From NCBI GenBank assembly GCA_041687695.1, contig JAWLBL010000004.1, forward strand, positions 256,001-320,000: a stretch of 64,000 nt of DNA. The letters are read 5' to 3'. Shown in pieces: positions 1 to 64,000 of this stretch. The stretch's first letter is position 1, and every line of letters begins with the position of its first letter. The stretch comes from Myxococcota bacterium (GTDB lineage Bacteria; Myxococcota_A; UBA9042; PHBI01; JAWLBL01). The notes beneath the pieces are model-generated. The model made no database searches, was not told the DNA's origin, and was given only the letters and a program-made list of their open reading frames with translations. Position numbers and translations under genes: made by a program.

Positions 1-492
1 CCCGAGCAGCGCTGGCGGGTGGGCGAGGCCGAGCGAGAGGTCCGCTACCGCGCCGAGGGCGGCGGCCGCTACCGGGTCACGGTCGACGACGAGGCCAGCC
101 TGCCGGTCCGGGTGGTGGCGAGCGACGGCCCGACGCTGCGCCTGGCCATCGGCGACCACGTCTCGGCGTATCGCGTGGTGCGCGACGGCGCCCAGGTCTG
201 GGTCCATGGCGTGCGCGGCTCGACCGCCCTGGTCGCGCTGGACCGCTTCCCCGAGGAGGTCGGAGAGGCGGCCGCCGGCAGCTGCCTCGCCCCCATGCCC
301 GGCAAGGTCACCCAGGTGCTGGTCGAGCCCGGGCAGGAGGTGGCGCAGGGCCAGCCGCTGGTCCTGCTCGAGGCCATGAAGATGGAGCACACCCTGCGCG
401 CGCCCAGGGCCGGCGTGGTCGCCGCGGTGCTGGCCGAGCCGGGGCAGCTGGTCGAGGCGGACGCGGCGCTGGTCCGCCTCGACGAGGCCTGA
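1..492 (+). CDS. Biotin-dependent acyl-CoA carboxylase alpha subunit, C-terminal part (5'-truncated by window edge)
   Basis: Frame open from base 1; APMPGKV...LEAMKME biotinyl-lysine motif preceded by a BT-like region. Confidence 0.85.
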   Translation, partial: PEQRWRVGEAEREVRYRAEGGGRYRVTVDDEASLPVRVVASDGPTLRLAIGDHVSAYRVVRDGAQVWVHGVRGSTALVALDRFPEEVGEAAAGSCLAPMPGKVTQVLVEPGQEVAQGQPLVLLEAMKMEHTLRAPRAGVVAAVLAEPGQLVEADAALVRLDEA

Positions 493-501
493 CGGCGCGG
501 G

Positions 502-2766
502 TCAGCGCGCCAGCCGCTGCTTGTCGCTGGCGCTCAGGGCCTTGGCGCCGTCGGGAGCGACGACCACCGCCACCCCGCCGACCACCACGGTCACCCGCTC
601 GCCCAGGGCCAGCGCCTTCTTCAGATCCGGCCGCAGCTGGGCCAGCTCGACCCAGGCGGGGCTGAAGGGCGCGACCCGCACCTCGGGCATGCCCGCGCGG
701 TGGGCGGTGTCCAGCCAGGCCTGGCCGTCCCAGCGGAAGACCCGTCCGTCCGCGTAGCGCACCGTGGCGACGTCGCCGCCGGCGGTCTGCTTGTCCTTGA
801 GGTGCTTGACCACCTTGGCGTTGTCGACGCCCTGGCGGCCGCTGTCCTTCTTGAGCGCCTCGGCCGGCTTGGCGCCGCCCTGGGCGGCCGAGCGGCTCAT
901 CAGCTTGCCGGGCGAGGCCTCGGCCTCCTCGGCCGCGGGGGCGTCGGCGTCGCTGCCGAACCCGAAGTTGCCGCGCTCGCGGCGGAGCGTGGGCCGCGGC
1001 GGCAGCGGGCGCGGGCGCGGGTCGGGGCGCGCGGTGGCCACGTCCTCGACCACCAGGTAGCTGGTGTAGGGCGTCACGATGCCGTAGCGGGTCGCCAGCT
1101 GGACGATCTCGTCTTTGAGCCCCTGGGTCTCGCCTTCGAGCCGCACCTGGTCGAGCAGCACGCCGACCTGCCGGTGGGCCCACAGCGGCGCCAGGAAGGC
1201 GTTGTCGGGCTGGCGCTCGGGGAAGCGCCCCTCGAAGTCGTAGCGCTTTTCAGAGCCGGCGAAGGTGCCGGTCAGCCGGATCAGCGAGTCGCCGTCACCG
1301 CGGTAGCGCCCGACCAGCACGAGCTGGCCGCCCTTGAACAGATCCGGCACCCGCCCGGGCACCAGCGCGTAGGGGCGCGCCGTGGCCATGTCCAGCTTCA
1401 CGCCGGTCAGCACGGGGTGGGCCACCTGGCCGTACAGCGCGCTCACGGCGGCCTCGATGTCCTCGTCGGGGCGCACGTAGTGGCTGGTCCCGCCGCCGTC
1501 CATGGCCAGGCGGTCCAGCAGGTGCGTGTTGACCTCTTCGCCGATGCCGAAGGTGAACAGGCGCGTGTCGCGGCCGCGCCGCTCGGCGGCGTTGTCCAGG
1601 ATCTTCTTGATGTCGGTCTGCCCGACCGTCGGCCGGCCGTCGGTCATGAAGACGACCAGGTGCGGCGTCCGCGCGTCGCCCGGGGTCGCCAGCGCCGCCT
1701 TCAGGGCCTCGTCGATGGACGTGCCGCCCGCCGCCTCGAAGCCCTCGACGAACCGCTGGCCGCGCGCGACGTTGTCCCGCGTCGCCGGCAGCAGCCCCTC
1801 GCTGAAGGCCTCGACGTCGCTCGAGAAGCGGACGATGTTGAAGCGGTCGTCGCTGCCCAGCTGCCCCAGGCAGTAGGCCAGCGCCTTGCGCGCGTGGTCC
1901 ATGGCCTTGGCGCTCATCGAGCCCGAGGTGTCCAGCACGAAGGTGATGGCCTTGCCCTGGATCTCTTGGCTGTCGAACACCTCGCGCGGCGCCGCCACCA
2001 GCATGAAGTAGCCGGGCTCGGCGGGGCTGGGCCGGTGGGTCAGCAGCGTCAGGCCGACGTCCTTCTTCGAGATGCCGAAGTACAGGACGAAGTCGGTGTC
2101 GAGCGTGACCTCGTTGCCCTCGAAGCCGACCGTCGCGTGGTTGTCGCCGCGGCGCGCCACCGAGATGCGGTGGGTCGGCGAGTAGACGGCCTTGATGGGC
2201 GTCGCGTGCTGCAGGGTCGCGGTCAGCGTGAAGTCCTGCAGGGTCTTGGCGGCGCGCGCCGGCGTCTTGAGCGGGTAGACCAGCTTGTAGGTGCCGTCCA
2301 TGAAGGGCACCACCTGGGTGTAGGTCACCTCGACCTTCTGCTCGCCGCGCGGGGGCACCGGGAAGATGCGCGCCTTGAAGAGGTTGGGGCTCATCCAGTC
2401 GATGATCCCCGGGTCGACCATGCGGCGCACGATGTCGGTGTAGATCTGGTTGGCCTTGTCCTTGGGCAGCACCTCGCCCTTCTGCATGCGGCCGTTGACC
2501 ATCAGGTGGAAGTCGACCACCACGGCCTCGGTCGGGACCGGGAACAGGTACTGGGCCTCGAGCGGCCGGTCGGTGTGGTTGACGAAGACCTGCTCGACCT
2601 TGGTGACGGCGGTGCCGTCCTTGACCTGGATGTCGACGCGCTGGTGCTTGAGCGCGAACGGCGTGACCTGGGTGTCGGTCGGCAGCAGCAGGCCGGTGGC
2701 GTGCGCGGCGGGCGCGGCCAGGGCGCACAGCGACAGGGCGAGGGCGAGGCGGACGAGGCGGTTCAT
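502..2766 (-). CDS. Secreted VIT + vWA domain protein (inter-alpha-trypsin inhibitor-like)
   Basis: Start re-set to MNRLVRLALA (signal peptide); VIT-like N-terminus (QVFVNHTDRPLEAQYLFP); MIDAS DTSGSM, MTDG; C-terminal IVTPYTSYLV typical of this family. Confidence 0.85.
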   Translation of the reverse strand: MNRLVRLALALSLCALAAPAAHATGLLLPTDTQVTPFALKHQRVDIQVKDGTAVTKVEQVFVNHTDRPLEAQYLFPVPTEAVVVDFHLMVNGRMQKGEVLPKDKANQIYTDIVRRMVDPGIIDWMSPNLFKARIFPVPPRGEQKVEVTYTQVVPFMDGTYKLVYPLKTPARAAKTLQDFTLTATLQHATPIKAVYSPTHRISVARRGDNHATVGFEGNEVTLDTDFVLYFGISKKDVGLTLLTHRPSPAEPGYFMLVAAPREVFDSQEIQGKAITFVLDTSGSMSAKAMDHARKALAYCLGQLGSDDRFNIVRFSSDVEAFSEGLLPATRDNVARGQRFVEGFEAAGGTSIDEALKAALATPGDARTPHLVVFMTDGRPTVGQTDIKKILDNAAERRGRDTRLFTFGIGEEVNTHLLDRLAMDGGGTSHYVRPDEDIEAAVSALYGQVAHPVLTGVKLDMATARPYALVPGRVPDLFKGGQLVLVGRYRGDGDSLIRLTGTFAGSEKRYDFEGRFPERQPDNAFLAPLWAHRQVGVLLDQVRLEGETQGLKDEIVQLATRYGIVTPYTSYLVVEDVATARPDPRPRPLPPRPTLRRERGNFGFGSDADAPAAEEAEASPGKLMSRSAAQGGAKPAEALKKDSGRQGVDNAKVVKHLKDKQTAGGDVATVRYADGRVFRWDGQAWLDTAHRAGMPEVRVAPFSPAWVELAQLRPDLKKALALGERVTVVVGGVAVVVAPDGAKALSASDKQRLAR

Positions 2767-2840
2767 GAGCGTGACTCCCTTCGCGACGGGCGAACGGGCC
2801 TGTCGACGCGCCAGCCCGCCGAACGATCTACACCCGCGAA

Positions 2841-3587
2841 CTACGCCCGCGAGAACCCGGCCGCCGCCCGCGCCGCGCGCTGGCCGTAGGCGCTGGCCGG
2901 CGCCAGCTTCGCCGCCTTGCGCCAGGCGGCCATCGCCTCGCTCGGGCGCCCCGCGCGGGCCAGCGCGTCGCCTTGCCACAAGATGTTGCGCGCCCGCACC
3001 ACCCGCGTCAGCGGGAAGGCCCGCGCCCCGCTCAGCGCGGCCAGCGCCTGGGCCGCCTCGGCCGGCGCCCGTTCGGTCGCGACCCGCGCCGCCACGGCCT
3101 GCACCTCGGCGTGCCGCGCCGCCTCGGGCGCCGCCTGGGCCGCCTCCAGCGCTCGCTCGGCCCACCAGCGCTGCCCCAGCTGCAGGTTCGCCTCGACCTC
3201 GACCGCCAGCGCCGTCAGCCGGTCCTCGGGCCGCAGCCTGGCCCCCGCCCGCAGCGCCTCCAGCGCCCGCAGCGCCTCGCGCGGCCGCTCGCTGGCCACC
3301 AACCCCTGGCACCGCCGCAGCCGGTAGTGCGCCTTGAACCAGGGCGACCGGGCGGCCGTGATGCGCTGCGTCACCGCCAGCTCGAACAGCTCGCCCTGGC
3401 CGTCGGTCACCAGCCGGTGCAGCGCGTGGTAGGCGCCGTAGGCGCGGAAGAACGCCCAGGCCAGCATCAGGTGCGCGCCGCCGATGAGCGCCAGCACCCC
3501 CGGCGAGGCCGGCAGCACCTCGAAAAACAGCAGCGCCGAGACGACGAGCGAGCCCAGGACGAGGGCGCCGAACGCAAGCGCGAGCAC
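2841..3587 (-). CDS. Membrane protein with two N-terminal TM helices and TPR-like helical C-terminus
   Basis: Two hydrophobic segments then Ala/Arg-rich helical repeats (GDALARAGRPSEAMAAWRKAAKLAP); 13 bp downstream of the Ig-vWA gene. Confidence 0.6.
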   Translation of the reverse strand: MLALAFGALVLGSLVVSALLFFEVLPASPGVLALIGGAHLMLAWAFFRAYGAYHALHRLVTDGQGELFELAVTQRITAARSPWFKAHYRLRRCQGLVASERPREALRALEALRAGARLRPEDRLTALAVEVEANLQLGQRWWAERALEAAQAAPEAARHAEVQAVAARVATERAPAEAAQALAALSGARAFPLTRVVRARNILWQGDALARAGRPSEAMAAWRKAAKLAPASAYGQRAARAAAGFSRA

Positions 3588-3600
3588 GCCCGCCGCCGGC

Positions 3601-6600
3601 CTACTGCGCGCCCGTGGGCGTGGGCGCCCCGCCGCACAGCACGTCGTACTCCAGCTCGACGTTCTGCCCGTAGTCCGGGAAGCAGGCGCCGCCCTCCTCG
3701 AACACCACCGCGCCCGACGACTCGTTCCAGAACCAGCCCTCGCTGCACGGTTGCCCGTCGACGCGCACCACCAGCGACCCCGGGTCGACGGGGTAGGTCG
3801 GATAGAAGCGGTCCTTGAGCCCGAAGGTCTTGCCGGCGACGGCCTCGAACTCGGCCCCGAAGTCGTCGGCGCAGATGCTGGCGACGTGTCCGCCGGTCGC
3901 CTCGGCGGCCTGGATGTAGCGCAGCCCGACCGAGCCCCACGGCGTGAAGCAGCCGTCGAGCGTCTCGACCACCGAGTGGATGCGCACCCCGACGCCGCTG
4001 CCCGGCTTCTTCAGGGCCGCGAGGTGGCTGACGTACCAGGCGACCGACTGCGGGCTCGAGTCCTCCTCGTCGCTGACCATGATGACGACCAGCTCGGCGT
4101 CGTCGCGCAGAAAGCCCCAGTTCGGGCCGCGGCACTGCCCCTCGAGGCACCACAGGTACAGGCCCGGGCCGTACTCGGGGCACTGGCCGGGCGCGTTGAC
4201 GCAGGTGATGTCGGTCTCCATGACGTTGCCGCCCGTCAGGGCCAGCCACGCGGCCTCGAGGCCCTTCTCGTCGCCCGAGCCGGTGATGCCGACGATGAGG
4301 TTCTGCGCGAACACCGCCGGGTCGTCGCCGGTCTTGGCGACGGGCGGGAAGCCCTTGAAGCGCCCGCGCAGGCCGGTCGTCTGCTCGACGTCGGTGGTCG
4401 TCACCGCCAGCTGGTAGTCCTGCCCCCAGCCGGTCGCGATCTGCACCAGCTTGGGCAGCTCGTTCTTCAGCATGTGCTGCTTGTCGGACATCGACCCCGA
4501 GTCGTCGACGATGAACAGCACGTCCACCTTGGCGGGCGGCACCTGCTCGAACACGTCGACGTGGTGGTCGACGTCGATGGCCTTGCCCACCGCCGGGATG
4601 ACCGCCTGCTTCTGGTTGTCCCAGTTCTTCAGCGGCGCGTCGGTCTCCAGCTCCAGCTGGCAGCTGCGCTCGCCCCCCTCGGTCGGCGCGAACCGGACCT
4701 CGAGGTACAGCGTCCCGAAGGGCGGCACCTTCGCCGGCAGCGCCGCCCCGTAGACCTTCACCTCGCCCTCGCAGCCGACCGCGTCGAACCCGGTCACCGT
4801 CCCCTCGAGCGGCCCCGGGTTGGTCACCGTCACCAGGTGCGCCGCCCCCTCGCAGTCGGTGCGCACCGTCCCGAAGTCGATCTCCGGCGGGTCCACCAGC
4901 AGCATCGGCACCGCGCTCTCGCCGCGCAGGTTGATGCCCGCCATCCACCCGCCCGGCGGCGCCACGTACTTGGCCGTCGCCGTGTTCGGGTCGTGCAGCA
5001 TCACGGCGAGCCGCCCGAAGTGCGAGTCGCGCCCCAGGATGAGGTTCTCGACCTCGGGCGCGTCGAAGGTCACCTCGAAGTCCAGGTGCCCGCCCGGCCC
5101 GAGGACCTGCTTGAAGGCCGGCCCCTCGGCCAGCCCGAAGGGCGTCACGAACCCGGACTGGCACTGGAAGTAGTGCCGCACGCCCGCCTGCACCTTCAGG
5201 CACCCGTCGACGAACACCTCGCGGTACTCGCAGTTGCCCGAGCCGTAGTTGACCAGCTGCAGGGTCCGGGTGGCCTCGGTGCCCTCCTTGATGCCGCCGA
5301 ACGTCAGCAGCTCCGGCGCGAACGCCGGCTCGCACGTCGGCCGCTGCGCCCGCCGCGCCACCACGTCGAGCGGGTAGGCCGGCACCAGCGGGTCGCTCGT
5401 GTTCACCGTGAAGCGCGCGAACTCGGTGCCCTGCGTCCCCTCGGTGTTCTCGAAGGTCAGCTCGAGCGTCACCGACTCGCCCGGGTTCAGCGTCGCCGGC
5501 AGCTTGCCCGCGTCGGGGAAGCCGAACTCGCTCGACGTCGCGTCGCTCAGCTGCGCCGCGGTCACCTTCATGGGCTGCTCACCCACGTTCAGCGCCGTCA
5601 CGGTGCGCTTGCCGACGAAGCCCTCGGCCACGTAGCCGAAGTCGATGACGTCGTCGGGCACGAACACGATGGACGGCGTCCCGGCGGCGCCGAACAGCGG
5701 CACCGTCGCCGGGTCGTTGGCGGCGTCGTTCGAGCGGACGACCACCTTCGCCAGCGGGACGCCGGTCATGGGGATGTCGTCGATCGGCTGGAAGTACGCG
5801 CCGAAGGTGATCGAGTCCTTGGGCGCCAGGACCAACTCGCTCGTGCCGACCCAGCCCAGGTCGATGCCGGCCAGGTACACGGTCGGCTGCGCCTCGACCA
5901 GCTCGAACGAGCTCAGCACGAGGTCGGCGTTGCCCTCGTTGCGCAGCTTGACCTCGACGTAGCGGCTCTCGCCGGGGGCGACCCAACCGAACTGCACGTT
6001 CGCCGGCTCGACGACCAGCAGCGGCGTCTCCTCCTCGCCCTCGAGCGGCACGGTGACGGTGACGTCCTCGCGGTCGGTCAGGACGCGCAGGACGGCGTCG
6101 TCCCGGTCCTTGCCCGACGGGCTGTAGGTGACGTGGACCAGGCGCGACTCGGTCTCGGGGATCACGGTCTGGGCGGTCACGTCGCAGGCGAAGTCCGCGT
6201 CGGCGTCGTCGACGATCTCGCAGCCGGTCAGCACGGCCGGGGCCGTCCCCACGTTCGACAGGCGCACGCCGATGGTCTTGGGCGCGCCGGCCTGCACCAC
6301 GCCGAAGTCGACCGCCGTCGGGGTCGCCACCAGCGTAGCCCGCTGGCCCGGGGTCTTGATGGGGATCTCGGTCTTGCTGCTCGAGGCCAGGTTGTGCCCG
6401 ATGACCAGCTGCCCCTCGTCGGGCTCGTCGTGCTCGCTCTTGTAGACGATCTGGATGCGGGTCTCCTCGCCTGGCGCGAGCGAACGCTTCTCGATGGTGC
6501 CGACCGACAGGTCCGGCGAGTCGGTGACCAGCTTGATGGGGTCCAGCCGGACGACGCCGCCCGTCCCGGTGTGGCGCACGGTCACCAGGCGCTTGGCGAC

Positions 6601-6762
6601 GCCGCCGCGCGGCACGTCTTCGAAGGACAGGATCGAGGGCGAGATCTCGAGGCGGGCCTCGGGGCCCAGCTGGAAGGCCTCGGACCCGTCGGAGCAGGCC
6701 GCGAGCAGGGCCAGGCCCATCGCGACGAGCGCGGCTGACCTCAACGGTGTCGGACGCTGCAT
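3601..6762 (-). CDS. Large surface lipoprotein: tandem choice-of-anchor-D/ASH-type Ig domains + C-terminal vWA domain
   Basis: Start re-set to MQRPTPL; lipobox LLAAC; repeated P..(V/I)DFG.V / LxNxG Ig motifs; DVLFIVDDSGSM, GFLRDDAELVVIMVSDEED vWA motifs. Confidence 0.8.
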   Translation of the reverse strand: MQRPTPLRSAALVAMGLALLAACSDGSEAFQLGPEARLEISPSILSFEDVPRGGVAKRLVTVRHTGTGGVVRLDPIKLVTDSPDLSVGTIEKRSLAPGEETRIQIVYKSEHDEPDEGQLVIGHNLASSSKTEIPIKTPGQRATLVATPTAVDFGVVQAGAPKTIGVRLSNVGTAPAVLTGCEIVDDADADFACDVTAQTVIPETESRLVHVTYSPSGKDRDDAVLRVLTDREDVTVTVPLEGEEETPLLVVEPANVQFGWVAPGESRYVEVKLRNEGNADLVLSSFELVEAQPTVYLAGIDLGWVGTSELVLAPKDSITFGAYFQPIDDIPMTGVPLAKVVVRSNDAANDPATVPLFGAAGTPSIVFVPDDVIDFGYVAEGFVGKRTVTALNVGEQPMKVTAAQLSDATSSEFGFPDAGKLPATLNPGESVTLELTFENTEGTQGTEFARFTVNTSDPLVPAYPLDVVARRAQRPTCEPAFAPELLTFGGIKEGTEATRTLQLVNYGSGNCEYREVFVDGCLKVQAGVRHYFQCQSGFVTPFGLAEGPAFKQVLGPGGHLDFEVTFDAPEVENLILGRDSHFGRLAVMLHDPNTATAKYVAPPGGWMAGINLRGESAVPMLLVDPPEIDFGTVRTDCEGAAHLVTVTNPGPLEGTVTGFDAVGCEGEVKVYGAALPAKVPPFGTLYLEVRFAPTEGGERSCQLELETDAPLKNWDNQKQAVIPAVGKAIDVDHHVDVFEQVPPAKVDVLFIVDDSGSMSDKQHMLKNELPKLVQIATGWGQDYQLAVTTTDVEQTTGLRGRFKGFPPVAKTGDDPAVFAQNLIVGITGSGDEKGLEAAWLALTGGNVMETDITCVNAPGQCPEYGPGLYLWCLEGQCRGPNWGFLRDDAELVVIMVSDEEDSSPQSVAWYVSHLAALKKPGSGVGVRIHSVVETLDGCFTPWGSVGLRYIQAAEATGGHVASICADDFGAEFEAVAGKTFGLKDRFYPTYPVDPGSLVVRVDGQPCSEGWFWNESSGAVVFEEGGACFPDYGQNVELEYDVLCGGAPTPTGAQ

Positions 6763-6906
6763 CGATCCCCTCCCATCCGCAGGACTGCCTGGAGTATCAT
6801 CCAGGTCCGAGACGCTACAAGGGCGTTCCGAGATTCGAACGACGCGCCGGCGCGCCCCCGAGGCGACACCGCCGTCGCACTCCACCGCCCCCGGGAGCCT
6901 GCTGCC

Positions 6907-7659
6907 TTGACCCTCTGGACCGCCGCCGCGCTCGCCGCCTCCCTGGGGCTCGCCCCGCTGGGCGCCGACGCCGCACCGCCGGCCGCGAGCCCCACCACCG
7001 AGCGCCTGCTGCTCGACGTCGCGACGCGAGAGGCCTTCACCGCGCGCCACGCCTCGGCCTTCCTGCGCGTGCGCTATCGTCCAGCGCCGCCGCCGGGCCA
7101 GGACGTGGGCTTCCAGACCGAGCACGAGACCCTCGGGGCGGTCGTCTCCGGTCCCGGCGGCGTGCCCTGGGTGCTCGCGCCCGAGCACCTCCTCGCCGGC
7201 GTGGGCAAGGTCCAGCTGATCCTGGCCGACGGGCGAGAGGTCCCCGCCCGCGTGGTCCACGCCCGCGACCCCGACGAGGCGCCGCTGGCCCGGCTCGAGC
7301 CGACCTCGCCCGACGCGCTGGCCGGCCTCGCAAAGCTGGGCTGGGCGCCCGCCGACGCCGTGACCACCGGCGCCCGCGGCTGGGCCATCGAGTGGCCCGA
7401 CATGGGCCAGCTGCCCGCCGGCGCCCGGCCGCGCCCCGTGCTGGTCGACACCGAGCTGGGCGCCGAGGCCGAGCACCCCCTCGAGCGCTTCCGCACGGTC
7501 GCCCTGTCGCGGGCCGACGGGCTGGCGGTGGTCGACGCCGCCGGCCGGGTCCTGTGCATCGCCTACCGCGCCGTGCTGTCGCTCGACACCCTGAGCCTCT
7601 GCGCGCCCCGGGACGCGGCCCTCGGGCCGCTCGGCGTCGCCTCGCCGCCCGCCCCGTGA
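6907..7659 (+). CDS. Exported trypsin-like (HtrA-type) protein, probably catalytically degenerate
   Basis: Signal peptide; WVLAPEHLL..VQLILADGREVPARVV and VVDAAGRVLCI match the HtrA protease domain pattern; GNSGG missing; stop overlaps tilS start (GTGA). Confidence 0.55.
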   Translation: MTLWTAAALAASLGLAPLGADAAPPAASPTTERLLLDVATREAFTARHASAFLRVRYRPAPPPGQDVGFQTEHETLGAVVSGPGGVPWVLAPEHLLAGVGKVQLILADGREVPARVVHARDPDEAPLARLEPTSPDALAGLAKLGWAPADAVTTGARGWAIEWPDMGQLPAGARPRPVLVDTELGAEAEHPLERFRTVALSRADGLAVVDAAGRVLCIAYRAVLSLDTLSLCAPRDAALGPLGVASPPAP

Positions 7660-9089
7660 CGCTCGCCGAGGTGGCCGCGAGCGTGGCCGACGCGCTCCGC
7701 GGCCCCTGCGCGGTGGCGTCCGGCACGCCCATCGTCGTCGCTTGCAGCGGCGGGGCCGACTCGGTGGCCCTGGCCCACGCGCTGGGCGCCTGCCGCCCCG
7801 AGTGGCCGGTAGCGCTGGTGGCCTTCGTCGATCACGGCCTGCGTGACGTCACCGACGAGCGCGCGGCGGCCCGGGCGGCGGCCGAGGCGCTGGGTGTGCC
7901 CTTCGCCGCCCGGCAGGTGGCCATCGAGCCCGGGCGCAACCTGCAGGCGGCCGCCCGGGCGGCGCGCTACGAGGCGCTCGAGGCGCTGACGCCACCCGGG
8001 GCCGTCCTCGCGACGGGGCACACCGCCACCGATCAGGCCGAGACGGTGCTGCAGCGCCTCGTGCGCGGCGCCGGGCTGCGAGGGCTGGCCGGCGTGCGGG
8101 CCCGATCCGGGCGGCGCGTGCGGCCGCTGTTGGCGGTGACCCGCGCCGCGACGCGGGGGCTCGGGCTGCCCTTCGCCGACGACGTGACCAACGCCACGGG
8201 CCGCTTCCTGCGCAATCGGCTGCGCGACCAGGTGCTGCCGCTGCTGGCGGCCGAGAACCCTCGCGTCGAGCAGGCGTTGGCCGAGGTCGCCCGCGCGGCC
8301 GCCGACGAGCTGGCCCTCGTCGACGCGCTGATCGCGCACCTGGCGCGGAGCGGGGCGCTGTCCCGGGCCGATCTCCGTGGCGCCGACCCGCGCCTGGTCG
8401 AGGCGGTCGTGCGGTGGCGGCACCGACACGAGCGGGGCGAGGCGCCGCTGCCGCGCGCGTCGGCCGCGGCGCTGGCCGACAAGCTGGTCGAAGGCGCAGC
8501 GTCGGCGCGGGTGAGCCTGGGCGCCGGACTGCGCGGCCATGCCCGGCGCGGGCGCCTGTCCTTCGAAAAGGACGACGATCCGCGCGGCCGCCTTGTTGCC
8601 CCCGGGCCGGGTTCCTATCGTCTGGGCCGCGTGCGGCTCACGCTCGAGCTCCGGCCAGTCGGGGCGAGCGAGGAGGCGGACGCGTCGGGGACGCATGCAG
8701 GGACGGCAGGGGCAGCGGGTGAGGCGACGGCCGCGGGCGACGGAGACGTCGCGCTGTGGGTCGACGCGTCGGCCGTGGTCTGGCCGCTCGAGCTGCGGCG
8801 TGCTCCGAGGTCTGGCGACTTCTCGCCGGGCGCGGGCGGCGGGGGCGAGGATCCTGCGCGTCGCGGCCGGTCGGAGTCGAGCTTCCGGACGTCCGGTGAG
8901 AATGTTTCCGGATCGGCCGCTGTTGGGGCCATACCGGGCAAGGACAAGATGCACCGGCTCGTGTTAGTGGATGGTGCGGGGCGGGTCGTGTGGCCGGTCC
9001 CATGGGAGCAACCAGCCGTCGAGACCGCGGCGCCGCGTCTTTCGCGTGGCGTCCGAACACTGAGGATTCGCCTGAGCCGAGACCCCTAG
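7656..9089 (+). CDS. tilS: tRNA(Ile)-lysidine synthetase
   Basis: ACSGGADS PP-loop, VDHGLR, ARAARY, TGHTATDQAETVL, RNRLR; GTG start at 7656. Confidence 0.93.
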   Translation: MTLAEVAASVADALRGPCAVASGTPIVVACSGGADSVALAHALGACRPEWPVALVAFVDHGLRDVTDERAAARAAAEALGVPFAARQVAIEPGRNLQAAARAARYEALEALTPPGAVLATGHTATDQAETVLQRLVRGAGLRGLAGVRARSGRRVRPLLAVTRAATRGLGLPFADDVTNATGRFLRNRLRDQVLPLLAAENPRVEQALAEVARAAADELALVDALIAHLARSGALSRADLRGADPRLVEAVVRWRHRHERGEAPLPRASAAALADKLVEGAASARVSLGAGLRGHARRGRLSFEKDDDPRGRLVAPGPGSYRLGRVRLTLELRPVGASEEADASGTHAGTAGAAGEATAAGDGDVALWVDASAVVWPLELRRAPRSGDFSPGAGGGGEDPARRGRSESSFRTSGENVSGSAAVGAIPGKDKMHRLVLVDGAGRVVWPVPWEQPAVETAAPRLSRGVRTLRIRLSRDP

Positions 9090-9147
9090 GTTGTACCGAC
9101 CTGGTCCTCACGGGTAACTTGGCGACGGCCGACCTGACAGCGGAAGG

Positions 9148-11499
<2,352 letters not shown>

Positions 11500-11504
11500 A
11501 TCCC

Positions 11505-12377
11505 GTGACACCGGCCGTCCCGCCGCCCTTCCGGCTGCCGGACGGCCGGTCCCTCACCTTCGACCGCGTCCGGGTGATGGGGGTCCTCAACGTGACCCCC
11601 GACTCCTTCTCCGACGGCGGTCGGTTCCTCGACGTCGACGCCGCCCTGCGCCAGGCCGAGCGCTTGATCGCGGGTGGCGCCCACCTGCTGGACGTGGGCG
11701 GCGAGTCGACGCGCCCCGGCAGCGACCCCGTCCCGGCCGAGGTGCAGCGCGCGCGCGTCGTCCCGGTCATCGAGGCCGTGACGCGTCGCTTCGAGGCGCC
11801 GGTCTCGGTGGACACCACGTCGGCCGAGGTGGCGGCCGCCGCCCTCGACGCCGGGGCGGCCATCGTGAACGACATCAGCGCCTTCCGCTTCGACCCGGCC
11901 ATGCTGGCCCTCCTCGCGCGGACCGGCGCCCCCGCCTTCGCGATGCACACCCTGGCCGAGCCGAGGGTGATGCAGCGAGACCCTCGCTACGGCGACGTCG
12001 TCGCCGAGGTGAAGCAGCACCTGGCGCAGCGGGTCGAGGCCTGCCGCGCGGCGGGCGTGTCGCCGGCGCAGATCGGACTCGATCCCGGCATCGGGTTCGG
12101 CAAGACCGTGGCGCACAACCTGGCGCTGCTGCGCGAGCTGCCCCAGCTGGTCGCCCTCGGCCACCCGGTGCTGGTCGGCACCAGCCGCAAGGGCTTTCTG
12201 GGCGCCCTGACCGGCCGCGCCGTGGGCGAGCGCCTCGCCGCGACCGCCGCGTCCGTCGCCGCCAGCGTCGTCCTCGGCGCTCACGTGGTCCGCGTCCACG
12301 ACGTCGCCGAGCTGCGCGACACCCTCATCGTCGCCGACGCCATCGCGCACGGCCCGCCACCCGAGGCCCTGCATTGA
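11505..12377 (+). CDS. folP: Dihydropteroate synthase
   Basis: MGVLNVTPDSFSDGG, GGESTRPG, DPGIGFGK, GTSRKGF, RVHDV. Confidence 0.96.
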   Translation: MTPAVPPPFRLPDGRSLTFDRVRVMGVLNVTPDSFSDGGRFLDVDAALRQAERLIAGGAHLLDVGGESTRPGSDPVPAEVQRARVVPVIEAVTRRFEAPVSVDTTSAEVAAAALDAGAAIVNDISAFRFDPAMLALLARTGAPAFAMHTLAEPRVMQRDPRYGDVVAEVKQHLAQRVEACRAAGVSPAQIGLDPGIGFGKTVAHNLALLRELPQLVALGHPVLVGTSRKGFLGALTGRAVGERLAATAASVAASVVLGAHVVRVHDVAELRDTLIVADAIAHGPPPEALH

Positions 12378-12465
12378 CGCCCCCGGCTGGCTTGCGTAGC
12401 GTCAGCCCCCCTCGCCGGTCCCGCCGCACGGCGCGACCGGTCGAAGTCTGCTCCGGAGTCCCGGC

Positions 12466-13845
12466 ATGAGCGATTCGAACGCCCGCAAGCTCTTCGGCAC
12501 CGACGGCATCCGCGGCCGCGCCAACGAGCACCCCATGACGCCCGAGGTGGCCCTGCAGCTCGGCCGGGCCGTCGCGCACGTCTTCAAGGGGCAGCACCCG
12601 CGGCCGCGCATCGTCATCGGCAAGGACACGCGGCTGTCGAACTACATGTTCGAGACGGCCCTGCAGGCCGGCATCTGCTCGATGGGCGTCGACGCCGTGC
12701 AGCTCGGCGTCCTGCCGACGCCCGGCATCGCCTTCACGACGACGGGCATGCGCGCCGACGCGGGCGTGGTCATCTCGGCCTCGCACAACGCCTACGACGA
12801 CAACGGCATCAAGTTCTTCGCCGCCGACGGCTACAAGCTGCCCGACTCGGTCGAGCTCGAGATCGAGCGCCTCATCGAGGGCGGCCAGCTCGACCAGTAC
12901 CGCGCCATGGGCCGGGACGTCGGCCGCGCCTACCGCATCGAGGACGCCGCCGGCCGGTACGCCGTCTTCCTCAAGAGCACGCTGCCGCGCAACCTGCACC
13001 TCAACGGCCTCAAGGTGGTGGTCGACTGCGCCAACGGCGCGGCCTACCGCGTCGCGCCCGAGGTCCTGTACGAGCTGGGCGCCGAGGTCATCTCGGTCGG
13101 GTGCGATCCGGACGGCACGAACATCAACGAGGGCGTCGGCGCCCTGCACCCCGAGAACATGGCCGCCAAGGTGCGCGAGGTCGGGGCCGACCTCGGCATC
13201 GCCCTCGACGGCGACGCCGACCGCGTCATCCTGTGCGACGAGACCGGCGCGGTGGTCGACGGCGATCACATCCTGGCCATCCTGGCGCGCGACATGATGG
13301 CGCGGCAGTCGCTCAAGCACGGCACGGTCGTGGCGACCGTCATGAGCAACCTCGGGCTCGAGCGCGCGCTCGACAGCTTCGGCGCCCGGCTCGAGCGCAC
13401 GGACGTCGGTGACCGCTACGTCGTCGAGCGCATGCGCGAGGGCGGCTTCAACCTGGGCGGCGAGCAGTCGGGCCATCTCTTGCTGCTCGACCACACGACG
13501 ACCGGAGACGGCCTCGTCTCGGCGCTTCAGGTCCTGCGGGTCATGCTCGAGCAGCAGATCCCGCTGTCGCGCCTGGCCAAGGCGATGCGGCCGGTCCCGC
13601 AGGTGCTCCGCAACCTGCGCGTGTCGAAGAAGCCCCCCATCGACTCGCTGGACCGGTCGTCGCGGATCATCGACCAGGTCACCCGCGAGCTCGGCAAAGA
13701 CGGCCGCGTGCTGGTCCGCTACTCGGGCACCGAGCAGAAGTGCCGGGTGATGATCGAGGGGGACAGCGAGGGGCGCATCTGCGAGCTGGCCGACGGCATC
13801 GTCGAGGCGCTCGAGGCCGAGATCGGCCACGACCTGCCCAACTGA
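12466..13845 (+). CDS. glmM: Phosphoglucosamine mutase
   Basis: LFGTDGIRG, ISASHN, DGDADR, GGEQSGH, RYSGTE; follows folP. Confidence 0.96.
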   Translation: MSDSNARKLFGTDGIRGRANEHPMTPEVALQLGRAVAHVFKGQHPRPRIVIGKDTRLSNYMFETALQAGICSMGVDAVQLGVLPTPGIAFTTTGMRADAGVVISASHNAYDDNGIKFFAADGYKLPDSVELEIERLIEGGQLDQYRAMGRDVGRAYRIEDAAGRYAVFLKSTLPRNLHLNGLKVVVDCANGAAYRVAPEVLYELGAEVISVGCDPDGTNINEGVGALHPENMAAKVREVGADLGIALDGDADRVILCDETGAVVDGDHILAILARDMMARQSLKHGTVVATVMSNLGLERALDSFGARLERTDVGDRYVVERMREGGFNLGGEQSGHLLLLDHTTTGDGLVSALQVLRVMLEQQIPLSRLAKAMRPVPQVLRNLRVSKKPPIDSLDRSSRIIDQVTRELGKDGRVLVRYSGTEQKCRVMIEGDSEGRICELADGIVEALEAEIGHDLPN

Positions 13846-13855
13846 GGCCCGGCGG

Positions 13856-15394
13856 ATGCGCGGCGCCGGCCCGACCGACGAGTGCGGCCTCGCGTGGGTC
13901 GCGCGCGCGGCCGAGATCCGCGAGATGGACCGGCGCGCCATCGAGGAGGTCGGACTCCCCGGGCGCGTCCTGATGGAGCTGGCCGGCGCCGGCACGGCCC
14001 AGCGCATCATGGACCGGCTGGGCGGACGACCCGGGCGCGCCCTCGTCCTGTGCGGCCGCGGCAACAACGCCGGTGACGGCTACGTCATCGCGCGCCACCT
14101 CTCGGACGCCGGCTGGACGGTGCGCTGCATCGCGGCCTTCGACCCCGAGGGGCTGACCGGCGACGCAGCCGCCAACCATGCGCTGTTCGTCGCCCTGGGT
14201 GGCGAGGTGCGGCGCCTGCGGGATCGGCCGCCGACCGCGCGAATGGCCAACTGGCTGAGCCACGCCGACGTCATCGTGGACGCGCTGTTCGGCACGGGCC
14301 TCACCCGTCCCCTCGAGGGCGCGCTGGTCGAGCTGGTCGAGGCCGCGAACGAGGCGCGCCACGCCCTGCGGGTCGCGGTCGACATCCCGAGCGGCGTCCA
14401 GGCGGACACGGGCGCGGTCCTGGGCGCCGCCTTCGAGGCCCACGTCACGATGACCTATGGCCTGCCCAAGCCCGGTCAGCTGCTGCACCCCGGCGCGGGC
14501 CTCACGGGCGAGCTGCAGACCGTCGCCATCGGCCTGCCGCGCTCGGTCATCGAGGCCGTGGGTGCCTCGGTGCGGGCCTCCAGCGACGCGGCCGCCGCAC
14601 GCCGGCTGCCGGCGCGCCCGGCCGACGCCCACAAGGGCACCTTCGGTCACGTCGCCGTCGTCGGAGGCTCGTCCGGCAAGGAGGGCGCCGCGCTGCTGGC
14701 CGCGCGAGGCGCCCTGCGGGGCGGGGCGGGCCTCGTCACCTGGAACCACGGCGCCGGCGCGCTCACGACGCTGCGCCCGGCCGAGCTGATGACCCACCCG
14801 CTCGACCAGGGAGCGCTCGACCCGCGGTCGGACGTCCTGGTCGTCGGCCCGGGCCTGGGCCAGGACGCGGCGGCCCTGACGGCGCTGAAGCTCGCGTTGG
14901 CCAGCGGCCGCGCGCTGGTCCTCGACGCCGACGCCCTCAACCTGCTGGCCTCCGATCCGACGCTCGGCGTGCCCGAGGCGGCCGTCTTGACCCCGCACCC
15001 GGCCGAAGCCGCGCGGCTGCTGGGCTGCGCGACCTCCGACGTCCAGTCGGACCGCCTCGACGCGGCCCTCAGACTCGTCGCGCGCTACCGATGCACCGTC
15101 GTGCTCAAGGGCGCGGCTTCCGTCGTCGCCTCTCCGGATCGGCCGCAGGTCATCGTCCCGGTGGGGGACGCCGCCCTGGCCACCGGCGGCACCGGCGACG
15201 TGCTGGCCGGCTTCATCGGCGCGCTGCGCGCCCAGGGCCTCGACCCCCACGAAGCGGCCTGGGTCGGCGCCCACCTGCACGCGCTGGCGGGCGCGCGGCT
15301 GGGGCGGGAGGTCGGCCACGCCGGCGTGCTGGCGGGCGAGGTGGCGGACGCCCTGCCGCCGGTGATGACGGAGCTGCGGCGCGGCTGGACCTGA
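13856..15394 (+). CDS. nnr: Bifunctional NAD(P)H-hydrate epimerase/dehydratase
   Basis: GRGNNAGDG, DALFGTG, DIPSG, HKGTFG, DADAL, TPHPAEA, ATGGTGDVLAG. Confidence 0.93.
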   Translation: MRGAGPTDECGLAWVARAAEIREMDRRAIEEVGLPGRVLMELAGAGTAQRIMDRLGGRPGRALVLCGRGNNAGDGYVIARHLSDAGWTVRCIAAFDPEGLTGDAAANHALFVALGGEVRRLRDRPPTARMANWLSHADVIVDALFGTGLTRPLEGALVELVEAANEARHALRVAVDIPSGVQADTGAVLGAAFEAHVTMTYGLPKPGQLLHPGAGLTGELQTVAIGLPRSVIEAVGASVRASSDAAAARRLPARPADAHKGTFGHVAVVGGSSGKEGAALLAARGALRGGAGLVTWNHGAGALTTLRPAELMTHPLDQGALDPRSDVLVVGPGLGQDAAALTALKLALASGRALVLDADALNLLASDPTLGVPEAAVLTPHPAEAARLLGCATSDVQSDRLDAALRLVARYRCTVVLKGAASVVASPDRPQVIVPVGDAALATGGTGDVLAGFIGALRAQGLDPHEAAWVGAHLHALAGARLGREVGHAGVLAGEVADALPPVMTELRRGWT

Positions 15395-15463
15395 GCCCCG
15401 GCGCCTCGCGTGCGCTCGTGAGGGAGCGGCGCCTCGGCGTCCGAGGGAGCGGCCGTCGGCGCG

Positions 15464-16780
15464 TCAGTCCTCGATGAGGTGCAGCTCGATCCGGTCGTTC
15501 TTGGCCCGCCCCGCCTTCGAGCGGTTGCTGGCGACCGGCTGATCGGGGCCCAGGCCCACGGCCCGCAGGCGGCGCGGATCCACGCCGAGCTTGACCAGCT
15601 GGCTGACCACGGCCTGCGCGCGCTCGGCGCTGAGCGCATAGCGGCGCTGCTTGGGCCCGCGGTCGTCGGTGTGCGACTGGACCTCGACGCGCAGGTAGGG
15701 GTGCTGTTGCAGCAGATCCGCGACGCGCGACAGCACGGCCAGCGACTGCGGCAGCAGCGTCGCCTTGTCGGGGGCGAACACGACGCCCTCGACCACCCCG
15801 CTGAACATCTCTCGCACCTTGTCGGGCGGCTGCGGGCACCCCTGCCGGTCGGGCGTGCCCTTGAGCTGCGGGCACGCGTCCTGCCCGTCGGGGATGCCGT
15901 CGTCGTCGGAGTCGGGGCAGCCGGCGAAGCGCTCGATGCCCGAGAGCGTGGGGCACGAGTCCACGGTGTCGGGGATGCCGTCGCCGTCGGTGTCGGGGCA
16001 GCCGTGGAAGGCGGGAAGGCCCGAGCTGTCCGGGCAGGCGTCCTTGGGGTCCGGGGTGCCATCGCCGTCGGTGTCGGGGCACCCGTCGTAGATGGCCAGG
16101 CCGGGCAGGTCAGGGCACGCGTCCCGCGCGTCCACGACCCCGTCGCCGTCGGCGTCGGCGCGCGTGGCTGGGCCCGCTTCGGCGGCGCCTCCGACCGCGG
16201 TGTAGACGTCCACGCCCAGGTTGAACGCGACGTTCGCGGCCATCACGCCCTCGACCGCGTCGCTGAACGTTCCTCGGACCTCGGCCCGCAGGCCGAGGCG
16301 CTCGGCCGCGAAGCGCCACCGGCCGCCCAGCGCCAGCGTCAGCAGGAAGTCCGTGTCGTTGCCCATCCCGTCGGAGATCAGCGTCTGCATCCCGGCCCCA
16401 GCGGCCACGAAGGGGCGCAGCTCGGTCCGGGTCAGGTCGATCACCAGGTCGGCGTGGACGGGCAGGATGAGCCCGGACTCGAGGCCGTCGACGGACGAGA
16501 CCGGCACCAGCGACAGCGCCAGCTCGACCCCCAGCGGGTCCGAGAGCCGGTAGCCGGCGCGGAGCCCGAGCACCGGGCCGTGGTCGAGCTGCAGCGGGCG
16601 CGTCCGATACCCCATCAGGTCCAGGTCGGCGGAGTTGAGCTGGAACCCGCCGACGATCCCGAAGTGCAGCGGCCGGCTGACCTCACTCGATGTCGCGGTC
16701 GCTTGCGCCTCGGGCCCTTGGGCGAGGGCAGGGGAGTGCGGCCATGAGCACACGACCAGGCCCATCGCGGCCAGGAGCAT
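15464..16780 (-). CDS. OmpA-family outer-membrane protein: beta-barrel + thrombospondin type-3 repeats + OmpA_C domain
   Basis: Signal peptide (start uncertain); amphipathic strands; four DxDxDGxxDxxDxCP repeats; HTDDRG...LSAERAQAV...RAKNDRIE. Confidence 0.88.
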   Translation of the reverse strand: MLLAAMGLVVCSWPHSPALAQGPEAQATATSSEVSRPLHFGIVGGFQLNSADLDLMGYRTRPLQLDHGPVLGLRAGYRLSDPLGVELALSLVPVSSVDGLESGLILPVHADLVIDLTRTELRPFVAAGAGMQTLISDGMGNDTDFLLTLALGGRWRFAAERLGLRAEVRGTFSDAVEGVMAANVAFNLGVDVYTAVGGAAEAGPATRADADGDGVVDARDACPDLPGLAIYDGCPDTDGDGTPDPKDACPDSSGLPAFHGCPDTDGDGIPDTVDSCPTLSGIERFAGCPDSDDDGIPDGQDACPQLKGTPDRQGCPQPPDKVREMFSGVVEGVVFAPDKATLLPQSLAVLSRVADLLQQHPYLRVEVQSHTDDRGPKQRRYALSAERAQAVVSQLVKLGVDPRRLRAVGLGPDQPVASNRSKAGRAKNDRIELHLIED

Positions 16781-17077
16781 CCGCGCTGGCCCACGGGCGC
16801 GGGAACCGTAGCCCTCACGCGCGAGCGCGGGGCCGCATCCCGCCATGTCTACGGTAGGGCGGCTGTGGGCGTGGCGAGGTGGCGTCGCGGGGCGGGACGA
16901 CGGGCGCAGGCGCATTCGGGACCGTTCTCCGCCAGCGACGAGGGAGCTGGGACGGGTCGTTCCGCGCCTCGGGCGACGCGGCGTGTCCGTCGCAGGTCTG
17001 GGGTTCGGGGGTTGGCCGGCCGACTCGCGGCGAGGCGCGTCAGCCTGCTCGTAGAGGGGGTGGGGGAAGGCGCCGAA

Positions 17078-17242
17078 TCACATCTCGATGATGATGACGC
17101 GGCTGGGCTCCTCGTCCTCGCATACGTCCTCGGAGACCATCGGCTCCCAAGGCATGTACTCGAAGGGCGAAGGAGCCTCGAGGAACGGACGCTCGTCGCG
17201 TCGAGCACCGTCATCGGTGGGGATCCAGAAGCCGTCACGCAT
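17078..17242 (-). CDS. Small 54-aa hypothetical protein (not in ORF track)
   Basis: AAGGAGA RBS upstream of ATG at 17242; MRDGFWIPTDDGARRDERPFLEAPSPFEYMPWEPMVSEDVCEDEEPSRVIIIEM-TGA. Confidence 0.6.
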   Translation of the reverse strand: MRDGFWIPTDDGARRDERPFLEAPSPFEYMPWEPMVSEDVCEDEEPSRVIIIEM

Positions 17243-17487
17243 GGCCTTCTCCTTCGCTTGGGCCCTGCGAGGCAGGGCACGCGCTCACTCTAACAACCGC
17301 TCCGGAGCGGATCAAGGCAGCCGTTCTCGAGGAACACGGAGCCGAGCCGCTGCCGTTCCGAGTGTTAGGAACGGACGGCCGGAGGGCTTTATTCGCGCTG
17401 GGAAGGAAAGGCGTGTGAAAGCGGTGCGTTAGGTCTCTGCTCGCCCAGCCGGTGGGCCGGGCGCTGCGTCCCTGGGGCCGGTCGGGC

Positions 17488-17517
17488 CGGCCTCGGCGGC
17501 GTGACTCGCCGAGGCCG
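17488..17517 (-). terminator. Stem-loop downstream of rpsA (possible terminator or stabiliser)
   Basis: CGGCCTCGGCG / CGCCGAGGCCG perfect 11-bp inverted repeat 17 nt after the rpsA stop; no U-tract. Confidence 0.45.
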
Positions 17518-17534
17518 ACCTCCCCGGGGCGGGA

Positions 17535-19352
17535 CTACTCGTCGCTGTCGGTCTCGACCTCGCTCTCGTCGCCCTCCTCGTCCTTCGGGCCCTCGGGCAG
17601 CGAAGTCGAGTCGAACTTGGAGAACTGCTTCGCGAAGACGTCACCGAGCGTGGTGGTCTGCTCGGCGCGCTGCTTCTTGAGGTACTCGCTGTACTCCTCG
17701 GAAGCCTCCTCCTCGCTCAGGCGCTTCATCGACAGGCCGATCTTGCGCTCCTCGGGGATGAGGCTGATGACCTTGGCGCGGACCGTGTCGTTCTCGCGGA
17801 CGACGTCCGTCACCGAGCCCACCTTGTCGTAGCTCAGCTCGGAGATGTGGATGAGGCCCTCGATGGCCTCGTCGATCTCCACGATGGCGCCGAAGTCGAG
17901 CACCTTCGTGACCAGGCCCTCGACGACGGTGCCCAGCGGGTACTTGTCCTCGACGATCTCCCACGGGTCGCGGGTGAGCTGCTTGACGCCCAGGCTGAAG
18001 CGCTCCTTCTCGACGTCGATGTGCAGCACCACGGCCTCGATCTCGTCACCCTTCTGGAAGACCTCCTGGGGGTGCTTGATCTTGTTCGACCAGCTCAGGT
18101 CGGACACGTGGATGAGGCCGTCGATGCCCTCCTCGATGCCGATGAACAGGCCGAAGTTCGTGATGTTGCGGATCTTGCCGCGGACGACCGAGCCGACCGG
18201 GTAGCGCTCCTGGAGCAGCTCCCACGGGTTGGTCTCGATCTGCTTCATGCCCAGCGAGATGCGCTTGTTCTCGGTGTCGATGTCGAGGATGACGGTCTCG
18301 ACGATGTCACCGATGCTGACGACCTTGGACGGGTGCTTGACCCGCTTGGTCCAGCTCATCTCGGAGATGTGGATGAGGCCCTCGATGCCGTCCTCGAGCT
18401 CCACGAAGGCGCCGTAGTCGGTGAGGCTGACCACCTTGCCCTTGACGCGATCGCCGACGTGGTACTTGTCGGCCACCGACGCCCACGGGTCCTCGGAGAC
18501 CTGCTTGAGGCCCAGGCTGACGCGCTCGGTCTTCGGGTCGAACTTGAGGACCATCACCTCGACCTCGTCGCCCACCTCGAACATCTCGCTCGGGTGGTTG
18601 ACGCGGCCCCAGCTCATGTCCGTGATGTGGAGCAGGCCGTCGATGCCGCCGAGATCCACGAAGCAGCCGTAGTCGGTGATGTTCTTGACGATGCCCTTCA
18701 TCGTCATGCCGACCTCGAGCTTCTCGAGCGTGGCCGTCTTGAGGGCCGCACGCTCCTTCTCGAGGAGGGCGCGCCGGCTCAGCACGATGTTGCCGCGGCG
18801 CTTGTTGAACTTGATGACCTTGAACTGGTAGGTCTCGCCGATGTACTTCTCGAGGTTCCGCACCGGGCGCAGGTCGACCTGCGAGCCGGGCAGGAACGCC
18901 TTGACGCCGATGTCGACGGTCAGGCCGCCCTTGACGCGCCCCTGGATCGTGCCCTCGACGAGCTCGTCGCGCTCGACCGCCTCGTTGATCTGGTCCCAGA
19001 TCTTGAGCTTGTCGGCCTTCTCCTTGGAGAGCTCGACCTGGCCGTGCTCGTTCTCCTGGGACTCGAGGTAGACGTCGACGGTGTCACCGACGGCGATGGT
19101 CACGCCCTCGGGGCCGACGAACTCCTCGATCGGCACCTGTCCCTCGGACTTGTAGCCGATGTCGATCGTCACGTAGTCCTTCGTGACGTCGATGACGGTT
19201 CCCTTGACGATCTCGCCTTCGCGAGCGCCTTGCTTCTGCTCGTACTCCTCGAGGAGCTGCTCGAAGTTCTCGAAGTCGTCCGGCAGCTTGGTCCCCGAAG
19301 CGGGGCTTGCGTGTTCCACGTTGTATCCAGAAACGGTTGAGGGTGGCGTCAA
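17535..19352 (-). CDS. rpsA: 30S ribosomal protein S1
   Basis: Six S1 repeats (DIGYKSEG, AFLPGSQVD, DGLLHITDMSW, EGLIHISEMSW...). Confidence 0.97.
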   Translation of the reverse strand: MTPPSTVSGYNVEHASPASGTKLPDDFENFEQLLEEYEQKQGAREGEIVKGTVIDVTKDYVTIDIGYKSEGQVPIEEFVGPEGVTIAVGDTVDVYLESQENEHGQVELSKEKADKLKIWDQINEAVERDELVEGTIQGRVKGGLTVDIGVKAFLPGSQVDLRPVRNLEKYIGETYQFKVIKFNKRRGNIVLSRRALLEKERAALKTATLEKLEVGMTMKGIVKNITDYGCFVDLGGIDGLLHITDMSWGRVNHPSEMFEVGDEVEVMVLKFDPKTERVSLGLKQVSEDPWASVADKYHVGDRVKGKVVSLTDYGAFVELEDGIEGLIHISEMSWTKRVKHPSKVVSIGDIVETVILDIDTENKRISLGMKQIETNPWELLQERYPVGSVVRGKIRNITNFGLFIGIEEGIDGLIHVSDLSWSNKIKHPQEVFQKGDEIEAVVLHIDVEKERFSLGVKQLTRDPWEIVEDKYPLGTVVEGLVTKVLDFGAIVEIDEAIEGLIHISELSYDKVGSVTDVVRENDTVRAKVISLIPEERKIGLSMKRLSEEEASEEYSEYLKKQRAEQTTTLGDVFAKQFSKFDSTSLPEGPKDEEGDESEVETDSDE

Positions 19353-19404
19353 TGCTTGTCAAAACCAGGCGTTACCGAAAAGCGCCGGTCGACAGCGGCG
19401 GCGG

Positions 19405-19433
19405 ACCATACGCGCGCGGTTAGGCGTTGTCAA
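19405..19433 (-). promoter_or_regulatory. sigma70-type promoter of rpsA
   Basis: TTGACA-17 bp-TATGGT on the minus strand. Confidence 0.7.
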
Positions 19434-19686
19434 CGCGGCGTCCGCCTACGGTGCGCTTCGGGGTTCGCGCGCGCGAGGGGACCGCATCGTACGTCGGCGG
19501 CGTCGCGGGCCGGAGCCCCGAGGCGCATGCACGGGCCGGTGGAGGCGCGCGCGGCGAGGGGCGGCGCTGGAGTGCACGGACATTGCATGGGGCAGGGGCC
19601 TATGCTAACCCCGGGCCATCACGCGTCATCTCTTCACGAGGCCTCGTCCGAGGCTCGAGAGCCCCCCAGGCATGGAGGTCCCATCC

Positions 19687-20343
19687 ATGACAATCGACCC
19701 CAACCGCCGCGCCTTCCCCCCGATTCCCGCGGCGCCCCTGTTCGGTGACCCCGGCCTGCGCAACGCGGGCGAGGAAGGCAGCCCGCCGGTCAAGCAGCTG
19801 GCCATGGAGCGCCTCCTCAAGACCCGCACCATCCAGCTCTTCGGCCCGGTCAACCAGAAGCTCGCCGAGAACATCATCTCGGCCCTGCTCCTGCTCGAGG
19901 CCGAGGACCCCAGCAAGCCCATCACCGTCGTCCAGAACAGCCCCGGCGGCTCGGTCAGCGACGGCTTCGCGATCTACGACACCATGCGGTTCGTCAAGCC
20001 CGAGGTGCGGGTCGTCTGCGTCGGCCTCACGGCCTCCATCGCGACCATCACCCTCCTCGGCGCCAAGAAGGAAAACCGCGTCTCCCTGCCGAACACGCGC
20101 TTCCTCATCCACCAGCCGCTCATCAGCGGCCACGTCTTCGGCCCCGCCAGCGACCTCGAGATCACCGCGCAGGAGATCATCAAGACGCGCGACAAGATCA
20201 ACGAGATGCTCTCCGAGGCCACCGGCCAGCCGCTCGAGCGCGTCGCGCGCGACACCCAGCGCGACTACTGGCTCGACGCGAAGACCGCCCTCGAGTACGG
20301 CCTCATCTCCCGCATCGTGACCGATCGCGGCGAGCTCGATTGA
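19687..20343 (+). CDS. clpP: ATP-dependent Clp protease proteolytic subunit
   Basis: NSPGGSV, catalytic Ser in GLTASI, IHQP, RDYWL; GGAGG RBS before ATG 19687. Confidence 0.9.
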   Translation: MTIDPNRRAFPPIPAAPLFGDPGLRNAGEEGSPPVKQLAMERLLKTRTIQLFGPVNQKLAENIISALLLLEAEDPSKPITVVQNSPGGSVSDGFAIYDTMRFVKPEVRVVCVGLTASIATITLLGAKKENRVSLPNTRFLIHQPLISGHVFGPASDLEITAQEIIKTRDKINEMLSEATGQPLERVARDTQRDYWLDAKTALEYGLISRIVTDRGELD

Positions 20344-20390
20344 ACCCGTAGGAGCAGGCGCCCGCCGCCGCGTCGTGGACCGCCCGCGAC

Positions 20391-20485
20391 GCGTTCGGCG
20401 GCTTCGCCACGCATGGCGTTCGGCGGCGTCGCCCCGCATGGCGTTCGGCGGCGTCGCCCCGCATGGCGTTCGGCGGCGTCGCGCC
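20391..20485 (+). repeat. 25-bp tandem repeat, about 3.8 copies
   Basis: GCATGGCGTTCGGCGGCGTCGCCCC at 20411 and 20436, near-identical copy at 20461, degenerate partial copy from 20391. Confidence 0.9.
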
Positions 20486-20593
20486 GCGCAGCTTTCGGCG
20501 GGCGTCCAGACGGCAGGCATCCGGAGGGCGTTGCCTTGGCCCGGGCCCGACGGGTAGGGTGGGCGCGAACCCTCTCCGCCTCCGGGAGCCTCG

Positions 20594-22468
20594 ATGCGAA
20601 CCCTGGCGCTCGCCGCGACCGTCCTCACCGCCCTCGCCAGCGCGGGCTGCACCGACGACCGTTGCCAGTCCAACGCCGACTGCCCGCCGGGGCGCATGTG
20701 TCACCTCGGCCTGTGCGCCCTCGATCCCAGCGCCGCCAAGGACGTCCCGACGGGCGCCGACGGGCTGGGTGACGTCGATCTGTCGTGCGAGCCCGCCACG
20801 GCCGACGACCTCGTCATGACCGAGGTCCTCATCGACCCGGCCGGCGTCGACGTGAGCGGCGACGGCAACGCGGACTCGCAGAAGAACGAGTTCGTCGAGG
20901 TCGTGAACGTCTCCGGGGCCTCCGTCGGCCTGTCGAGCGCCTCGCTGCAGATCGGCTCGAAGACCATCCCCCTCGGCGCGTTCTGCCTCGGACCGAACCA
21001 GACCCGTGTCCTGTTCTCGTCCGAGGCGTCGCTGGGCCTGACCAACGCGCCCAAGGACCCGCTCACGGTCTCGCTCCTGGTGAACGGGGCGACCGTCCAG
21101 AGCCTGACCTACGGGGGCGCGACGCCGCTCAAGGGCGACAAGAAGCAGTCGCTGACGCTCACCGTGCAGCTCGACCCGCTGTCCGCGTGGGACCTTCACT
21201 CGGTCGTCGGCTCCGGGCCCTGGTCGCCCGGCAAGTGCGCGAACGGCAACGACTTCCCCAACTGCACGGGCGCGCCCGTCGACCCCGACGCCGGGGACGC
21301 CACCGGCGGCGACCTGCCGGACACGGTCGCGCCCTGCGGTCCGGCGCCGACGGCGGGACAGCTGATCATCAACGAGCTGCTGGCCGACCCGGGCAACATG
21401 AACGACGCCAACCAGGACGGTCAGGTCAACGCCAACGAGGACGAGTTCATCGAGATCGTCAACGTGGCGACCGAGGCCATCGACCTTGGGGGCGTGACGC
21501 TGAGCGAGGCCGCCGGCAAGACCTTCACCTTCCCGGCGGGCGCCTGCCTGCAGCCCCACCAGGCCGCGCTGATGTTCGGCAAGTACGAGGGCGGCGGCGA
21601 CTTCGGCGGCGCGATCGCCTTCGGCTATGGCGGCCAGTTCGCCCTGAACAACGACACCGAGACGGTGACGTTGAAGGCGGCCGACGGGCAGATGCTGGAC
21701 TCGGTGAGCTACGGGGCCGAGGGGAACGCCGACCAGTCGCTGACGCGCGAGACGGACCTCCTGGTCGAGGCCCCCTTCGTCAAGCACATGTCCGCCCCGC
21801 GCTCGGGCGGCAGCCGCATGAGCCCCGGCCGATGCCAGAACGGGCGCCCCTTCCCCGACTGCGCCGCCCCGCCCGACACCGGCGACGCCGGGCCGACCGA
21901 CGGGGGCGGCTCCGAGGTCGTCGAGGACGTGGGCCCCGCCTGTGGGGCCGCGGCCGCCGCCGGGCTGCTGGTCATCAACGAGGTGCTCGCCGATCCCGAC
22001 GGCGTCGACGTCAACGGCGACGGGACCTACTCGGCGACCCACGACGAGTTCGTCGAGCTGGTCAACGTCAGCGGCGAGACGCTGGACCTGTCGGGCGTCA
22101 AGCTGCTGACCGGCGCCACCGACCCGCCGACCGATCTGGTACACACCTTCGCCGGCCTGTGCCTCGAGCCGCAGCAGGGCGTGGTCCTGTTCGGCGGCGG
22201 CGCGCCGGCCCTGTCGGCCGAGGGCGCGGTCATGATGACGAGCAACATCGGCCTGTCGCTCAACAACGGCGGCGACACGGTGGCCCTCGTGGCCGCCGAC
22301 GGCCAGGCCATCGACACGGTCACCTACGGGGCCTCCAAGGGAGTGTCCCTGGCGCGCCAGCCCGACGGCTCGGGCGACTTCGCGGCCCACCCCACGCTGC
22401 CCAGCGAGCAGGCCTGGTCGCCCGGCCTGTGCACGACCGGCACGGCCTTCGCCTTCTGCCTTCCCTAA
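20594..22468 (+). CDS. Lipoprotein with three lamin-tail-like domains
   Basis: Lipobox ASAGC; three units L(V/I)xxE(V/L)LxDP...DxxGDG...EF(V/I)E(V/I/L)VN...L(T/N)N...SPG. Confidence 0.8.
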   Translation: MRTLALAATVLTALASAGCTDDRCQSNADCPPGRMCHLGLCALDPSAAKDVPTGADGLGDVDLSCEPATADDLVMTEVLIDPAGVDVSGDGNADSQKNEFVEVVNVSGASVGLSSASLQIGSKTIPLGAFCLGPNQTRVLFSSEASLGLTNAPKDPLTVSLLVNGATVQSLTYGGATPLKGDKKQSLTLTVQLDPLSAWDLHSVVGSGPWSPGKCANGNDFPNCTGAPVDPDAGDATGGDLPDTVAPCGPAPTAGQLIINELLADPGNMNDANQDGQVNANEDEFIEIVNVATEAIDLGGVTLSEAAGKTFTFPAGACLQPHQAALMFGKYEGGGDFGGAIAFGYGGQFALNNDTETVTLKAADGQMLDSVSYGAEGNADQSLTRETDLLVEAPFVKHMSAPRSGGSRMSPGRCQNGRPFPDCAAPPDTGDAGPTDGGGSEVVEDVGPACGAAAAAGLLVINEVLADPDGVDVNGDGTYSATHDEFVELVNVSGETLDLSGVKLLTGATDPPTDLVHTFAGLCLEPQQGVVLFGGGAPALSAEGAVMMTSNIGLSLNNGGDTVALVAADGQAIDTVTYGASKGVSLARQPDGSGDFAAHPTLPSEQAWSPGLCTTGTAFAFCLP

Positions 22469-22519
22469 GCGGGAGCCGAGTGCGAAAAGGAGGGCTCACC
22501 TCCGGACGGAAAGGACAGC

Positions 22520-23641
22520 ATGAGCGACCGCCCCAAGATGTGCGCGAACTGCGGCAAGCTCATGGGCGTCGGCGACACCTGCCCCTACTGCGGCGCCGAC
22601 AACCGCGCCGTCGCGGTGCGGGCCAAACGCGTCATGGGCCGCGCCGCCGGCGAGGCCGGCGCCATGTCGGTCTCCGGGGCCATCGTCACCGTCAACCTGT
22701 TCCTGTACTTGACCGCGCTCGTCGTCGGCGGGGTCGAGCAGGGCGGCGGGATGATGGGCTTTCTGGCGCCGGACACCTCGGTCCTGTTCCAGCTCGGGCT
22801 GCAGTACAACCCGGCCATCGAGGCCGGGCAGTGGTGGCGCCTGGTCACCCCGATCTTCCTGCACCTGGGGCTGCTGCACGTCCTGTTCAACTGCTACATC
22901 CTGTGGGCCTCCGGGCGGCTGGTCGAGGGCGAGATCGGCTCGCGCCTGATGTTCCTGACCTACATGCTCGCTGGCGTCGTCGGCTTCGTCGCCTCGTACT
23001 ACCAGGGCATCGGGGGCGGCGGGGCCTCGGGCGCGGTCGCGGGCATGCTGGGCTTCATGCTGGTGCGCCGGCGCCTGGTGGACGGCCACTTCCGGCACCC
23101 GGCGACGGTCTGGGTCATCCAGCTGGTCGTCCTCAACGCCGTCTTCGGGCTCCTCGCGACCCAGGTGAACAACACCGCGCACCTGTTCGGGTTCTTGACC
23201 GGCGGCGCCATGGCCCTGCTCCTCACGAAGGTGCGCCTGTCGCGGCTTGGCGCCGTCGCGTTGATGCTGCTGACGTGGACGATGGCCGCCGTGACCGTGG
23301 CGTCCTTCGCGTTGATGTTGCTGTCGGCCTACCGCGGCGGCCCCGACGACTTCGCCGAGGCGCAACGCTGCTGGATCCAGGTCGCCGACGTCGTCCAGCG
23401 CCCGGCCTTCGATCCCGATCGAGCGATGCGAGCCCGCGCCTGCCTGGCCGACGCCCCACGGCTCGAGCCCGAGGCCAACCAGGCGGCCGAGCAAGCCGCG
23501 CGAGCGCTGGGCCAGGGCATCGAGGCCTGGGAGCGGGGCGACTCCGCGCCGGTCGCGCGCTCGCTGGACGCGGCGGCCGAGGCCTTCAAGCAGTACGACC
23601 GTTGGCGCGACGAGGCCGCGCCGCGCTACGCCCATCGATGA
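22520..23641 (+). CDS. Rhomboid-family intramembrane serine protease with N-terminal zinc ribbon
   Basis: CANC..CPYC; WWRLVTPIFLH, HVLFN, GASG, AHLFG. Confidence 0.88.
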   Translation: MSDRPKMCANCGKLMGVGDTCPYCGADNRAVAVRAKRVMGRAAGEAGAMSVSGAIVTVNLFLYLTALVVGGVEQGGGMMGFLAPDTSVLFQLGLQYNPAIEAGQWWRLVTPIFLHLGLLHVLFNCYILWASGRLVEGEIGSRLMFLTYMLAGVVGFVASYYQGIGGGGASGAVAGMLGFMLVRRRLVDGHFRHPATVWVIQLVVLNAVFGLLATQVNNTAHLFGFLTGGAMALLLTKVRLSRLGAVALMLLTWTMAAVTVASFALMLLSAYRGGPDDFAEAQRCWIQVADVVQRPAFDPDRAMRARACLADAPRLEPEANQAAEQAARALGQGIEAWERGDSAPVARSLDAAAEAFKQYDRWRDEAAPRYAHR

Positions 23642-24429
23642 CCCCGCTGGTCGACAGCCACTGCCACCTCGACAGCGACCGGCTCGACCTGCCGCCCGAC
23701 GAGGCGGTGGCCCGGGCCCGCGCGGCCGGCGTGGCCGACATCGTGATGGCGGGCGTCGACCCCGGCTGCTGGGACACCCAGGTCGCGCTCGCCGGGCGCC
23801 ACGAACGCGTCTGGCCGGTCTACGGCGTCCACCCCGTGCTGGCGGCGCAGATGAGCGAGGCCGAGCAGGACGACGCGCTGGCCCGCCTCGAGCAGCTGGC
23901 CGCCAGGCACCGACCCGTGGCCATCGGCGAGACGGGGCTCGACGCCTTCGAGGCCGACAAGGGCACGCTGGCGCGCCAGGAGCGGAGCCTGCGCGCCCAC
24001 GCCGAGCTGGCGGACCGGCTTGGCCTGCCCCTGGTGCTCCATCTGCTGCGCACCCACGACGCCGCCCTGCGGGTCTTGAAGGACCTGCGCCTGCCCGCTG
24101 CAGGCGGGTTGGTCCACAGCTTCTCCGGTTCGGCCGAGCTGGTCCGCGAGTACCTGAAGCTGGGCCTGCACGTCGCCTTCTGCGGCACGGTCAGCTACCC
24201 GCAGTCGCGCCGCGTCAAGGCGGCGGCGGCCGAGGTCCCGCCCGACCGGCTGCTCGTCGAGACCGACTCGCCCGACCAGACCCCGCACCCGCACCGCGGC
24301 CGCCCCAACCGCCCCGAGCTGCTGCCCGCGGTGCTGGCCGGCCTGGCCGAGGCCCGCGACGAGCCGACCGACGCCCTGGCTCTCCTGACCACCGCCAACG
24401 CGCGTCGCCTGTTCGGGCTGCCGGCCTGA
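23638..24429 (+). CDS. tatD: TatD-family metal-dependent DNase
   Basis: DSHCHLD, GVHP, AIGETGLD, HSFSG, LLVETDSP; ATGA overlap with rhomboid gene. Confidence 0.9.
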   Translation: MTPLVDSHCHLDSDRLDLPPDEAVARARAAGVADIVMAGVDPGCWDTQVALAGRHERVWPVYGVHPVLAAQMSEAEQDDALARLEQLAARHRPVAIGETGLDAFEADKGTLARQERSLRAHAELADRLGLPLVLHLLRTHDAALRVLKDLRLPAAGGLVHSFSGSAELVREYLKLGLHVAFCGTVSYPQSRRVKAAAAEVPPDRLLVETDSPDQTPHPHRGRPNRPELLPAVLAGLAEARDEPTDALALLTTANARRLFGLPA

Positions 24430-25905
24430 CTAGTCGCCGGCCTCGTCCTCTTCGGTCGCGGCCTCGTCGGCGCCCGGCGCCGCGGCCTTGCCGGTGGTCT
24501 TCTTGGCCTCGAACCAGGCCGAGATGACCTCGCGCGCCGGCACGGGCGCCTTGGTGTGCCACACGTCGCCGTTGACGATGAGGCAGGCGACGGCCACCTC
24601 GGGGTCCTCGGCCGGGGCGAAGGCGACGAACCAGCTGTAGTGCCGCGCGGGCCCCGCGTCGCGCGCGGTCAGGGTGCCGGTCTTGCCGGCGACCTCGAGG
24701 CCGGCGACCAGCGGCTTGCCCCGCTTGTTGAAGTACTTGGACGCGGTCCCGGTCGCCGTGGTCGCGACCATCATCGGGACGACCTCGCGCGCGACCTCGG
24801 GCGAGACGACCTGGGCCAGCGCGTCCCAGCGCGCCTCGTACAGGAGCTGGTCGCCGCGCTGGGCGCGCGCGACGAGGCGCGGGGCCATCATCTTGCCGCC
24901 GTTCGCGATGGTGGCGGCGATGAGCGCCCCGTGCAGCGGGCTCAGGGTCGTGCCGACGAAGCCGGCCGCGGACTGCGCGAAGCCCAGCCGGCTGCCGGTC
25001 GGGATCTTGGCGGCGCTCACGCCGACGCCCCACAGGAAGGGCAGGCGCTTGTTGAACAGGAACCGCTCCGCCATCTCCTGTAGCTGCCCCGGCTGCAGCA
25101 GGCGGTCGGCCCAGCGCGCGAAGGCGACGTTGTTGCTCGACCCGAGCGCCTCGGCGAGCGTCTCGCACTGCGTGTCGCGCTCGGCCTTGTCCTCGAGGTT
25201 GTACAGGGTCAGGCGGCGGTGCCCGCCGTGGGTGCAGATGCGGCTCTGGTGCGACAGCTTGCCCATCTCGACCAGCGCTGCCGCCGAGACGATCTTGAAG
25301 ATGCTGGCGGCGGGCCCCTCGGACTGCAGCGAAAGGTGACGCAGGTCCGGGCGGTGCTCGGCGTGCTCGGCCATCGCCAGGATCTCGCCGGTCTGCGGTC
25401 GGATGGCGACCACGGCCCCGTAGTCCACCCGGAAGCGCTCGAGCGATCGCTTGGCCACGCGCTGCAGCAGCGGGTCGAGGGTCAGCTCGAGGCGCGTGCC
25501 GTCCTCGAGCACCTGCACGAGCCGGTCGCCCTCGACCGCGGCCAGCGCCGGGTCGACCTGGCCGGCTGGCAGGGCCCAGTGGGCCGTCTGCGCGCTGGGG
25601 GGCGCGGCCGGCTGGGCGGCCTCGGGCGCGCGCACCGCCTCGCTCAAGGCCTTGGGGGCGCGCGCCACGGGCTCGAGCGGCCGGACGACCGGCACCACCG
25701 GGGCCAGGTCCGGCGGCGCCGCAGGGTCGGCCGCCAAGGGTCCGGACGGCGGCAGGGCCTCCGCAGGGGCGCTGGGGGCGCCGACGTCGCGCGCCGCCTC
25801 GGGGCCGGCGGACCTCGCCATCGTCACGGCCACGAAGATCGTGCCGGCCAAAAGACCCAGCCCGGCGCCGACCCGGATGCGCCTCGCCAAGGGTCGCATG
25901 GTCAT
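24430..25905 (-). CDS. Penicillin-binding protein, transpeptidase-only
   Basis: N-terminal TM, Pro/Ala linker, SxxK (SIFK), SxN (SNN), KTG. Confidence 0.88.
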   Translation of the reverse strand: MTMRPLARRIRVGAGLGLLAGTIFVAVTMARSAGPEAARDVGAPSAPAEALPPSGPLAADPAAPPDLAPVVPVVRPLEPVARAPKALSEAVRAPEAAQPAAPPSAQTAHWALPAGQVDPALAAVEGDRLVQVLEDGTRLELTLDPLLQRVAKRSLERFRVDYGAVVAIRPQTGEILAMAEHAEHRPDLRHLSLQSEGPAASIFKIVSAAALVEMGKLSHQSRICTHGGHRRLTLYNLEDKAERDTQCETLAEALGSSNNVAFARWADRLLQPGQLQEMAERFLFNKRLPFLWGVGVSAAKIPTGSRLGFAQSAAGFVGTTLSPLHGALIAATIANGGKMMAPRLVARAQRGDQLLYEARWDALAQVVSPEVAREVVPMMVATTATGTASKYFNKRGKPLVAGLEVAGKTGTLTARDAGPARHYSWFVAFAPAEDPEVAVACLIVNGDVWHTKAPVPAREVISAWFEAKKTTGKAAAPGADEAATEEDEAGD

Positions 25906-26026
25906 GCTCCGAGGTATCTCAGAGGGGATCGTGTGTGTCCAACAATCCGTTCGCCGGCCCCGGGATTCCCGGTCGCGCCCCGCCGCCGCCGGTCCCAGAT
26001 CCCCGGTGCGTAAGGTCTTTCGCACG

Positions 26027-26055
26027 TTGACCCCCCGCACGGCGGGTGGCATTTT
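26027..26055 (+). promoter_or_regulatory. Possible sigma70-type promoter of the acyl-CoA ligase/GT2 genes
   Basis: TTGACC-17 bp-CATTTT. Confidence 0.35.
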
Positions 26056-26107
26056 CCGGCGCCTGACCCTGAAGCTGCTGCCGTAGGTGTGGATGCCCGC
26101 GACCCCC

Positions 26108-27958
26108 ATGGGAATGCCCGAGGCGACGCTGCTCGAGCTGTTCCGGCGCCGAGTGGCCGAGACGCCCTCCGGCGAGGCGTCGCGCCACACGTACGGCCGC
26201 AAGGTCGTCACGACCACCTGGTCCGACTGGGACCGGCGCTCGCGGACGTTGGCCGCCGGCCTGCTGCGCCTGGGGGTCGAGCTGGGCGACCGCGTCGCGC
26301 TGCTGTCGCGCACCCGGGTCGAGTGGACGTGGCTCGACATGGCCATCCTGATGGCCGGCGGGGTCACCGTCCCGCTCTTCCCCAGCGAGACCGGCGCCAC
26401 GTGCGCCTTCGTGCTGGCCGACTGCGAGGCGCGGTTCGCCATCGTCGAGAACCCGGCGCAGGTGCGGAAGCTCCTGGCCCTGCGCGAGCAGCTCCCGCGC
26501 CTCGAGCGCGTGGTGGTGCTCGATCAGGAGTGCGAGCTGCCCCAGCAGCCGCAGGCTCCGGACGCCGTGCTGCGGCTCGCCGACGTCGCCGACGAGGCCT
26601 CGGCCGGCTGGCTCGTGCCCATCGAGGAGCTCTGGGACGGCGGCGAGCGCGATCTCGGCGCCCTGACCGGCGAGCTGGCGACCCGCGCCGCCCTGGTCGG
26701 CCCCGACACGCTGGCGACCCTGGCCTACACCCCCGGGACCGAGCGCGAGCCCAAGGGGGTCATGCTGACCCACGGCAACTACTTCGCCGCCAGCGACGCC
26801 CTGGCCCAGGCGCTCAGCGTCGGCCCCGAGGACCGCCAGCTCCTGTACCTGCCGCTGGCCCACGTCTTCGCCCGCATCACGGTGGTCGTGGCGATGCAGG
26901 TCGGCCTGTCGACGGCCTACGCGCGCAGCTACGGGACCTTGCTGGACGACGCGCGCCTGCACCAGCCGACCTTCCTGTGCACCATCCCGCGCCTGCTCGA
27001 GAAGGTGCAGGGCGAGATGGAGGCCGACGAGCGCATGGGCGGCGGCCTGCAGCGCCTGGTGTCGACCTGGGCCCGCGGGGTCGGCGCGACCGCCAGTCAG
27101 AACGGCGACGGCGGGGGGCTGCTGCGGGATCTGCAGCTGAAGGTCGCCGACAAGCTGGTCTTCAGCCGCCTGCGCGAGCGGTTCGGCGGCGCGCTGCGCT
27201 TCGTCATCAGCGGCGCCGCGCCCCTGCCGCACGAGACCGGCCGCTTCTTCGCCGCCCACGGGCTGCCGGCGCTCGAGGGCTACGGGATGACCGAGACCTG
27301 CGCGGCGACCAGCATCGCTCGCCTGGAGCGCCACCGGGTCGGCACCGTCGGCCCGCCGCTGCCCGGGGTCGAGGTGCGCCTCACCGAGGACGGCGAGCTG
27401 CTGGTGCGCGGTCCGAACGTGTCGCCCGGCTACTGGGAGCGCCCCGACGAGACCGCGGCCGCCATCGACGCCGACGGCTGGTTCCACACGGGCGACCTGT
27501 GCCGCCTCGAGGACGACGAGATCGTCGTCATGGACCGCAAGAGCGACATCATCCTCCTCGCGACCGGCCGCGCCATCGCGCCCCAGCCCATCGCCGAGGC
27601 CCTGCGCGCCCACGATCTGGTCAGCCAGGTGCTCATCCACGGCGAGGGCCGCAGCTTCCTGAGCGCCCTCATCACCCTGGACAAGGACGCCCTGCTGCGC
27701 TTCGCCGACGAGGCCAGCCTGGACCCCGACTACGAGGGCCTGACGCGCCACCCGGCCGTGTTCGCCGCCGTCGAGCGCCTGGTCGAGCGGGTCAACGCCC
27801 AGCTGGCCCCGCACGAGAACATCCGCAAGTTCGCCATCCTGTCGACCGAGCCGTCGACCGAGACGGGCGACCTGACCCCGACCCAGCGCCTGCGCCGCCG
27901 CGTCGCCACCGAGCGCCACCGCGCGCTGCTCGACTCCTTCTACTCGGAGCAATACTGA
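26108..27958 (+). CDS. Long-chain fatty acid-CoA ligase-like AMP-binding protein (divergent motifs)
   Basis: LPLAH, ISGAAPL, EGYGMTE, GTVGPPLPG, GWFHTGDL; P-loop and terminal Lys motif altered. Confidence 0.85.
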   Translation: MGMPEATLLELFRRRVAETPSGEASRHTYGRKVVTTTWSDWDRRSRTLAAGLLRLGVELGDRVALLSRTRVEWTWLDMAILMAGGVTVPLFPSETGATCAFVLADCEARFAIVENPAQVRKLLALREQLPRLERVVVLDQECELPQQPQAPDAVLRLADVADEASAGWLVPIEELWDGGERDLGALTGELATRAALVGPDTLATLAYTPGTEREPKGVMLTHGNYFAASDALAQALSVGPEDRQLLYLPLAHVFARITVVVAMQVGLSTAYARSYGTLLDDARLHQPTFLCTIPRLLEKVQGEMEADERMGGGLQRLVSTWARGVGATASQNGDGGGLLRDLQLKVADKLVFSRLRERFGGALRFVISGAAPLPHETGRFFAAHGLPALEGYGMTETCAATSIARLERHRVGTVGPPLPGVEVRLTEDGELLVRGPNVSPGYWERPDETAAAIDADGWFHTGDLCRLEDDEIVVMDRKSDIILLATGRAIAPQPIAEALRAHDLVSQVLIHGEGRSFLSALITLDKDALLRFADEASLDPDYEGLTRHPAVFAAVERLVERVNAQLAPHENIRKFAILSTEPSTETGDLTPTQRLRRRVATERHRALLDSFYSEQY

Positions 27959-27960
27959 GG

Positions 27961-28674
27961 ATGCCCACCCCGCCCAAGGCCCTCGTCATCATCCCGACCT
28001 ACAACGAGCGGGAGAACCTGCCCAAGCTGGTCGAGGCCATCTTCGCGGTCGAGCCGGAGCTCCACCTGCTGGTCGTCGACGACAACTCGCCCGACGGCAC
28101 GGGCGAGCTGGCCGACGACATCGCGCGCCGCGACGGCCGCGTGCACGTCATGCACCGCGCCGGCAAGCTGGGCCTGGGCACCGCCTACATCGCCGGCTTC
28201 AAGTGGGCGCTGGCCCGCGACTATCCGCTCGTCTTCGAGATGGACGCCGACTTCAGCCACCAGCCCAAGTACCTGCCCGACTTCCTGAAGGCGGCCGAGG
28301 ACGCCGATCTCGTCCTGGGCACGCGCTACATCAAGGGCGGCGGCGTCGAGGACTGGGGCCCGCTGCGCCAGCTCATCAGCCGCGGCGGCAACCTGTACGC
28401 CCGCGCCATCCTGTCGATGCCCTTCCACGACCTCACCGGCGGCTTCAAGTGCTTCCGCCGCCGGGTGCTCGAGGCCATCGACCTCGACTCGGTTCGGTCG
28501 GTCGGCTACGCCTTTCAGATCGAGCTGACCTACCGGACCTGGAAGCAGGGCTTCCGCATCGTCGAGGTCCCGATCGTCTTCCCGGACCGCACCGCCGGCA
28601 AGTCGAAGATGTCCAAGAACATCGTCCGCGAGGCGATGATCAACGTGGTCAAGCTACGGCTCGGTCGTCGCTGA
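27961..28674 (+). CDS. Polyprenol-monophosphomannose synthase-like GT2 glycosyltransferase
   Basis: IIPTYNERENL, DDNSPDGTG, GLGTAY, EMDADFSH, DLTGGFKCFRR, GYAFQIE. Confidence 0.92.
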   Translation: MPTPPKALVIIPTYNERENLPKLVEAIFAVEPELHLLVVDDNSPDGTGELADDIARRDGRVHVMHRAGKLGLGTAYIAGFKWALARDYPLVFEMDADFSHQPKYLPDFLKAAEDADLVLGTRYIKGGGVEDWGPLRQLISRGGNLYARAILSMPFHDLTGGFKCFRRRVLEAIDLDSVRSVGYAFQIELTYRTWKQGFRIVEVPIVFPDRTAGKSKMSKNIVREAMINVVKLRLGRR

Positions 28675-28696
28675 GGAAAGGCGCGACGCCGCCAGG

Positions 28697-30052
28697 CTAC
28701 GGCTCGGTCGTCGCCGATGGCGCGTCGGCGGCCCGCTCGGACAGGTAGGCACGCCAGGGCTCGGCCTGCTGCCCGAAGGTGCGCCCGGTCAGGGAGGCCA
28801 GGGCCAGCGACGCCTCGGCCGTGGCCTTGCCGGCCTCGAGCAGCCCGACCAGCGGCTCGAGGGCGCGCGGGTCCTTGCGCAGGGCGAGGCTGCGGGGGAT
28901 GAGCCCCAGGACCGTGGCGTCGGCTTCGGCGGCGAGGCGGCCGACCAGCGCGTCGACGGCGGCGGCCTCGTCGATCTGCCCCAGGCGCGCGACGGCCGCG
29001 CGGCGGACCGACGGGTCGGGATCGGCGAGGAAGGGGGCGACCAGGGCGGCGCGCTGGCCGGCCGGCGCCGCGACCCCCAGCAGGTTGGCGGCCGAAAGGC
29101 GCAGGGCGGGCGCCGGATCGCGGCCGGCGGCCTGCAGCAGCGGCAAGGCGCTGGCCGGCTCGTCGGCCACGCGGGCGTCGAGGGCCGAGCGGCGGACGTC
29201 GACGCGGGCGTGGGTCAGCGCCGTGTCCCACAGGGCGGCGCGCGCCTCGGCGGGGGCCAGGGGGACGGCGCGGGCGCCGGCCTGGGCGAGGCGCGGATCG
29301 GCGGCGCCGAGGGCGGCCGCGACGGTGGCGCCCGGCAGCGGCGCCTTGGCCAGCCGGGCGGCGAGCAGCGCGCTCGCGGCGGTCACCGGGTGGTCGCTGG
29401 CGGCGAGCCGGGCCAGCTCTGGGGCGAGCTCGGGCGTGGCCACACGGCCCAGGGCGAGCGCGGCCTCGACGGCGACCTCCTCGTCGGGATCCTCGAGCTT
29501 GGGCAGGAGGACCCGGCCCGCCTCGGCGGGATCGAGGCGCGAGAGGGCCTCGATGGCGCGCGCGCGGACCGTGGGATCGGCGTCGTCGACGCGGCGCGCG
29601 ACCTCGGGGGCGTACTCCTTGGCGCCCACCGCGACCAGGGCCTCGAGGGCCTGCTGGCGGATCGCCGGGATCGAGTGCTCGAGCACCTGAACGATGGGCT
29701 CGATGCCGTTGGGGCGCTTGGTCTGGGTGAACCAGGACAGCGCGGCCTGCAGCTCGTCCAGGTTCTTGCTTCGAAGCAGGGCGAGCATCGCCGGCTCGGC
29801 CAGCTCACCGGCGCCGACCAGCTGCCCCAGGGCCCAGCTGCGCTGCCTCGGCAGCTGCATCACCAGGGCCTCGACCCGCGGGTCCAGCTCGGGCAGCTCG
29901 ACGCCGCCGGGGCTCTTGACCACGCGCCGCGCCTCGGGCGCGGGCGGCGGATCGGGGAATGCCCTTGACTCGGCGGCGGGTTTCGGCTTGCTACAGCCGG
30001 CGGCCACGGCCAACGTGGTGAGGATGAGAGCGGTAACCCGCAACGGGCGCAT
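28697..30052 (-). CDS. HEAT-repeat lipoprotein
   Basis: Lipobox AAGC; repeats such as DADPTVRARAIEALSRL and DPDPSVRRAAVARLG. Confidence 0.8.
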   Translation of the reverse strand: MRPLRVTALILTTLAVAAGCSKPKPAAESRAFPDPPPAPEARRVVKSPGGVELPELDPRVEALVMQLPRQRSWALGQLVGAGELAEPAMLALLRSKNLDELQAALSWFTQTKRPNGIEPIVQVLEHSIPAIRQQALEALVAVGAKEYAPEVARRVDDADPTVRARAIEALSRLDPAEAGRVLLPKLEDPDEEVAVEAALALGRVATPELAPELARLAASDHPVTAASALLAARLAKAPLPGATVAAALGAADPRLAQAGARAVPLAPAEARAALWDTALTHARVDVRRSALDARVADEPASALPLLQAAGRDPAPALRLSAANLLGVAAPAGQRAALVAPFLADPDPSVRRAAVARLGQIDEAAAVDALVGRLAAEADATVLGLIPRSLALRKDPRALEPLVGLLEAGKATAEASLALASLTGRTFGQQAEPWRAYLSERAADAPSATTEP

Positions 30053-30155
30053 CGGGGCCTCCATCGCCTTTCCCAGAACGTGCGGCATCCTACGCAACGA
30101 CGGCGCGGGGGCAACCCTCGCGCCGCCCCGCGTCGACGACGCCTGACGAGGGTCT

Positions 30156-31013
30156 ATGAACCAGCAAACCGACCGGGTCATTCGCGCGATCACCGACGAC
30201 GGCGCGTTTCGTGTCATCGCCCTGCGCGGGACCGACACCGTCCGCGGCGTCCTGGCCGCCCAGAAGGCCACCGGCGAGCACGCCGCGCTGCTCGGCGAGC
30301 TGCTGCTCGCGGCGGTGATGGTGCGCGAGACGATGGCGCCGGGGCTGCGGGTGCAGGTCATGCTCAAGGGCGCCGAGCGCGGCAGCCTGGTCGCCGACTC
30401 GCACCCGGACGGGATGACGCGGGGCCTGGCGCAGCTGCCCGAGGGGCACCGCGTCGCGCTGACCGAGGGGGCGCTGCTGCAGGTCGTGCGGACCATGCCG
30501 CGGGCCGAGCTGCACCAGAGCATCGTCGAGGCCAGCGGGGACAAGGGCATCTCGGGCGCGCTGATGCGCTACATGCAGGAGTCCGAGCAGGTCGTGTCGA
30601 TGCTGCGCGTCGCCTGCGTCTTCGGCGACGACGGCGCGCTGGTCTCGGCCGGTGGCTTCATCGTGCAGCTGCTGCCCGAGGTGAGCGAGGGGCCGCTGAT
30701 GCTGATGACCGAGCGCCTGAACGACTTCGACAGCATCGACCGGCTGCTGGTCGAGCACGATGCGGACCCGGCGGTGCTGCTGGGCGAGGTGCTGTACCGG
30801 TATCCGCACCAGCTGCTGATGGAGCGGCCCATCCACGCGGGCTGCAACTGCAGCAGCGTGCGCGTCATCGGGGCGCTGGCCACCCTCGGCCACGCCGAGC
30901 TGACCGACATGGTGGCCGAGGGCAAGACCCTGGACATCGAGTGCGACTACTGCGGCCGCAGCTACCAGGTGGGGACCGAGCAGCTGCGCACGCTGACCGA
31001 GCCGCCGAGCTGA
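30156..31013 (+). CDS. hslO: Hsp33 redox-regulated chaperone
   Basis: YMQESEQV, AGGFIVQLLP, CxC...CxxC zinc centre (CNC...CDYC). Confidence 0.92.
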   Translation: MNQQTDRVIRAITDDGAFRVIALRGTDTVRGVLAAQKATGEHAALLGELLLAAVMVRETMAPGLRVQVMLKGAERGSLVADSHPDGMTRGLAQLPEGHRVALTEGALLQVVRTMPRAELHQSIVEASGDKGISGALMRYMQESEQVVSMLRVACVFGDDGALVSAGGFIVQLLPEVSEGPLMLMTERLNDFDSIDRLLVEHDADPAVLLGEVLYRYPHQLLMERPIHAGCNCSSVRVIGALATLGHAELTDMVAEGKTLDIECDYCGRSYQVGTEQLRTLTEPPS

Positions 31014-31129
31014 GTCGGGGCGGCCGGGGGCCGCGGCGCGGGGGTGGTGGGGAGGTGGGTGTTGCGCCTGACCCGCGTAGGGCTTAGGCTCGGCGCTCGT
31101 CTCCCCTTGCCGTAGCTCGTCCCCTGGAG

Positions 31130-32506
31130 GTGCCGGTGCGCTCGCTCACCGGGCTGCTCGCCGCCACGATGGTCCTCCTGGCCGGTCCGCCGAGCGTCCG
31201 CGCGGCCCACTTCCGGGTCGAGTCGGAGACCATCGGCGACGCCTACCAGCTCGTCACGAGCGACGACGAGCTGGTCAACCGGCGGCGGCTGCACCAGTAC
31301 CTGGGCTTCGGCGCCTACGACCTGACCGGCGACGGGTCGAACGCGCTGTCGGTGGTCACGCTGATGCGCTTCGACGCGGATCTCGGGCTGACCGACGAGG
31401 ACGTCGCGCGGGTCGACGTCTTCCGCGAGCACCAGCTGTCCATCCAGACCGCCTACGTGCGCGGGCAGGGGCTGTTCGGGCGCCTGGACTTCAAGCTCGG
31501 GCGCTTCCTGCACTCCGATCCCATCGACTACCTGATGATGGACGGGCTGGTCGCGACCGTGCGGCTGCCGTGGCGGCTGGGGCTCGAGCTGCTGGCCGGC
31601 TACGAGGCCGACAACCACGTCGGCGATCTCACCGCCTCGCAGTTCGAGCTGGACGGCGTGCGCTACGTCGAGGGCGTCCACCCGGACGGCCCGTCGACCG
31701 CGCTGGGCGCCGCGCTGCTGTTCGACGCGCCCTGGGACACCCGGGCCCGCATCGGGTACCGGCGGCTGTTCTCGGGCGAGGACGACGAGGTCGACCAGGA
31801 GAAGATCGGAGCCGCGCTCTACCAGCACCTGGGCCCGGTGCACCTGTACGGGACGGGCTCCTTCGATCTGTACAACCGGCTGGTCGACCGCGTGCACGCC
31901 GGCGCCCGCTGGCAGGTGACCGACGCCTGGGATCTCGAGGGGCAGTACGTCCGGCTGCGACCCACCTTCGACGCCGACAGCATCTTCAACGTCTTCTCGA
32001 TCCAGCCGCTCAACGACGTCAACGGGCGCGTGCGCTGGCACCTGTCCGACGGCCACCGCGTCTACGCCGGCGGCATGGTGCGCCTGTTCTCGGTCGAGGA
32101 GGGACGCGAGGTGGTCGACGAGACGGTCAGCGCGACCGGGCTGATGGCCGGGTGGTACCGCAGCTGGGGGGCGCTGGGGCGGCTGGGCGCGGACGTCAGC
32201 CACGAGGGCGGCTACGGCGGGCAGCGGACCCTGTTCGACGTCGGCGGCCTGTGGGGCGTCGACCCCAACGTCTTCGAGGTCGACGGCCGCCTGACGGCGG
32301 TGCGCTTCGAGGACGCGCTGCAGGACCAGCTCGAGGCGTGGAGCTTCGGCTACCAGCTGGGCGGGCGCTTCCTGGTGGACCGGCGGGCGGCGCTGTCGCT
32401 GATGGTCGAGCACAACTTCAACCGCATCCACGTCAGCCAGCTGCGGGTCTTCGCGGTGGCCGACGTCGACGTGTGGTTCTCGCCCGAATCGGAGCGCGTG
32501 CAGTGA
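31130..32506 (+). CDS. Predicted outer-membrane beta-barrel protein
   Basis: Signal peptide; alternating aromatic/hydrophobic strands throughout; aromatic residues near the C-terminus (DVWF); stop overlaps cytochrome start. Confidence 0.7.
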   Translation: MPVRSLTGLLAATMVLLAGPPSVRAAHFRVESETIGDAYQLVTSDDELVNRRRLHQYLGFGAYDLTGDGSNALSVVTLMRFDADLGLTDEDVARVDVFREHQLSIQTAYVRGQGLFGRLDFKLGRFLHSDPIDYLMMDGLVATVRLPWRLGLELLAGYEADNHVGDLTASQFELDGVRYVEGVHPDGPSTALGAALLFDAPWDTRARIGYRRLFSGEDDEVDQEKIGAALYQHLGPVHLYGTGSFDLYNRLVDRVHAGARWQVTDAWDLEGQYVRLRPTFDADSIFNVFSIQPLNDVNGRVRWHLSDGHRVYAGGMVRLFSVEEGREVVDETVSATGLMAGWYRSWGALGRLGADVSHEGGYGGQRTLFDVGGLWGVDPNVFEVDGRLTAVRFEDALQDQLEAWSFGYQLGGRFLVDRRAALSLMVEHNFNRIHVSQLRVFAVADVDVWFSPESERVQ

Positions 32507-33864
32507 GGCGGACGGGCGGAGCAGGGAAGGCGGCGCTGCTGGCGGCGGCGGTGGTGGCGTGCGCGGCGGCGGCGACGGCGGTGCAGGCCGAGTCGCTGGA
32601 GAACCGGGCGCTGATGGACCACGCGCCGCAGGCCGGTGACCACCCGCCGCGGGGGGCGACGGCGCCGGTGTGGGGCTCGCCCGACGATCCGATGACCAGC
32701 GCCGGGCAGCGGGCGCGCGAGCGGGCGAAGCTGGGGCGGCGGCACCTGCCCAGCCCCGTCGTCTTCCCGGACCAGCAGCTCCCGCTTCGCTTCAGCCACC
32801 GCATCCACACCGAGCTGCTCGAGTGCGTGGACTGCCACGGCGGCGTGCGCAGCAGCCTCCGCGCCTCGGACGTGAACCTGCCGCCGATGGCGACCTGCAC
32901 CGACTGCCACGATCTCGAGGAGGGGCTGACGGCCGAAGGCGGCGACCCGCCGTCGCGCTGCTCGACCTGCCACGTCGGCTACCAGGCCGAGTTTCTGCCG
33001 GGCGCGGACGTGAACGACTGGACCCAGGTCAAGGTGCATCCGCCCGAGGTGGTCATCCCGACCCCGAACCTGAAGTTCAACCACAAGCTGCACCTCGACC
33101 GCGGCATGGACTGCGCGACCTGCCACGGCGATCTGACCCAGGTCGAGCTGGCGACGCGCGACAACGCCCTGCCGCTGATGAAGACCTGCCTGACCTGCCA
33201 CGACGGGCAGCAGGCCTCGGCCGAGTGTCGGACCTGCCACCTGACCGAGCCCACCGGCCGGCTCGAGACCCGATTCGCCGCCGGGCGCCTGGTCCCTGGC
33301 GGCTGGTACTACCACGACGCCCACGACGACTCGTGGCTGCAGGACCACCGCGCGGCGGCGCAGCTCAACGAGGGCTACTGCGCCAACTGTCACGCCCCCA
33401 AGGAGTGCGTCGATTGCCACAACGGCGTGACCAAGCCGCTGAAGATCCACCCGAACGACTGGATCCTGCAGCACCCCGTCGCGGCGCGGAAGAACGCGCC
33501 CGACTGCGCCAGCTGCCACCGCAGCCAGACCTTCTGCGTGGACTGCCACCAGCTCACCAAGGTGGCGGGCGACCCGCAGGACCGCGCCAACGTGCCGCAG
33601 CGGCTGCGCTTCCACCCCGAGGGCTGGGTCGCCGCGAACGTCGGACCCGACCACCACCGCTTCGAGGCGCAGCGCAACATCCAGTCGTGCACCTCGTGCC
33701 ACACCGAGCGCACCTGCGTCGCCTGCCACTCGGGCGAGTTCGGCGCCAACCCGCACCCCATCGGCTTCGCCGGCTCGCTGCGCTGCCGCGAGATGGCGCG
33801 CAAGAACGACCGGGCCTGCGTCAAGTGTCACCAGCTGGGCAGCCCGCGGCTCGAGTGTCGCTGA
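32503..33864 (+). CDS. Periplasmic multiheme cytochrome c (13 CxxCH; c3/c7-like N-terminal units)
   Basis: GTG start overlapping upstream TGA; signal peptide; 13 CxxCH counted; FSHRIH and FNHKLH distal-His motifs. Confidence 0.92.
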   Translation: MRRTGGAGKAALLAAAVVACAAAATAVQAESLENRALMDHAPQAGDHPPRGATAPVWGSPDDPMTSAGQRARERAKLGRRHLPSPVVFPDQQLPLRFSHRIHTELLECVDCHGGVRSSLRASDVNLPPMATCTDCHDLEEGLTAEGGDPPSRCSTCHVGYQAEFLPGADVNDWTQVKVHPPEVVIPTPNLKFNHKLHLDRGMDCATCHGDLTQVELATRDNALPLMKTCLTCHDGQQASAECRTCHLTEPTGRLETRFAAGRLVPGGWYYHDAHDDSWLQDHRAAAQLNEGYCANCHAPKECVDCHNGVTKPLKIHPNDWILQHPVAARKNAPDCASCHRSQTFCVDCHQLTKVAGDPQDRANVPQRLRFHPEGWVAANVGPDHHRFEAQRNIQSCTSCHTERTCVACHSGEFGANPHPIGFAGSLRCREMARKNDRACVKCHQLGSPRLECR

Positions 33865-34000
33865 CCCGCGTCCGAGGTCGTGACCGGTCGACGCCGCGAG
33901 CGGCGTGATCCAGCGAGCCCTCGCGAGCGAGGGCACTCCAGGCCGCCGGGACAGCTACACAGCGAAGCGTAGCGACCGAGGGGACGGGACGAACGAGCCG

Positions 34001-34340
34001 ACAAGGTTTGTCGGTCTCGGCTCGCACGACGCCGAAGCGACGAGGTTCGTCGGTTTTCGGCTGGTACCAGCGCGAAAGCCCGAAGTTCGTCGGTTTTCGG
34101 CTGGCAGGAGCGCGAAAGCCACGAAGTTCGTCGGTTTTCGGCTGGCAGGAGCGCGAAAGCCACGAAGTTCGTCGGTTTTCGGCTGGCAGGAGCGCGAAAG
34201 CCACGAAGTTCGTCGGTTTTCGGCTGTCAGGAGCGTGAAAGCCACGAGGTTCGTCGGTTTTCAACTGGTAGGAGCGCGAAAGCCACGAAGTTCGTCGGTT
34301 CTCGGCTGGTGCGAGCCGGAAAGCGACGAGGTTGGTCGTG
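34001..34340 (+). repeat. 41-bp tandem repeat array, 7 good copies plus degenerate flanks
   Basis: ACGAAGTTCGTCGGTTTTCGGCTGGCAGGAGCGCGAAAGCC; units at 34040, 34081 (40 bp), 34121, 34162, 34203, 34244, 34285; no spacers. Confidence 0.95.
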
Positions 34341-34434
34341 GACGCCAAAGATCGAAGCCCGAGCATGAAGGCTTCATGCTCGGGCTCGATGGATGGCTCG
34401 ACCGAGAGGGCTCGGCCCGGGGGCCGCTCGCGGC

Positions 34435-36489
34435 TCAGGCCTCGGCGGCCTGGGTGTCCTCGGAGGCGGTCTCCTCGCCGACGCCCATCGACTCGAGCAC
34501 CAGCTCGGCGATGTCCTTGGTCTTGACCGACTCGATCTGCAGCTCGTTGACGCCGTCCTTGAGCATCATGTTGCAGAACGGGCAGGCGACCGCGATGGTG
34601 TCGGCCTGGGTCTCCATGGCCTGCTGCACGCGCGTCTGGTTGATGCGCTTGCCGCGGTGCTCCTCCATCCACACCCGCGCGCCGCCGGCGCCGCAGCACA
34701 TGCCCGTCTGGCGCGTGCGGGCCATCTCCTTCAGCTCGATGCCGGGGATGGCGGTGATGGCGCGGCGGGGCTCGTCGTACACGTCGTTGTAGCGGCTGAT
34801 GTAGCACGAGTCGTGGTACGTGATGCGCTTGGACGTGCCCGGGGCCTGGCGCGGCTTGATCTTGCCCTCGGCCACCAGCCGGTCGATGAGCTGGCTGTGG
34901 TGGACGATCTCGAAGTGTCCGCCGAACTGCGGGTACTCGTTCTTGATGGTGTTGAAGCAGTGCGGGCAGTGGGTGACGAGCTTCTTCTTGCTCAGCTCGC
35001 GGCCGTTCATGACCTCGATGTTGGCCTGCGCCATCGTCTGGAACAGGTACTCGTTGCCGCCGCGGCGCGCCGGGTCACCCGTGCAGCCCTCTTCCTCGCC
35101 GAGGATGGCGAACGAGATGCCCGCCTCGCGCAGGATGCGCACCAGGGCGCGGCTGACCTTCTTCTGGCGGTCGTCGTAGGCGCCGGCGCAGCCGACCCAG
35201 AAGATGTACTCGGCGTCCGGGTTCTCGTCGACGGTCGGCACGTCCAGGCCCTCGGCCCACTTGACGCGGTCGCCCATCGGCAGCCCCCACGGGTTGCCCT
35301 TGTTCTCGAGGTTGCGCAGCGTGCCGCCGAACTCCTTGGGGAAGTTCGACTCCATCAGCACCAGGTGGCGGCGCATGTCGACGATCTTGTCGACGTGCTC
35401 GATCATCACCGGGCAGGCCTCGGAGCAGGCCCGGCAGGTGGTGCAGTCCCAGATGGCCTCGTATCCGACCGCGTCGACCAGCGTCTCGCCGTGGTAGTCG
35501 CCGCCCTCGGTCTGCTTGCCCTCGGCCACGATGTCGCCCTCGCGCCGATACAGGTGGTTGCGCGCGTTGACGATGAGCATCTTCGGGTTGAGCGGCTTGC
35601 CCGTGATGGTGGTCGGGCAGTTGACCTGGCAGCGGCCGCACTCGGTGCAGCTGTAGAAGTCCAGGTACTGCCGCCAGGTGAACTGGGTGACGTCGCCGAC
35701 GCCGAAGCTCTCCTGGTTCTCGATGTCCGGGATGGGCAGCAGGGCGCCGCGCTCCTTCACCTCGCCGAAGAAGGTGTTCGGGATCGAGGTGATGACGTGG
35801 AAGTGCTTGGAGCCCGGCAGGATGTTCAGGAAGGTCAGGACGATGAAGATGTGCGCCCAGTAGAAGATCTCGCGCCCGGCGGCGAGCGCCCCGGTGCTCC
35901 AGCCGTCGAAGAGGTTCGACAGCCCCGCCCCGATGGGCGCCCAGCCCATCTCGGCGATGACGTGGGCGTTGGCGGCCGGCGCGGTCTTGGCGTGCGAGAA
36001 GAGGAAGGCGTCGTACAGGAAGTCCGAGACCATCAGGCCGCCGATGAGGCCCAGCACGGCCAGGCCCTCGGCGCTGAAGGTCAGGCGGGCGGGGCGGGTG
36101 ACGACGCGGCGCCAGAAGGCGTAGGCGATCGCCGCCAGGACCACGGCCTCGGTGATGTCCTTGATGAGCGAGTAGGGGTTGTGGATGAAGGGCAGCTCGA
36201 AGTGCGGATCGAACGCCAGGACGACGAGGAACGCCGTCCGCAGCTGCAGGACCAGAAAGCCCCAGAAGATGAAGGCGTGCATGAAGCCGGCGACCGGCTC
36301 CTTGAACATCTTCTTCTGGCCGATGGCCACCAGGATGACGTTCGACAGCCGCTTGGGGATGTTGCGGAAGAGGTCCGGCCGGTGGTTGGCGATGGTCAGC
36401 AGGCGGACCTTGCCGAACATGGTCCAGCCGAAGTAGCCGAGCGCCACGGCGAGCGCGGCGATCATGGGGATCCAGCGGACTTCTTGCAT
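34435..36489 (-). CDS. Membrane-bound Fe-S oxidoreductase (FadF/HdrD-like; TM domain + 2x4Fe-4S + CCG domains)
   Basis: Start MQEVRWIP; several TM helices; CTECGRCQVNCP, CTTCRACSEACP, GCAG, CTGD, CPHC, HDSC, CCGAGG, CPFC. Confidence 0.9.
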   Translation of the reverse strand: MQEVRWIPMIAALAVALGYFGWTMFGKVRLLTIANHRPDLFRNIPKRLSNVILVAIGQKKMFKEPVAGFMHAFIFWGFLVLQLRTAFLVVLAFDPHFELPFIHNPYSLIKDITEAVVLAAIAYAFWRRVVTRPARLTFSAEGLAVLGLIGGLMVSDFLYDAFLFSHAKTAPAANAHVIAEMGWAPIGAGLSNLFDGWSTGALAAGREIFYWAHIFIVLTFLNILPGSKHFHVITSIPNTFFGEVKERGALLPIPDIENQESFGVGDVTQFTWRQYLDFYSCTECGRCQVNCPTTITGKPLNPKMLIVNARNHLYRREGDIVAEGKQTEGGDYHGETLVDAVGYEAIWDCTTCRACSEACPVMIEHVDKIVDMRRHLVLMESNFPKEFGGTLRNLENKGNPWGLPMGDRVKWAEGLDVPTVDENPDAEYIFWVGCAGAYDDRQKKVSRALVRILREAGISFAILGEEEGCTGDPARRGGNEYLFQTMAQANIEVMNGRELSKKKLVTHCPHCFNTIKNEYPQFGGHFEIVHHSQLIDRLVAEGKIKPRQAPGTSKRITYHDSCYISRYNDVYDEPRRAITAIPGIELKEMARTRQTGMCCGAGGARVWMEEHRGKRINQTRVQQAMETQADTIAVACPFCNMMLKDGVNELQIESVKTKDIAELVLESMGVGEETASEDTQAAEA

Positions 36490-37205
36490 CAGGTCACCTT
36501 GACGAAGCGGAACTGGAAGATCGGCAGGCCCACCTCGGCGCACTTCTTCTCGCGGTGCGAGCGGGGCAGGGCGCCGAGGATCTCGTCCTCGTAGGAGCGG
36601 CCGGCGAGGGTGAAGCCCCCGGCCTCGTGGAGCTCTTCCTCGATGACGTCGGCGTAGGCGGGCACGTCCGTCTTGGCGACGAGCAGGCCCCCGGGCGCGA
36701 GGGTGCGGTGCAGCTCGGCGATGAAGTCCGGTCGGAAGATGCGGCGCTTGTGGTGCTTCTTCTTCCACCAGGGATCGGGGAAGAGGATGTACCAGGCGTC
36801 CACCGAGCCGTCGGCGAAGGCCGGCATGAAGGCGCGGACGTCGCCCTCGACGACCCGCAGGTTCGCGAGCCCCTCGCGCTGCGCGCGGCGATCGGCGTCG
36901 GCGCACCAGCGGCGGCGGATCTCGAAGCCGAGCACGAAGGCGTCGGGGCGCTGCGCCGCCAGATCGCACAGGTGGTGGGGCCGACCGAAGCCGACCTCGA
37001 CGTGCAGCGGGCGCTGCTGGACGAACGCCGCGAAGCGGGCGTCGTCGTCCTCGCGACGGCCGGGCGCCAGCACGTGCGGGCCGGCGAGCGGCGGGACCTT
37101 CGCGTGCTCGAGGCGCTTGTCGAGGCTGCCGCCGATGAGACCGACGGCGCTGTCTTCCTTGGCGCTCACCGGGCACTGGTTAGCCGTGAGGGCGTCGGGT
37201 GTCAA
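36489..37205 (-). CDS. trmB: tRNA (guanine-N7)-methyltransferase
   Basis: VEVGFG, GFEIR, FPDPWWKKKHHKRR, KTD; TGATG overlap with next gene. Confidence 0.88.
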   Translation of the reverse strand: MTPDALTANQCPVSAKEDSAVGLIGGSLDKRLEHAKVPPLAGPHVLAPGRREDDDARFAAFVQQRPLHVEVGFGRPHHLCDLAAQRPDAFVLGFEIRRRWCADADRRAQREGLANLRVVEGDVRAFMPAFADGSVDAWYILFPDPWWKKKHHKRRIFRPDFIAELHRTLAPGGLLVAKTDVPAYADVIEEELHEAGGFTLAGRSYEDEILGALPRSHREKKCAEVGLPIFQFRFVKVT

Positions 37206-38707
37206 GGAGACTGACGCGGCGCGTCAACCCCCGAGGACCGCTGGGGTTCCCGAGAGCCGTCGCCATGGGGGCCGCGGCCTCGGCAGGCGGGCGGCGGCGC
37301 GCCCCCGATGACCGCGCCGTCGTCGCTCCACAGGGTCACCGGCGCCAGCGTCCCCAGCACCTCGGCCAGCCGCGGATGCCCGACGCCGGTCACGACCAGG
37401 CCCCGCCGCCAGCCGGGGGCGTCCAGCGCCTGGGCCACGTCGTCCCGGCTGGGGGTCGCCGCGGGCGGCGCTCCGTAGAGCAGCCGGGTCCCGGCCGTGA
37501 CCAGCGCGCGCACCGGGTCCTCGCGCTCGGCGGCGCGCGCGCCCCACCACGACAGGCGGCCCTCGTCCAGCGCCGCGCCGGCCTCGCCCGCGCCGGGGTG
37601 GTCCAGCCACTCGACGACCTTCAGCAGATCCAGCAGCGCCGGCCGGGCCTCGTCGGCCACGCCCATGAGCAGCACCGACACCCCGCCCTCGGGCCCCGGC
37701 CCCAGGTCGACCAGCTCGGGCCGCGCCTGCCGCGCGCGCTCGGGGCCGACCAGCCGCTCGATGGGGCCCGCCGGGCTCCCGCCCGCCCAGGCCAGCGCCG
37801 CCTCGAGCGCCGCGCGCCCCGGCGCCCCGGGCCCGGGCGCGGCCACCGTGACCAGGGTCAGCAGCCGCGCGCCCGGCTCGGGCGCCACCACCACGTGCGC
37901 CGTGCGCCGCGTCGGAGGGCAGACCCGCTGGCCCTTCGGCGCCGGCGCCTCGTCGCGCCACTCGGTGAGGGCCTCGGGCAGCCGATCCGCCAGGCCGGCG
38001 GGCCCCCCCCGGAGCACCAGGACGCCCCGGTCTGCGCGCACCACCCGCCGGTGGTGACGCACGATCTCCTCCCGGTGCAGGCCGCCCAGGGTGCGCGGGT
38101 CGGGGGCGAGCCCCAGCGGGCGCGCCAGCCCCAACGCGACCCCGAGCGCCACCGCCAGCGCCCGCCGCACCTCGCTCCGGCCGTCGGCTTCGAGGGCCTC
38201 GCGGGTCATCTCGAGCTGCGCGTCTAGGCGGGTCGCCGGGAAGGTCGGCCGGCGGGCGACGTCGGCCAGCAAGGTCACGAGGCGATCGGCGTCCCCGGCT
38301 GCGCCCACCACGCCCCAGCCGACCACCCCGCCGCTGGCGATGGGCTCGAGCAGGGCCCCGGCGGCCAGGGCCCGCTCGGGCGGGGGGCGGTCCCGGTCGG
38401 GATCGCCGGCGGTGCCGAGCAGGGCCGCGTCGGCGACGATGGCGGTCAGCCCGGGGTGGGCGGCCGGGTCGTCGAGCGGGCCGGCGGCGAAGAGCAGCGC
38501 CGCCGAGAACGCCGAGTCGGACGCGGGCGCGGGCAGCATGACGACGTGCAGGCCGCCGGGGGTCCGGATCCGCTCGGGTTCGTCGAGCGGGCCGACGGCG
38601 GGCGGGGCGGGGGAGGGCGGCGCGGCCGGGCGGCCCGAGGCGGCGCAGGCGAGGCCGATGGAGCACAGCAGCAGCGGCCATGCGCGCCGGAGGTCAGCGA
38701 TCGTCAT
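37202..38707 (-). CDS. M16 (insulinase)-like protein, non-catalytic type, probable lipoprotein
   Basis: TPGGLHVV, AGPLDDPAAHPGLT, LLADVARRPTFP; GLAC lipobox-like; no HxxEH. Confidence 0.6.
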   Translation of the reverse strand: MTIADLRRAWPLLLCSIGLACAASGRPAAPPSPAPPAVGPLDEPERIRTPGGLHVVMLPAPASDSAFSAALLFAAGPLDDPAAHPGLTAIVADAALLGTAGDPDRDRPPPERALAAGALLEPIASGGVVGWGVVGAAGDADRLVTLLADVARRPTFPATRLDAQLEMTREALEADGRSEVRRALAVALGVALGLARPLGLAPDPRTLGGLHREEIVRHHRRVVRADRGVLVLRGGPAGLADRLPEALTEWRDEAPAPKGQRVCPPTRRTAHVVVAPEPGARLLTLVTVAAPGPGAPGRAALEAALAWAGGSPAGPIERLVGPERARQARPELVDLGPGPEGGVSVLLMGVADEARPALLDLLKVVEWLDHPGAGEAGAALDEGRLSWWGARAAEREDPVRALVTAGTRLLYGAPPAATPSRDDVAQALDAPGWRRGLVVTGVGHPRLAEVLGTLAPVTLWSDDGAVIGGAPPPACRGRGPHGDGSREPQRSSGVDAPRQSP

Positions 38708-40550
38708 CGGGCGCCGCCGGGCCGAAGGTGGGGGCGCAGCGCGCGTCGATGGCCGCGAGGCGGGCGGCCGCGTCGACGTCTTCGCGGGCGAGGCCGAGCA
38801 GGGGCCGATAGACGGACTCGTCCAGATCGAAGCGGCGGAAGATGCGGGCCACATCTCGCGCGCGGCGCTGCGGGTCGGCCTGCTGCCCGGGGCCGCAGGC
38901 GAGCGCCTCGTGCAGGGCGACGACGGTGTCGAGGCTGGCCAGGCTGCGCAGCTTGGCGACCTCGAGGCAGCGCTCGTCGGCCTCGCGGCCGAGGCGGCGC
39001 ATCAGATCCGCGCGGCGGCTGATGGCGCGGCTGATGACCACGTAGTCGCGGGCCGACAGGCCGTACTTGCGCTGCAGGTGCGGGATCAGCTCGAGGCTCT
39101 GGCCGGGCGGCGGGCAGCGGATGTCGACCATGATGCGCACGTAACGGGCGAGCTGCTCGTCGTCGAGGGCGACGCGGTCCTCGGGCGCGGGCGTCTCGGG
39201 CGGCAGGTCGAGCGCGACGCGGCGGTCGCTGCGCAGGGCGTCGGACAGCGTCGCGCGGACCGACTCGGCGTCCACGGTCGACAGGCGGCGGGTCATGGCC
39301 GCGAGCCAGGCCTCGGGCGCGGCGCCGTCGTCGAGGCGGCCGCTGCGGGCGAGCGTCCCGACCAGCCGGGCCCGATCGGGGCCCCGGGCCCACGCCAGCG
39401 CGAGCTTGCGCGCCGCCACTCGGGCCGCGCCGGACACGACGGCGTCGTCGACCCGCGCTCGGGTCAGCCGCTCGACCTCGGCGACGAGGAGGCGCCGCAG
39501 GTCCGCCGGGTCGCTGCCGCGCAGGACGACCGCGATCGCCAGCGCCGGAGCGCCGTCGAGCGTCACCTCGGCGAAGACCTCGCGGGCCAGGGCGTGGCCG
39601 CGCACCAGCTGCTCGACCAGCAGGCCGCCGGGATGGTCGAGCAGCGCCTCGAGGGTCAGCAGGGCCGCGTCCTGGGCGCGCCGCTGGTCGGGGCCGGGGG
39701 AGGGCGGCAGGGCGAGCGGCCAGGCGGCGAGGACGAAGTGGCGGCCGTCGTCCCGGTTGAGCGGGGGGCGGGGCCAGGGGGCGGGGGTCGGCGGGGCGGC
39801 CGAGACGGCGGGCGACGACCGGCGCGGGGCGACCTGGGCGAGGGCGTCGAGGGCGAGCGCGCGGGCGCGGGCGGCGAGCGCGGTGGGGGCGACGACGACC
39901 AGGCGCCAGCGGGCGTGGCGGCGGGCCCAGGCGACGGCGTCGGCGAAGGCGGGCGCGTCGAGGCGGCCGGCCCGCACGCGGCTGGCGAAGGGCGACCACC
40001 CGCCCGGGTAGCCGAGGGCGGCGCGGCGCGCGGCGTCGAGCGCGTCGCCGTCGAGGGTGACGGCCCCCTGGCGGGCGGCGTCGGCGCCGTCCCACAGGCC
40101 GGCCCGGGCGGCGGCCAGGGTGGTCGGGGCCGGCGCGGCGTCGGCGAGGCGCTCGGCGGCGGCCCACAGGGCGGTCTCGAGGGCGACGGCGGGCCCTGAG
40201 ACGGTGACGGCGAGCGCGTCGGGGCTCAGATCGGCGGACAGGCGCAGTCCGGCGGCGCGTTCGGCCAGGCGCGGCGAGGGCGCAGACGGGTGGCGGGCCG
40301 GCGCGTGCACCAGCGTGGCCAGGAGCGCGGCCGTCGCGCCTCGCTGCCCGGGCGGCTCGTCGCGGGGGCCGAGGTCGACCTCGAGCCGGACGGTGACGGT
40401 GCGCGCGTCGGCCATCGCCGAGACGAACAGCTCGGCCGCCGGGCCGACGGCGTCGCGCGTCGTGGTCGGGGCGGTCTGGGCGGACGCGCGGGTCGTCGAC
40501 GCCGCGAGCAGCGCCACGAGCGCGACCCCTGCGAGGGCGGCGCGGTACAT
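38694..40550 (-). CDS. M16 (insulinase)-like exported protein lacking HxxEH, with extra C-terminal domain
   Basis: Signal peptide; VTVRLEVDLGPRDEPPGQRG, LVVVAP, GGLLVEQLVRGHALA, RLSTVDAESVR. Confidence 0.6.
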   Translation of the reverse strand: MYRAALAGVALVALLAASTTRASAQTAPTTTRDAVGPAAELFVSAMADARTVTVRLEVDLGPRDEPPGQRGATAALLATLVHAPARHPSAPSPRLAERAAGLRLSADLSPDALAVTVSGPAVALETALWAAAERLADAAPAPTTLAAARAGLWDGADAARQGAVTLDGDALDAARRAALGYPGGWSPFASRVRAGRLDAPAFADAVAWARRHARWRLVVVAPTALAARARALALDALAQVAPRRSSPAVSAAPPTPAPWPRPPLNRDDGRHFVLAAWPLALPPSPGPDQRRAQDAALLTLEALLDHPGGLLVEQLVRGHALAREVFAEVTLDGAPALAIAVVLRGSDPADLRRLLVAEVERLTRARVDDAVVSGAARVAARKLALAWARGPDRARLVGTLARSGRLDDGAAPEAWLAAMTRRLSTVDAESVRATLSDALRSDRRVALDLPPETPAPEDRVALDDEQLARYVRIMVDIRCPPPGQSLELIPHLQRKYGLSARDYVVISRAISRRADLMRRLGREADERCLEVAKLRSLASLDTVVALHEALACGPGQQADPQRRARDVARIFRRFDLDESVYRPLLGLAREDVDAAARLAAIDARCAPTFGPAAPDDDR

Positions 40551-40634
40551 CGGCCGAACCGTCGCCCGTGCCGCCTGCGCAGTCAATGGCGGCGCGGCCC
40601 GCGCGGGCTCGCCGGGGCATGTTGGGATTTGTCC

Positions 40635-40663
40635 TTGCCTGCCTTGCGGCGCGGCACTACAGT
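40635..40663 (+). promoter_or_regulatory. sigma70-type promoter of the rimP-nusA-infB operon
   Basis: TTGCCT-17 bp-TACAGT. Confidence 0.55.
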
Positions 40664-40813
40664 GGAGCCGCTCGGAAGCTGGAACACGAGGTCGGCTACC
40701 GGGGAACGCGGTCCGCGTCTCCCAGGCCTCGCTGCTCCCGCACCCGGATCGCCAGCGATGGCGGCCCCCGGGGCAACGGCTGCCGCGCATCACTTCGGAT
40801 CGGAGCGATCGTG

Positions 40814-40843
40814 AAGTGGGCTACCCGGCCCGCTTTTTTTTTT
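40814..40843 (+). promoter_or_regulatory. rimP leader terminator/attenuator-like hairpin
   Basis: AAGTGGGCT-ACCC-GGCCCGCTT running into a T10 tract directly before the rimP ATG. Confidence 0.7.
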
Positions 40844-41371
40844 ATGTCTGAGCACCTCGCAGAGACCATCCAGCGCATCCAGGCCGTCATCGAGCCCGTC
40901 CTCGAGCGCGAAGGGTTCGAGCTGGTCGAGCTAGAGTACAAGCGCGGCTCCAAGCGCTTCTTGCTGCGCGTCACCATCGACCGGCTGGGGCGGACCAGCT
41001 TCGCGCCGCCCGCGCGCGACGCGGCCGACGGCGAGGGGCCCGGGGCCGGGGGCGTCACCATCGTCGACTGCGTGCGCGTCACCAAGCTCCTGTCGCCGGT
41101 GCTCGACGTCGAGGACGTCGTCCCCGGCGCCTACACCTTCGAAGTGTCGTCCCCGGGGGTGAACCGCCCCCTCAAGACGGCCGCGCACTTCCGCATGGCC
41201 CTGGGCCAGAAGGTGCGCGTGAAGACGCGGGTGCCCGTCGCGGGTCAGTCGTTCTTCATCGCCAAGCTCGTCGACGCCGACGACGAGCGCCTCGTGCTCG
41301 AGGGCAAGTCGGGCCCCATCGAGGTCCCCTACCGCCACGTGTCCAAAGCGAACCTGGAATACGAGTTCTAG
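40844..41371 (+). CDS. rimP: Ribosome maturation factor RimP
   Basis: GFELVELE, LRVTID, VTIVDC, YTFEVSSPGVNRPL, KANL; upstream of nusA. Confidence 0.95.
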   Translation: MSEHLAETIQRIQAVIEPVLEREGFELVELEYKRGSKRFLLRVTIDRLGRTSFAPPARDAADGEGPGAGGVTIVDCVRVTKLLSPVLDVEDVVPGAYTFEVSSPGVNRPLKTAAHFRMALGQKVRVKTRVPVAGQSFFIAKLVDADDERLVLEGKSGPIEVPYRHVSKANLEYEF

Positions 41372-41449
41372 GTCGCGCATTGCAGGCAGCCTCGCGGCGC
41401 GGCTTTCGCATCGCCGAACGGCGCCCATGCGTGAGAAATCGAGGAAGAG

Positions 41450-42851
<1,402 letters not shown>

Positions 42852-42874
<23 letters not shown>

Positions 42875-43454
42875 AGACAAGCGCGCCGTGCCGATGCGCG
42901 CCTGCGCGGCGTGTCGGCAGCGACGACCTGCGGCGGAGCTGGTGCGCTTCGTCGCCGTGGGGTCGTCCGTCCAGCCCGACCTGAGGCGAATCGCCCCAGG
43001 TCGGGGCGTCAACCTGTGCCCGACCCGCGCCTGCCTCGAGCGCGCCCTGCGTCGCTCGGTGTTCGGGCGCGCCTTCGGTCGTGAGCTACAGCTTGACCCT
43101 GACGACCTGGTCGCTACCTTGCGCTCCACGCTGATGGACGCGCTGCTCGCGCTCCTCGCGGACGCCCGCCGGTCCGGCGACGTCGTGGACGTCGCCCCGA
43201 ACGCCGTGGTGCCGCCGGAGCTGAAGGCGCTTCGCGACCGCAGCCTCGAATCCCCGGGCGCCTCGGGCGCCCCAGAAGTCCCCTCCGTGGCCGTCCTGTC
43301 GGCGCGGCACCGAGCCCGCGTGGCGTGGCTGGCCGAGGGGATCGCACAGTTTACATTCCCAGGGTCGGGTGATATGAACCGCCGCCACTCTTCAGGGGTG
43401 CGGGGACCCGGGCGGTCGGAGCGACAAAGCTCCCAGCGCAGTGAGAAGGCATGA
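42852..43454 (+). CDS. ylxR: YlxR (DUF448) protein with C-terminal extension
   Basis: [27 protein letters not shown]; located between nusA and infB. Confidence 0.8.
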
Positions 43455-46400
43455 GCAAGGTACGCGTTTACGAACTGGCCAAGCAATTAGGCCTCGACCA
43501 TATGGTGGTCACGCAGCGATGCCGTGAGTTGGGCATCAGCGCTGATGGCCACCTCGCGCAGTTGACCTCGGACGAGGTCGACCGGGTGAAGTCGGCCTTC
43601 AAGATGCGCCCGGCCGGTGAAGTCACCGAGAAGCGCGTCAAGTCGACCGTCATCCGCCGTCGCCGGCGTGACGACGAGCCCGCCGAGGCGCCCGAGGCCG
43701 CCGCCGCGCCGACCCCCGAGCCCAGCGCGACGGGCCCGGTCCGTCGCCGCCGCGCCGAGGGGCCGGCCGAGGCGCCAGCGCCCGAGCGCCGTGTTGCGTC
43801 GCAGCAGCCCGCCGCCCAGCCGCCGCAGGCTGCCGCGCCGACGCCGGGCCCTGCCGCGCCGCAGGGTGAGGAGCGCCCCCGCCGCGTGGCGCGCGCCGCC
43901 GAGGCCGCCGAGGCTCGCGAGGAGCGGGTCGTCGAGCGGGCCCCGGAGCCCGAGCCCGTGAAGGCTCCCGAGCCGGCTGCCCCGCCGGCCGAGCCGACGC
44001 CCGAGCCGGCGCGACCGGTCGCCGAGGCGCCGGCGCCCGAGCCCGTCAAGGCCCCCGAGCCCGAGCCCGTGGCAGCGCGCGAGGAGGCCCCCGCGGCCGC
44101 CCCCGAGCGCCCGGCGGAGGTCGCCGAGGCCGGGCCGGCCGCGGCCGAGCCCGCCGCCGGAGCCGCCGAAGGCGCCGCCGGCGAGGAGGCGGGCATCCGG
44201 ACGGACACGCAGTACGCGCAGGAGGAGGCGGTCAACGCCCCCGGCAAGCGCGAGCCCGAGCAGCCTCAGCAGCTGGCGCGCGTCGTGCGAAAGCTCGACG
44301 ACGCCCTGGCCCAGAGCCTGGTCGCCGAGGCCCAGCGCCGCGCCGAGCGCGCGGCGAGCGGGCGCGGTGGTCCGCGTGGCCCTGGCGGTCCGGGCGGCCC
44401 CGGTGGCCGGACCAGCGTCCCCGGTGGGCGCACCAGCGTCCCGGGCGGCCGCACGTCGGTCCCGGGCGGTCGCTCCGGCGGCCCGGGCAGCCGGCCCGAG
44501 CGGTACCCCGGCCCGCCGGGTCCGATGCAGGCCCAGCAGCCGGCGGCCCAGCCGGGCTTCCCGCCGCCTCCGGGCACGGGCGTCCCGGATCGTGAGGACG
44601 ATCGCAAGCGCAAAAAGCGCGGCAGCCGCGTCGCCTACGACCGCAACAAGGACCGTGGGTTCGACGATCAGATGCGCATCCGCGGCAAGCGCGGGGGCAA
44701 GGGTCGCAAGCTCAAGGGCGGCACGACCGAGCTGACGACGCCCAAGGCGTCCAAGCGCGTCATCAAGATGGAGGACACCATCACCGTGGGCGAGCTGGCC
44801 TCGCAGCTGTCGGTGAAGGCCTCCGACCTCATCAAGGTCCTGATGCGCATGGGCGAGATGGTGACCGTCAACCACGTGCTGGACGTGGACACGGTGACCC
44901 TCGTCGCGGGCGAGTTCGACTTCACGGTCGAGAACGTCTCGTTCGACATCGAGGACTACATCCCGCAGACCGCCGAGACCGAAGAGGCCGTCCAGCGCGA
45001 CGCCGTCATCACGGTCATGGGTCACGTCGACCACGGCAAGACGTCGCTGCTCGACTACATCCGCAAGGCGCGTGTGGCGGCCGGCGAGGCCGGTGGCATC
45101 ACGCAGCACATCGGCGCCTACAAGGTGCCGGTGAAGGTCGCGGGCGAGAAGAAGTCCGTGGTCTTCCTCGACACCCCGGGCCACGCGGCCTTCACGGCGA
45201 TGCGTGCGCGCGGCGCCCAGGTGACGGACATCGTCATCCTGGTGGTGGCGGCGGACGACGGCGTCATGCCGCAGACCATCGAGGCCATCAACCACTCCAA
45301 GGCGGCGGGCGTGCCCATCGTCGTGGCGTGCAACAAGATGGACAAGCCCGAGGCGAACCCTGACCGGGTCAAGCGCGAGCTGTCCGAGCACGGGCTGGTG
45401 GTGGAGGACTGGGGCGGCGACGTCCAGATGATCCCGGTGTCGGCCAAGACCGGCGCGGGCATCAGTGACCTGCTCGAGGCGGTGGCCCTGCAGGCCGACG
45501 TGCTCGACATGAAGGCGGTCGTCAACCGGCCGGCCAAGGGCGTCGTCATCGAGGCCGAGCTGAGCCGCGGCCGCGGCCCGGTCGCCACGGTCCTGGTCCA
45601 GGAGGGCACCCTCAAGAAGGGCGACATCGTCGTCGCGGGTAAGGCCACCGGCCGCGTCCGCGCGATGATCGACGACCGCGGGCGCCAGGTGAACGAGGCC
45701 GGCCCCGCGACCCCGGTCGAGGTCCTGGGCCTCAACGAGGTCCCGCCGCCGTCCGAGACCTTCTTCGCGGTCAAGGACGAGCGCGACGCCCGCTCCATCG
45801 TGGGCCACCTCGAGGACAAGGATCGCGAAAAGCGCCTGGCCGAGGAGCGCAAGAAGCTCACCCTCGACGACCTGTTCGCGCAGGTTCAGGCGGGTGAGGT
45901 CAAGACGCTGGCCCTCATCATCAAGTCGGACGTCCAGGGCTCCCTCGAGGCGCTGCGGCATGCCTTCGGCAAGCTCAAGCACCCCGAGCTCGAGGTGCGC
46001 ATCATCCACAGCGCGGTGGGTGCCATCAGCGAGTCGGACGTGGATCTCGCCAGCGCGTCGAACGCCATCATCATCGGCTTCAACGTGCGCCCCGAGAAGA
46101 ACGCCAAGGCGCTCGCCGAGCAGGAAGGCGTCGACATCAAGCTCTACTCGGTCATCTACAACGCCGTGGACGACGTCAAGGCGGCCATGGAGGGCCTGCT
46201 GTCGCCGAACATCGAGGAGCGCTTCCTCGGCAAGGCGGCGGTGCGCGAGGTCTTCTCGGTGCCCAAGTTCGGCAACATCGCCGGCTGCGCGGTGCTGCAG
46301 GGCAAGATCGTCCGCAACCAGAAGGCGCGCCTCGTCCGCGACGGCCGCGTCGTCTACCAGGGCAAGGTGGACTCGCTCCGGCGGTTCAAGGACTCGGTCA

Positions 46401-46528
46401 ACGAGGTCGATCGCGGCCACGAGTGCGGCATCCACCTCGAGAACTACAACGACGTGAAGCCGGGCGACGAGATCGAGTGCTACGAGCTGGTGGCGATCGC
46501 GCAGAAGCTCAAGCTCGAGCCCGAGTGA
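43451..46528 (+). CDS. infB: Translation initiation factor IF-2
   Basis: [26 protein letters not shown]. Confidence 0.98.
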
Positions 46529-46541
46529 CCGGCGCACCATC

Positions 46542-46976
46542 GTGAGCAGTCGCCGACCCTACAAGCGGACCGATCGTCTCGGCCGTCAGTTGAAGGAGGT
46601 CCTCGCCGTCGCGCTGCAGCGCGAGACGCGCGAGGACGCCCTCCACGACGTGGTCGTGACCGAGGTCGAGGTCACGCGGGATCTGTCGCTGGCGCGCGTG
46701 TTCTTCTACACGCCGCGCGGCGCGGACCTGAAGGACGTGACGACCGCGCTCGAGCGGGCGTCCGGGTTCCTCCGGCGCCGCCTGGGCGAGGAGATCCGGA
46801 TGCGTCAGGTGCCGGAGCTGCGCTTCGTGCTCGACCAGTCCATCGATCGGGCCGAGCGCATCGAGGGCATCCTGGCGGGGCTGCGCGCCGATCACGACGA
46901 TCCGCACGCCGAGCAGGTCGAAGAGGACGTCGAGGACCGCGAGGTCGACGACGGCGAGGGCGAGCCCCGCCCGTGA
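46542..46976 (+). CDS. rbfA: Ribosome-binding factor A
   Basis: VTEVEVTRDLSLARVF, ASGFLR, MRQVPELRF. Confidence 0.95.
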   Translation: MSSRRPYKRTDRLGRQLKEVLAVALQRETREDALHDVVVTEVEVTRDLSLARVFFYTPRGADLKDVTTALERASGFLRRRLGEEIRMRQVPELRFVLDQSIDRAERIEGILAGLRADHDDPHAEQVEEDVEDREVDDGEGEPRP

Positions 46977-47848
46977 GCGCCCCCCTCGCGGGGTCGCACG
47001 GCGTCGTCGTCATCGACAAGCCCGTGGGGCCCACCTCCTTCACCGTGATGAGGCGCGTGCAGCGGGCGCTCGGCGTTCGCCGCGCCGGGCACGCCGGGAC
47101 GTTGGATCCGGCGGCGTCGGGCGTGCTCGTCGTGCTGCTGGGCGAGGCGACCAAGCTCAGCGCGTGGGTGATGGACCACGACAAGGCGTATCGCGCCGTG
47201 GTGGCGTTGGGGACGGCGACGGACACCTGCGACGCGCAGGGCCAGGTCGTCGCGTCGGGGCCCGTGCCGGCGGAGGCCACGCGGCCCGAGGTGATCCGGG
47301 AGGCCCTCGCGGGGCTCACCGGTGCGACGATGCAGCGTCCGCCGGCCTTTGCGGCCATCAAGCAGGGGGGCCGCACGCTGATGAGCCGCGCGCGGGCCGG
47401 CGAGGAGGTCGCGCTGATCCCGCGGCCCGTCGTGTGCCATGGGATCGAGCTGGTCGACGTCGCCGAGTCCCAGATCACGCTCGATGTCCACTGCGGCAAG
47501 GGCTACTACGTCCGATCGCTCGCGCGGGACCTGGGCGAGGCGCTCGGCGTCCCGGCGCACCTGGCCGCGCTGCGGCGGACGCGGGTCGGGGCCTTCGGGC
47601 TGGAAGGCGCCGTGGGGCCCGACGAGGTCACGCCGGCGCACGTTCGCCCGCTCATCGAGGCCGTCCCCGATGTCCCCCACCTGAGCCTGACCGAGGACGA
47701 GGCGACCGACATCGGCTTCGGCCGCCCCGTCCCCGCCCGGCACCCCGGATCCCGGGCCCTGCTGCTGTCGCCCGCGGGCCTGCCGCTGGCGATGGCGGTG
47801 CGCGAGGGCGAGGTCTGGAAGGTCGCCCGCGGCTTCCGGTTCGACTGA
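46973..47848 (+). CDS. truB: tRNA pseudouridine(55) synthase
   Basis: DKPVGPTS, GHAGTLDPAASG, CGKGYYVRSLARDLG. Confidence 0.95.
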   Translation: MSAPLAGSHGVVVIDKPVGPTSFTVMRRVQRALGVRRAGHAGTLDPAASGVLVVLLGEATKLSAWVMDHDKAYRAVVALGTATDTCDAQGQVVASGPVPAEATRPEVIREALAGLTGATMQRPPAFAAIKQGGRTLMSRARAGEEVALIPRPVVCHGIELVDVAESQITLDVHCGKGYYVRSLARDLGEALGVPAHLAALRRTRVGAFGLEGAVGPDEVTPAHVRPLIEAVPDVPHLSLTEDEATDIGFGRPVPARHPGSRALLLSPAGLPLAMAVREGEVWKVARGFRFD

Positions 47849-47894
47849 TCCCCGGAGCAAGTCGCTCCACGCGACCCGCGTCGTGATTCGCGGG

Positions 47895-47923
47895 TTGACT
47901 TCGCCCCGGGCGGCGTATAGCTT
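47895..47923 (+). promoter_or_regulatory. sigma70-type promoter of rpsO-pnp
   Basis: TTGACT-17 bp-TAGCTT (TATAGC overlaps); AGGAGA RBS before rpsO. Confidence 0.55.
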
Positions 47924-47965
47924 CCCGCCCGGCAAAAACTGAGAAGAGAACTAGGAGAGACGCCC

Positions 47966-48235
47966 ATGGCGCTCCTGCCCGAGACCAAGACCGAGCTCAT
48001 CGACCGCTTCAAGCGCTCCGACACCGACACGGGTTCGCCCGAGGTGCAGATCGCGCTGCTGACCGAGCGGATCAACCAGCTGACGGCTCACTTCCAGAGC
48101 CACAAGAAGGACCACCACTCGCGTCGTGGCCTTCTGAAGCTGGTCGGTCAGCGCCGGCGGCTGCTGAACTACGTCCGTGCCCAGGACGTCGAGCGCTACC
48201 GCACGCTCATCGGCGCGCTGGGTATCCGCAAGTAG
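47966..48235 (+). CDS. rpsO: 30S ribosomal protein S15
   Basis: [33 protein letters not shown]. Confidence 0.98.
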
Positions 48236-48249
48236 TCCGCGCAGCGGTT

Positions 48250-48293
48250 CGAGACATGCGTCAGCCCGGTGTCGCCGGGCGACGTGTGTCTTG
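48250..48293 (+). promoter_or_regulatory. Long stem-loop in rpsO-pnp intergenic region
   Basis: CGAGACATGCGTC-A-GCCCGG / CCGGGC-GACGTGTGTCTTG inverted repeat with G-U pairs. Confidence 0.55.
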
Positions 48294-48438
48294 CGCTTGA
48301 TTCCCTCGTCAAGGGGGCGGGCTTCGCGGCCGACCGGACGCACTTGTGCGTCTTGGTGGAACAGCTTCGTTCGCGCGCTCCTCGAGGGCTCGGGTCTGGC
48401 GCCCTGGCGTCGACCAATCACCCAATGAGGAAAGCCTG

Positions 48439-50550
48439 ATGGCCCTGTTCCCCAATATCGTCCGCGAGACCGTCGAGTTCGGCGGCCGCCCCCTGACACT
48501 CGAGACCGGCCGCCTGGCCAAGCAGGCCGGCGGCAGCGTTTTGGTCACGCACGGTGAGACCGTCGTCCTCGTGACGGCGACGTCGTCGTACGCGCCCCGC
48601 CCGGGCCTCGACTTCTTCCCGCTGGTCTGCGACGTCATCGAGAAGACCTACGCGGCCGGCAAGCTGCCCGGCGGCTTCTTCAAGCGCGAAGGTCGCCCCT
48701 CGGAAGAGTCGACGCTGGCCAGCCGCCTGGTGGACCGTTCGCTGCGCCCGCTCTTCCCGGAAGGGTTCAAGAACGAGGTCCAGATCGTCGCCACCGTGAT
48801 GAGCGTCGACGGCGAGAACGACCCCAACGTCGCGGCGCTCATCGGCGCCTCGGCCGCGCTGACCATCAGCGACATCCCGTGGAACGGCCCGATCGCCGGC
48901 GCGATCGTCGGCCGCCTCGACGGGCGCTGGGTCGCGATGCCGCCCGTGTCGCGCCTCGAGGAGAGCGACGTCGAGCTGCTCGTGGCCGCCCGCCCCGACG
49001 GCATCGTCATGGTCGAGGGCGGCGCCAAGGAGCTGAGCGAGGACGAGGTCATCGAGGCCCTCCGCTTCGGCCACGAGGCCATGAAGCCGGTCTTCGAGGC
49101 CATCGAGACCCTGCGTCAGAAGGCGGGCAAGGAAAAGCGCCCCTGGACGCCGGCCGCCAAGGACGAGGACTTCCTCGGCCGCGCCCGCGAGATCGCGCGG
49201 CCGATGGTGGCCGAGGCGGCCTTCATCCAGGACAAGGGTGTGCGCTACCAGACGATGGGCGCCATCCCGGCCAAGGTCGCCGAGCAGCTCGGTGACGGCG
49301 CGTCCGAGCGCATGGGCGAGATCAAGTCGGTCGTCGGCGACCTGAAGTACGATCTGGTCCGCGAGCGCATCCTGGCCGACAAGAAGCGCATCGACGGCCG
49401 TGGGCTCGCGGACATCCGCGAGATCGCGTGCGAGATCGGGCCGCTGCCGCGCACCCACGGCTCGGCGCTGTTCACGCGAGGCGAGACGCAGGTCCTCGTC
49501 AGCGTGACCTTCGGCACCAAGAAGGACGAGCAGCGCGTCGACGCGCTGAGCGGCGAGTACTTCCAGCGCTTCCTGCTGCACTACAACTTCCCGCCGTTCT
49601 CGGTGGGTGAGGTGCGCATGCTGCGTGGCCCGAGCCGCCGCGACATCGGCCACGGCAACCTCGCCCGCCGCGGCGTGCTGCCGATCGTGCCCGGGGCTGA
49701 CGAGTTCCCCTACACGATCCGCATCGTCTCCGAGGTGCTCGAGTCGAACGGCTCGTCCTCCATGGCGACCGTCTGCGGCGCCTCGCTGGCGATGATGCAG
49801 GCGGGCGTGCCGGTGAAGAAGGCCGTCGCGGGCATCGCGATGGGCCTCATCTCGGACGGCCAGCGGGTCGCGGTGCTCAGCGACATCCTGGGCGACGAGG
49901 ACCACCTCGGCGACATGGACTTCAAGGTCGTCGGCACCGGCGACGGCATCACCGCGCTGCAGATGGACATCAAGATCGAGTCGCTCAGCTGGGACGTGCT
50001 GCGCCAGGCGCTGCAGCAGGCCCGCGACGGCCGCGTCCACATCCTGGGCGAGATGAACAAGGCGATCACGGAGCCGGCCGACGACCTGTCGGCGCACGCT
50101 CCGCGCATCTTCACCGTGCTCATCAACCCCGAGAAGATCCGCGACCTCATCGGCCCGGGCGGCAAGAACATCCGCAGCATCATCGCGGACACCGGCGTCG
50201 AGATCGACGTGTCCGACGACGGGCGCGTGGACGTGGCGGCGGTCGACGGCGAGTCGGCGGCGCGCGCCATCGAGCTCATCAAGGGCTGCACCGAGGAGCC
50301 CGAGGTCGGGCGCATCTACCTGGGCAAGGTGGCCAAGGTCGTCGACTTCGGCGCCTTCGTGACCATCATGCCGGGCACCGATGGCCTGTGTCACATCTCC
50401 GAGCTCGCCGAGGGGCGCGTCCGCGCCGTCGAGGACGTGCTCAAGGAGGGCGACGAGGTGCTGGTGAAGGTCATGGGCATCGACCGCCAGGGCAAGATCA
50501 AGCTCTCGCGGCGCGCGGCCCTCGAGGAGACGGGCGACGCCGAGGCCTGA
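48439..50550 (+). CDS. pnp: Polyribonucleotide nucleotidyltransferase
   Basis: [53 protein letters not shown] and S1 domains. Confidence 0.98.
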
Positions 50551-50572
50551 TTTGGCGCCTCGGGAGTCACCT

Positions 50573-51013
50573 GTGATTCAGGTCCGGCGTCTCCGCCCCG
50601 AGCGGGACGCCGACCTGCCGCTGCCCCGGTACATGACCGCCGGGGCGGCGGGGCTCGACGTCGTCGCGGCGGTCGAGCAGGACCTGACGCTCGCGCCGAT
50701 GGCCCGCGCCCTCGTCCCGACGGGGCTCGCGGTGGCCATCCCGCCGGGCTGGGAGGTCCAGGTGAGGCCCCGCAGCGGCCTCGCGTTGAAGCATGGCGTC
50801 TCGCAGGTCAACGCGCCCGGGACCATCGACTCCGACTATCGGGGTGAGGTCGGGATCCTGCTCATCAACCTGGGCAGCGAGCCCTTCGTGGTCCGGCGCG
50901 GCGACCGCATCGCGCAGCTGGTCGTGGCGCCGGCGGTGCACGCCCGCCTGGTCGAGGTCGACGCCCTGGACGACACGCGACGCGGCGGCGGCGGCTTCGG
51001 GCACACCGGGTAG
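50573..51013 (+). CDS. dut: dUTP diphosphatase
   Basis: [38 protein letters not shown]. Confidence 0.97.
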
Positions 51014-51312
51014 CGGCCCGCGCGCGGACGGGCCGGCGGACGGTGTGGCGCCGGTGCTCGGGAATGTTGCGACGCACCGAACGCTTGCATCGGCTCATGG
51101 GTGGCCACGGGGGAAGTGACGCCGCGCGCGACGTGTTCCTGACCTTGGACACCCGAGCCTGCGGCCGTGGTCCGTCAAACACCAGCTGGTGCCCAGGCTC
51201 TCGCTCAGTGCATGCGCAGGGGGGCCGGTTGTTGTGCGGCCCCCGAACTGCGGACTATCCTCACGAAAAGCGCCATCCCGCTCGGATGGCGAGGAACCGA
51301 CAGGACACCACG

Positions 51313-53271
51313 ATGGCCCATCGCTCCTCCAGGAATTCGCTCTCTTACGGCCGCGCGCGCTCGGCTTCGTCGTTGGCGAGGTTGCTGGCGGTGCTGCTGA
51401 CCGCGACGCTGGCCTCCGGGCTGGGCGCTTGCCAGGGCTCCGCGCAAGCGCAGAACGAGCGCGAGCACAACCTCGCCAGCCGCAGCGGCGGGGTCCCCCT
51501 CGAGGGCTCGGCCAACCGCGTCGGCGTGCCGACGACCGGCGTGGTGCAGGCCTTCGGCGCGGCGGCCAGCGCGGCGCAGGCGGGCGACGACGAGGAGCCC
51601 AAGGACTACTGGGCGGCCATCTCGTTCGATCGCAGCAACTTCGACGAGGTCCGCAAGTTCGTGAAGGACCGCTACATCGAGGCGCGCATCGACGAGACGC
51701 TGGCCTGGGCCGAGGCCGCCGCGTTCGCGGTGGCGTCCGACGAGGACCGGACGCTCTTGCTGCTGCCCGAGTCGTTCTATCTCGCCCGCAAGGACCACCC
51801 CGACGAGAAGGGCAAGCTGCAGGGCAAGGTCGTCAAGATCTCGCCCGAAGACCGCTTCGTCCTGCTCGAGGAGGTCGACAAGGAGGGCGAGGAGGAGAGC
51901 AACAAGCGCCTGAGCGACGACGAGATCCGCGAGCTGCGTGACAAGCAGAAGGAGCGCCGCCGCCAGCTCGACGAGGCCTGGCGCGCCGCCCGCTTCGGGC
52001 CCAAGGACTTCGAGCGCCTCATGGACTGGACCTCGCGCGAGCTGGGCAAGGGCAAGGACTCGAAGTGGTCGATGAAGCGCGCCTGGGTCGCGGCCGCGCA
52101 GGGCTACCTCTACTCGCTCGACCCGCACTCGTCGCTCATCCCGAAGTCGGCCTGGGACGACTCGACCAAGGAAGTGCAGGACTCTTCCTTCGAGGGCATC
52201 GGCGCCATCCTGACCCGCCGCCCCGACAGCGAGTACACCATCGTCGAGAGCCCCATCGAGGGCCAGCCGGCCGTGGCCGCGGGCCTGCGCGCCGGTGACA
52301 TGATCCTCAAGGTCGACGGCAAGGACATCAAGGGCGAGATCCTGTCCAAGGTGGTCTCCCGCATCCGCGGCAAGGGCGGCACGGTCGTCACCCTGACGGT
52401 CCAGCGCGAGGGTGAGCCCGAGCCGATGGACATCGCCATCAAGCGCGGCCGCATCGAGGTCAAGAACGTCAAGTACGACCTCGTGCCCAACCACGAGGAC
52501 ATCGGCTACATCAAGCTGACGGGCTTCGTCCCGCACAGCGAGACCGACATCGTGCGGGCCTACGAGGAGCTGAAGAAGAAGACCAAGGGCAAGCGCCTCA
52601 AGGGCCTCATCCTCGATCTCCGCAACAACTCGGGCGGCCTGCTCAAGGAAGGCATCAACATCGCCGACCGCTTCGTCCACAACGGCGTCATCGTCTCCGT
52701 CAAGAGCCGCGCCGGCACGGGCGAGGAGGAGACCTATCGCGCCAAGCCCGAGGGCACCTGGGACGTGCCGCTGGTGGTGCTGGTCAACGACGGCTCGGCC
52801 TCGGCCTCGGAGATCGTCGCGTCGGCCATCCAGGAGAACGGCCGCGGCCTCGTCCTCGGCGACCGCACCTTCGGCAAGGCCAGCGTCCAGACGCTCTTCA
52901 CGCCGCTGCTGCGCGACGACTACTACATCAAGCTGACCGTCGCGCGGTACTACAGCCCGCTCGGGCGCACGCTGCAGGTCGTGGGCGTCAACCCGGACCT
53001 CGTCGTCCCGCCCGATGTCGACGGCAAGATGCCGCTGGGCTTCCGCGAGGAGAACCTCTCGCACCACCTGCCGCCGCTCAACCCCGATCTGCCCACGCCG
53101 AACGACGCCATCGTGAAGGCGGTCGAGGCGTGCGCGCAGCAGCAGGGCAGGGCGCGCAAGCTGCACGCGGCCGATCCCAACCCGGCCATCAAGTTCGACT
53201 TCCAGAAGATGTACGCGGCCGATCTGCTGCAGTGCATGCCCGCGGACGGCTACGGCACGGCCCAGCGCTGA
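51313..53271 (+). CDS. S41A carboxyl-terminal processing protease (CtpA/Prc family), probable lipoprotein
   Basis: LGAC lipobox; LDPHS, PDZ (FEGIGA), LDLRNNSGG, SASASEIV, TFGKASVQ. Confidence 0.92.
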   Translation: MAHRSSRNSLSYGRARSASSLARLLAVLLTATLASGLGACQGSAQAQNEREHNLASRSGGVPLEGSANRVGVPTTGVVQAFGAAASAAQAGDDEEPKDYWAAISFDRSNFDEVRKFVKDRYIEARIDETLAWAEAAAFAVASDEDRTLLLLPESFYLARKDHPDEKGKLQGKVVKISPEDRFVLLEEVDKEGEEESNKRLSDDEIRELRDKQKERRRQLDEAWRAARFGPKDFERLMDWTSRELGKGKDSKWSMKRAWVAAAQGYLYSLDPHSSLIPKSAWDDSTKEVQDSSFEGIGAILTRRPDSEYTIVESPIEGQPAVAAGLRAGDMILKVDGKDIKGEILSKVVSRIRGKGGTVVTLTVQREGEPEPMDIAIKRGRIEVKNVKYDLVPNHEDIGYIKLTGFVPHSETDIVRAYEELKKKTKGKRLKGLILDLRNNSGGLLKEGINIADRFVHNGVIVSVKSRAGTGEEETYRAKPEGTWDVPLVVLVNDGSASASEIVASAIQENGRGLVLGDRTFGKASVQTLFTPLLRDDYYIKLTVARYYSPLGRTLQVVGVNPDLVVPPDVDGKMPLGFREENLSHHLPPLNPDLPTPNDAIVKAVEACAQQQGRARKLHAADPNPAIKFDFQKMYAADLLQCMPADGYGTAQR

Positions 53272-53304
53272 ACCGCGGGCCGAGTGGCCCAACGCTATGA
53301 CTTC

Positions 53305-53338
53305 GAGGCGCCGTCTCCCTACGCGGAGGCGGCGCCTT
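53305..53338 (+). terminator. Probable terminator hairpin after the S41 protease gene
   Basis: 14-bp stem GAGGCGCCGTCTCC / GGAGGCGGCGCCTT, followed by CGTTGCTTGT. Confidence 0.55.
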
Positions 53339-53355
53339 CGTTGCTTGTGCGGGTT

Positions 53356-53570
53356 GACGGCCGATGTCAGGCGCCGCGTGGACGAGAGGCGTCTGGGGCC
53401 GGGGGGACGGGTGACGTCTGGGGCCGAGTGGACGGGTGACATCTGGGGCCGCGTCGACGGGTGACGTCTGGGTCCGCACGGTCGGTGACGTCTGGGGCCG
53501 CACAGTCGGGTGTGACGGCGGGGGCCGCGTGGACGGTTGAAGTCTGGGGCCGCGTGGACGGGTGACGGGT
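53356..53570 (+). repeat. Degenerate 25-bp tandem repeat, about 8 copies
   Basis: Consensus GACGGGTGACGTCTGGGGCCGCGTG; units at 53356, 53381, 53406, 53431, 53456, 53481, 53505, 53532 and partial at 53557. Confidence 0.85.
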
Positions 53571-53624
53571 CGACGTGGTAGAGGTCCGGGCAGCTCTTCC
53601 CACCGGTTGCCTGGAGACGAACGC

Positions 53625-54362
53625 ATGTCAGAGCCCACCCTCACGGACGTCGTCGAGCGCCTCGAGCGGCTCGAGCGCGCCATCGAAGCGCTCACCCAGG
53701 CGGTCCAGGGGGCGTCGCCAGCGAAGGTCGAGACGGTCCAGACGCCTGCGAAGCCGGCGGTAGTCGCGGAGTCGCCGGCCGCGGTGGTCCCGGCCGGCAA
53801 GCCTGCGGCGGCCGTGGCGCCGGCGTCGTCCCTCGCAGCCGCAGGGGGCGGGGCGGCGGTGACGGAGCGGCCTGCGGCGGCCACCCGGACGGCGGCTGCG
53901 GCCTCGAAGGCCCCGTCGGCCGAGGCCGCGCCCGGCGTGGTGCCTGGCGGCGGCGACGTGGAGGGCGGCGAAGCGGCGGCCACCGTGGCCCTGCCGGGGC
54001 CCGACGCCTCCGTCGAGGACATGCTGACCCTGGTCTTCCAGCTGGCGATGACGGGCACCGAGGAGGAGGCCTGGCCGTCTCTGGCGGCTCTGACGCACCC
54101 CAAGGCCCTGGCGGGGCCGCGCACGCTCGATCACCTCAAGGCCTTCAACTGGCGCAAGCTGCGCCGCGGCGTGGGGCGCTACCTGTCGGGCGCGGACCCG
54201 CGCAGCTTCACCATCGAGCGGATGGAGCCGGCCGAGGTCGGCCCCGACGTGGAGAACGTGAAGATCTTCCTGTGGCAGGACGGGGCGAGCCCGGCGCCCA
54301 TCACCTTCCGGCGGGACGAGCGGGCCGGCGGCGCCTGGCGCATCGGTCAGATCTCGCTCTGA
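53625..54362 (+). CDS. Hypothetical protein (N-terminal coiled coil, Ala/Pro linker, C-terminal globular domain)
   Basis: GGAGA RBS; GC3-rich codon usage; DVVERLERLERAIEAL heptads. Confidence 0.7.
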   Translation: MSEPTLTDVVERLERLERAIEALTQAVQGASPAKVETVQTPAKPAVVAESPAAVVPAGKPAAAVAPASSLAAAGGGAAVTERPAAATRTAAAASKAPSAEAAPGVVPGGGDVEGGEAAATVALPGPDASVEDMLTLVFQLAMTGTEEEAWPSLAALTHPKALAGPRTLDHLKAFNWRKLRRGVGRYLSGADPRSFTIERMEPAEVGPDVENVKIFLWQDGASPAPITFRRDERAGGAWRIGQISL

Positions 54363-54366
54363 CGTG

Positions 54367-54395
54367 TTGACAGTGGGCCGCGAGGCCTGTACACA
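54367..54395 (+). promoter_or_regulatory. sigma70-type promoter of tRNA-Cys
   Basis: TTGACA-17 bp-TACACA. Confidence 0.6.
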
Positions 54396-54424
54396 GGCGT
54401 TCGCTTCGCGCGGCGGTGGGCTTC

Positions 54425-54498
54425 GGCGCCATGGCCAAGTGGTAAGGCAGAGGACTGCAAATCCTTTATCCCCGGTTCAAATCCGGGTGGCGCCTCCA
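54425..54498 (+). tRNA. tRNA-Cys (GCA)
   Basis: GGCGCCA acceptor stem, GAGGA-CTGCAAA-TCCTT anticodon arm, GGTTCAAATCC T-arm, encoded CCA. Confidence 0.97.
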
Positions 54499-54609
54499 GA
54501 CACCCGCCTCCGAGGCGCGATGCGACGATGACGATGGGGCCGGCTTCTTCCCGAGGCTGGCCCCTCGCGTTTCGAATCCGGGGCGGCGCGCCCCGAGAGG
54601 GAGCGTGGC

Positions 54610-55032
54610 ATGGAGACCGGCCTGGCCATCTTCGTCGACCGAGGGACCCGTCAAGCGCTGCACCACGCGACGAGCCTGGCGATGACGGCGCTCGCCGCGG
54701 GCGAGCGGGTGGTGGTGGCCCTGTTCCACGAGGGGCTCGCCGGCTGGGCGCGCGCCTTCGACGGGGGGGCCGACGACTTCGGCGCCGGGCCCGACGCCGA
54801 GCGCCTGCGCCTGGGATTTGCGCGGCTGAACGTGCCGCCGCTGCCCCGCTACCTGGACGACCTGCGCGCGGTGGGGGCCGCGCGCATCGAGGTGGTGGCG
54901 TGCGGCGCGGCGGTCGAGCTGCTGGGGCTGGACGTGGACGCCCTGATCGAGTCGGGCGCCGTGGACGACGTGGTCGGCCTGCCCACCCTGTGGCGGCGCG
55001 TGCGGGGCTGGCGGATCGTCACGGCCGGCTGA
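54610..55032 (+). CDS. DsrE/DsrF-like protein
   Basis: SLAMTALAAGERVVVALFHEG, VVACGAA, DDVVGLPT pattern of the DsrE fold. Confidence 0.65.
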   Translation: METGLAIFVDRGTRQALHHATSLAMTALAAGERVVVALFHEGLAGWARAFDGGADDFGAGPDAERLRLGFARLNVPPLPRYLDDLRAVGAARIEVVACGAAVELLGLDVDALIESGAVDDVVGLPTLWRRVRGWRIVTAG

Positions 55033-55039
55033 GCCGAGG

Positions 55040-55363
55040 TCAGTAGCGCGGGACCGCGGGGTCGATCGCGAGCGACCACGCGTCCAGGCCGCCGGCGAGC
55101 GACCGGACGCGGGGGAAGCCCTGGTGCCGCAGGAACAGCGTGGCCTGCAGGCTGCGCACGCCATGGTGGCACACGACGACCAGCTCGGCCTCGGGGTCCA
55201 GCTCGCCAAAGCGCGCGCGCAGCTCGTGCAGAGGGACGAGGACGCTGCCCTCGAGGCGAGCGATGTCCCACTCCTGTGGCGTGCGGACGTCGACCAGGGT
55301 GGGGGCGTCGCCCGCGGCGAGCCGGGCGGCGAGGTCCTTGGCGGCGATCTCGAGGTCGTTCAT
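55040..55363 (-). CDS. Single-domain rhodanese-like sulfurtransferase
   Basis: LVDVRTPQEW, CHHGVRS, LAGGLDAWSLAIDPAVPRY. Confidence 0.9.
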   Translation of the reverse strand: MNDLEIAAKDLAARLAAGDAPTLVDVRTPQEWDIARLEGSVLVPLHELRARFGELDPEAELVVVCHHGVRSLQATLFLRHQGFPRVRSLAGGLDAWSLAIDPAVPRY

Positions 55364-55482
55364 GGGGGGCTCGTGGCGGGGAGGTGAGCGAGGACGGCCC
55401 ACGGGCGGCTGGACGGCCCTGGCGCGCCTGGGCATGCTGCGCCCGACTGTAGTCGAAGTCCGCCGCCGAGGGAGCCCTGGTC

Positions 55483-56811
55483 ATGCCCGCCAAGACGTTC
55501 ACGCCCAGCATCGAGCTGCGCGACCCCATCCACGGCCCCATCGCCGTCTCGCCCGCCGAGCTGGCCGTCATCGACGCCCCCGCCTTCCAGCGCCTGCGCG
55601 GGGTCAAGCAGCTGGGGTTCGCCGAGTACGTCTTCCCCGGCGCGGTCCACAACCGCTACCTGCACAGCATCGGCGCCATGCACCTGGCGGGGCGGGCCTT
55701 CGACGCGCTGCGGCCCTCGCTGGACCTCGACGAGGCGAGCGCGGCCCGGCTGCGACAGACGGTGCGCCTGGGCGCGCTGCTGCACGACATCGGGCACGCG
55801 CCGCTGAGCCATGCGGCCGAGGCGCTGATGCCGCTCGGCGAGGACCTTGCACTGGCCGCCTATGGCGTGGGCCCGGGGCGGGCGTCGCACGAGGCGATGT
55901 CGCTGAAGATCATCGTGGACAGCCCGCTGACGCCGGTCATCGACGCGACCTTCGCCGATCTCGGCGCGACGGCCCGCGACGTGGCCGCGGTGCTGGGCTG
56001 CGCGGCCGCGCTGGACCCGGGGCGCTTCACCGTCAACGGCGTCGACTGGCGGCCCTGCTTGAAGGCCCTGCTGTCGGGCGAGCTGGACGTGGACCGGATG
56101 GACTACCTGCTGCGCGACAGCTACTTCACGGGTGCGCGCTACGGTCAGTACGACCTCGAGTGGCTGATGTCGAGCCTGTCGGCCGTGGTGGTCGAGGGCG
56201 AGGGGCCGGAGGCGAGCGCCACCGCCAGGGCGCACCTGGCCATCGACGGGCGCGCCCTGCCGACCTTCGAGCACTTCCTGCTGGCCCGCTACCACATGTT
56301 CCGGCTGGTCTACTTCCACCCCAAGAGCGACATCTACGACGCGATGTTGGATCGGTGGCTGTCGAGCGAGGGGCCCGAGGCGCGCTTCCCCGCCGATCCC
56401 GAGCGGTTCGTGGGCTGCGACGACGCGTGGCTGATGGCGCGCCTGAACGCCTCGGGCGACCCCTGGGCCCGGCGGGTGCGCGACAAGCGCCCCTACCGCC
56501 TGGTCGTCGAGCTGGACTCGGGCGAGGCCTCCGAGCGGCGGGCCGAGCTGGACGGGCGCCTGTCGGAGGCCGGCATCGCGCCGCTGTGGCTGGGGTCGCA
56601 GGCCGTGCTCAGCCGCTACGCCCAGGCCCCCGCGCACAAGCGCACCAACCCGCTGTACGTGCGGTCGGGCCGCGGCCAGGCGCCCGGCAGGGTCCTGCGC
56701 ATCGAGGACGCGACCGACCTGTTCGGCCGCTTCGAGAAGACCCGCCGCATCGAGCGCCTCTACGTCGCGCCCGAGCACGCCAGGGCGGCGCGGGCGTTGG
56801 TCGGCGCGTGA
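55483..56811 (+). CDS. HD-domain phosphohydrolase (SAMHD1/dNTPase-like)
   Basis: RDPIHG, FQRLRGVKQLG, RYLHSIG, LHDIGH, DVDRMDYLLRD, VYFH. Confidence 0.9.
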   Translation: MPAKTFTPSIELRDPIHGPIAVSPAELAVIDAPAFQRLRGVKQLGFAEYVFPGAVHNRYLHSIGAMHLAGRAFDALRPSLDLDEASAARLRQTVRLGALLHDIGHAPLSHAAEALMPLGEDLALAAYGVGPGRASHEAMSLKIIVDSPLTPVIDATFADLGATARDVAAVLGCAAALDPGRFTVNGVDWRPCLKALLSGELDVDRMDYLLRDSYFTGARYGQYDLEWLMSSLSAVVVEGEGPEASATARAHLAIDGRALPTFEHFLLARYHMFRLVYFHPKSDIYDAMLDRWLSSEGPEARFPADPERFVGCDDAWLMARLNASGDPWARRVRDKRPYRLVVELDSGEASERRAELDGRLSEAGIAPLWLGSQAVLSRYAQAPAHKRTNPLYVRSGRGQAPGRVLRIEDATDLFGRFEKTRRIERLYVAPEHARAARALVGA

Positions 56812-56857
56812 AGGGCGCGCCCCGCCCGCCGAGGTGGCGAGCGGGGCCGGGAGCGAG

Positions 56858-57430
<573 letters not shown>

Positions 57431-57568
57431 GAGCGTCTCCTGGAGGCGAGAAGGCGAACCACGAAATCGGGCGCCCGGGCGCATAGCACGCCCGGCCCGA
57501 AGGTGGCAAACGGTATGCGCCCGGCGACGGGGGTCAACGCGGGCGCGTGGGGCGGCGAACAGGCGGGA

Positions 57569-59599
57569 TCAGGGGGCGATTCCCACCAGGTTGGCGCCGA
57601 TGCCGCCGACCTTGATGCCGATGGAGGCGGCGTCGGCCTCGCCGTCGCCGTCGGTGTCGATGTCGTTGACGACCAGGATGTCCAGCAGGCCCAGCACCGC
57701 GTCCTTGGAGATGGGCAGGGCGTCGTCGGGCAGCGCCTCGACGGCGGCGACCAGCTCGGTCTTGGGGACGGCGCCGCCGATGATGCCCGTGACGCCGGTG
57801 ATGAGCCCGTCGGTCAGGGTCACCTGGCCCTCGAACCGCACGTTGTACAGCGTGATCTCGAGGTTGCTGCCCTGGAAGGGCAGGCTGAAGGGGAACAGGG
57901 TGCCGGGGCCGCCGGCGGAGATCTGGTCGCCGGTGAGCGTCGCGGGCAGCTCGACCAGCGGCGCGCAGGTCACGTTGTCGACCATGCCCGCGTCGACCAG
58001 GTAGTCGCACGTGGTCGTCTGGAAGTCGCAGTCCGCGGACTCGGGCGCGAGGTCGGCCTGGTAGACCGCCATGGTGAAGGGGCCCTGCTGCAGATCCTTG
58101 GCCTCGATGACCAGCATGACGCTGCCCTCGGCCACCGCCTCGGCCAGCGGCTCGTTGGCCAGCGAGGCCAGCACGCCCAGGGCGTTGTGGACGCCGCCCG
58201 AGCACTGGTCCACGGGGGCGCAGGTCTCGGGGTCCTGGTCGAGGTCGAGCGCCTCGCCCGGCTGACCGGACTCGCCGAGCTGCACCTGGTTGAGCTTGGC
58301 GGCCGTCGGGGCGAAGTCCGGCTCGCAGACGCAGCCCGAGGTGTCGCCCAGGCACTGCCCGGCCACGCAGGTGTCGCCGGTCGTGCACTCGAAGCCGTCG
58401 TCGCAGGCCACCTCGCTGACCGGCTGGTGCTGGCAGCCCTGGACCGGGTGGCAGGAGTCGGCCGTGCACGGGTTGCCGTCGTCGCAGGACACGGGCGCGC
58501 CCTGGCAGGCGCCCTGGCCACACACGTCGTCCGAGGTGCAGGCGTCGCCGTCGTCGCAGGGGTCGGTGTTGTCGACGTAGTCGCAGTCGCCCGTCAGCGC
58601 GTCGCACAGGTCGGTCGTGCAGGGGTTGCCGTCCTCGCAAACCGAGGACAGGCCGATGCAGCACGGGTTCTGCGTCGGCAGGTGCACGCAGCCGACGTCG
58701 ACGTCGCACAGGTCGATGGAGCAGGCGTTGTCGTCGTCGCAGGGGTTGGGCGGCCCAGCCACGCAGGCCCCCTCGGCGCAGGTGTCGTCGACCGTGCAGG
58801 GGTCGCCGTCCTCGCAGGTGGCGCCGTCGTCGTCGGTGTGGACGCACCCGAGCGCCGGGTCGCAGGTGTCGGTCGTGCAGGGGTTGCCGTCGTCGCAGTC
58901 GGCGGCGGGCCCGGCGCAGACGCCCGCCAGGCAGGTGTCGCCGGTCGTGCAGACGTCGCCGTCGTCACAGGCGAGCTCGCCCTCGACCGGCGGGAAGACG
59001 CACCCGACGTCGGGGTGGCAGCTGTCCTGGGTGCAGACGTTGTCGTCCTGGCAGGTCACGGCCTCGCCGACGCAGGCGCCGGCGGTGCAGACGGTGGCCT
59101 CGGTGCAGGCGTCGCCGTCGTCGCAGGCCGCGCCCTCGGCCAGGGCGGTCCACGCGTAGGGGGCGGCGGCGGGGTCGCAGACCTCGCACGGGGCGCCCGG
59201 GCGGGTGGCGCCAGCGGGCCGGCACACGTGGTTGACGAGGCAGGTCTCGGGGGCCAGCGTCCAGACGCAGAAGCCGCCCTCGCCGCAGGTGTCGACGGTG
59301 CAGGCGAGGCCGTCGGCGCAGTCGTCGTCCGAGGCGCACGAGGTAGGCGGAGCGACGTCGGCCACGGCGTCGTCCTGGACGTCGGGGCCGGGGTCCGGCG
59401 CGTCGCCGTCGTCTACGTCTGGGCTGACGTCGACGTGGGTGTCTGCCTTGGCGTCGGGGGTCACGTCCGGCGTGGCGTCGGCCTGGGGATCGCCGGCGGG
59501 GTCGTCGCCGCAGCCGGCAGGCAAGAGGGCCCCAAGCCCCAGCAGGGCCGAGGCGGCGAGGCGCGACGCGAGGGCGGGTCGGAGCTGTTCGATGCGCAT
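57569..59599 (-). CDS. Cys-rich repeat surface lipoprotein with unassigned C-terminal domain
   Basis: Lipobox PAGC; Asp/Pro linker; about 11 CDDGxxCTxDxC repeats; about 240-aa C-terminal domain. Confidence 0.8.
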   Translation of the reverse strand: MRIEQLRPALASRLAASALLGLGALLPAGCGDDPAGDPQADATPDVTPDAKADTHVDVSPDVDDGDAPDPGPDVQDDAVADVAPPTSCASDDDCADGLACTVDTCGEGGFCVWTLAPETCLVNHVCRPAGATRPGAPCEVCDPAAAPYAWTALAEGAACDDGDACTEATVCTAGACVGEAVTCQDDNVCTQDSCHPDVGCVFPPVEGELACDDGDVCTTGDTCLAGVCAGPAADCDDGNPCTTDTCDPALGCVHTDDDGATCEDGDPCTVDDTCAEGACVAGPPNPCDDDNACSIDLCDVDVGCVHLPTQNPCCIGLSSVCEDGNPCTTDLCDALTGDCDYVDNTDPCDDGDACTSDDVCGQGACQGAPVSCDDGNPCTADSCHPVQGCQHQPVSEVACDDGFECTTGDTCVAGQCLGDTSGCVCEPDFAPTAAKLNQVQLGESGQPGEALDLDQDPETCAPVDQCSGGVHNALGVLASLANEPLAEAVAEGSVMLVIEAKDLQQGPFTMAVYQADLAPESADCDFQTTTCDYLVDAGMVDNVTCAPLVELPATLTGDQISAGGPGTLFPFSLPFQGSNLEITLYNVRFEGQVTLTDGLITGVTGIIGGAVPKTELVAAVEALPDDALPISKDAVLGLLDILVVNDIDTDGDGEADAASIGIKVGGIGANLVGIAP

Positions 59600-59607
59600 G
59601 GGAGACC

Positions 59608-62600
59608 CTACTTGAGGCTGCCGCTGACGATGGTGTTGCCGCCGTCGCGGGTGACCGACTGCGGGTTGATGGCGATGACGGTGCCGGGCGGGACGCCCTG
59701 GACCGAGCCGCTGAGGTCGATCTCGGGCAGCGGGATGCCGCCCAGGGTGTCGCCGCCCAGGGCGCCCAGCAGGCCAGGGACGAGGTACTCCTGGATGAGC
59801 CCGTCGAGCACGGCCTCGGAGCCGACCAGCTTGTCTTCCAGCACGTTCACCTCGGTCGCGAGCGACTGGATCTCGCTGATGCCGATGCCGAGCTGGTCGT
59901 CCGCCGCGGACAGCTCGAGCCCGGCGCGGAGCGACGCGTAGACGACCAGGGTCATCGGCGTCCCGAAGAGCTTCAGGGTCGCGTCGATGCGCAGATCGCC
60001 GATCTGCGCGATGAGGCTCTGGCCGTCGTAGCAGTCGCTGGCGGTCGGCTGGACCATGCCGCTGACGTGCATGACGAGGTCGGTCACGCCGAAGCCGGCG
60101 AGGTCGACGCTGCCGAGCATGCTGGCCGGCACGTCGAACTCGAGCAGACCGCCGAGCCAGGCCGCGTAGAGGATCTGATTGAGGAGGTCGTCCGAGACGC
60201 CGAGCTCGATGGGGCTGGCCTTGGGCAGGACCAGCTGCTGGCCGCCGCCGCCGCAGCCGTTGCGGCGGGCGCTGCCGAGGTTGTCATAGGGGACCGCCTT
60301 GGTCGCGTAGGCCCCGGCGCGTTGGATGAGCGACCCGCCGGCGGCCGTGAAGGGGACCGAGGCGAAGTCGGTGACGAGATCGATCGTCACCGAGCCCGTG
60401 CCGTCGAGGCGCGGGATGTCGAAGCTGGTGTTGAAGGCGAGGGCGCCGAGGGCGTCCTGGAGCATCGGGGCGAGGACGCCGGAGAGCTGGTCGTTCAGCG
60501 TGTCCTCGAGATCCGCGACGAGGGAGTCCTTGATGAAGGCCTCGACGATGGACAGCAGGAGGTTCGTCCAGCCGTTGTCCGCCCACACGTCGAGGCCGCT
60601 GATGGTCGAGGACTGGTTGGCGACGTTCACGACGAGGGCGCCGTCGGCGCCGACCGAGAGCTGCACGTCGGCGGTCACGGTGAGCGAGTCGATGGACAGG
60701 CCGCCGGTCGTGTCACCGCCGGCGAGCCAGCAACCCGTCCAGCCGCAGGAGATGCCGCTGCAGACGCAGTCGAGCCAGAGGTCGCCGGTGACGTCGTGGA
60801 TGACGGCCGTGACGCCGAAGCCGCCCGTCTTGGGGTTCAGCGTGACCGTCGTGGCGCCCTTGGCGAGGCTCTTGATGTAGATGTGGTAGCCGGCCTGGAC
60901 GGCGATCGCGGTGTTCGGGTCGATGAAGCTGTTGATGTCGAAGCTGCCCAGGACCAGCTCGAAGATGGTGGCGAAGTCGTTCGGCGGCAGGCTGTGGTCG
61001 CCGTCGTCGAGCACCTGCTTGGACAGCCAGATGCCCAGGCCGGGGTTGGCCATGCCGCTCTTGGGCGTCTCCTTGACGGGCTTGTCGTAGCCGGTCGCCC
61101 AGACGAAGGACTGGACGCGCTTGCGGAGCGTCCCGAAGCTGTCGCTGGCCTCGAACTCCAGGATGTTGCCGCCGACCGTCGGCACGACCTCGTGGCTGAA
61201 GCTGCCGTCCGAGGCGACGGTGACGGCCTCGCCGTTCAAGGTGAGCGCCTGGATGGGGCCGGCCCCGCTGGTGACGGTGCCCGTGACGGTCACCGTGGCG
61301 CCGCCCGCGCCCTGCAGGGTCGCGGCGCGGGGCGGGTGGGTCACGACGATGTCCGGGCGGCAGGCGTTCGAGACGACGAGCGTGTTCTTGCACCCGTCGA
61401 CCGGGTGGCAGCTGTCGGCCGTGCACGCGTTGCCGTCGTCGCAGGACACGGCCTGGCCCTTGCACTGACCGGCGTCGCAGGTGTCGCCGGTGGTGCAGAC
61501 CGTCCCGTCGTCGCAGGGGCCGGCGGCCGGCTCGTGCGTGCAGCCGTCGACCGGGTCGCAGCCGTCGGCCGTGCACGCGTTGCCGTCGTCGCAGGCGAGC
61601 GGGGTCGCGCCGGGCTGGCAGGCGCCGTCCTTGCAGACGTCGCCGATGGTGCAGACGCTGCCGTCGTCGCAGGCCAGCGTGTTCGGCGCGTGGAACGGCC
61701 CGATGGCCGGATCGCAGTAGTCGTCCGTGCAGGGGTTGCCGTCGTCGGGCGACACCGGCAGGCCGACGCAAGCGCCGCCCGTGCAGGTGTCCGTGTGCGT
61801 GCACAGGCTGCCGTCGTCGCACGGGTCGCTGTTGAACGGGTAGACGCAGCCGACCGCCGGGTCGCAGGCCTCGTCGGTGCAGGGGTTGTCGTCCGTGCAC
61901 AGGTCGTCGATGGGCTTGTGCACGCACCCGGTGGCGGGCTGGCAGGCGTCGATGGTGCAGAAGTTGTCGTCGTCGCAGTCGAGCGGGGCACCCCCGGCGC
62001 ACTGCCCGGCCGCGTCGCAGGCGTCGCCGGTGGTGCAGGCGTTGCCGTCGTCGCAGGTGGCGCCCGGCGTCGGGGTCGACACGCAGCCCTCGCCGGGGAC
62101 GCAGGTGTCGGTGGTGCAGGGGTTGCCGTCGTCGCAGTCCGGCGCGCCGCTGCCAGCGCCACACGCCCCGGCCGCGCACTGGTCGCCCACGGTGCAGGGG
62201 TCGCCGTCGTCGCAGGGGGCCCTGTTCGCGGTGAAGCTGCACTCGGCCGTCTCGGCGTCGCAGTGGTCGTCGGTGCAGGGGTCACCGTCGCTGCAGACCT
62301 TGGGGGCGCCGACGCAGAGGCCGTCGAGGCAGGCGTCGTCGGAGGTGCACGCGTCGCCGTCGTCGCAGGTGGCCGCGTCGTCGGGCGTCCAGGCGAAGCG
62401 GTCCACCAGGACCAAGCAGATCTCGCAGGGGTTGTCGGGGTTGCTCACCTCGTTGCCCCAGCAGACCCCGTCGAGGTCGCACTCGTCCTCGGCGCAGGGC
62501 AGGGCGGCGTCCTCGTCCTCCCAGGCGTCGTCCGCGTCGTCGGCGTCGTCTTCGGGGATCTTGGTGTCCTCGGAGGTGGACACCTCCGGCTGCGGGATCT

Positions 62601-62733
62601 CGAGCGTCGCGTCGGCCCCGACGGACGTGTCGATGGCCCCCGGCGTCCCCTCGTCGCCGCAGCCGGCGCCCACGAGCGCCAGCGCGAGGCCCAGTCGCGC
62701 TGCAACGCCAGCCAAAGTTGCCCTGGTCTTCAT
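59608..62733 (-). CDS. Cys-rich repeat surface lipoprotein with Ig-like domain and putative BPI/LBP-like C-terminal module
   Basis: Start MKTRATL, lipobox GAGC; about 13 CDDGxxCT repeats; Ig-like VTVTGTV..LNG..DGSF; about 480-aa C-terminal module starting NPGLGIWLSKQVLD. Confidence 0.78.
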   Translation of the reverse strand: MKTRATLAGVAARLGLALALVGAGCGDEGTPGAIDTSVGADATLEIPQPEVSTSEDTKIPEDDADDADDAWEDEDAALPCAEDECDLDGVCWGNEVSNPDNPCEICLVLVDRFAWTPDDAATCDDGDACTSDDACLDGLCVGAPKVCSDGDPCTDDHCDAETAECSFTANRAPCDDGDPCTVGDQCAAGACGAGSGAPDCDDGNPCTTDTCVPGEGCVSTPTPGATCDDGNACTTGDACDAAGQCAGGAPLDCDDDNFCTIDACQPATGCVHKPIDDLCTDDNPCTDEACDPAVGCVYPFNSDPCDDGSLCTHTDTCTGGACVGLPVSPDDGNPCTDDYCDPAIGPFHAPNTLACDDGSVCTIGDVCKDGACQPGATPLACDDGNACTADGCDPVDGCTHEPAAGPCDDGTVCTTGDTCDAGQCKGQAVSCDDGNACTADSCHPVDGCKNTLVVSNACRPDIVVTHPPRAATLQGAGGATVTVTGTVTSGAGPIQALTLNGEAVTVASDGSFSHEVVPTVGGNILEFEASDSFGTLRKRVQSFVWATGYDKPVKETPKSGMANPGLGIWLSKQVLDDGDHSLPPNDFATIFELVLGSFDINSFIDPNTAIAVQAGYHIYIKSLAKGATTVTLNPKTGGFGVTAVIHDVTGDLWLDCVCSGISCGWTGCWLAGGDTTGGLSIDSLTVTADVQLSVGADGALVVNVANQSSTISGLDVWADNGWTNLLLSIVEAFIKDSLVADLEDTLNDQLSGVLAPMLQDALGALAFNTSFDIPRLDGTGSVTIDLVTDFASVPFTAAGGSLIQRAGAYATKAVPYDNLGSARRNGCGGGGQQLVLPKASPIELGVSDDLLNQILYAAWLGGLLEFDVPASMLGSVDLAGFGVTDLVMHVSGMVQPTASDCYDGQSLIAQIGDLRIDATLKLFGTPMTLVVYASLRAGLELSAADDQLGIGISEIQSLATEVNVLEDKLVGSEAVLDGLIQEYLVPGLLGALGGDTLGGIPLPEIDLSGSVQGVPPGTVIAINPQSVTRDGGNTIVSGSLK

Positions 62734-62868
62734 CGGCACCCTCCGAGGTGTTCGTCGCCTCGTCGTCCAGCGCCGCCCCAACCGCGCTCGGACGCGAGCG
62801 CCCGGCAGCGTACCGCATCCCGGCGGTCGAATCACCAGCCGCCGTGACGATCTCGCCCCGCGCCATCA

Positions 62869-62897
62869 TTGACCGCGTCCCGCCCCGTGGTCACAAT
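62869..62897 (+). promoter_or_regulatory. Possible sigma70-type promoter of the hotdog/POP genes
   Basis: TTGACC-17 bp-CACAAT. Confidence 0.45.
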
Positions 62898-62931
62898 CCG
62901 CCACCCTCCGACGCACCCCACGAGGTCGCCG

Positions 62932-63423
62932 ATGCTCAAGAGCCTCAAGCTGCCGAACCTGCTCAAGACGAGCCAGCTCGTCCCCACCTGGAACGCCCTG
63001 CGCGACAAGCCCTTCGGCAAGCAGGTCTTCTCGCGCGTCGTGTCGATGGCCGCGCCCTACACGGCCACCATCGGGGCGCAGATCGAGGAGCTCGCGCCCG
63101 GGCGGGCGCGGGTGGCGCTGCCCGATCGCCCCTGGGTACGCAACCATCTGCGATCGATCCATGCGGTGGCGCTGGCGAACCTGGGCGAGATGGCGACCGG
63201 GCTGGCGACGGTGTCGGCGCTGCCCGAAGGCGGCCGGGGCATCGTGACCGAGCTGGCGATGGAGTACGTCAAGAAGGCGCGCGGCACCATCACGGCCGAG
63301 GCGGACGTCGAGGTGCCGACCGGCCCCGGGCGCCACGAGCTGGTGGTGGTGGCGAACCTGCGCGACGCGGGCGGCGACGTGGTGGCCCGGGCGCGGGCGC
63401 GCTGGGTCCTGGACAACGGCTGA
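62932..63423 (+). CDS. Hotdog-fold (PaaI/DUF4442-like) protein
   Basis: APYTATI, RNHLRSIHAVALANLGEM, EYVKKARG; GAGG RBS. Confidence 0.85.
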   Translation: MLKSLKLPNLLKTSQLVPTWNALRDKPFGKQVFSRVVSMAAPYTATIGAQIEELAPGRARVALPDRPWVRNHLRSIHAVALANLGEMATGLATVSALPEGGRGIVTELAMEYVKKARGTITAEADVEVPTGPGRHELVVVANLRDAGGDVVARARARWVLDNG

Positions 63424-63433
63424 GGGGCCCATA

Positions 63434-64000
63434 GTGACGCGAGCGACGACGACCCGGGGGCTGAAGGGCTGGGGGGGCATGGCTCTGGCCCTGGCCCTGG
63501 GCGGGGCCGTGGCGGTGGCCGCGTGCGCGCATGGTGACGCGGGGGGCAGGGCGCCGGTGACGCCGGCCGAGGACGGCGAGCGAATCGTGTACCCGAAGAC
63601 GCGCAAGGGCGAGCAGGTCGACGACTACCACGGGGTGAAGGTCGCGGATCCGTACCGCTGGCTCGAGGACACGTACGCGCCCGAGACGCGGGCGTGGATC
63701 GAGGCGCAGAACGCGCTGACCCACGACTTCCTGTCGCGCGTGCCCGAGCGGGCGGCCATCCGGTCGCGGCTCGAGCAGGTCTGGAACTACGAGCGGACGA
63801 GCCCGCCGGCGGTGCGCGGCCAGCGCTACTTCTTCACGCGCAACGACGGGCTGCAGAACCAGCCGGTGTACTACGTGCAGGACGGCCTGGGCGGGGCCCC
63901 GCGCGTGCTCATCGACCCGAACACGTTGTCGGACGACGGGACCGTGGCGGTCAGCGGCTACTGGGCGAGCCGTGACGGCGCGCGGGTCGCGTACGCGGTG
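63434..64000 (+). CDS. Prolyl oligopeptidase (S9A), 3'-truncated by window edge; absent from ORF track
   Basis: Manual translation: lipobox VAAC, YPKTRKGEQVDDYHGVKVADPYRWLED, NDGLQNQ, LIDPNTLSDDGTVA. Confidence 0.92.
   Translation, partial: MTRATTTRGLKGWGGMALALALGGAVAVAACAHGDAGGRAPVTPAEDGERIVYPKTRKGEQVDDYHGVKVADPYRWLEDTYAPETRAWIEAQNALTHDFLSRVPERAAIRSRLEQVWNYERTSPPAVRGQRYFFTRNDGLQNQPVYYVQDGLGGAPRVLIDPNTLSDDGTVAVSGYWASRDGARVAYAV

Follow-up and report, generated by a model that had tools for sequence, protein, structure and literature searches.

Proteins of the BPI/LBP/CETP family (PF01273 and PF02886; PDB entries 1EWF, 1BP1, 4M4D and 2OBD) comprise two tandem TULIP barrels and a central sheet. 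Features described as conserved in BPI and LBP are a cationic N-terminal tip (residues 86–102) and the C135–C175 disulfide (PMC4620459); CETP is reported to enter HDL via Trp-bearing loops of its N-terminal barrel, by a mechanism which is still debated (PMC10027838, PMC5507252). Among bacteria, the TipA/TipB pair of Bdellovibrio (bd2538/bd2539) consists of a double-TULIP protein, for which a crystal structure and bound lipids are reported and which binds and destabilizes bilayers, and its operon partner (bioRxiv 10.1101/2025.09.09.675085). The legend to Fig. EV2 of the same preprint mentions double-TULIPs in AFDB50 that are fused to beta-rich and other domains; these may include members of the family described here. 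DUF4403, of about 460 aa, is a predicted full-length bacterial BPI homologue, whose link to BPI required HHsearch (63%) (PMC6791001). The uncharacterized bacterial protein A0A2D5ZNG0, like the module described below a bacterial structure resembling human BPI, belongs to the AlphaFold cluster of the latter with TM 0.81 (PMC10584675), and single TULIPs appear in another context in the Lipocone preprint. The first-pass annotation of the DNA analyzed here correctly held that distant bacterial TULIP homologues are known; given the structure, lipids and partner of TipA, they are better known than it stated, and a TULIP fold in bacteria is by itself no longer surprising. In the literature searched, which included few subscription papers, a stalked BPI-like lipoprotein family of Myxococcota, or a partner of the type encoded by gene B (see below), is not described, and both appear to be unstudied.

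The window, i.e., the whole stretch of DNA that was analyzed (64,000 nucleotides from a contig of a Myxococcota bacterium), contains a minus-strand pair of genes, termed gene A and gene B, the latter starting 8 bases past the stop codon of the former (Table 1). Both the pair and TipA/TipB combine a bacterial BPI-like double-TULIP protein, a two-gene operon and a small beta-rich partner. TipA differs in being longer, secreted into prey, and dimeric via a hairpin that precedes helix B, and shows Z 16.5 to BPI (bioRxiv 10.1101/2025.09.09.675085); the gene A product is stalked, predicted to be lipid-anchored, and lacks the hairpin, since in the model strand 155–158 leads straight into helix 161–203. 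As to the partners, gene B codes for a predicted barrel on a stalk of its own, which would set it apart from TipB, a C2-like beta-sandwich according to the published description. A lipoprotein stalk tether and a partner gene also distinguish gene A from BPI, LBP and CETP.

Table 1. Features of the gene pair (positions in the window)
Feature	Position	Strand	Description or evidence
Gene A	59608..62733	-	Predicted lipoprotein of 1041 aa, comprising a signal peptide, an acidic linker, a stalk of Cys repeats, an Ig-like domain and the double-TULIP module
Signal peptide with lipobox-like Cys25 at its end	62659..62733	-	Sequence: Cys25 after hydrophobic stretch
Stalk formed by 13 Cys-rich repeats of the Dictyostelium type (residues 123 to about 459)	61357..62367	-	PF00526, E 1.7e-28
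Ig-like domain (Glucodextran_B)	61111..61356	-	PF09136, E 1.6e-9, above cut-off
BPI/LBP/CETP-like double-TULIP module, 481 aa (last 481 codons of gene A)	59611..61053	-	Model, Foldseek, VIA and profile matches
N-terminal TULIP barrel, module residues about 12–205	60439..61020	-	DSSP of the model; single-TULIP matches span 10–205
N-barrel tip loop	60703..60777	-	Four Cys and three Trp, neither Lys nor Arg; profile alignments place it on the BPI cationic tip
C-terminal TULIP barrel, module residues about 288–433	59755..60192	-	DSSP of the model; structural and profile alignment
Gene B	57569..59599	-	Predicted lipoprotein of 676 aa (Cys30) carrying 10 repeats of the Cys-rich type of gene A
Gene B head, 255 aa	57572..58336	-	Predicted small beta-barrel with helices, invariant Asp-x-Asp motifs

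Architecture and fold of the gene A protein

The open reading frame of gene A runs from an ATG at position 62733 to a TAG at 59608–59610. Its GC contents are 0.65, 0.52 and 0.98 at the first, second and third codon positions, respectively; the high value at the third as compared to the second position, together with a GGAGG motif upstream of the ATG, argues for a real gene with a correctly placed start. The architecture described by the first-pass annotation, namely about 13 Cys-rich repeats, an Ig-like domain and a module of about 480 aa, was confirmed, since all motifs it quoted occur in the translation and both Pfam domains match; a relaxed pattern yields 13 repeat units, a stricter one 11. 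The signal peptide and the lipobox Cys identify the product as a predicted bacterial lipoprotein, presumably lipidated, and a loose lipobox pattern, applied without a chance control, fits 94 of 120 homologues. Together with the source names of the homologues, of which those with names are annotated as “hypothetical protein” from metagenome-assembled genomes (MAGs) of Myxococcota, Myxococcales, Deltaproteobacteria or Nannocystaceae, the architecture supports the earlier description as a stalked lipoprotein of a probable myxobacterium; the protein is presumably exposed at the surface. Sequence inspection and a Pfam scan revealed neither a signaling domain nor a transmembrane segment in the gene A product. 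A YitT match (E 0.005) of one out of 32 family members was dismissed as due to chance.

The assignment of the module to a two-lobed BPI/LBP/CETP fold is borne out by several lines of evidence. An AlphaFold2 model, calculated from 119 of the 120 listed sequences (query included, one left out), reached a pLDDT of 91.9 and a pTM of 0.87 and shows two tandem barrels, in each of which a long sheet encloses a helix, linked by a central sheet, i.e., a predicted BPI-like double-TULIP that resembles the BPI/LBP/CETP proteins in length as well. In Foldseek, human BPI ranked first (E 8e-22, TM 0.58), followed by CETP and LBP. VIA-align superimposed 416 residues of model and BPI with Z 24.3 and an rmsd of 4.4; CETP scored Z 19.3, and the next structure only 11.1. 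Sequence profiles, which are independent of the structure model, picked out none but BPI and LBP from the 177,635 PDB sequences searched: a profile of 32 sequences (A4) gave three matches, two to BPI and one to LBP, with E-values of 2.6e-9 to 6.6e-9, and a wider profile of 45 sequences (A6) aligned with BPI residues 33–428 in one colinear stretch across both lobes (E 8.7e-13). In this respect the family differs from DUF4403, since its profile finds BPI by hmmsearch; DUF4403 itself was matched neither by the module (at E 1) nor by the 32 (A4) and 45 (A6) family members (at E 0.01).

By itself, the module sequence gives weaker matches. Identity of the module to BPI, LBP and CETP is 13–16%, and a phmmer search of the PDB with the single module sequence did not find BPI (best E 0.68). 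In the Pfam scan proposed with the first-pass annotation, the module scored 16.1 bits (E 0.0096) on PF01273, below the cut-off of 28.8, and did not match PF02886; within the family, 16 of 32 members matched PF01273 at E 0.01 (best E 7.7e-6), and one of 45 matched PF02886 (E 0.008). The module is a real BPI/LBP/CETP homologue, yet by the curated cut-off it is not a member of the Pfam LBP_BPI_CETP families. Taking model and profiles together, we regard its fold and homology as practically certain. Of the sequence landmarks from which the homology had originally been proposed, the inner ones of BPI align with the family profile (LGLSDYFFN with lglsdDllN, GFPLP with siplP), and the first N-terminal one lies outside the HMM-aligned stretch, but still within the structural alignment, which places model residues 3–481 onto BPI 2–454. 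Feature neighbors in the Atlas carry PF02886/PF01273; they include BPI-like clusters from protists, one cluster from Bdellovibrionota and one from Bacteroidota, in which 57% of the members have PF02886. As recognition fell under the mark of the tool, they serve as leads. The alternation of apolar and polar residues in the barrel strands is kept across the 119 sequences, as would be expected, if indirectly, of a sheet lining an apolar lumen.

In its chemistry, the module is unlike BPI. Where BPI has its cationic tip, the aligned loop is devoid of Lys and Arg, which weakens the proposal that the protein binds LPS in the manner of BPI and LBP; the fold and homology named in the first-pass annotation are upheld. 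The module contains 17 Lys+Arg versus 53 Asp+Glu residues; since 40% of the 372 lipobox-like ORFs of the genome are more acidic than the module, only the tip, and not the overall acidity, counts against LPS binding. Among 119 relatives, the tip window is devoid of Lys/Arg in 66 and contains three or more in five; at least two Cys are present in 90, and an aromatic residue in 115, a number inflated by flanking strand residues within the window. Within the module, the tip varies most; it is short or cationic in some members. A counterpart of the BPI C135–C175 disulfide is missing, as the module has no Cys in residues 120–205 and none of the 119 relatives has two Cys in alignment columns 135–205; instead, two other Cys are invariant in all 119 close relatives, though not in the wider alignment. 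By analogy, the Cys- and Trp-bearing loop may be used as proposed for the N-barrel loops of CETP.

Individual members deviate from this pattern. The protein encoded by L026:1501-2931 (G134), with a net charge of +22 and six Lys/Arg at the tip, is BPI-like in charge and, judged from its sequence, the best candidate for true LPS binding, and members from family f6 are near neutral; the few cationic members suggest that the family may cover several ligands. In the paralog L043:6152-9349 (-) (G000:C1), about 35 residues, apolar at their center, are inserted immediately ahead of helix B of the N-terminal barrel, the position of the dimerization hairpin in TipA, so that this protein may form a TipA-like dimer.

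Gene B and the distribution of the pair

The partner gene was not part of the first-pass annotation. The model of the gene B head has a pLDDT of 95.5 and resembles 8-stranded barrels only weakly, with no significant match (Z 6.9 or less); a C2 fold is not among the matches listed. The head is not assigned to any Pfam family, its comparison with PDB sequences yielded nothing below E 1.3, Foldseek returned no match at E 0.001, and its Atlas neighbors are unnamed. The invariant Asp-x-Asp motifs suggest that it may bind calcium.

Genes of the A and B types abut or overlap at several other loci. The head was matched in 60 of 61 genomes of the class. Within the 39 class genomes searched for both module and head, 33 have, among the best 150 matches of each search, a head within 5 kb downstream of the module on the same strand. 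In the other six, one pair is split by a contig end, with the head beginning downstream (L015), two are not adjacent, and three have no entry for one of the genes among the matches listed. Outside the class, 44 genomes were chosen by module score (16 with close, 18 with only distant and 10 without modules). Strong head matches (E below 1e-60) occurred in 11 of the 16 genomes with close modules, in ten of them adjacent to the module, and in none of the 18 and 10 others, where three and two weak matches, respectively, were found. Since strong heads in this sample thus occur only in genomes with close modules and a head match is absent from four of the 16 genomes, the pairing is specific but losable; three of these four genomes were placed in the quick tree, where they make up a single supported branch. 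Similarly, three paralogs of gene A on L041–L043 have no gene B head within 15–16 kb. Heads also occur away from pairs, with up to 16 matches per genome; one such copy on C13 of G000 has no TULIP neighbor among the matches listed. Genomes of family f8, including L059:4737-13957 (G064), show two tandem double-TULIP genes followed by one partner gene.

A third conserved operon gene was not found among 62 ORFs picked from the loci L041–L062. Genes for NuoB-like and HD proteins, DNA polymerase III delta' and glutamate synthase recur as neighbors, but this looks like local synteny. In the window, a stand-alone NuoB-like gene (PF01058; 56858–57484, minus strand) follows gene B, and NuoB-like and HD-domain genes flank the pair in genomes with the same gene order.

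The family profile matches 180 of 301 genomes of the phylum (the family was not found in the other 121), as compared to 124 for a search with the single protein. All 58 class genomes sampled (57 besides this one) contain one to six matches, including genomes of only 2.6–3.5 Mb. Counted irrespective of bacterial origin, 2,555 clusters at 50% identity match the profile at E up to 0.001, and 499 at E up to 1e-30. The ten homologues looked up all carry MAG labels, with no cultured carrier among them, and the plasmid collection gave no match. As in gene A, the module ends its ORF in all 26 distant members examined. At G181:C1:36154-37558 the module extends over two frames, indicating a frameshift or an assembly error, and P0063, P0334 and P0134 are each matched in two stretches, which may represent duplicated modules or duplicated heads of the partner.

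The genome analyzed here contains five diverged copies of the family; the four others are without Cys repeats, and the Ig-like domain recurs in three of them. In a tree of the bacterial family, which is a quick tree, the copy of the window falls, with SH-aLRT 100, among copies of genomes outside the class (families f23, f30, f38, f58 and f60) and away from most of the class; these families carry close copies patchily. Both the grouping and the patchy carriage suggest lateral transfer of the gene pair.

Possible function of the pair

Stalks of this type are widespread in the genome: 54 ORFs carry at least two Cys repeats, with up to 37 units. Among the 40 that were scanned, heads comprised two C-type lectin, one vWA, three MAM and two FGE-sulfatase-like domains; most had a head without a named Pfam family. 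C-type lectin, vWA and MAM heads are typical of exposed proteins, and since the same stalk bears them here, the gene A protein is probably displayed on the surface as well. It would be a tethered lipid carrier, a double tube held off the cell membrane by a disulfide-rich stalk, most likely at the outer surface. The Cys/aromatic tip of its N-terminal barrel would dip into whatever membrane or lipid particle it can reach, be it of prey, a neighbor, a vesicle or debris, and acyl chains would enter the barrels and then be handed on. The gene B product, presumably encoded on one transcript with gene A and borne by a stalk of like type, would act as a dedicated partner, as adapter, acceptor or Ca-dependent tether. 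This proposal is based on BPI, CETP and LBP being the best structural matches over both lobes, on profile homology to BPI and LBP only, on the conserved apolar strand faces, the aromatic tip and the pairing with gene B, and on the precedent of TipA. It is quite probable that the module binds lipids outside the cytoplasm; to surface lipid uptake or transfer in full, with gene B as helper, we assign a probability of about 0.5. Several observations count against parts of it. Some tips are short or cationic; gene B is dispensable, being without a match in four of 16 genomes with a close module and lacking near the paralogs on L041–L043. The 62 neighboring ORFs scanned include one TonB-dependent receptor, but neither outer-membrane channels nor lipid transporters recur in them, so that the proposal does not account for how lipids would enter the cell.

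The occurrence of the family in all class genomes sampled, the small ones included, would fit a housekeeping role in the envelope equally well. The stalk could then let a carrier anchored in the inner or outer membrane ferry lipids of the cell itself through the periplasm. One to six matches per genome throughout the class are in line with such a shuttle, YceB has been proposed to act in the periplasm (PMC5507252), and surface exposure is not readable from sequence. We nevertheless consider it unlikely, because the stalk type is shared with the lectin, vWA and MAM heads, no Mla/Lpt/AsmA-type gene recurs among the neighbors scanned, and the family was not found in 121 of the 301 phylum genomes. 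Sterols or hopanoids of the cell itself are an improbable cargo, as no squalene/oxidosqualene cyclase scored over the cut-off in this 99% complete genome.

The five diverged paralogs and the variable tip, cationic in a few members, could also mean that the proteins differ in specificity and grip lipid or LPS on foreign surfaces without transferring it, as sensors or adhesins in the recognition of prey or host; LBP-like proteins indeed bind LPS without killing (PMC4620459). Such a role is rather improbable in view of the missing signaling domain and transmembrane segment, the conservation of both barrels at full length, and the lack of basic residues in the tip of the window's copy. None of the 62 neighboring ORFs scanned hints at the functions suggested by the first-pass annotation, which were recognition of prey, extraction of lipids and their exchange between cells, and no finding links gene A to predation.

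Some proteins of the TULIP fold, such as Aha1 and OrfX/P47, bind proteins rather than lipids, and both are among the fold matches of the module model. A structural protein that retains the fold and binds no lipid might be part of a general coat or matrix, as the 54 repeat ORFs suggest, but the lipid-binding branch is by far the closest (Z 24.3 and 19.3 versus 11.1) and the apolar strand faces are conserved, which makes this very unlikely. Least probable of all is a BPI-like weapon that permeabilizes prey outer membranes on contact, for although BPI is the closest match in structure and sequence and TipA destabilizes bilayers (bioRxiv 10.1101/2025.09.09.675085), killing by BPI is tied to its cationic tip and a pI near 10 (PMC4620459), and the module is acidic, in itself weak evidence, with none of its Lys and Arg at the tip.

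For gene A, membrane insertion with lipid uptake or transfer thus seems more likely than LPS-driven killing. In its boldest form, which we hold to be speculative and doubtful, the proposal of surface lipid transfer would make A and B a stalk-mounted lipid-harvesting device of uncultured Myxococcota, in which a CETP-like tube with a disulfide-stapled apolar tip pierces foreign membranes and passes lipid to a new type of barrel at the same height, and would make the family the lineage nearest the root of eukaryotic BPI/LBP/CETP/PLTP proteins. It is an open problem how lipids of other cells are acquired by predatory and social bacteria, as stated for Bdellovibrio (bioRxiv 10.1101/2025.09.09.675085). 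With its conserved partner of unnamed fold, this large family of putative carriers, BPI-like and tethered, offers a concrete and purifiable candidate, and bacterial sequences close enough to BPI and LBP for placement in a tree bear on the origin of a protein family of innate immunity and lipoprotein metabolism.
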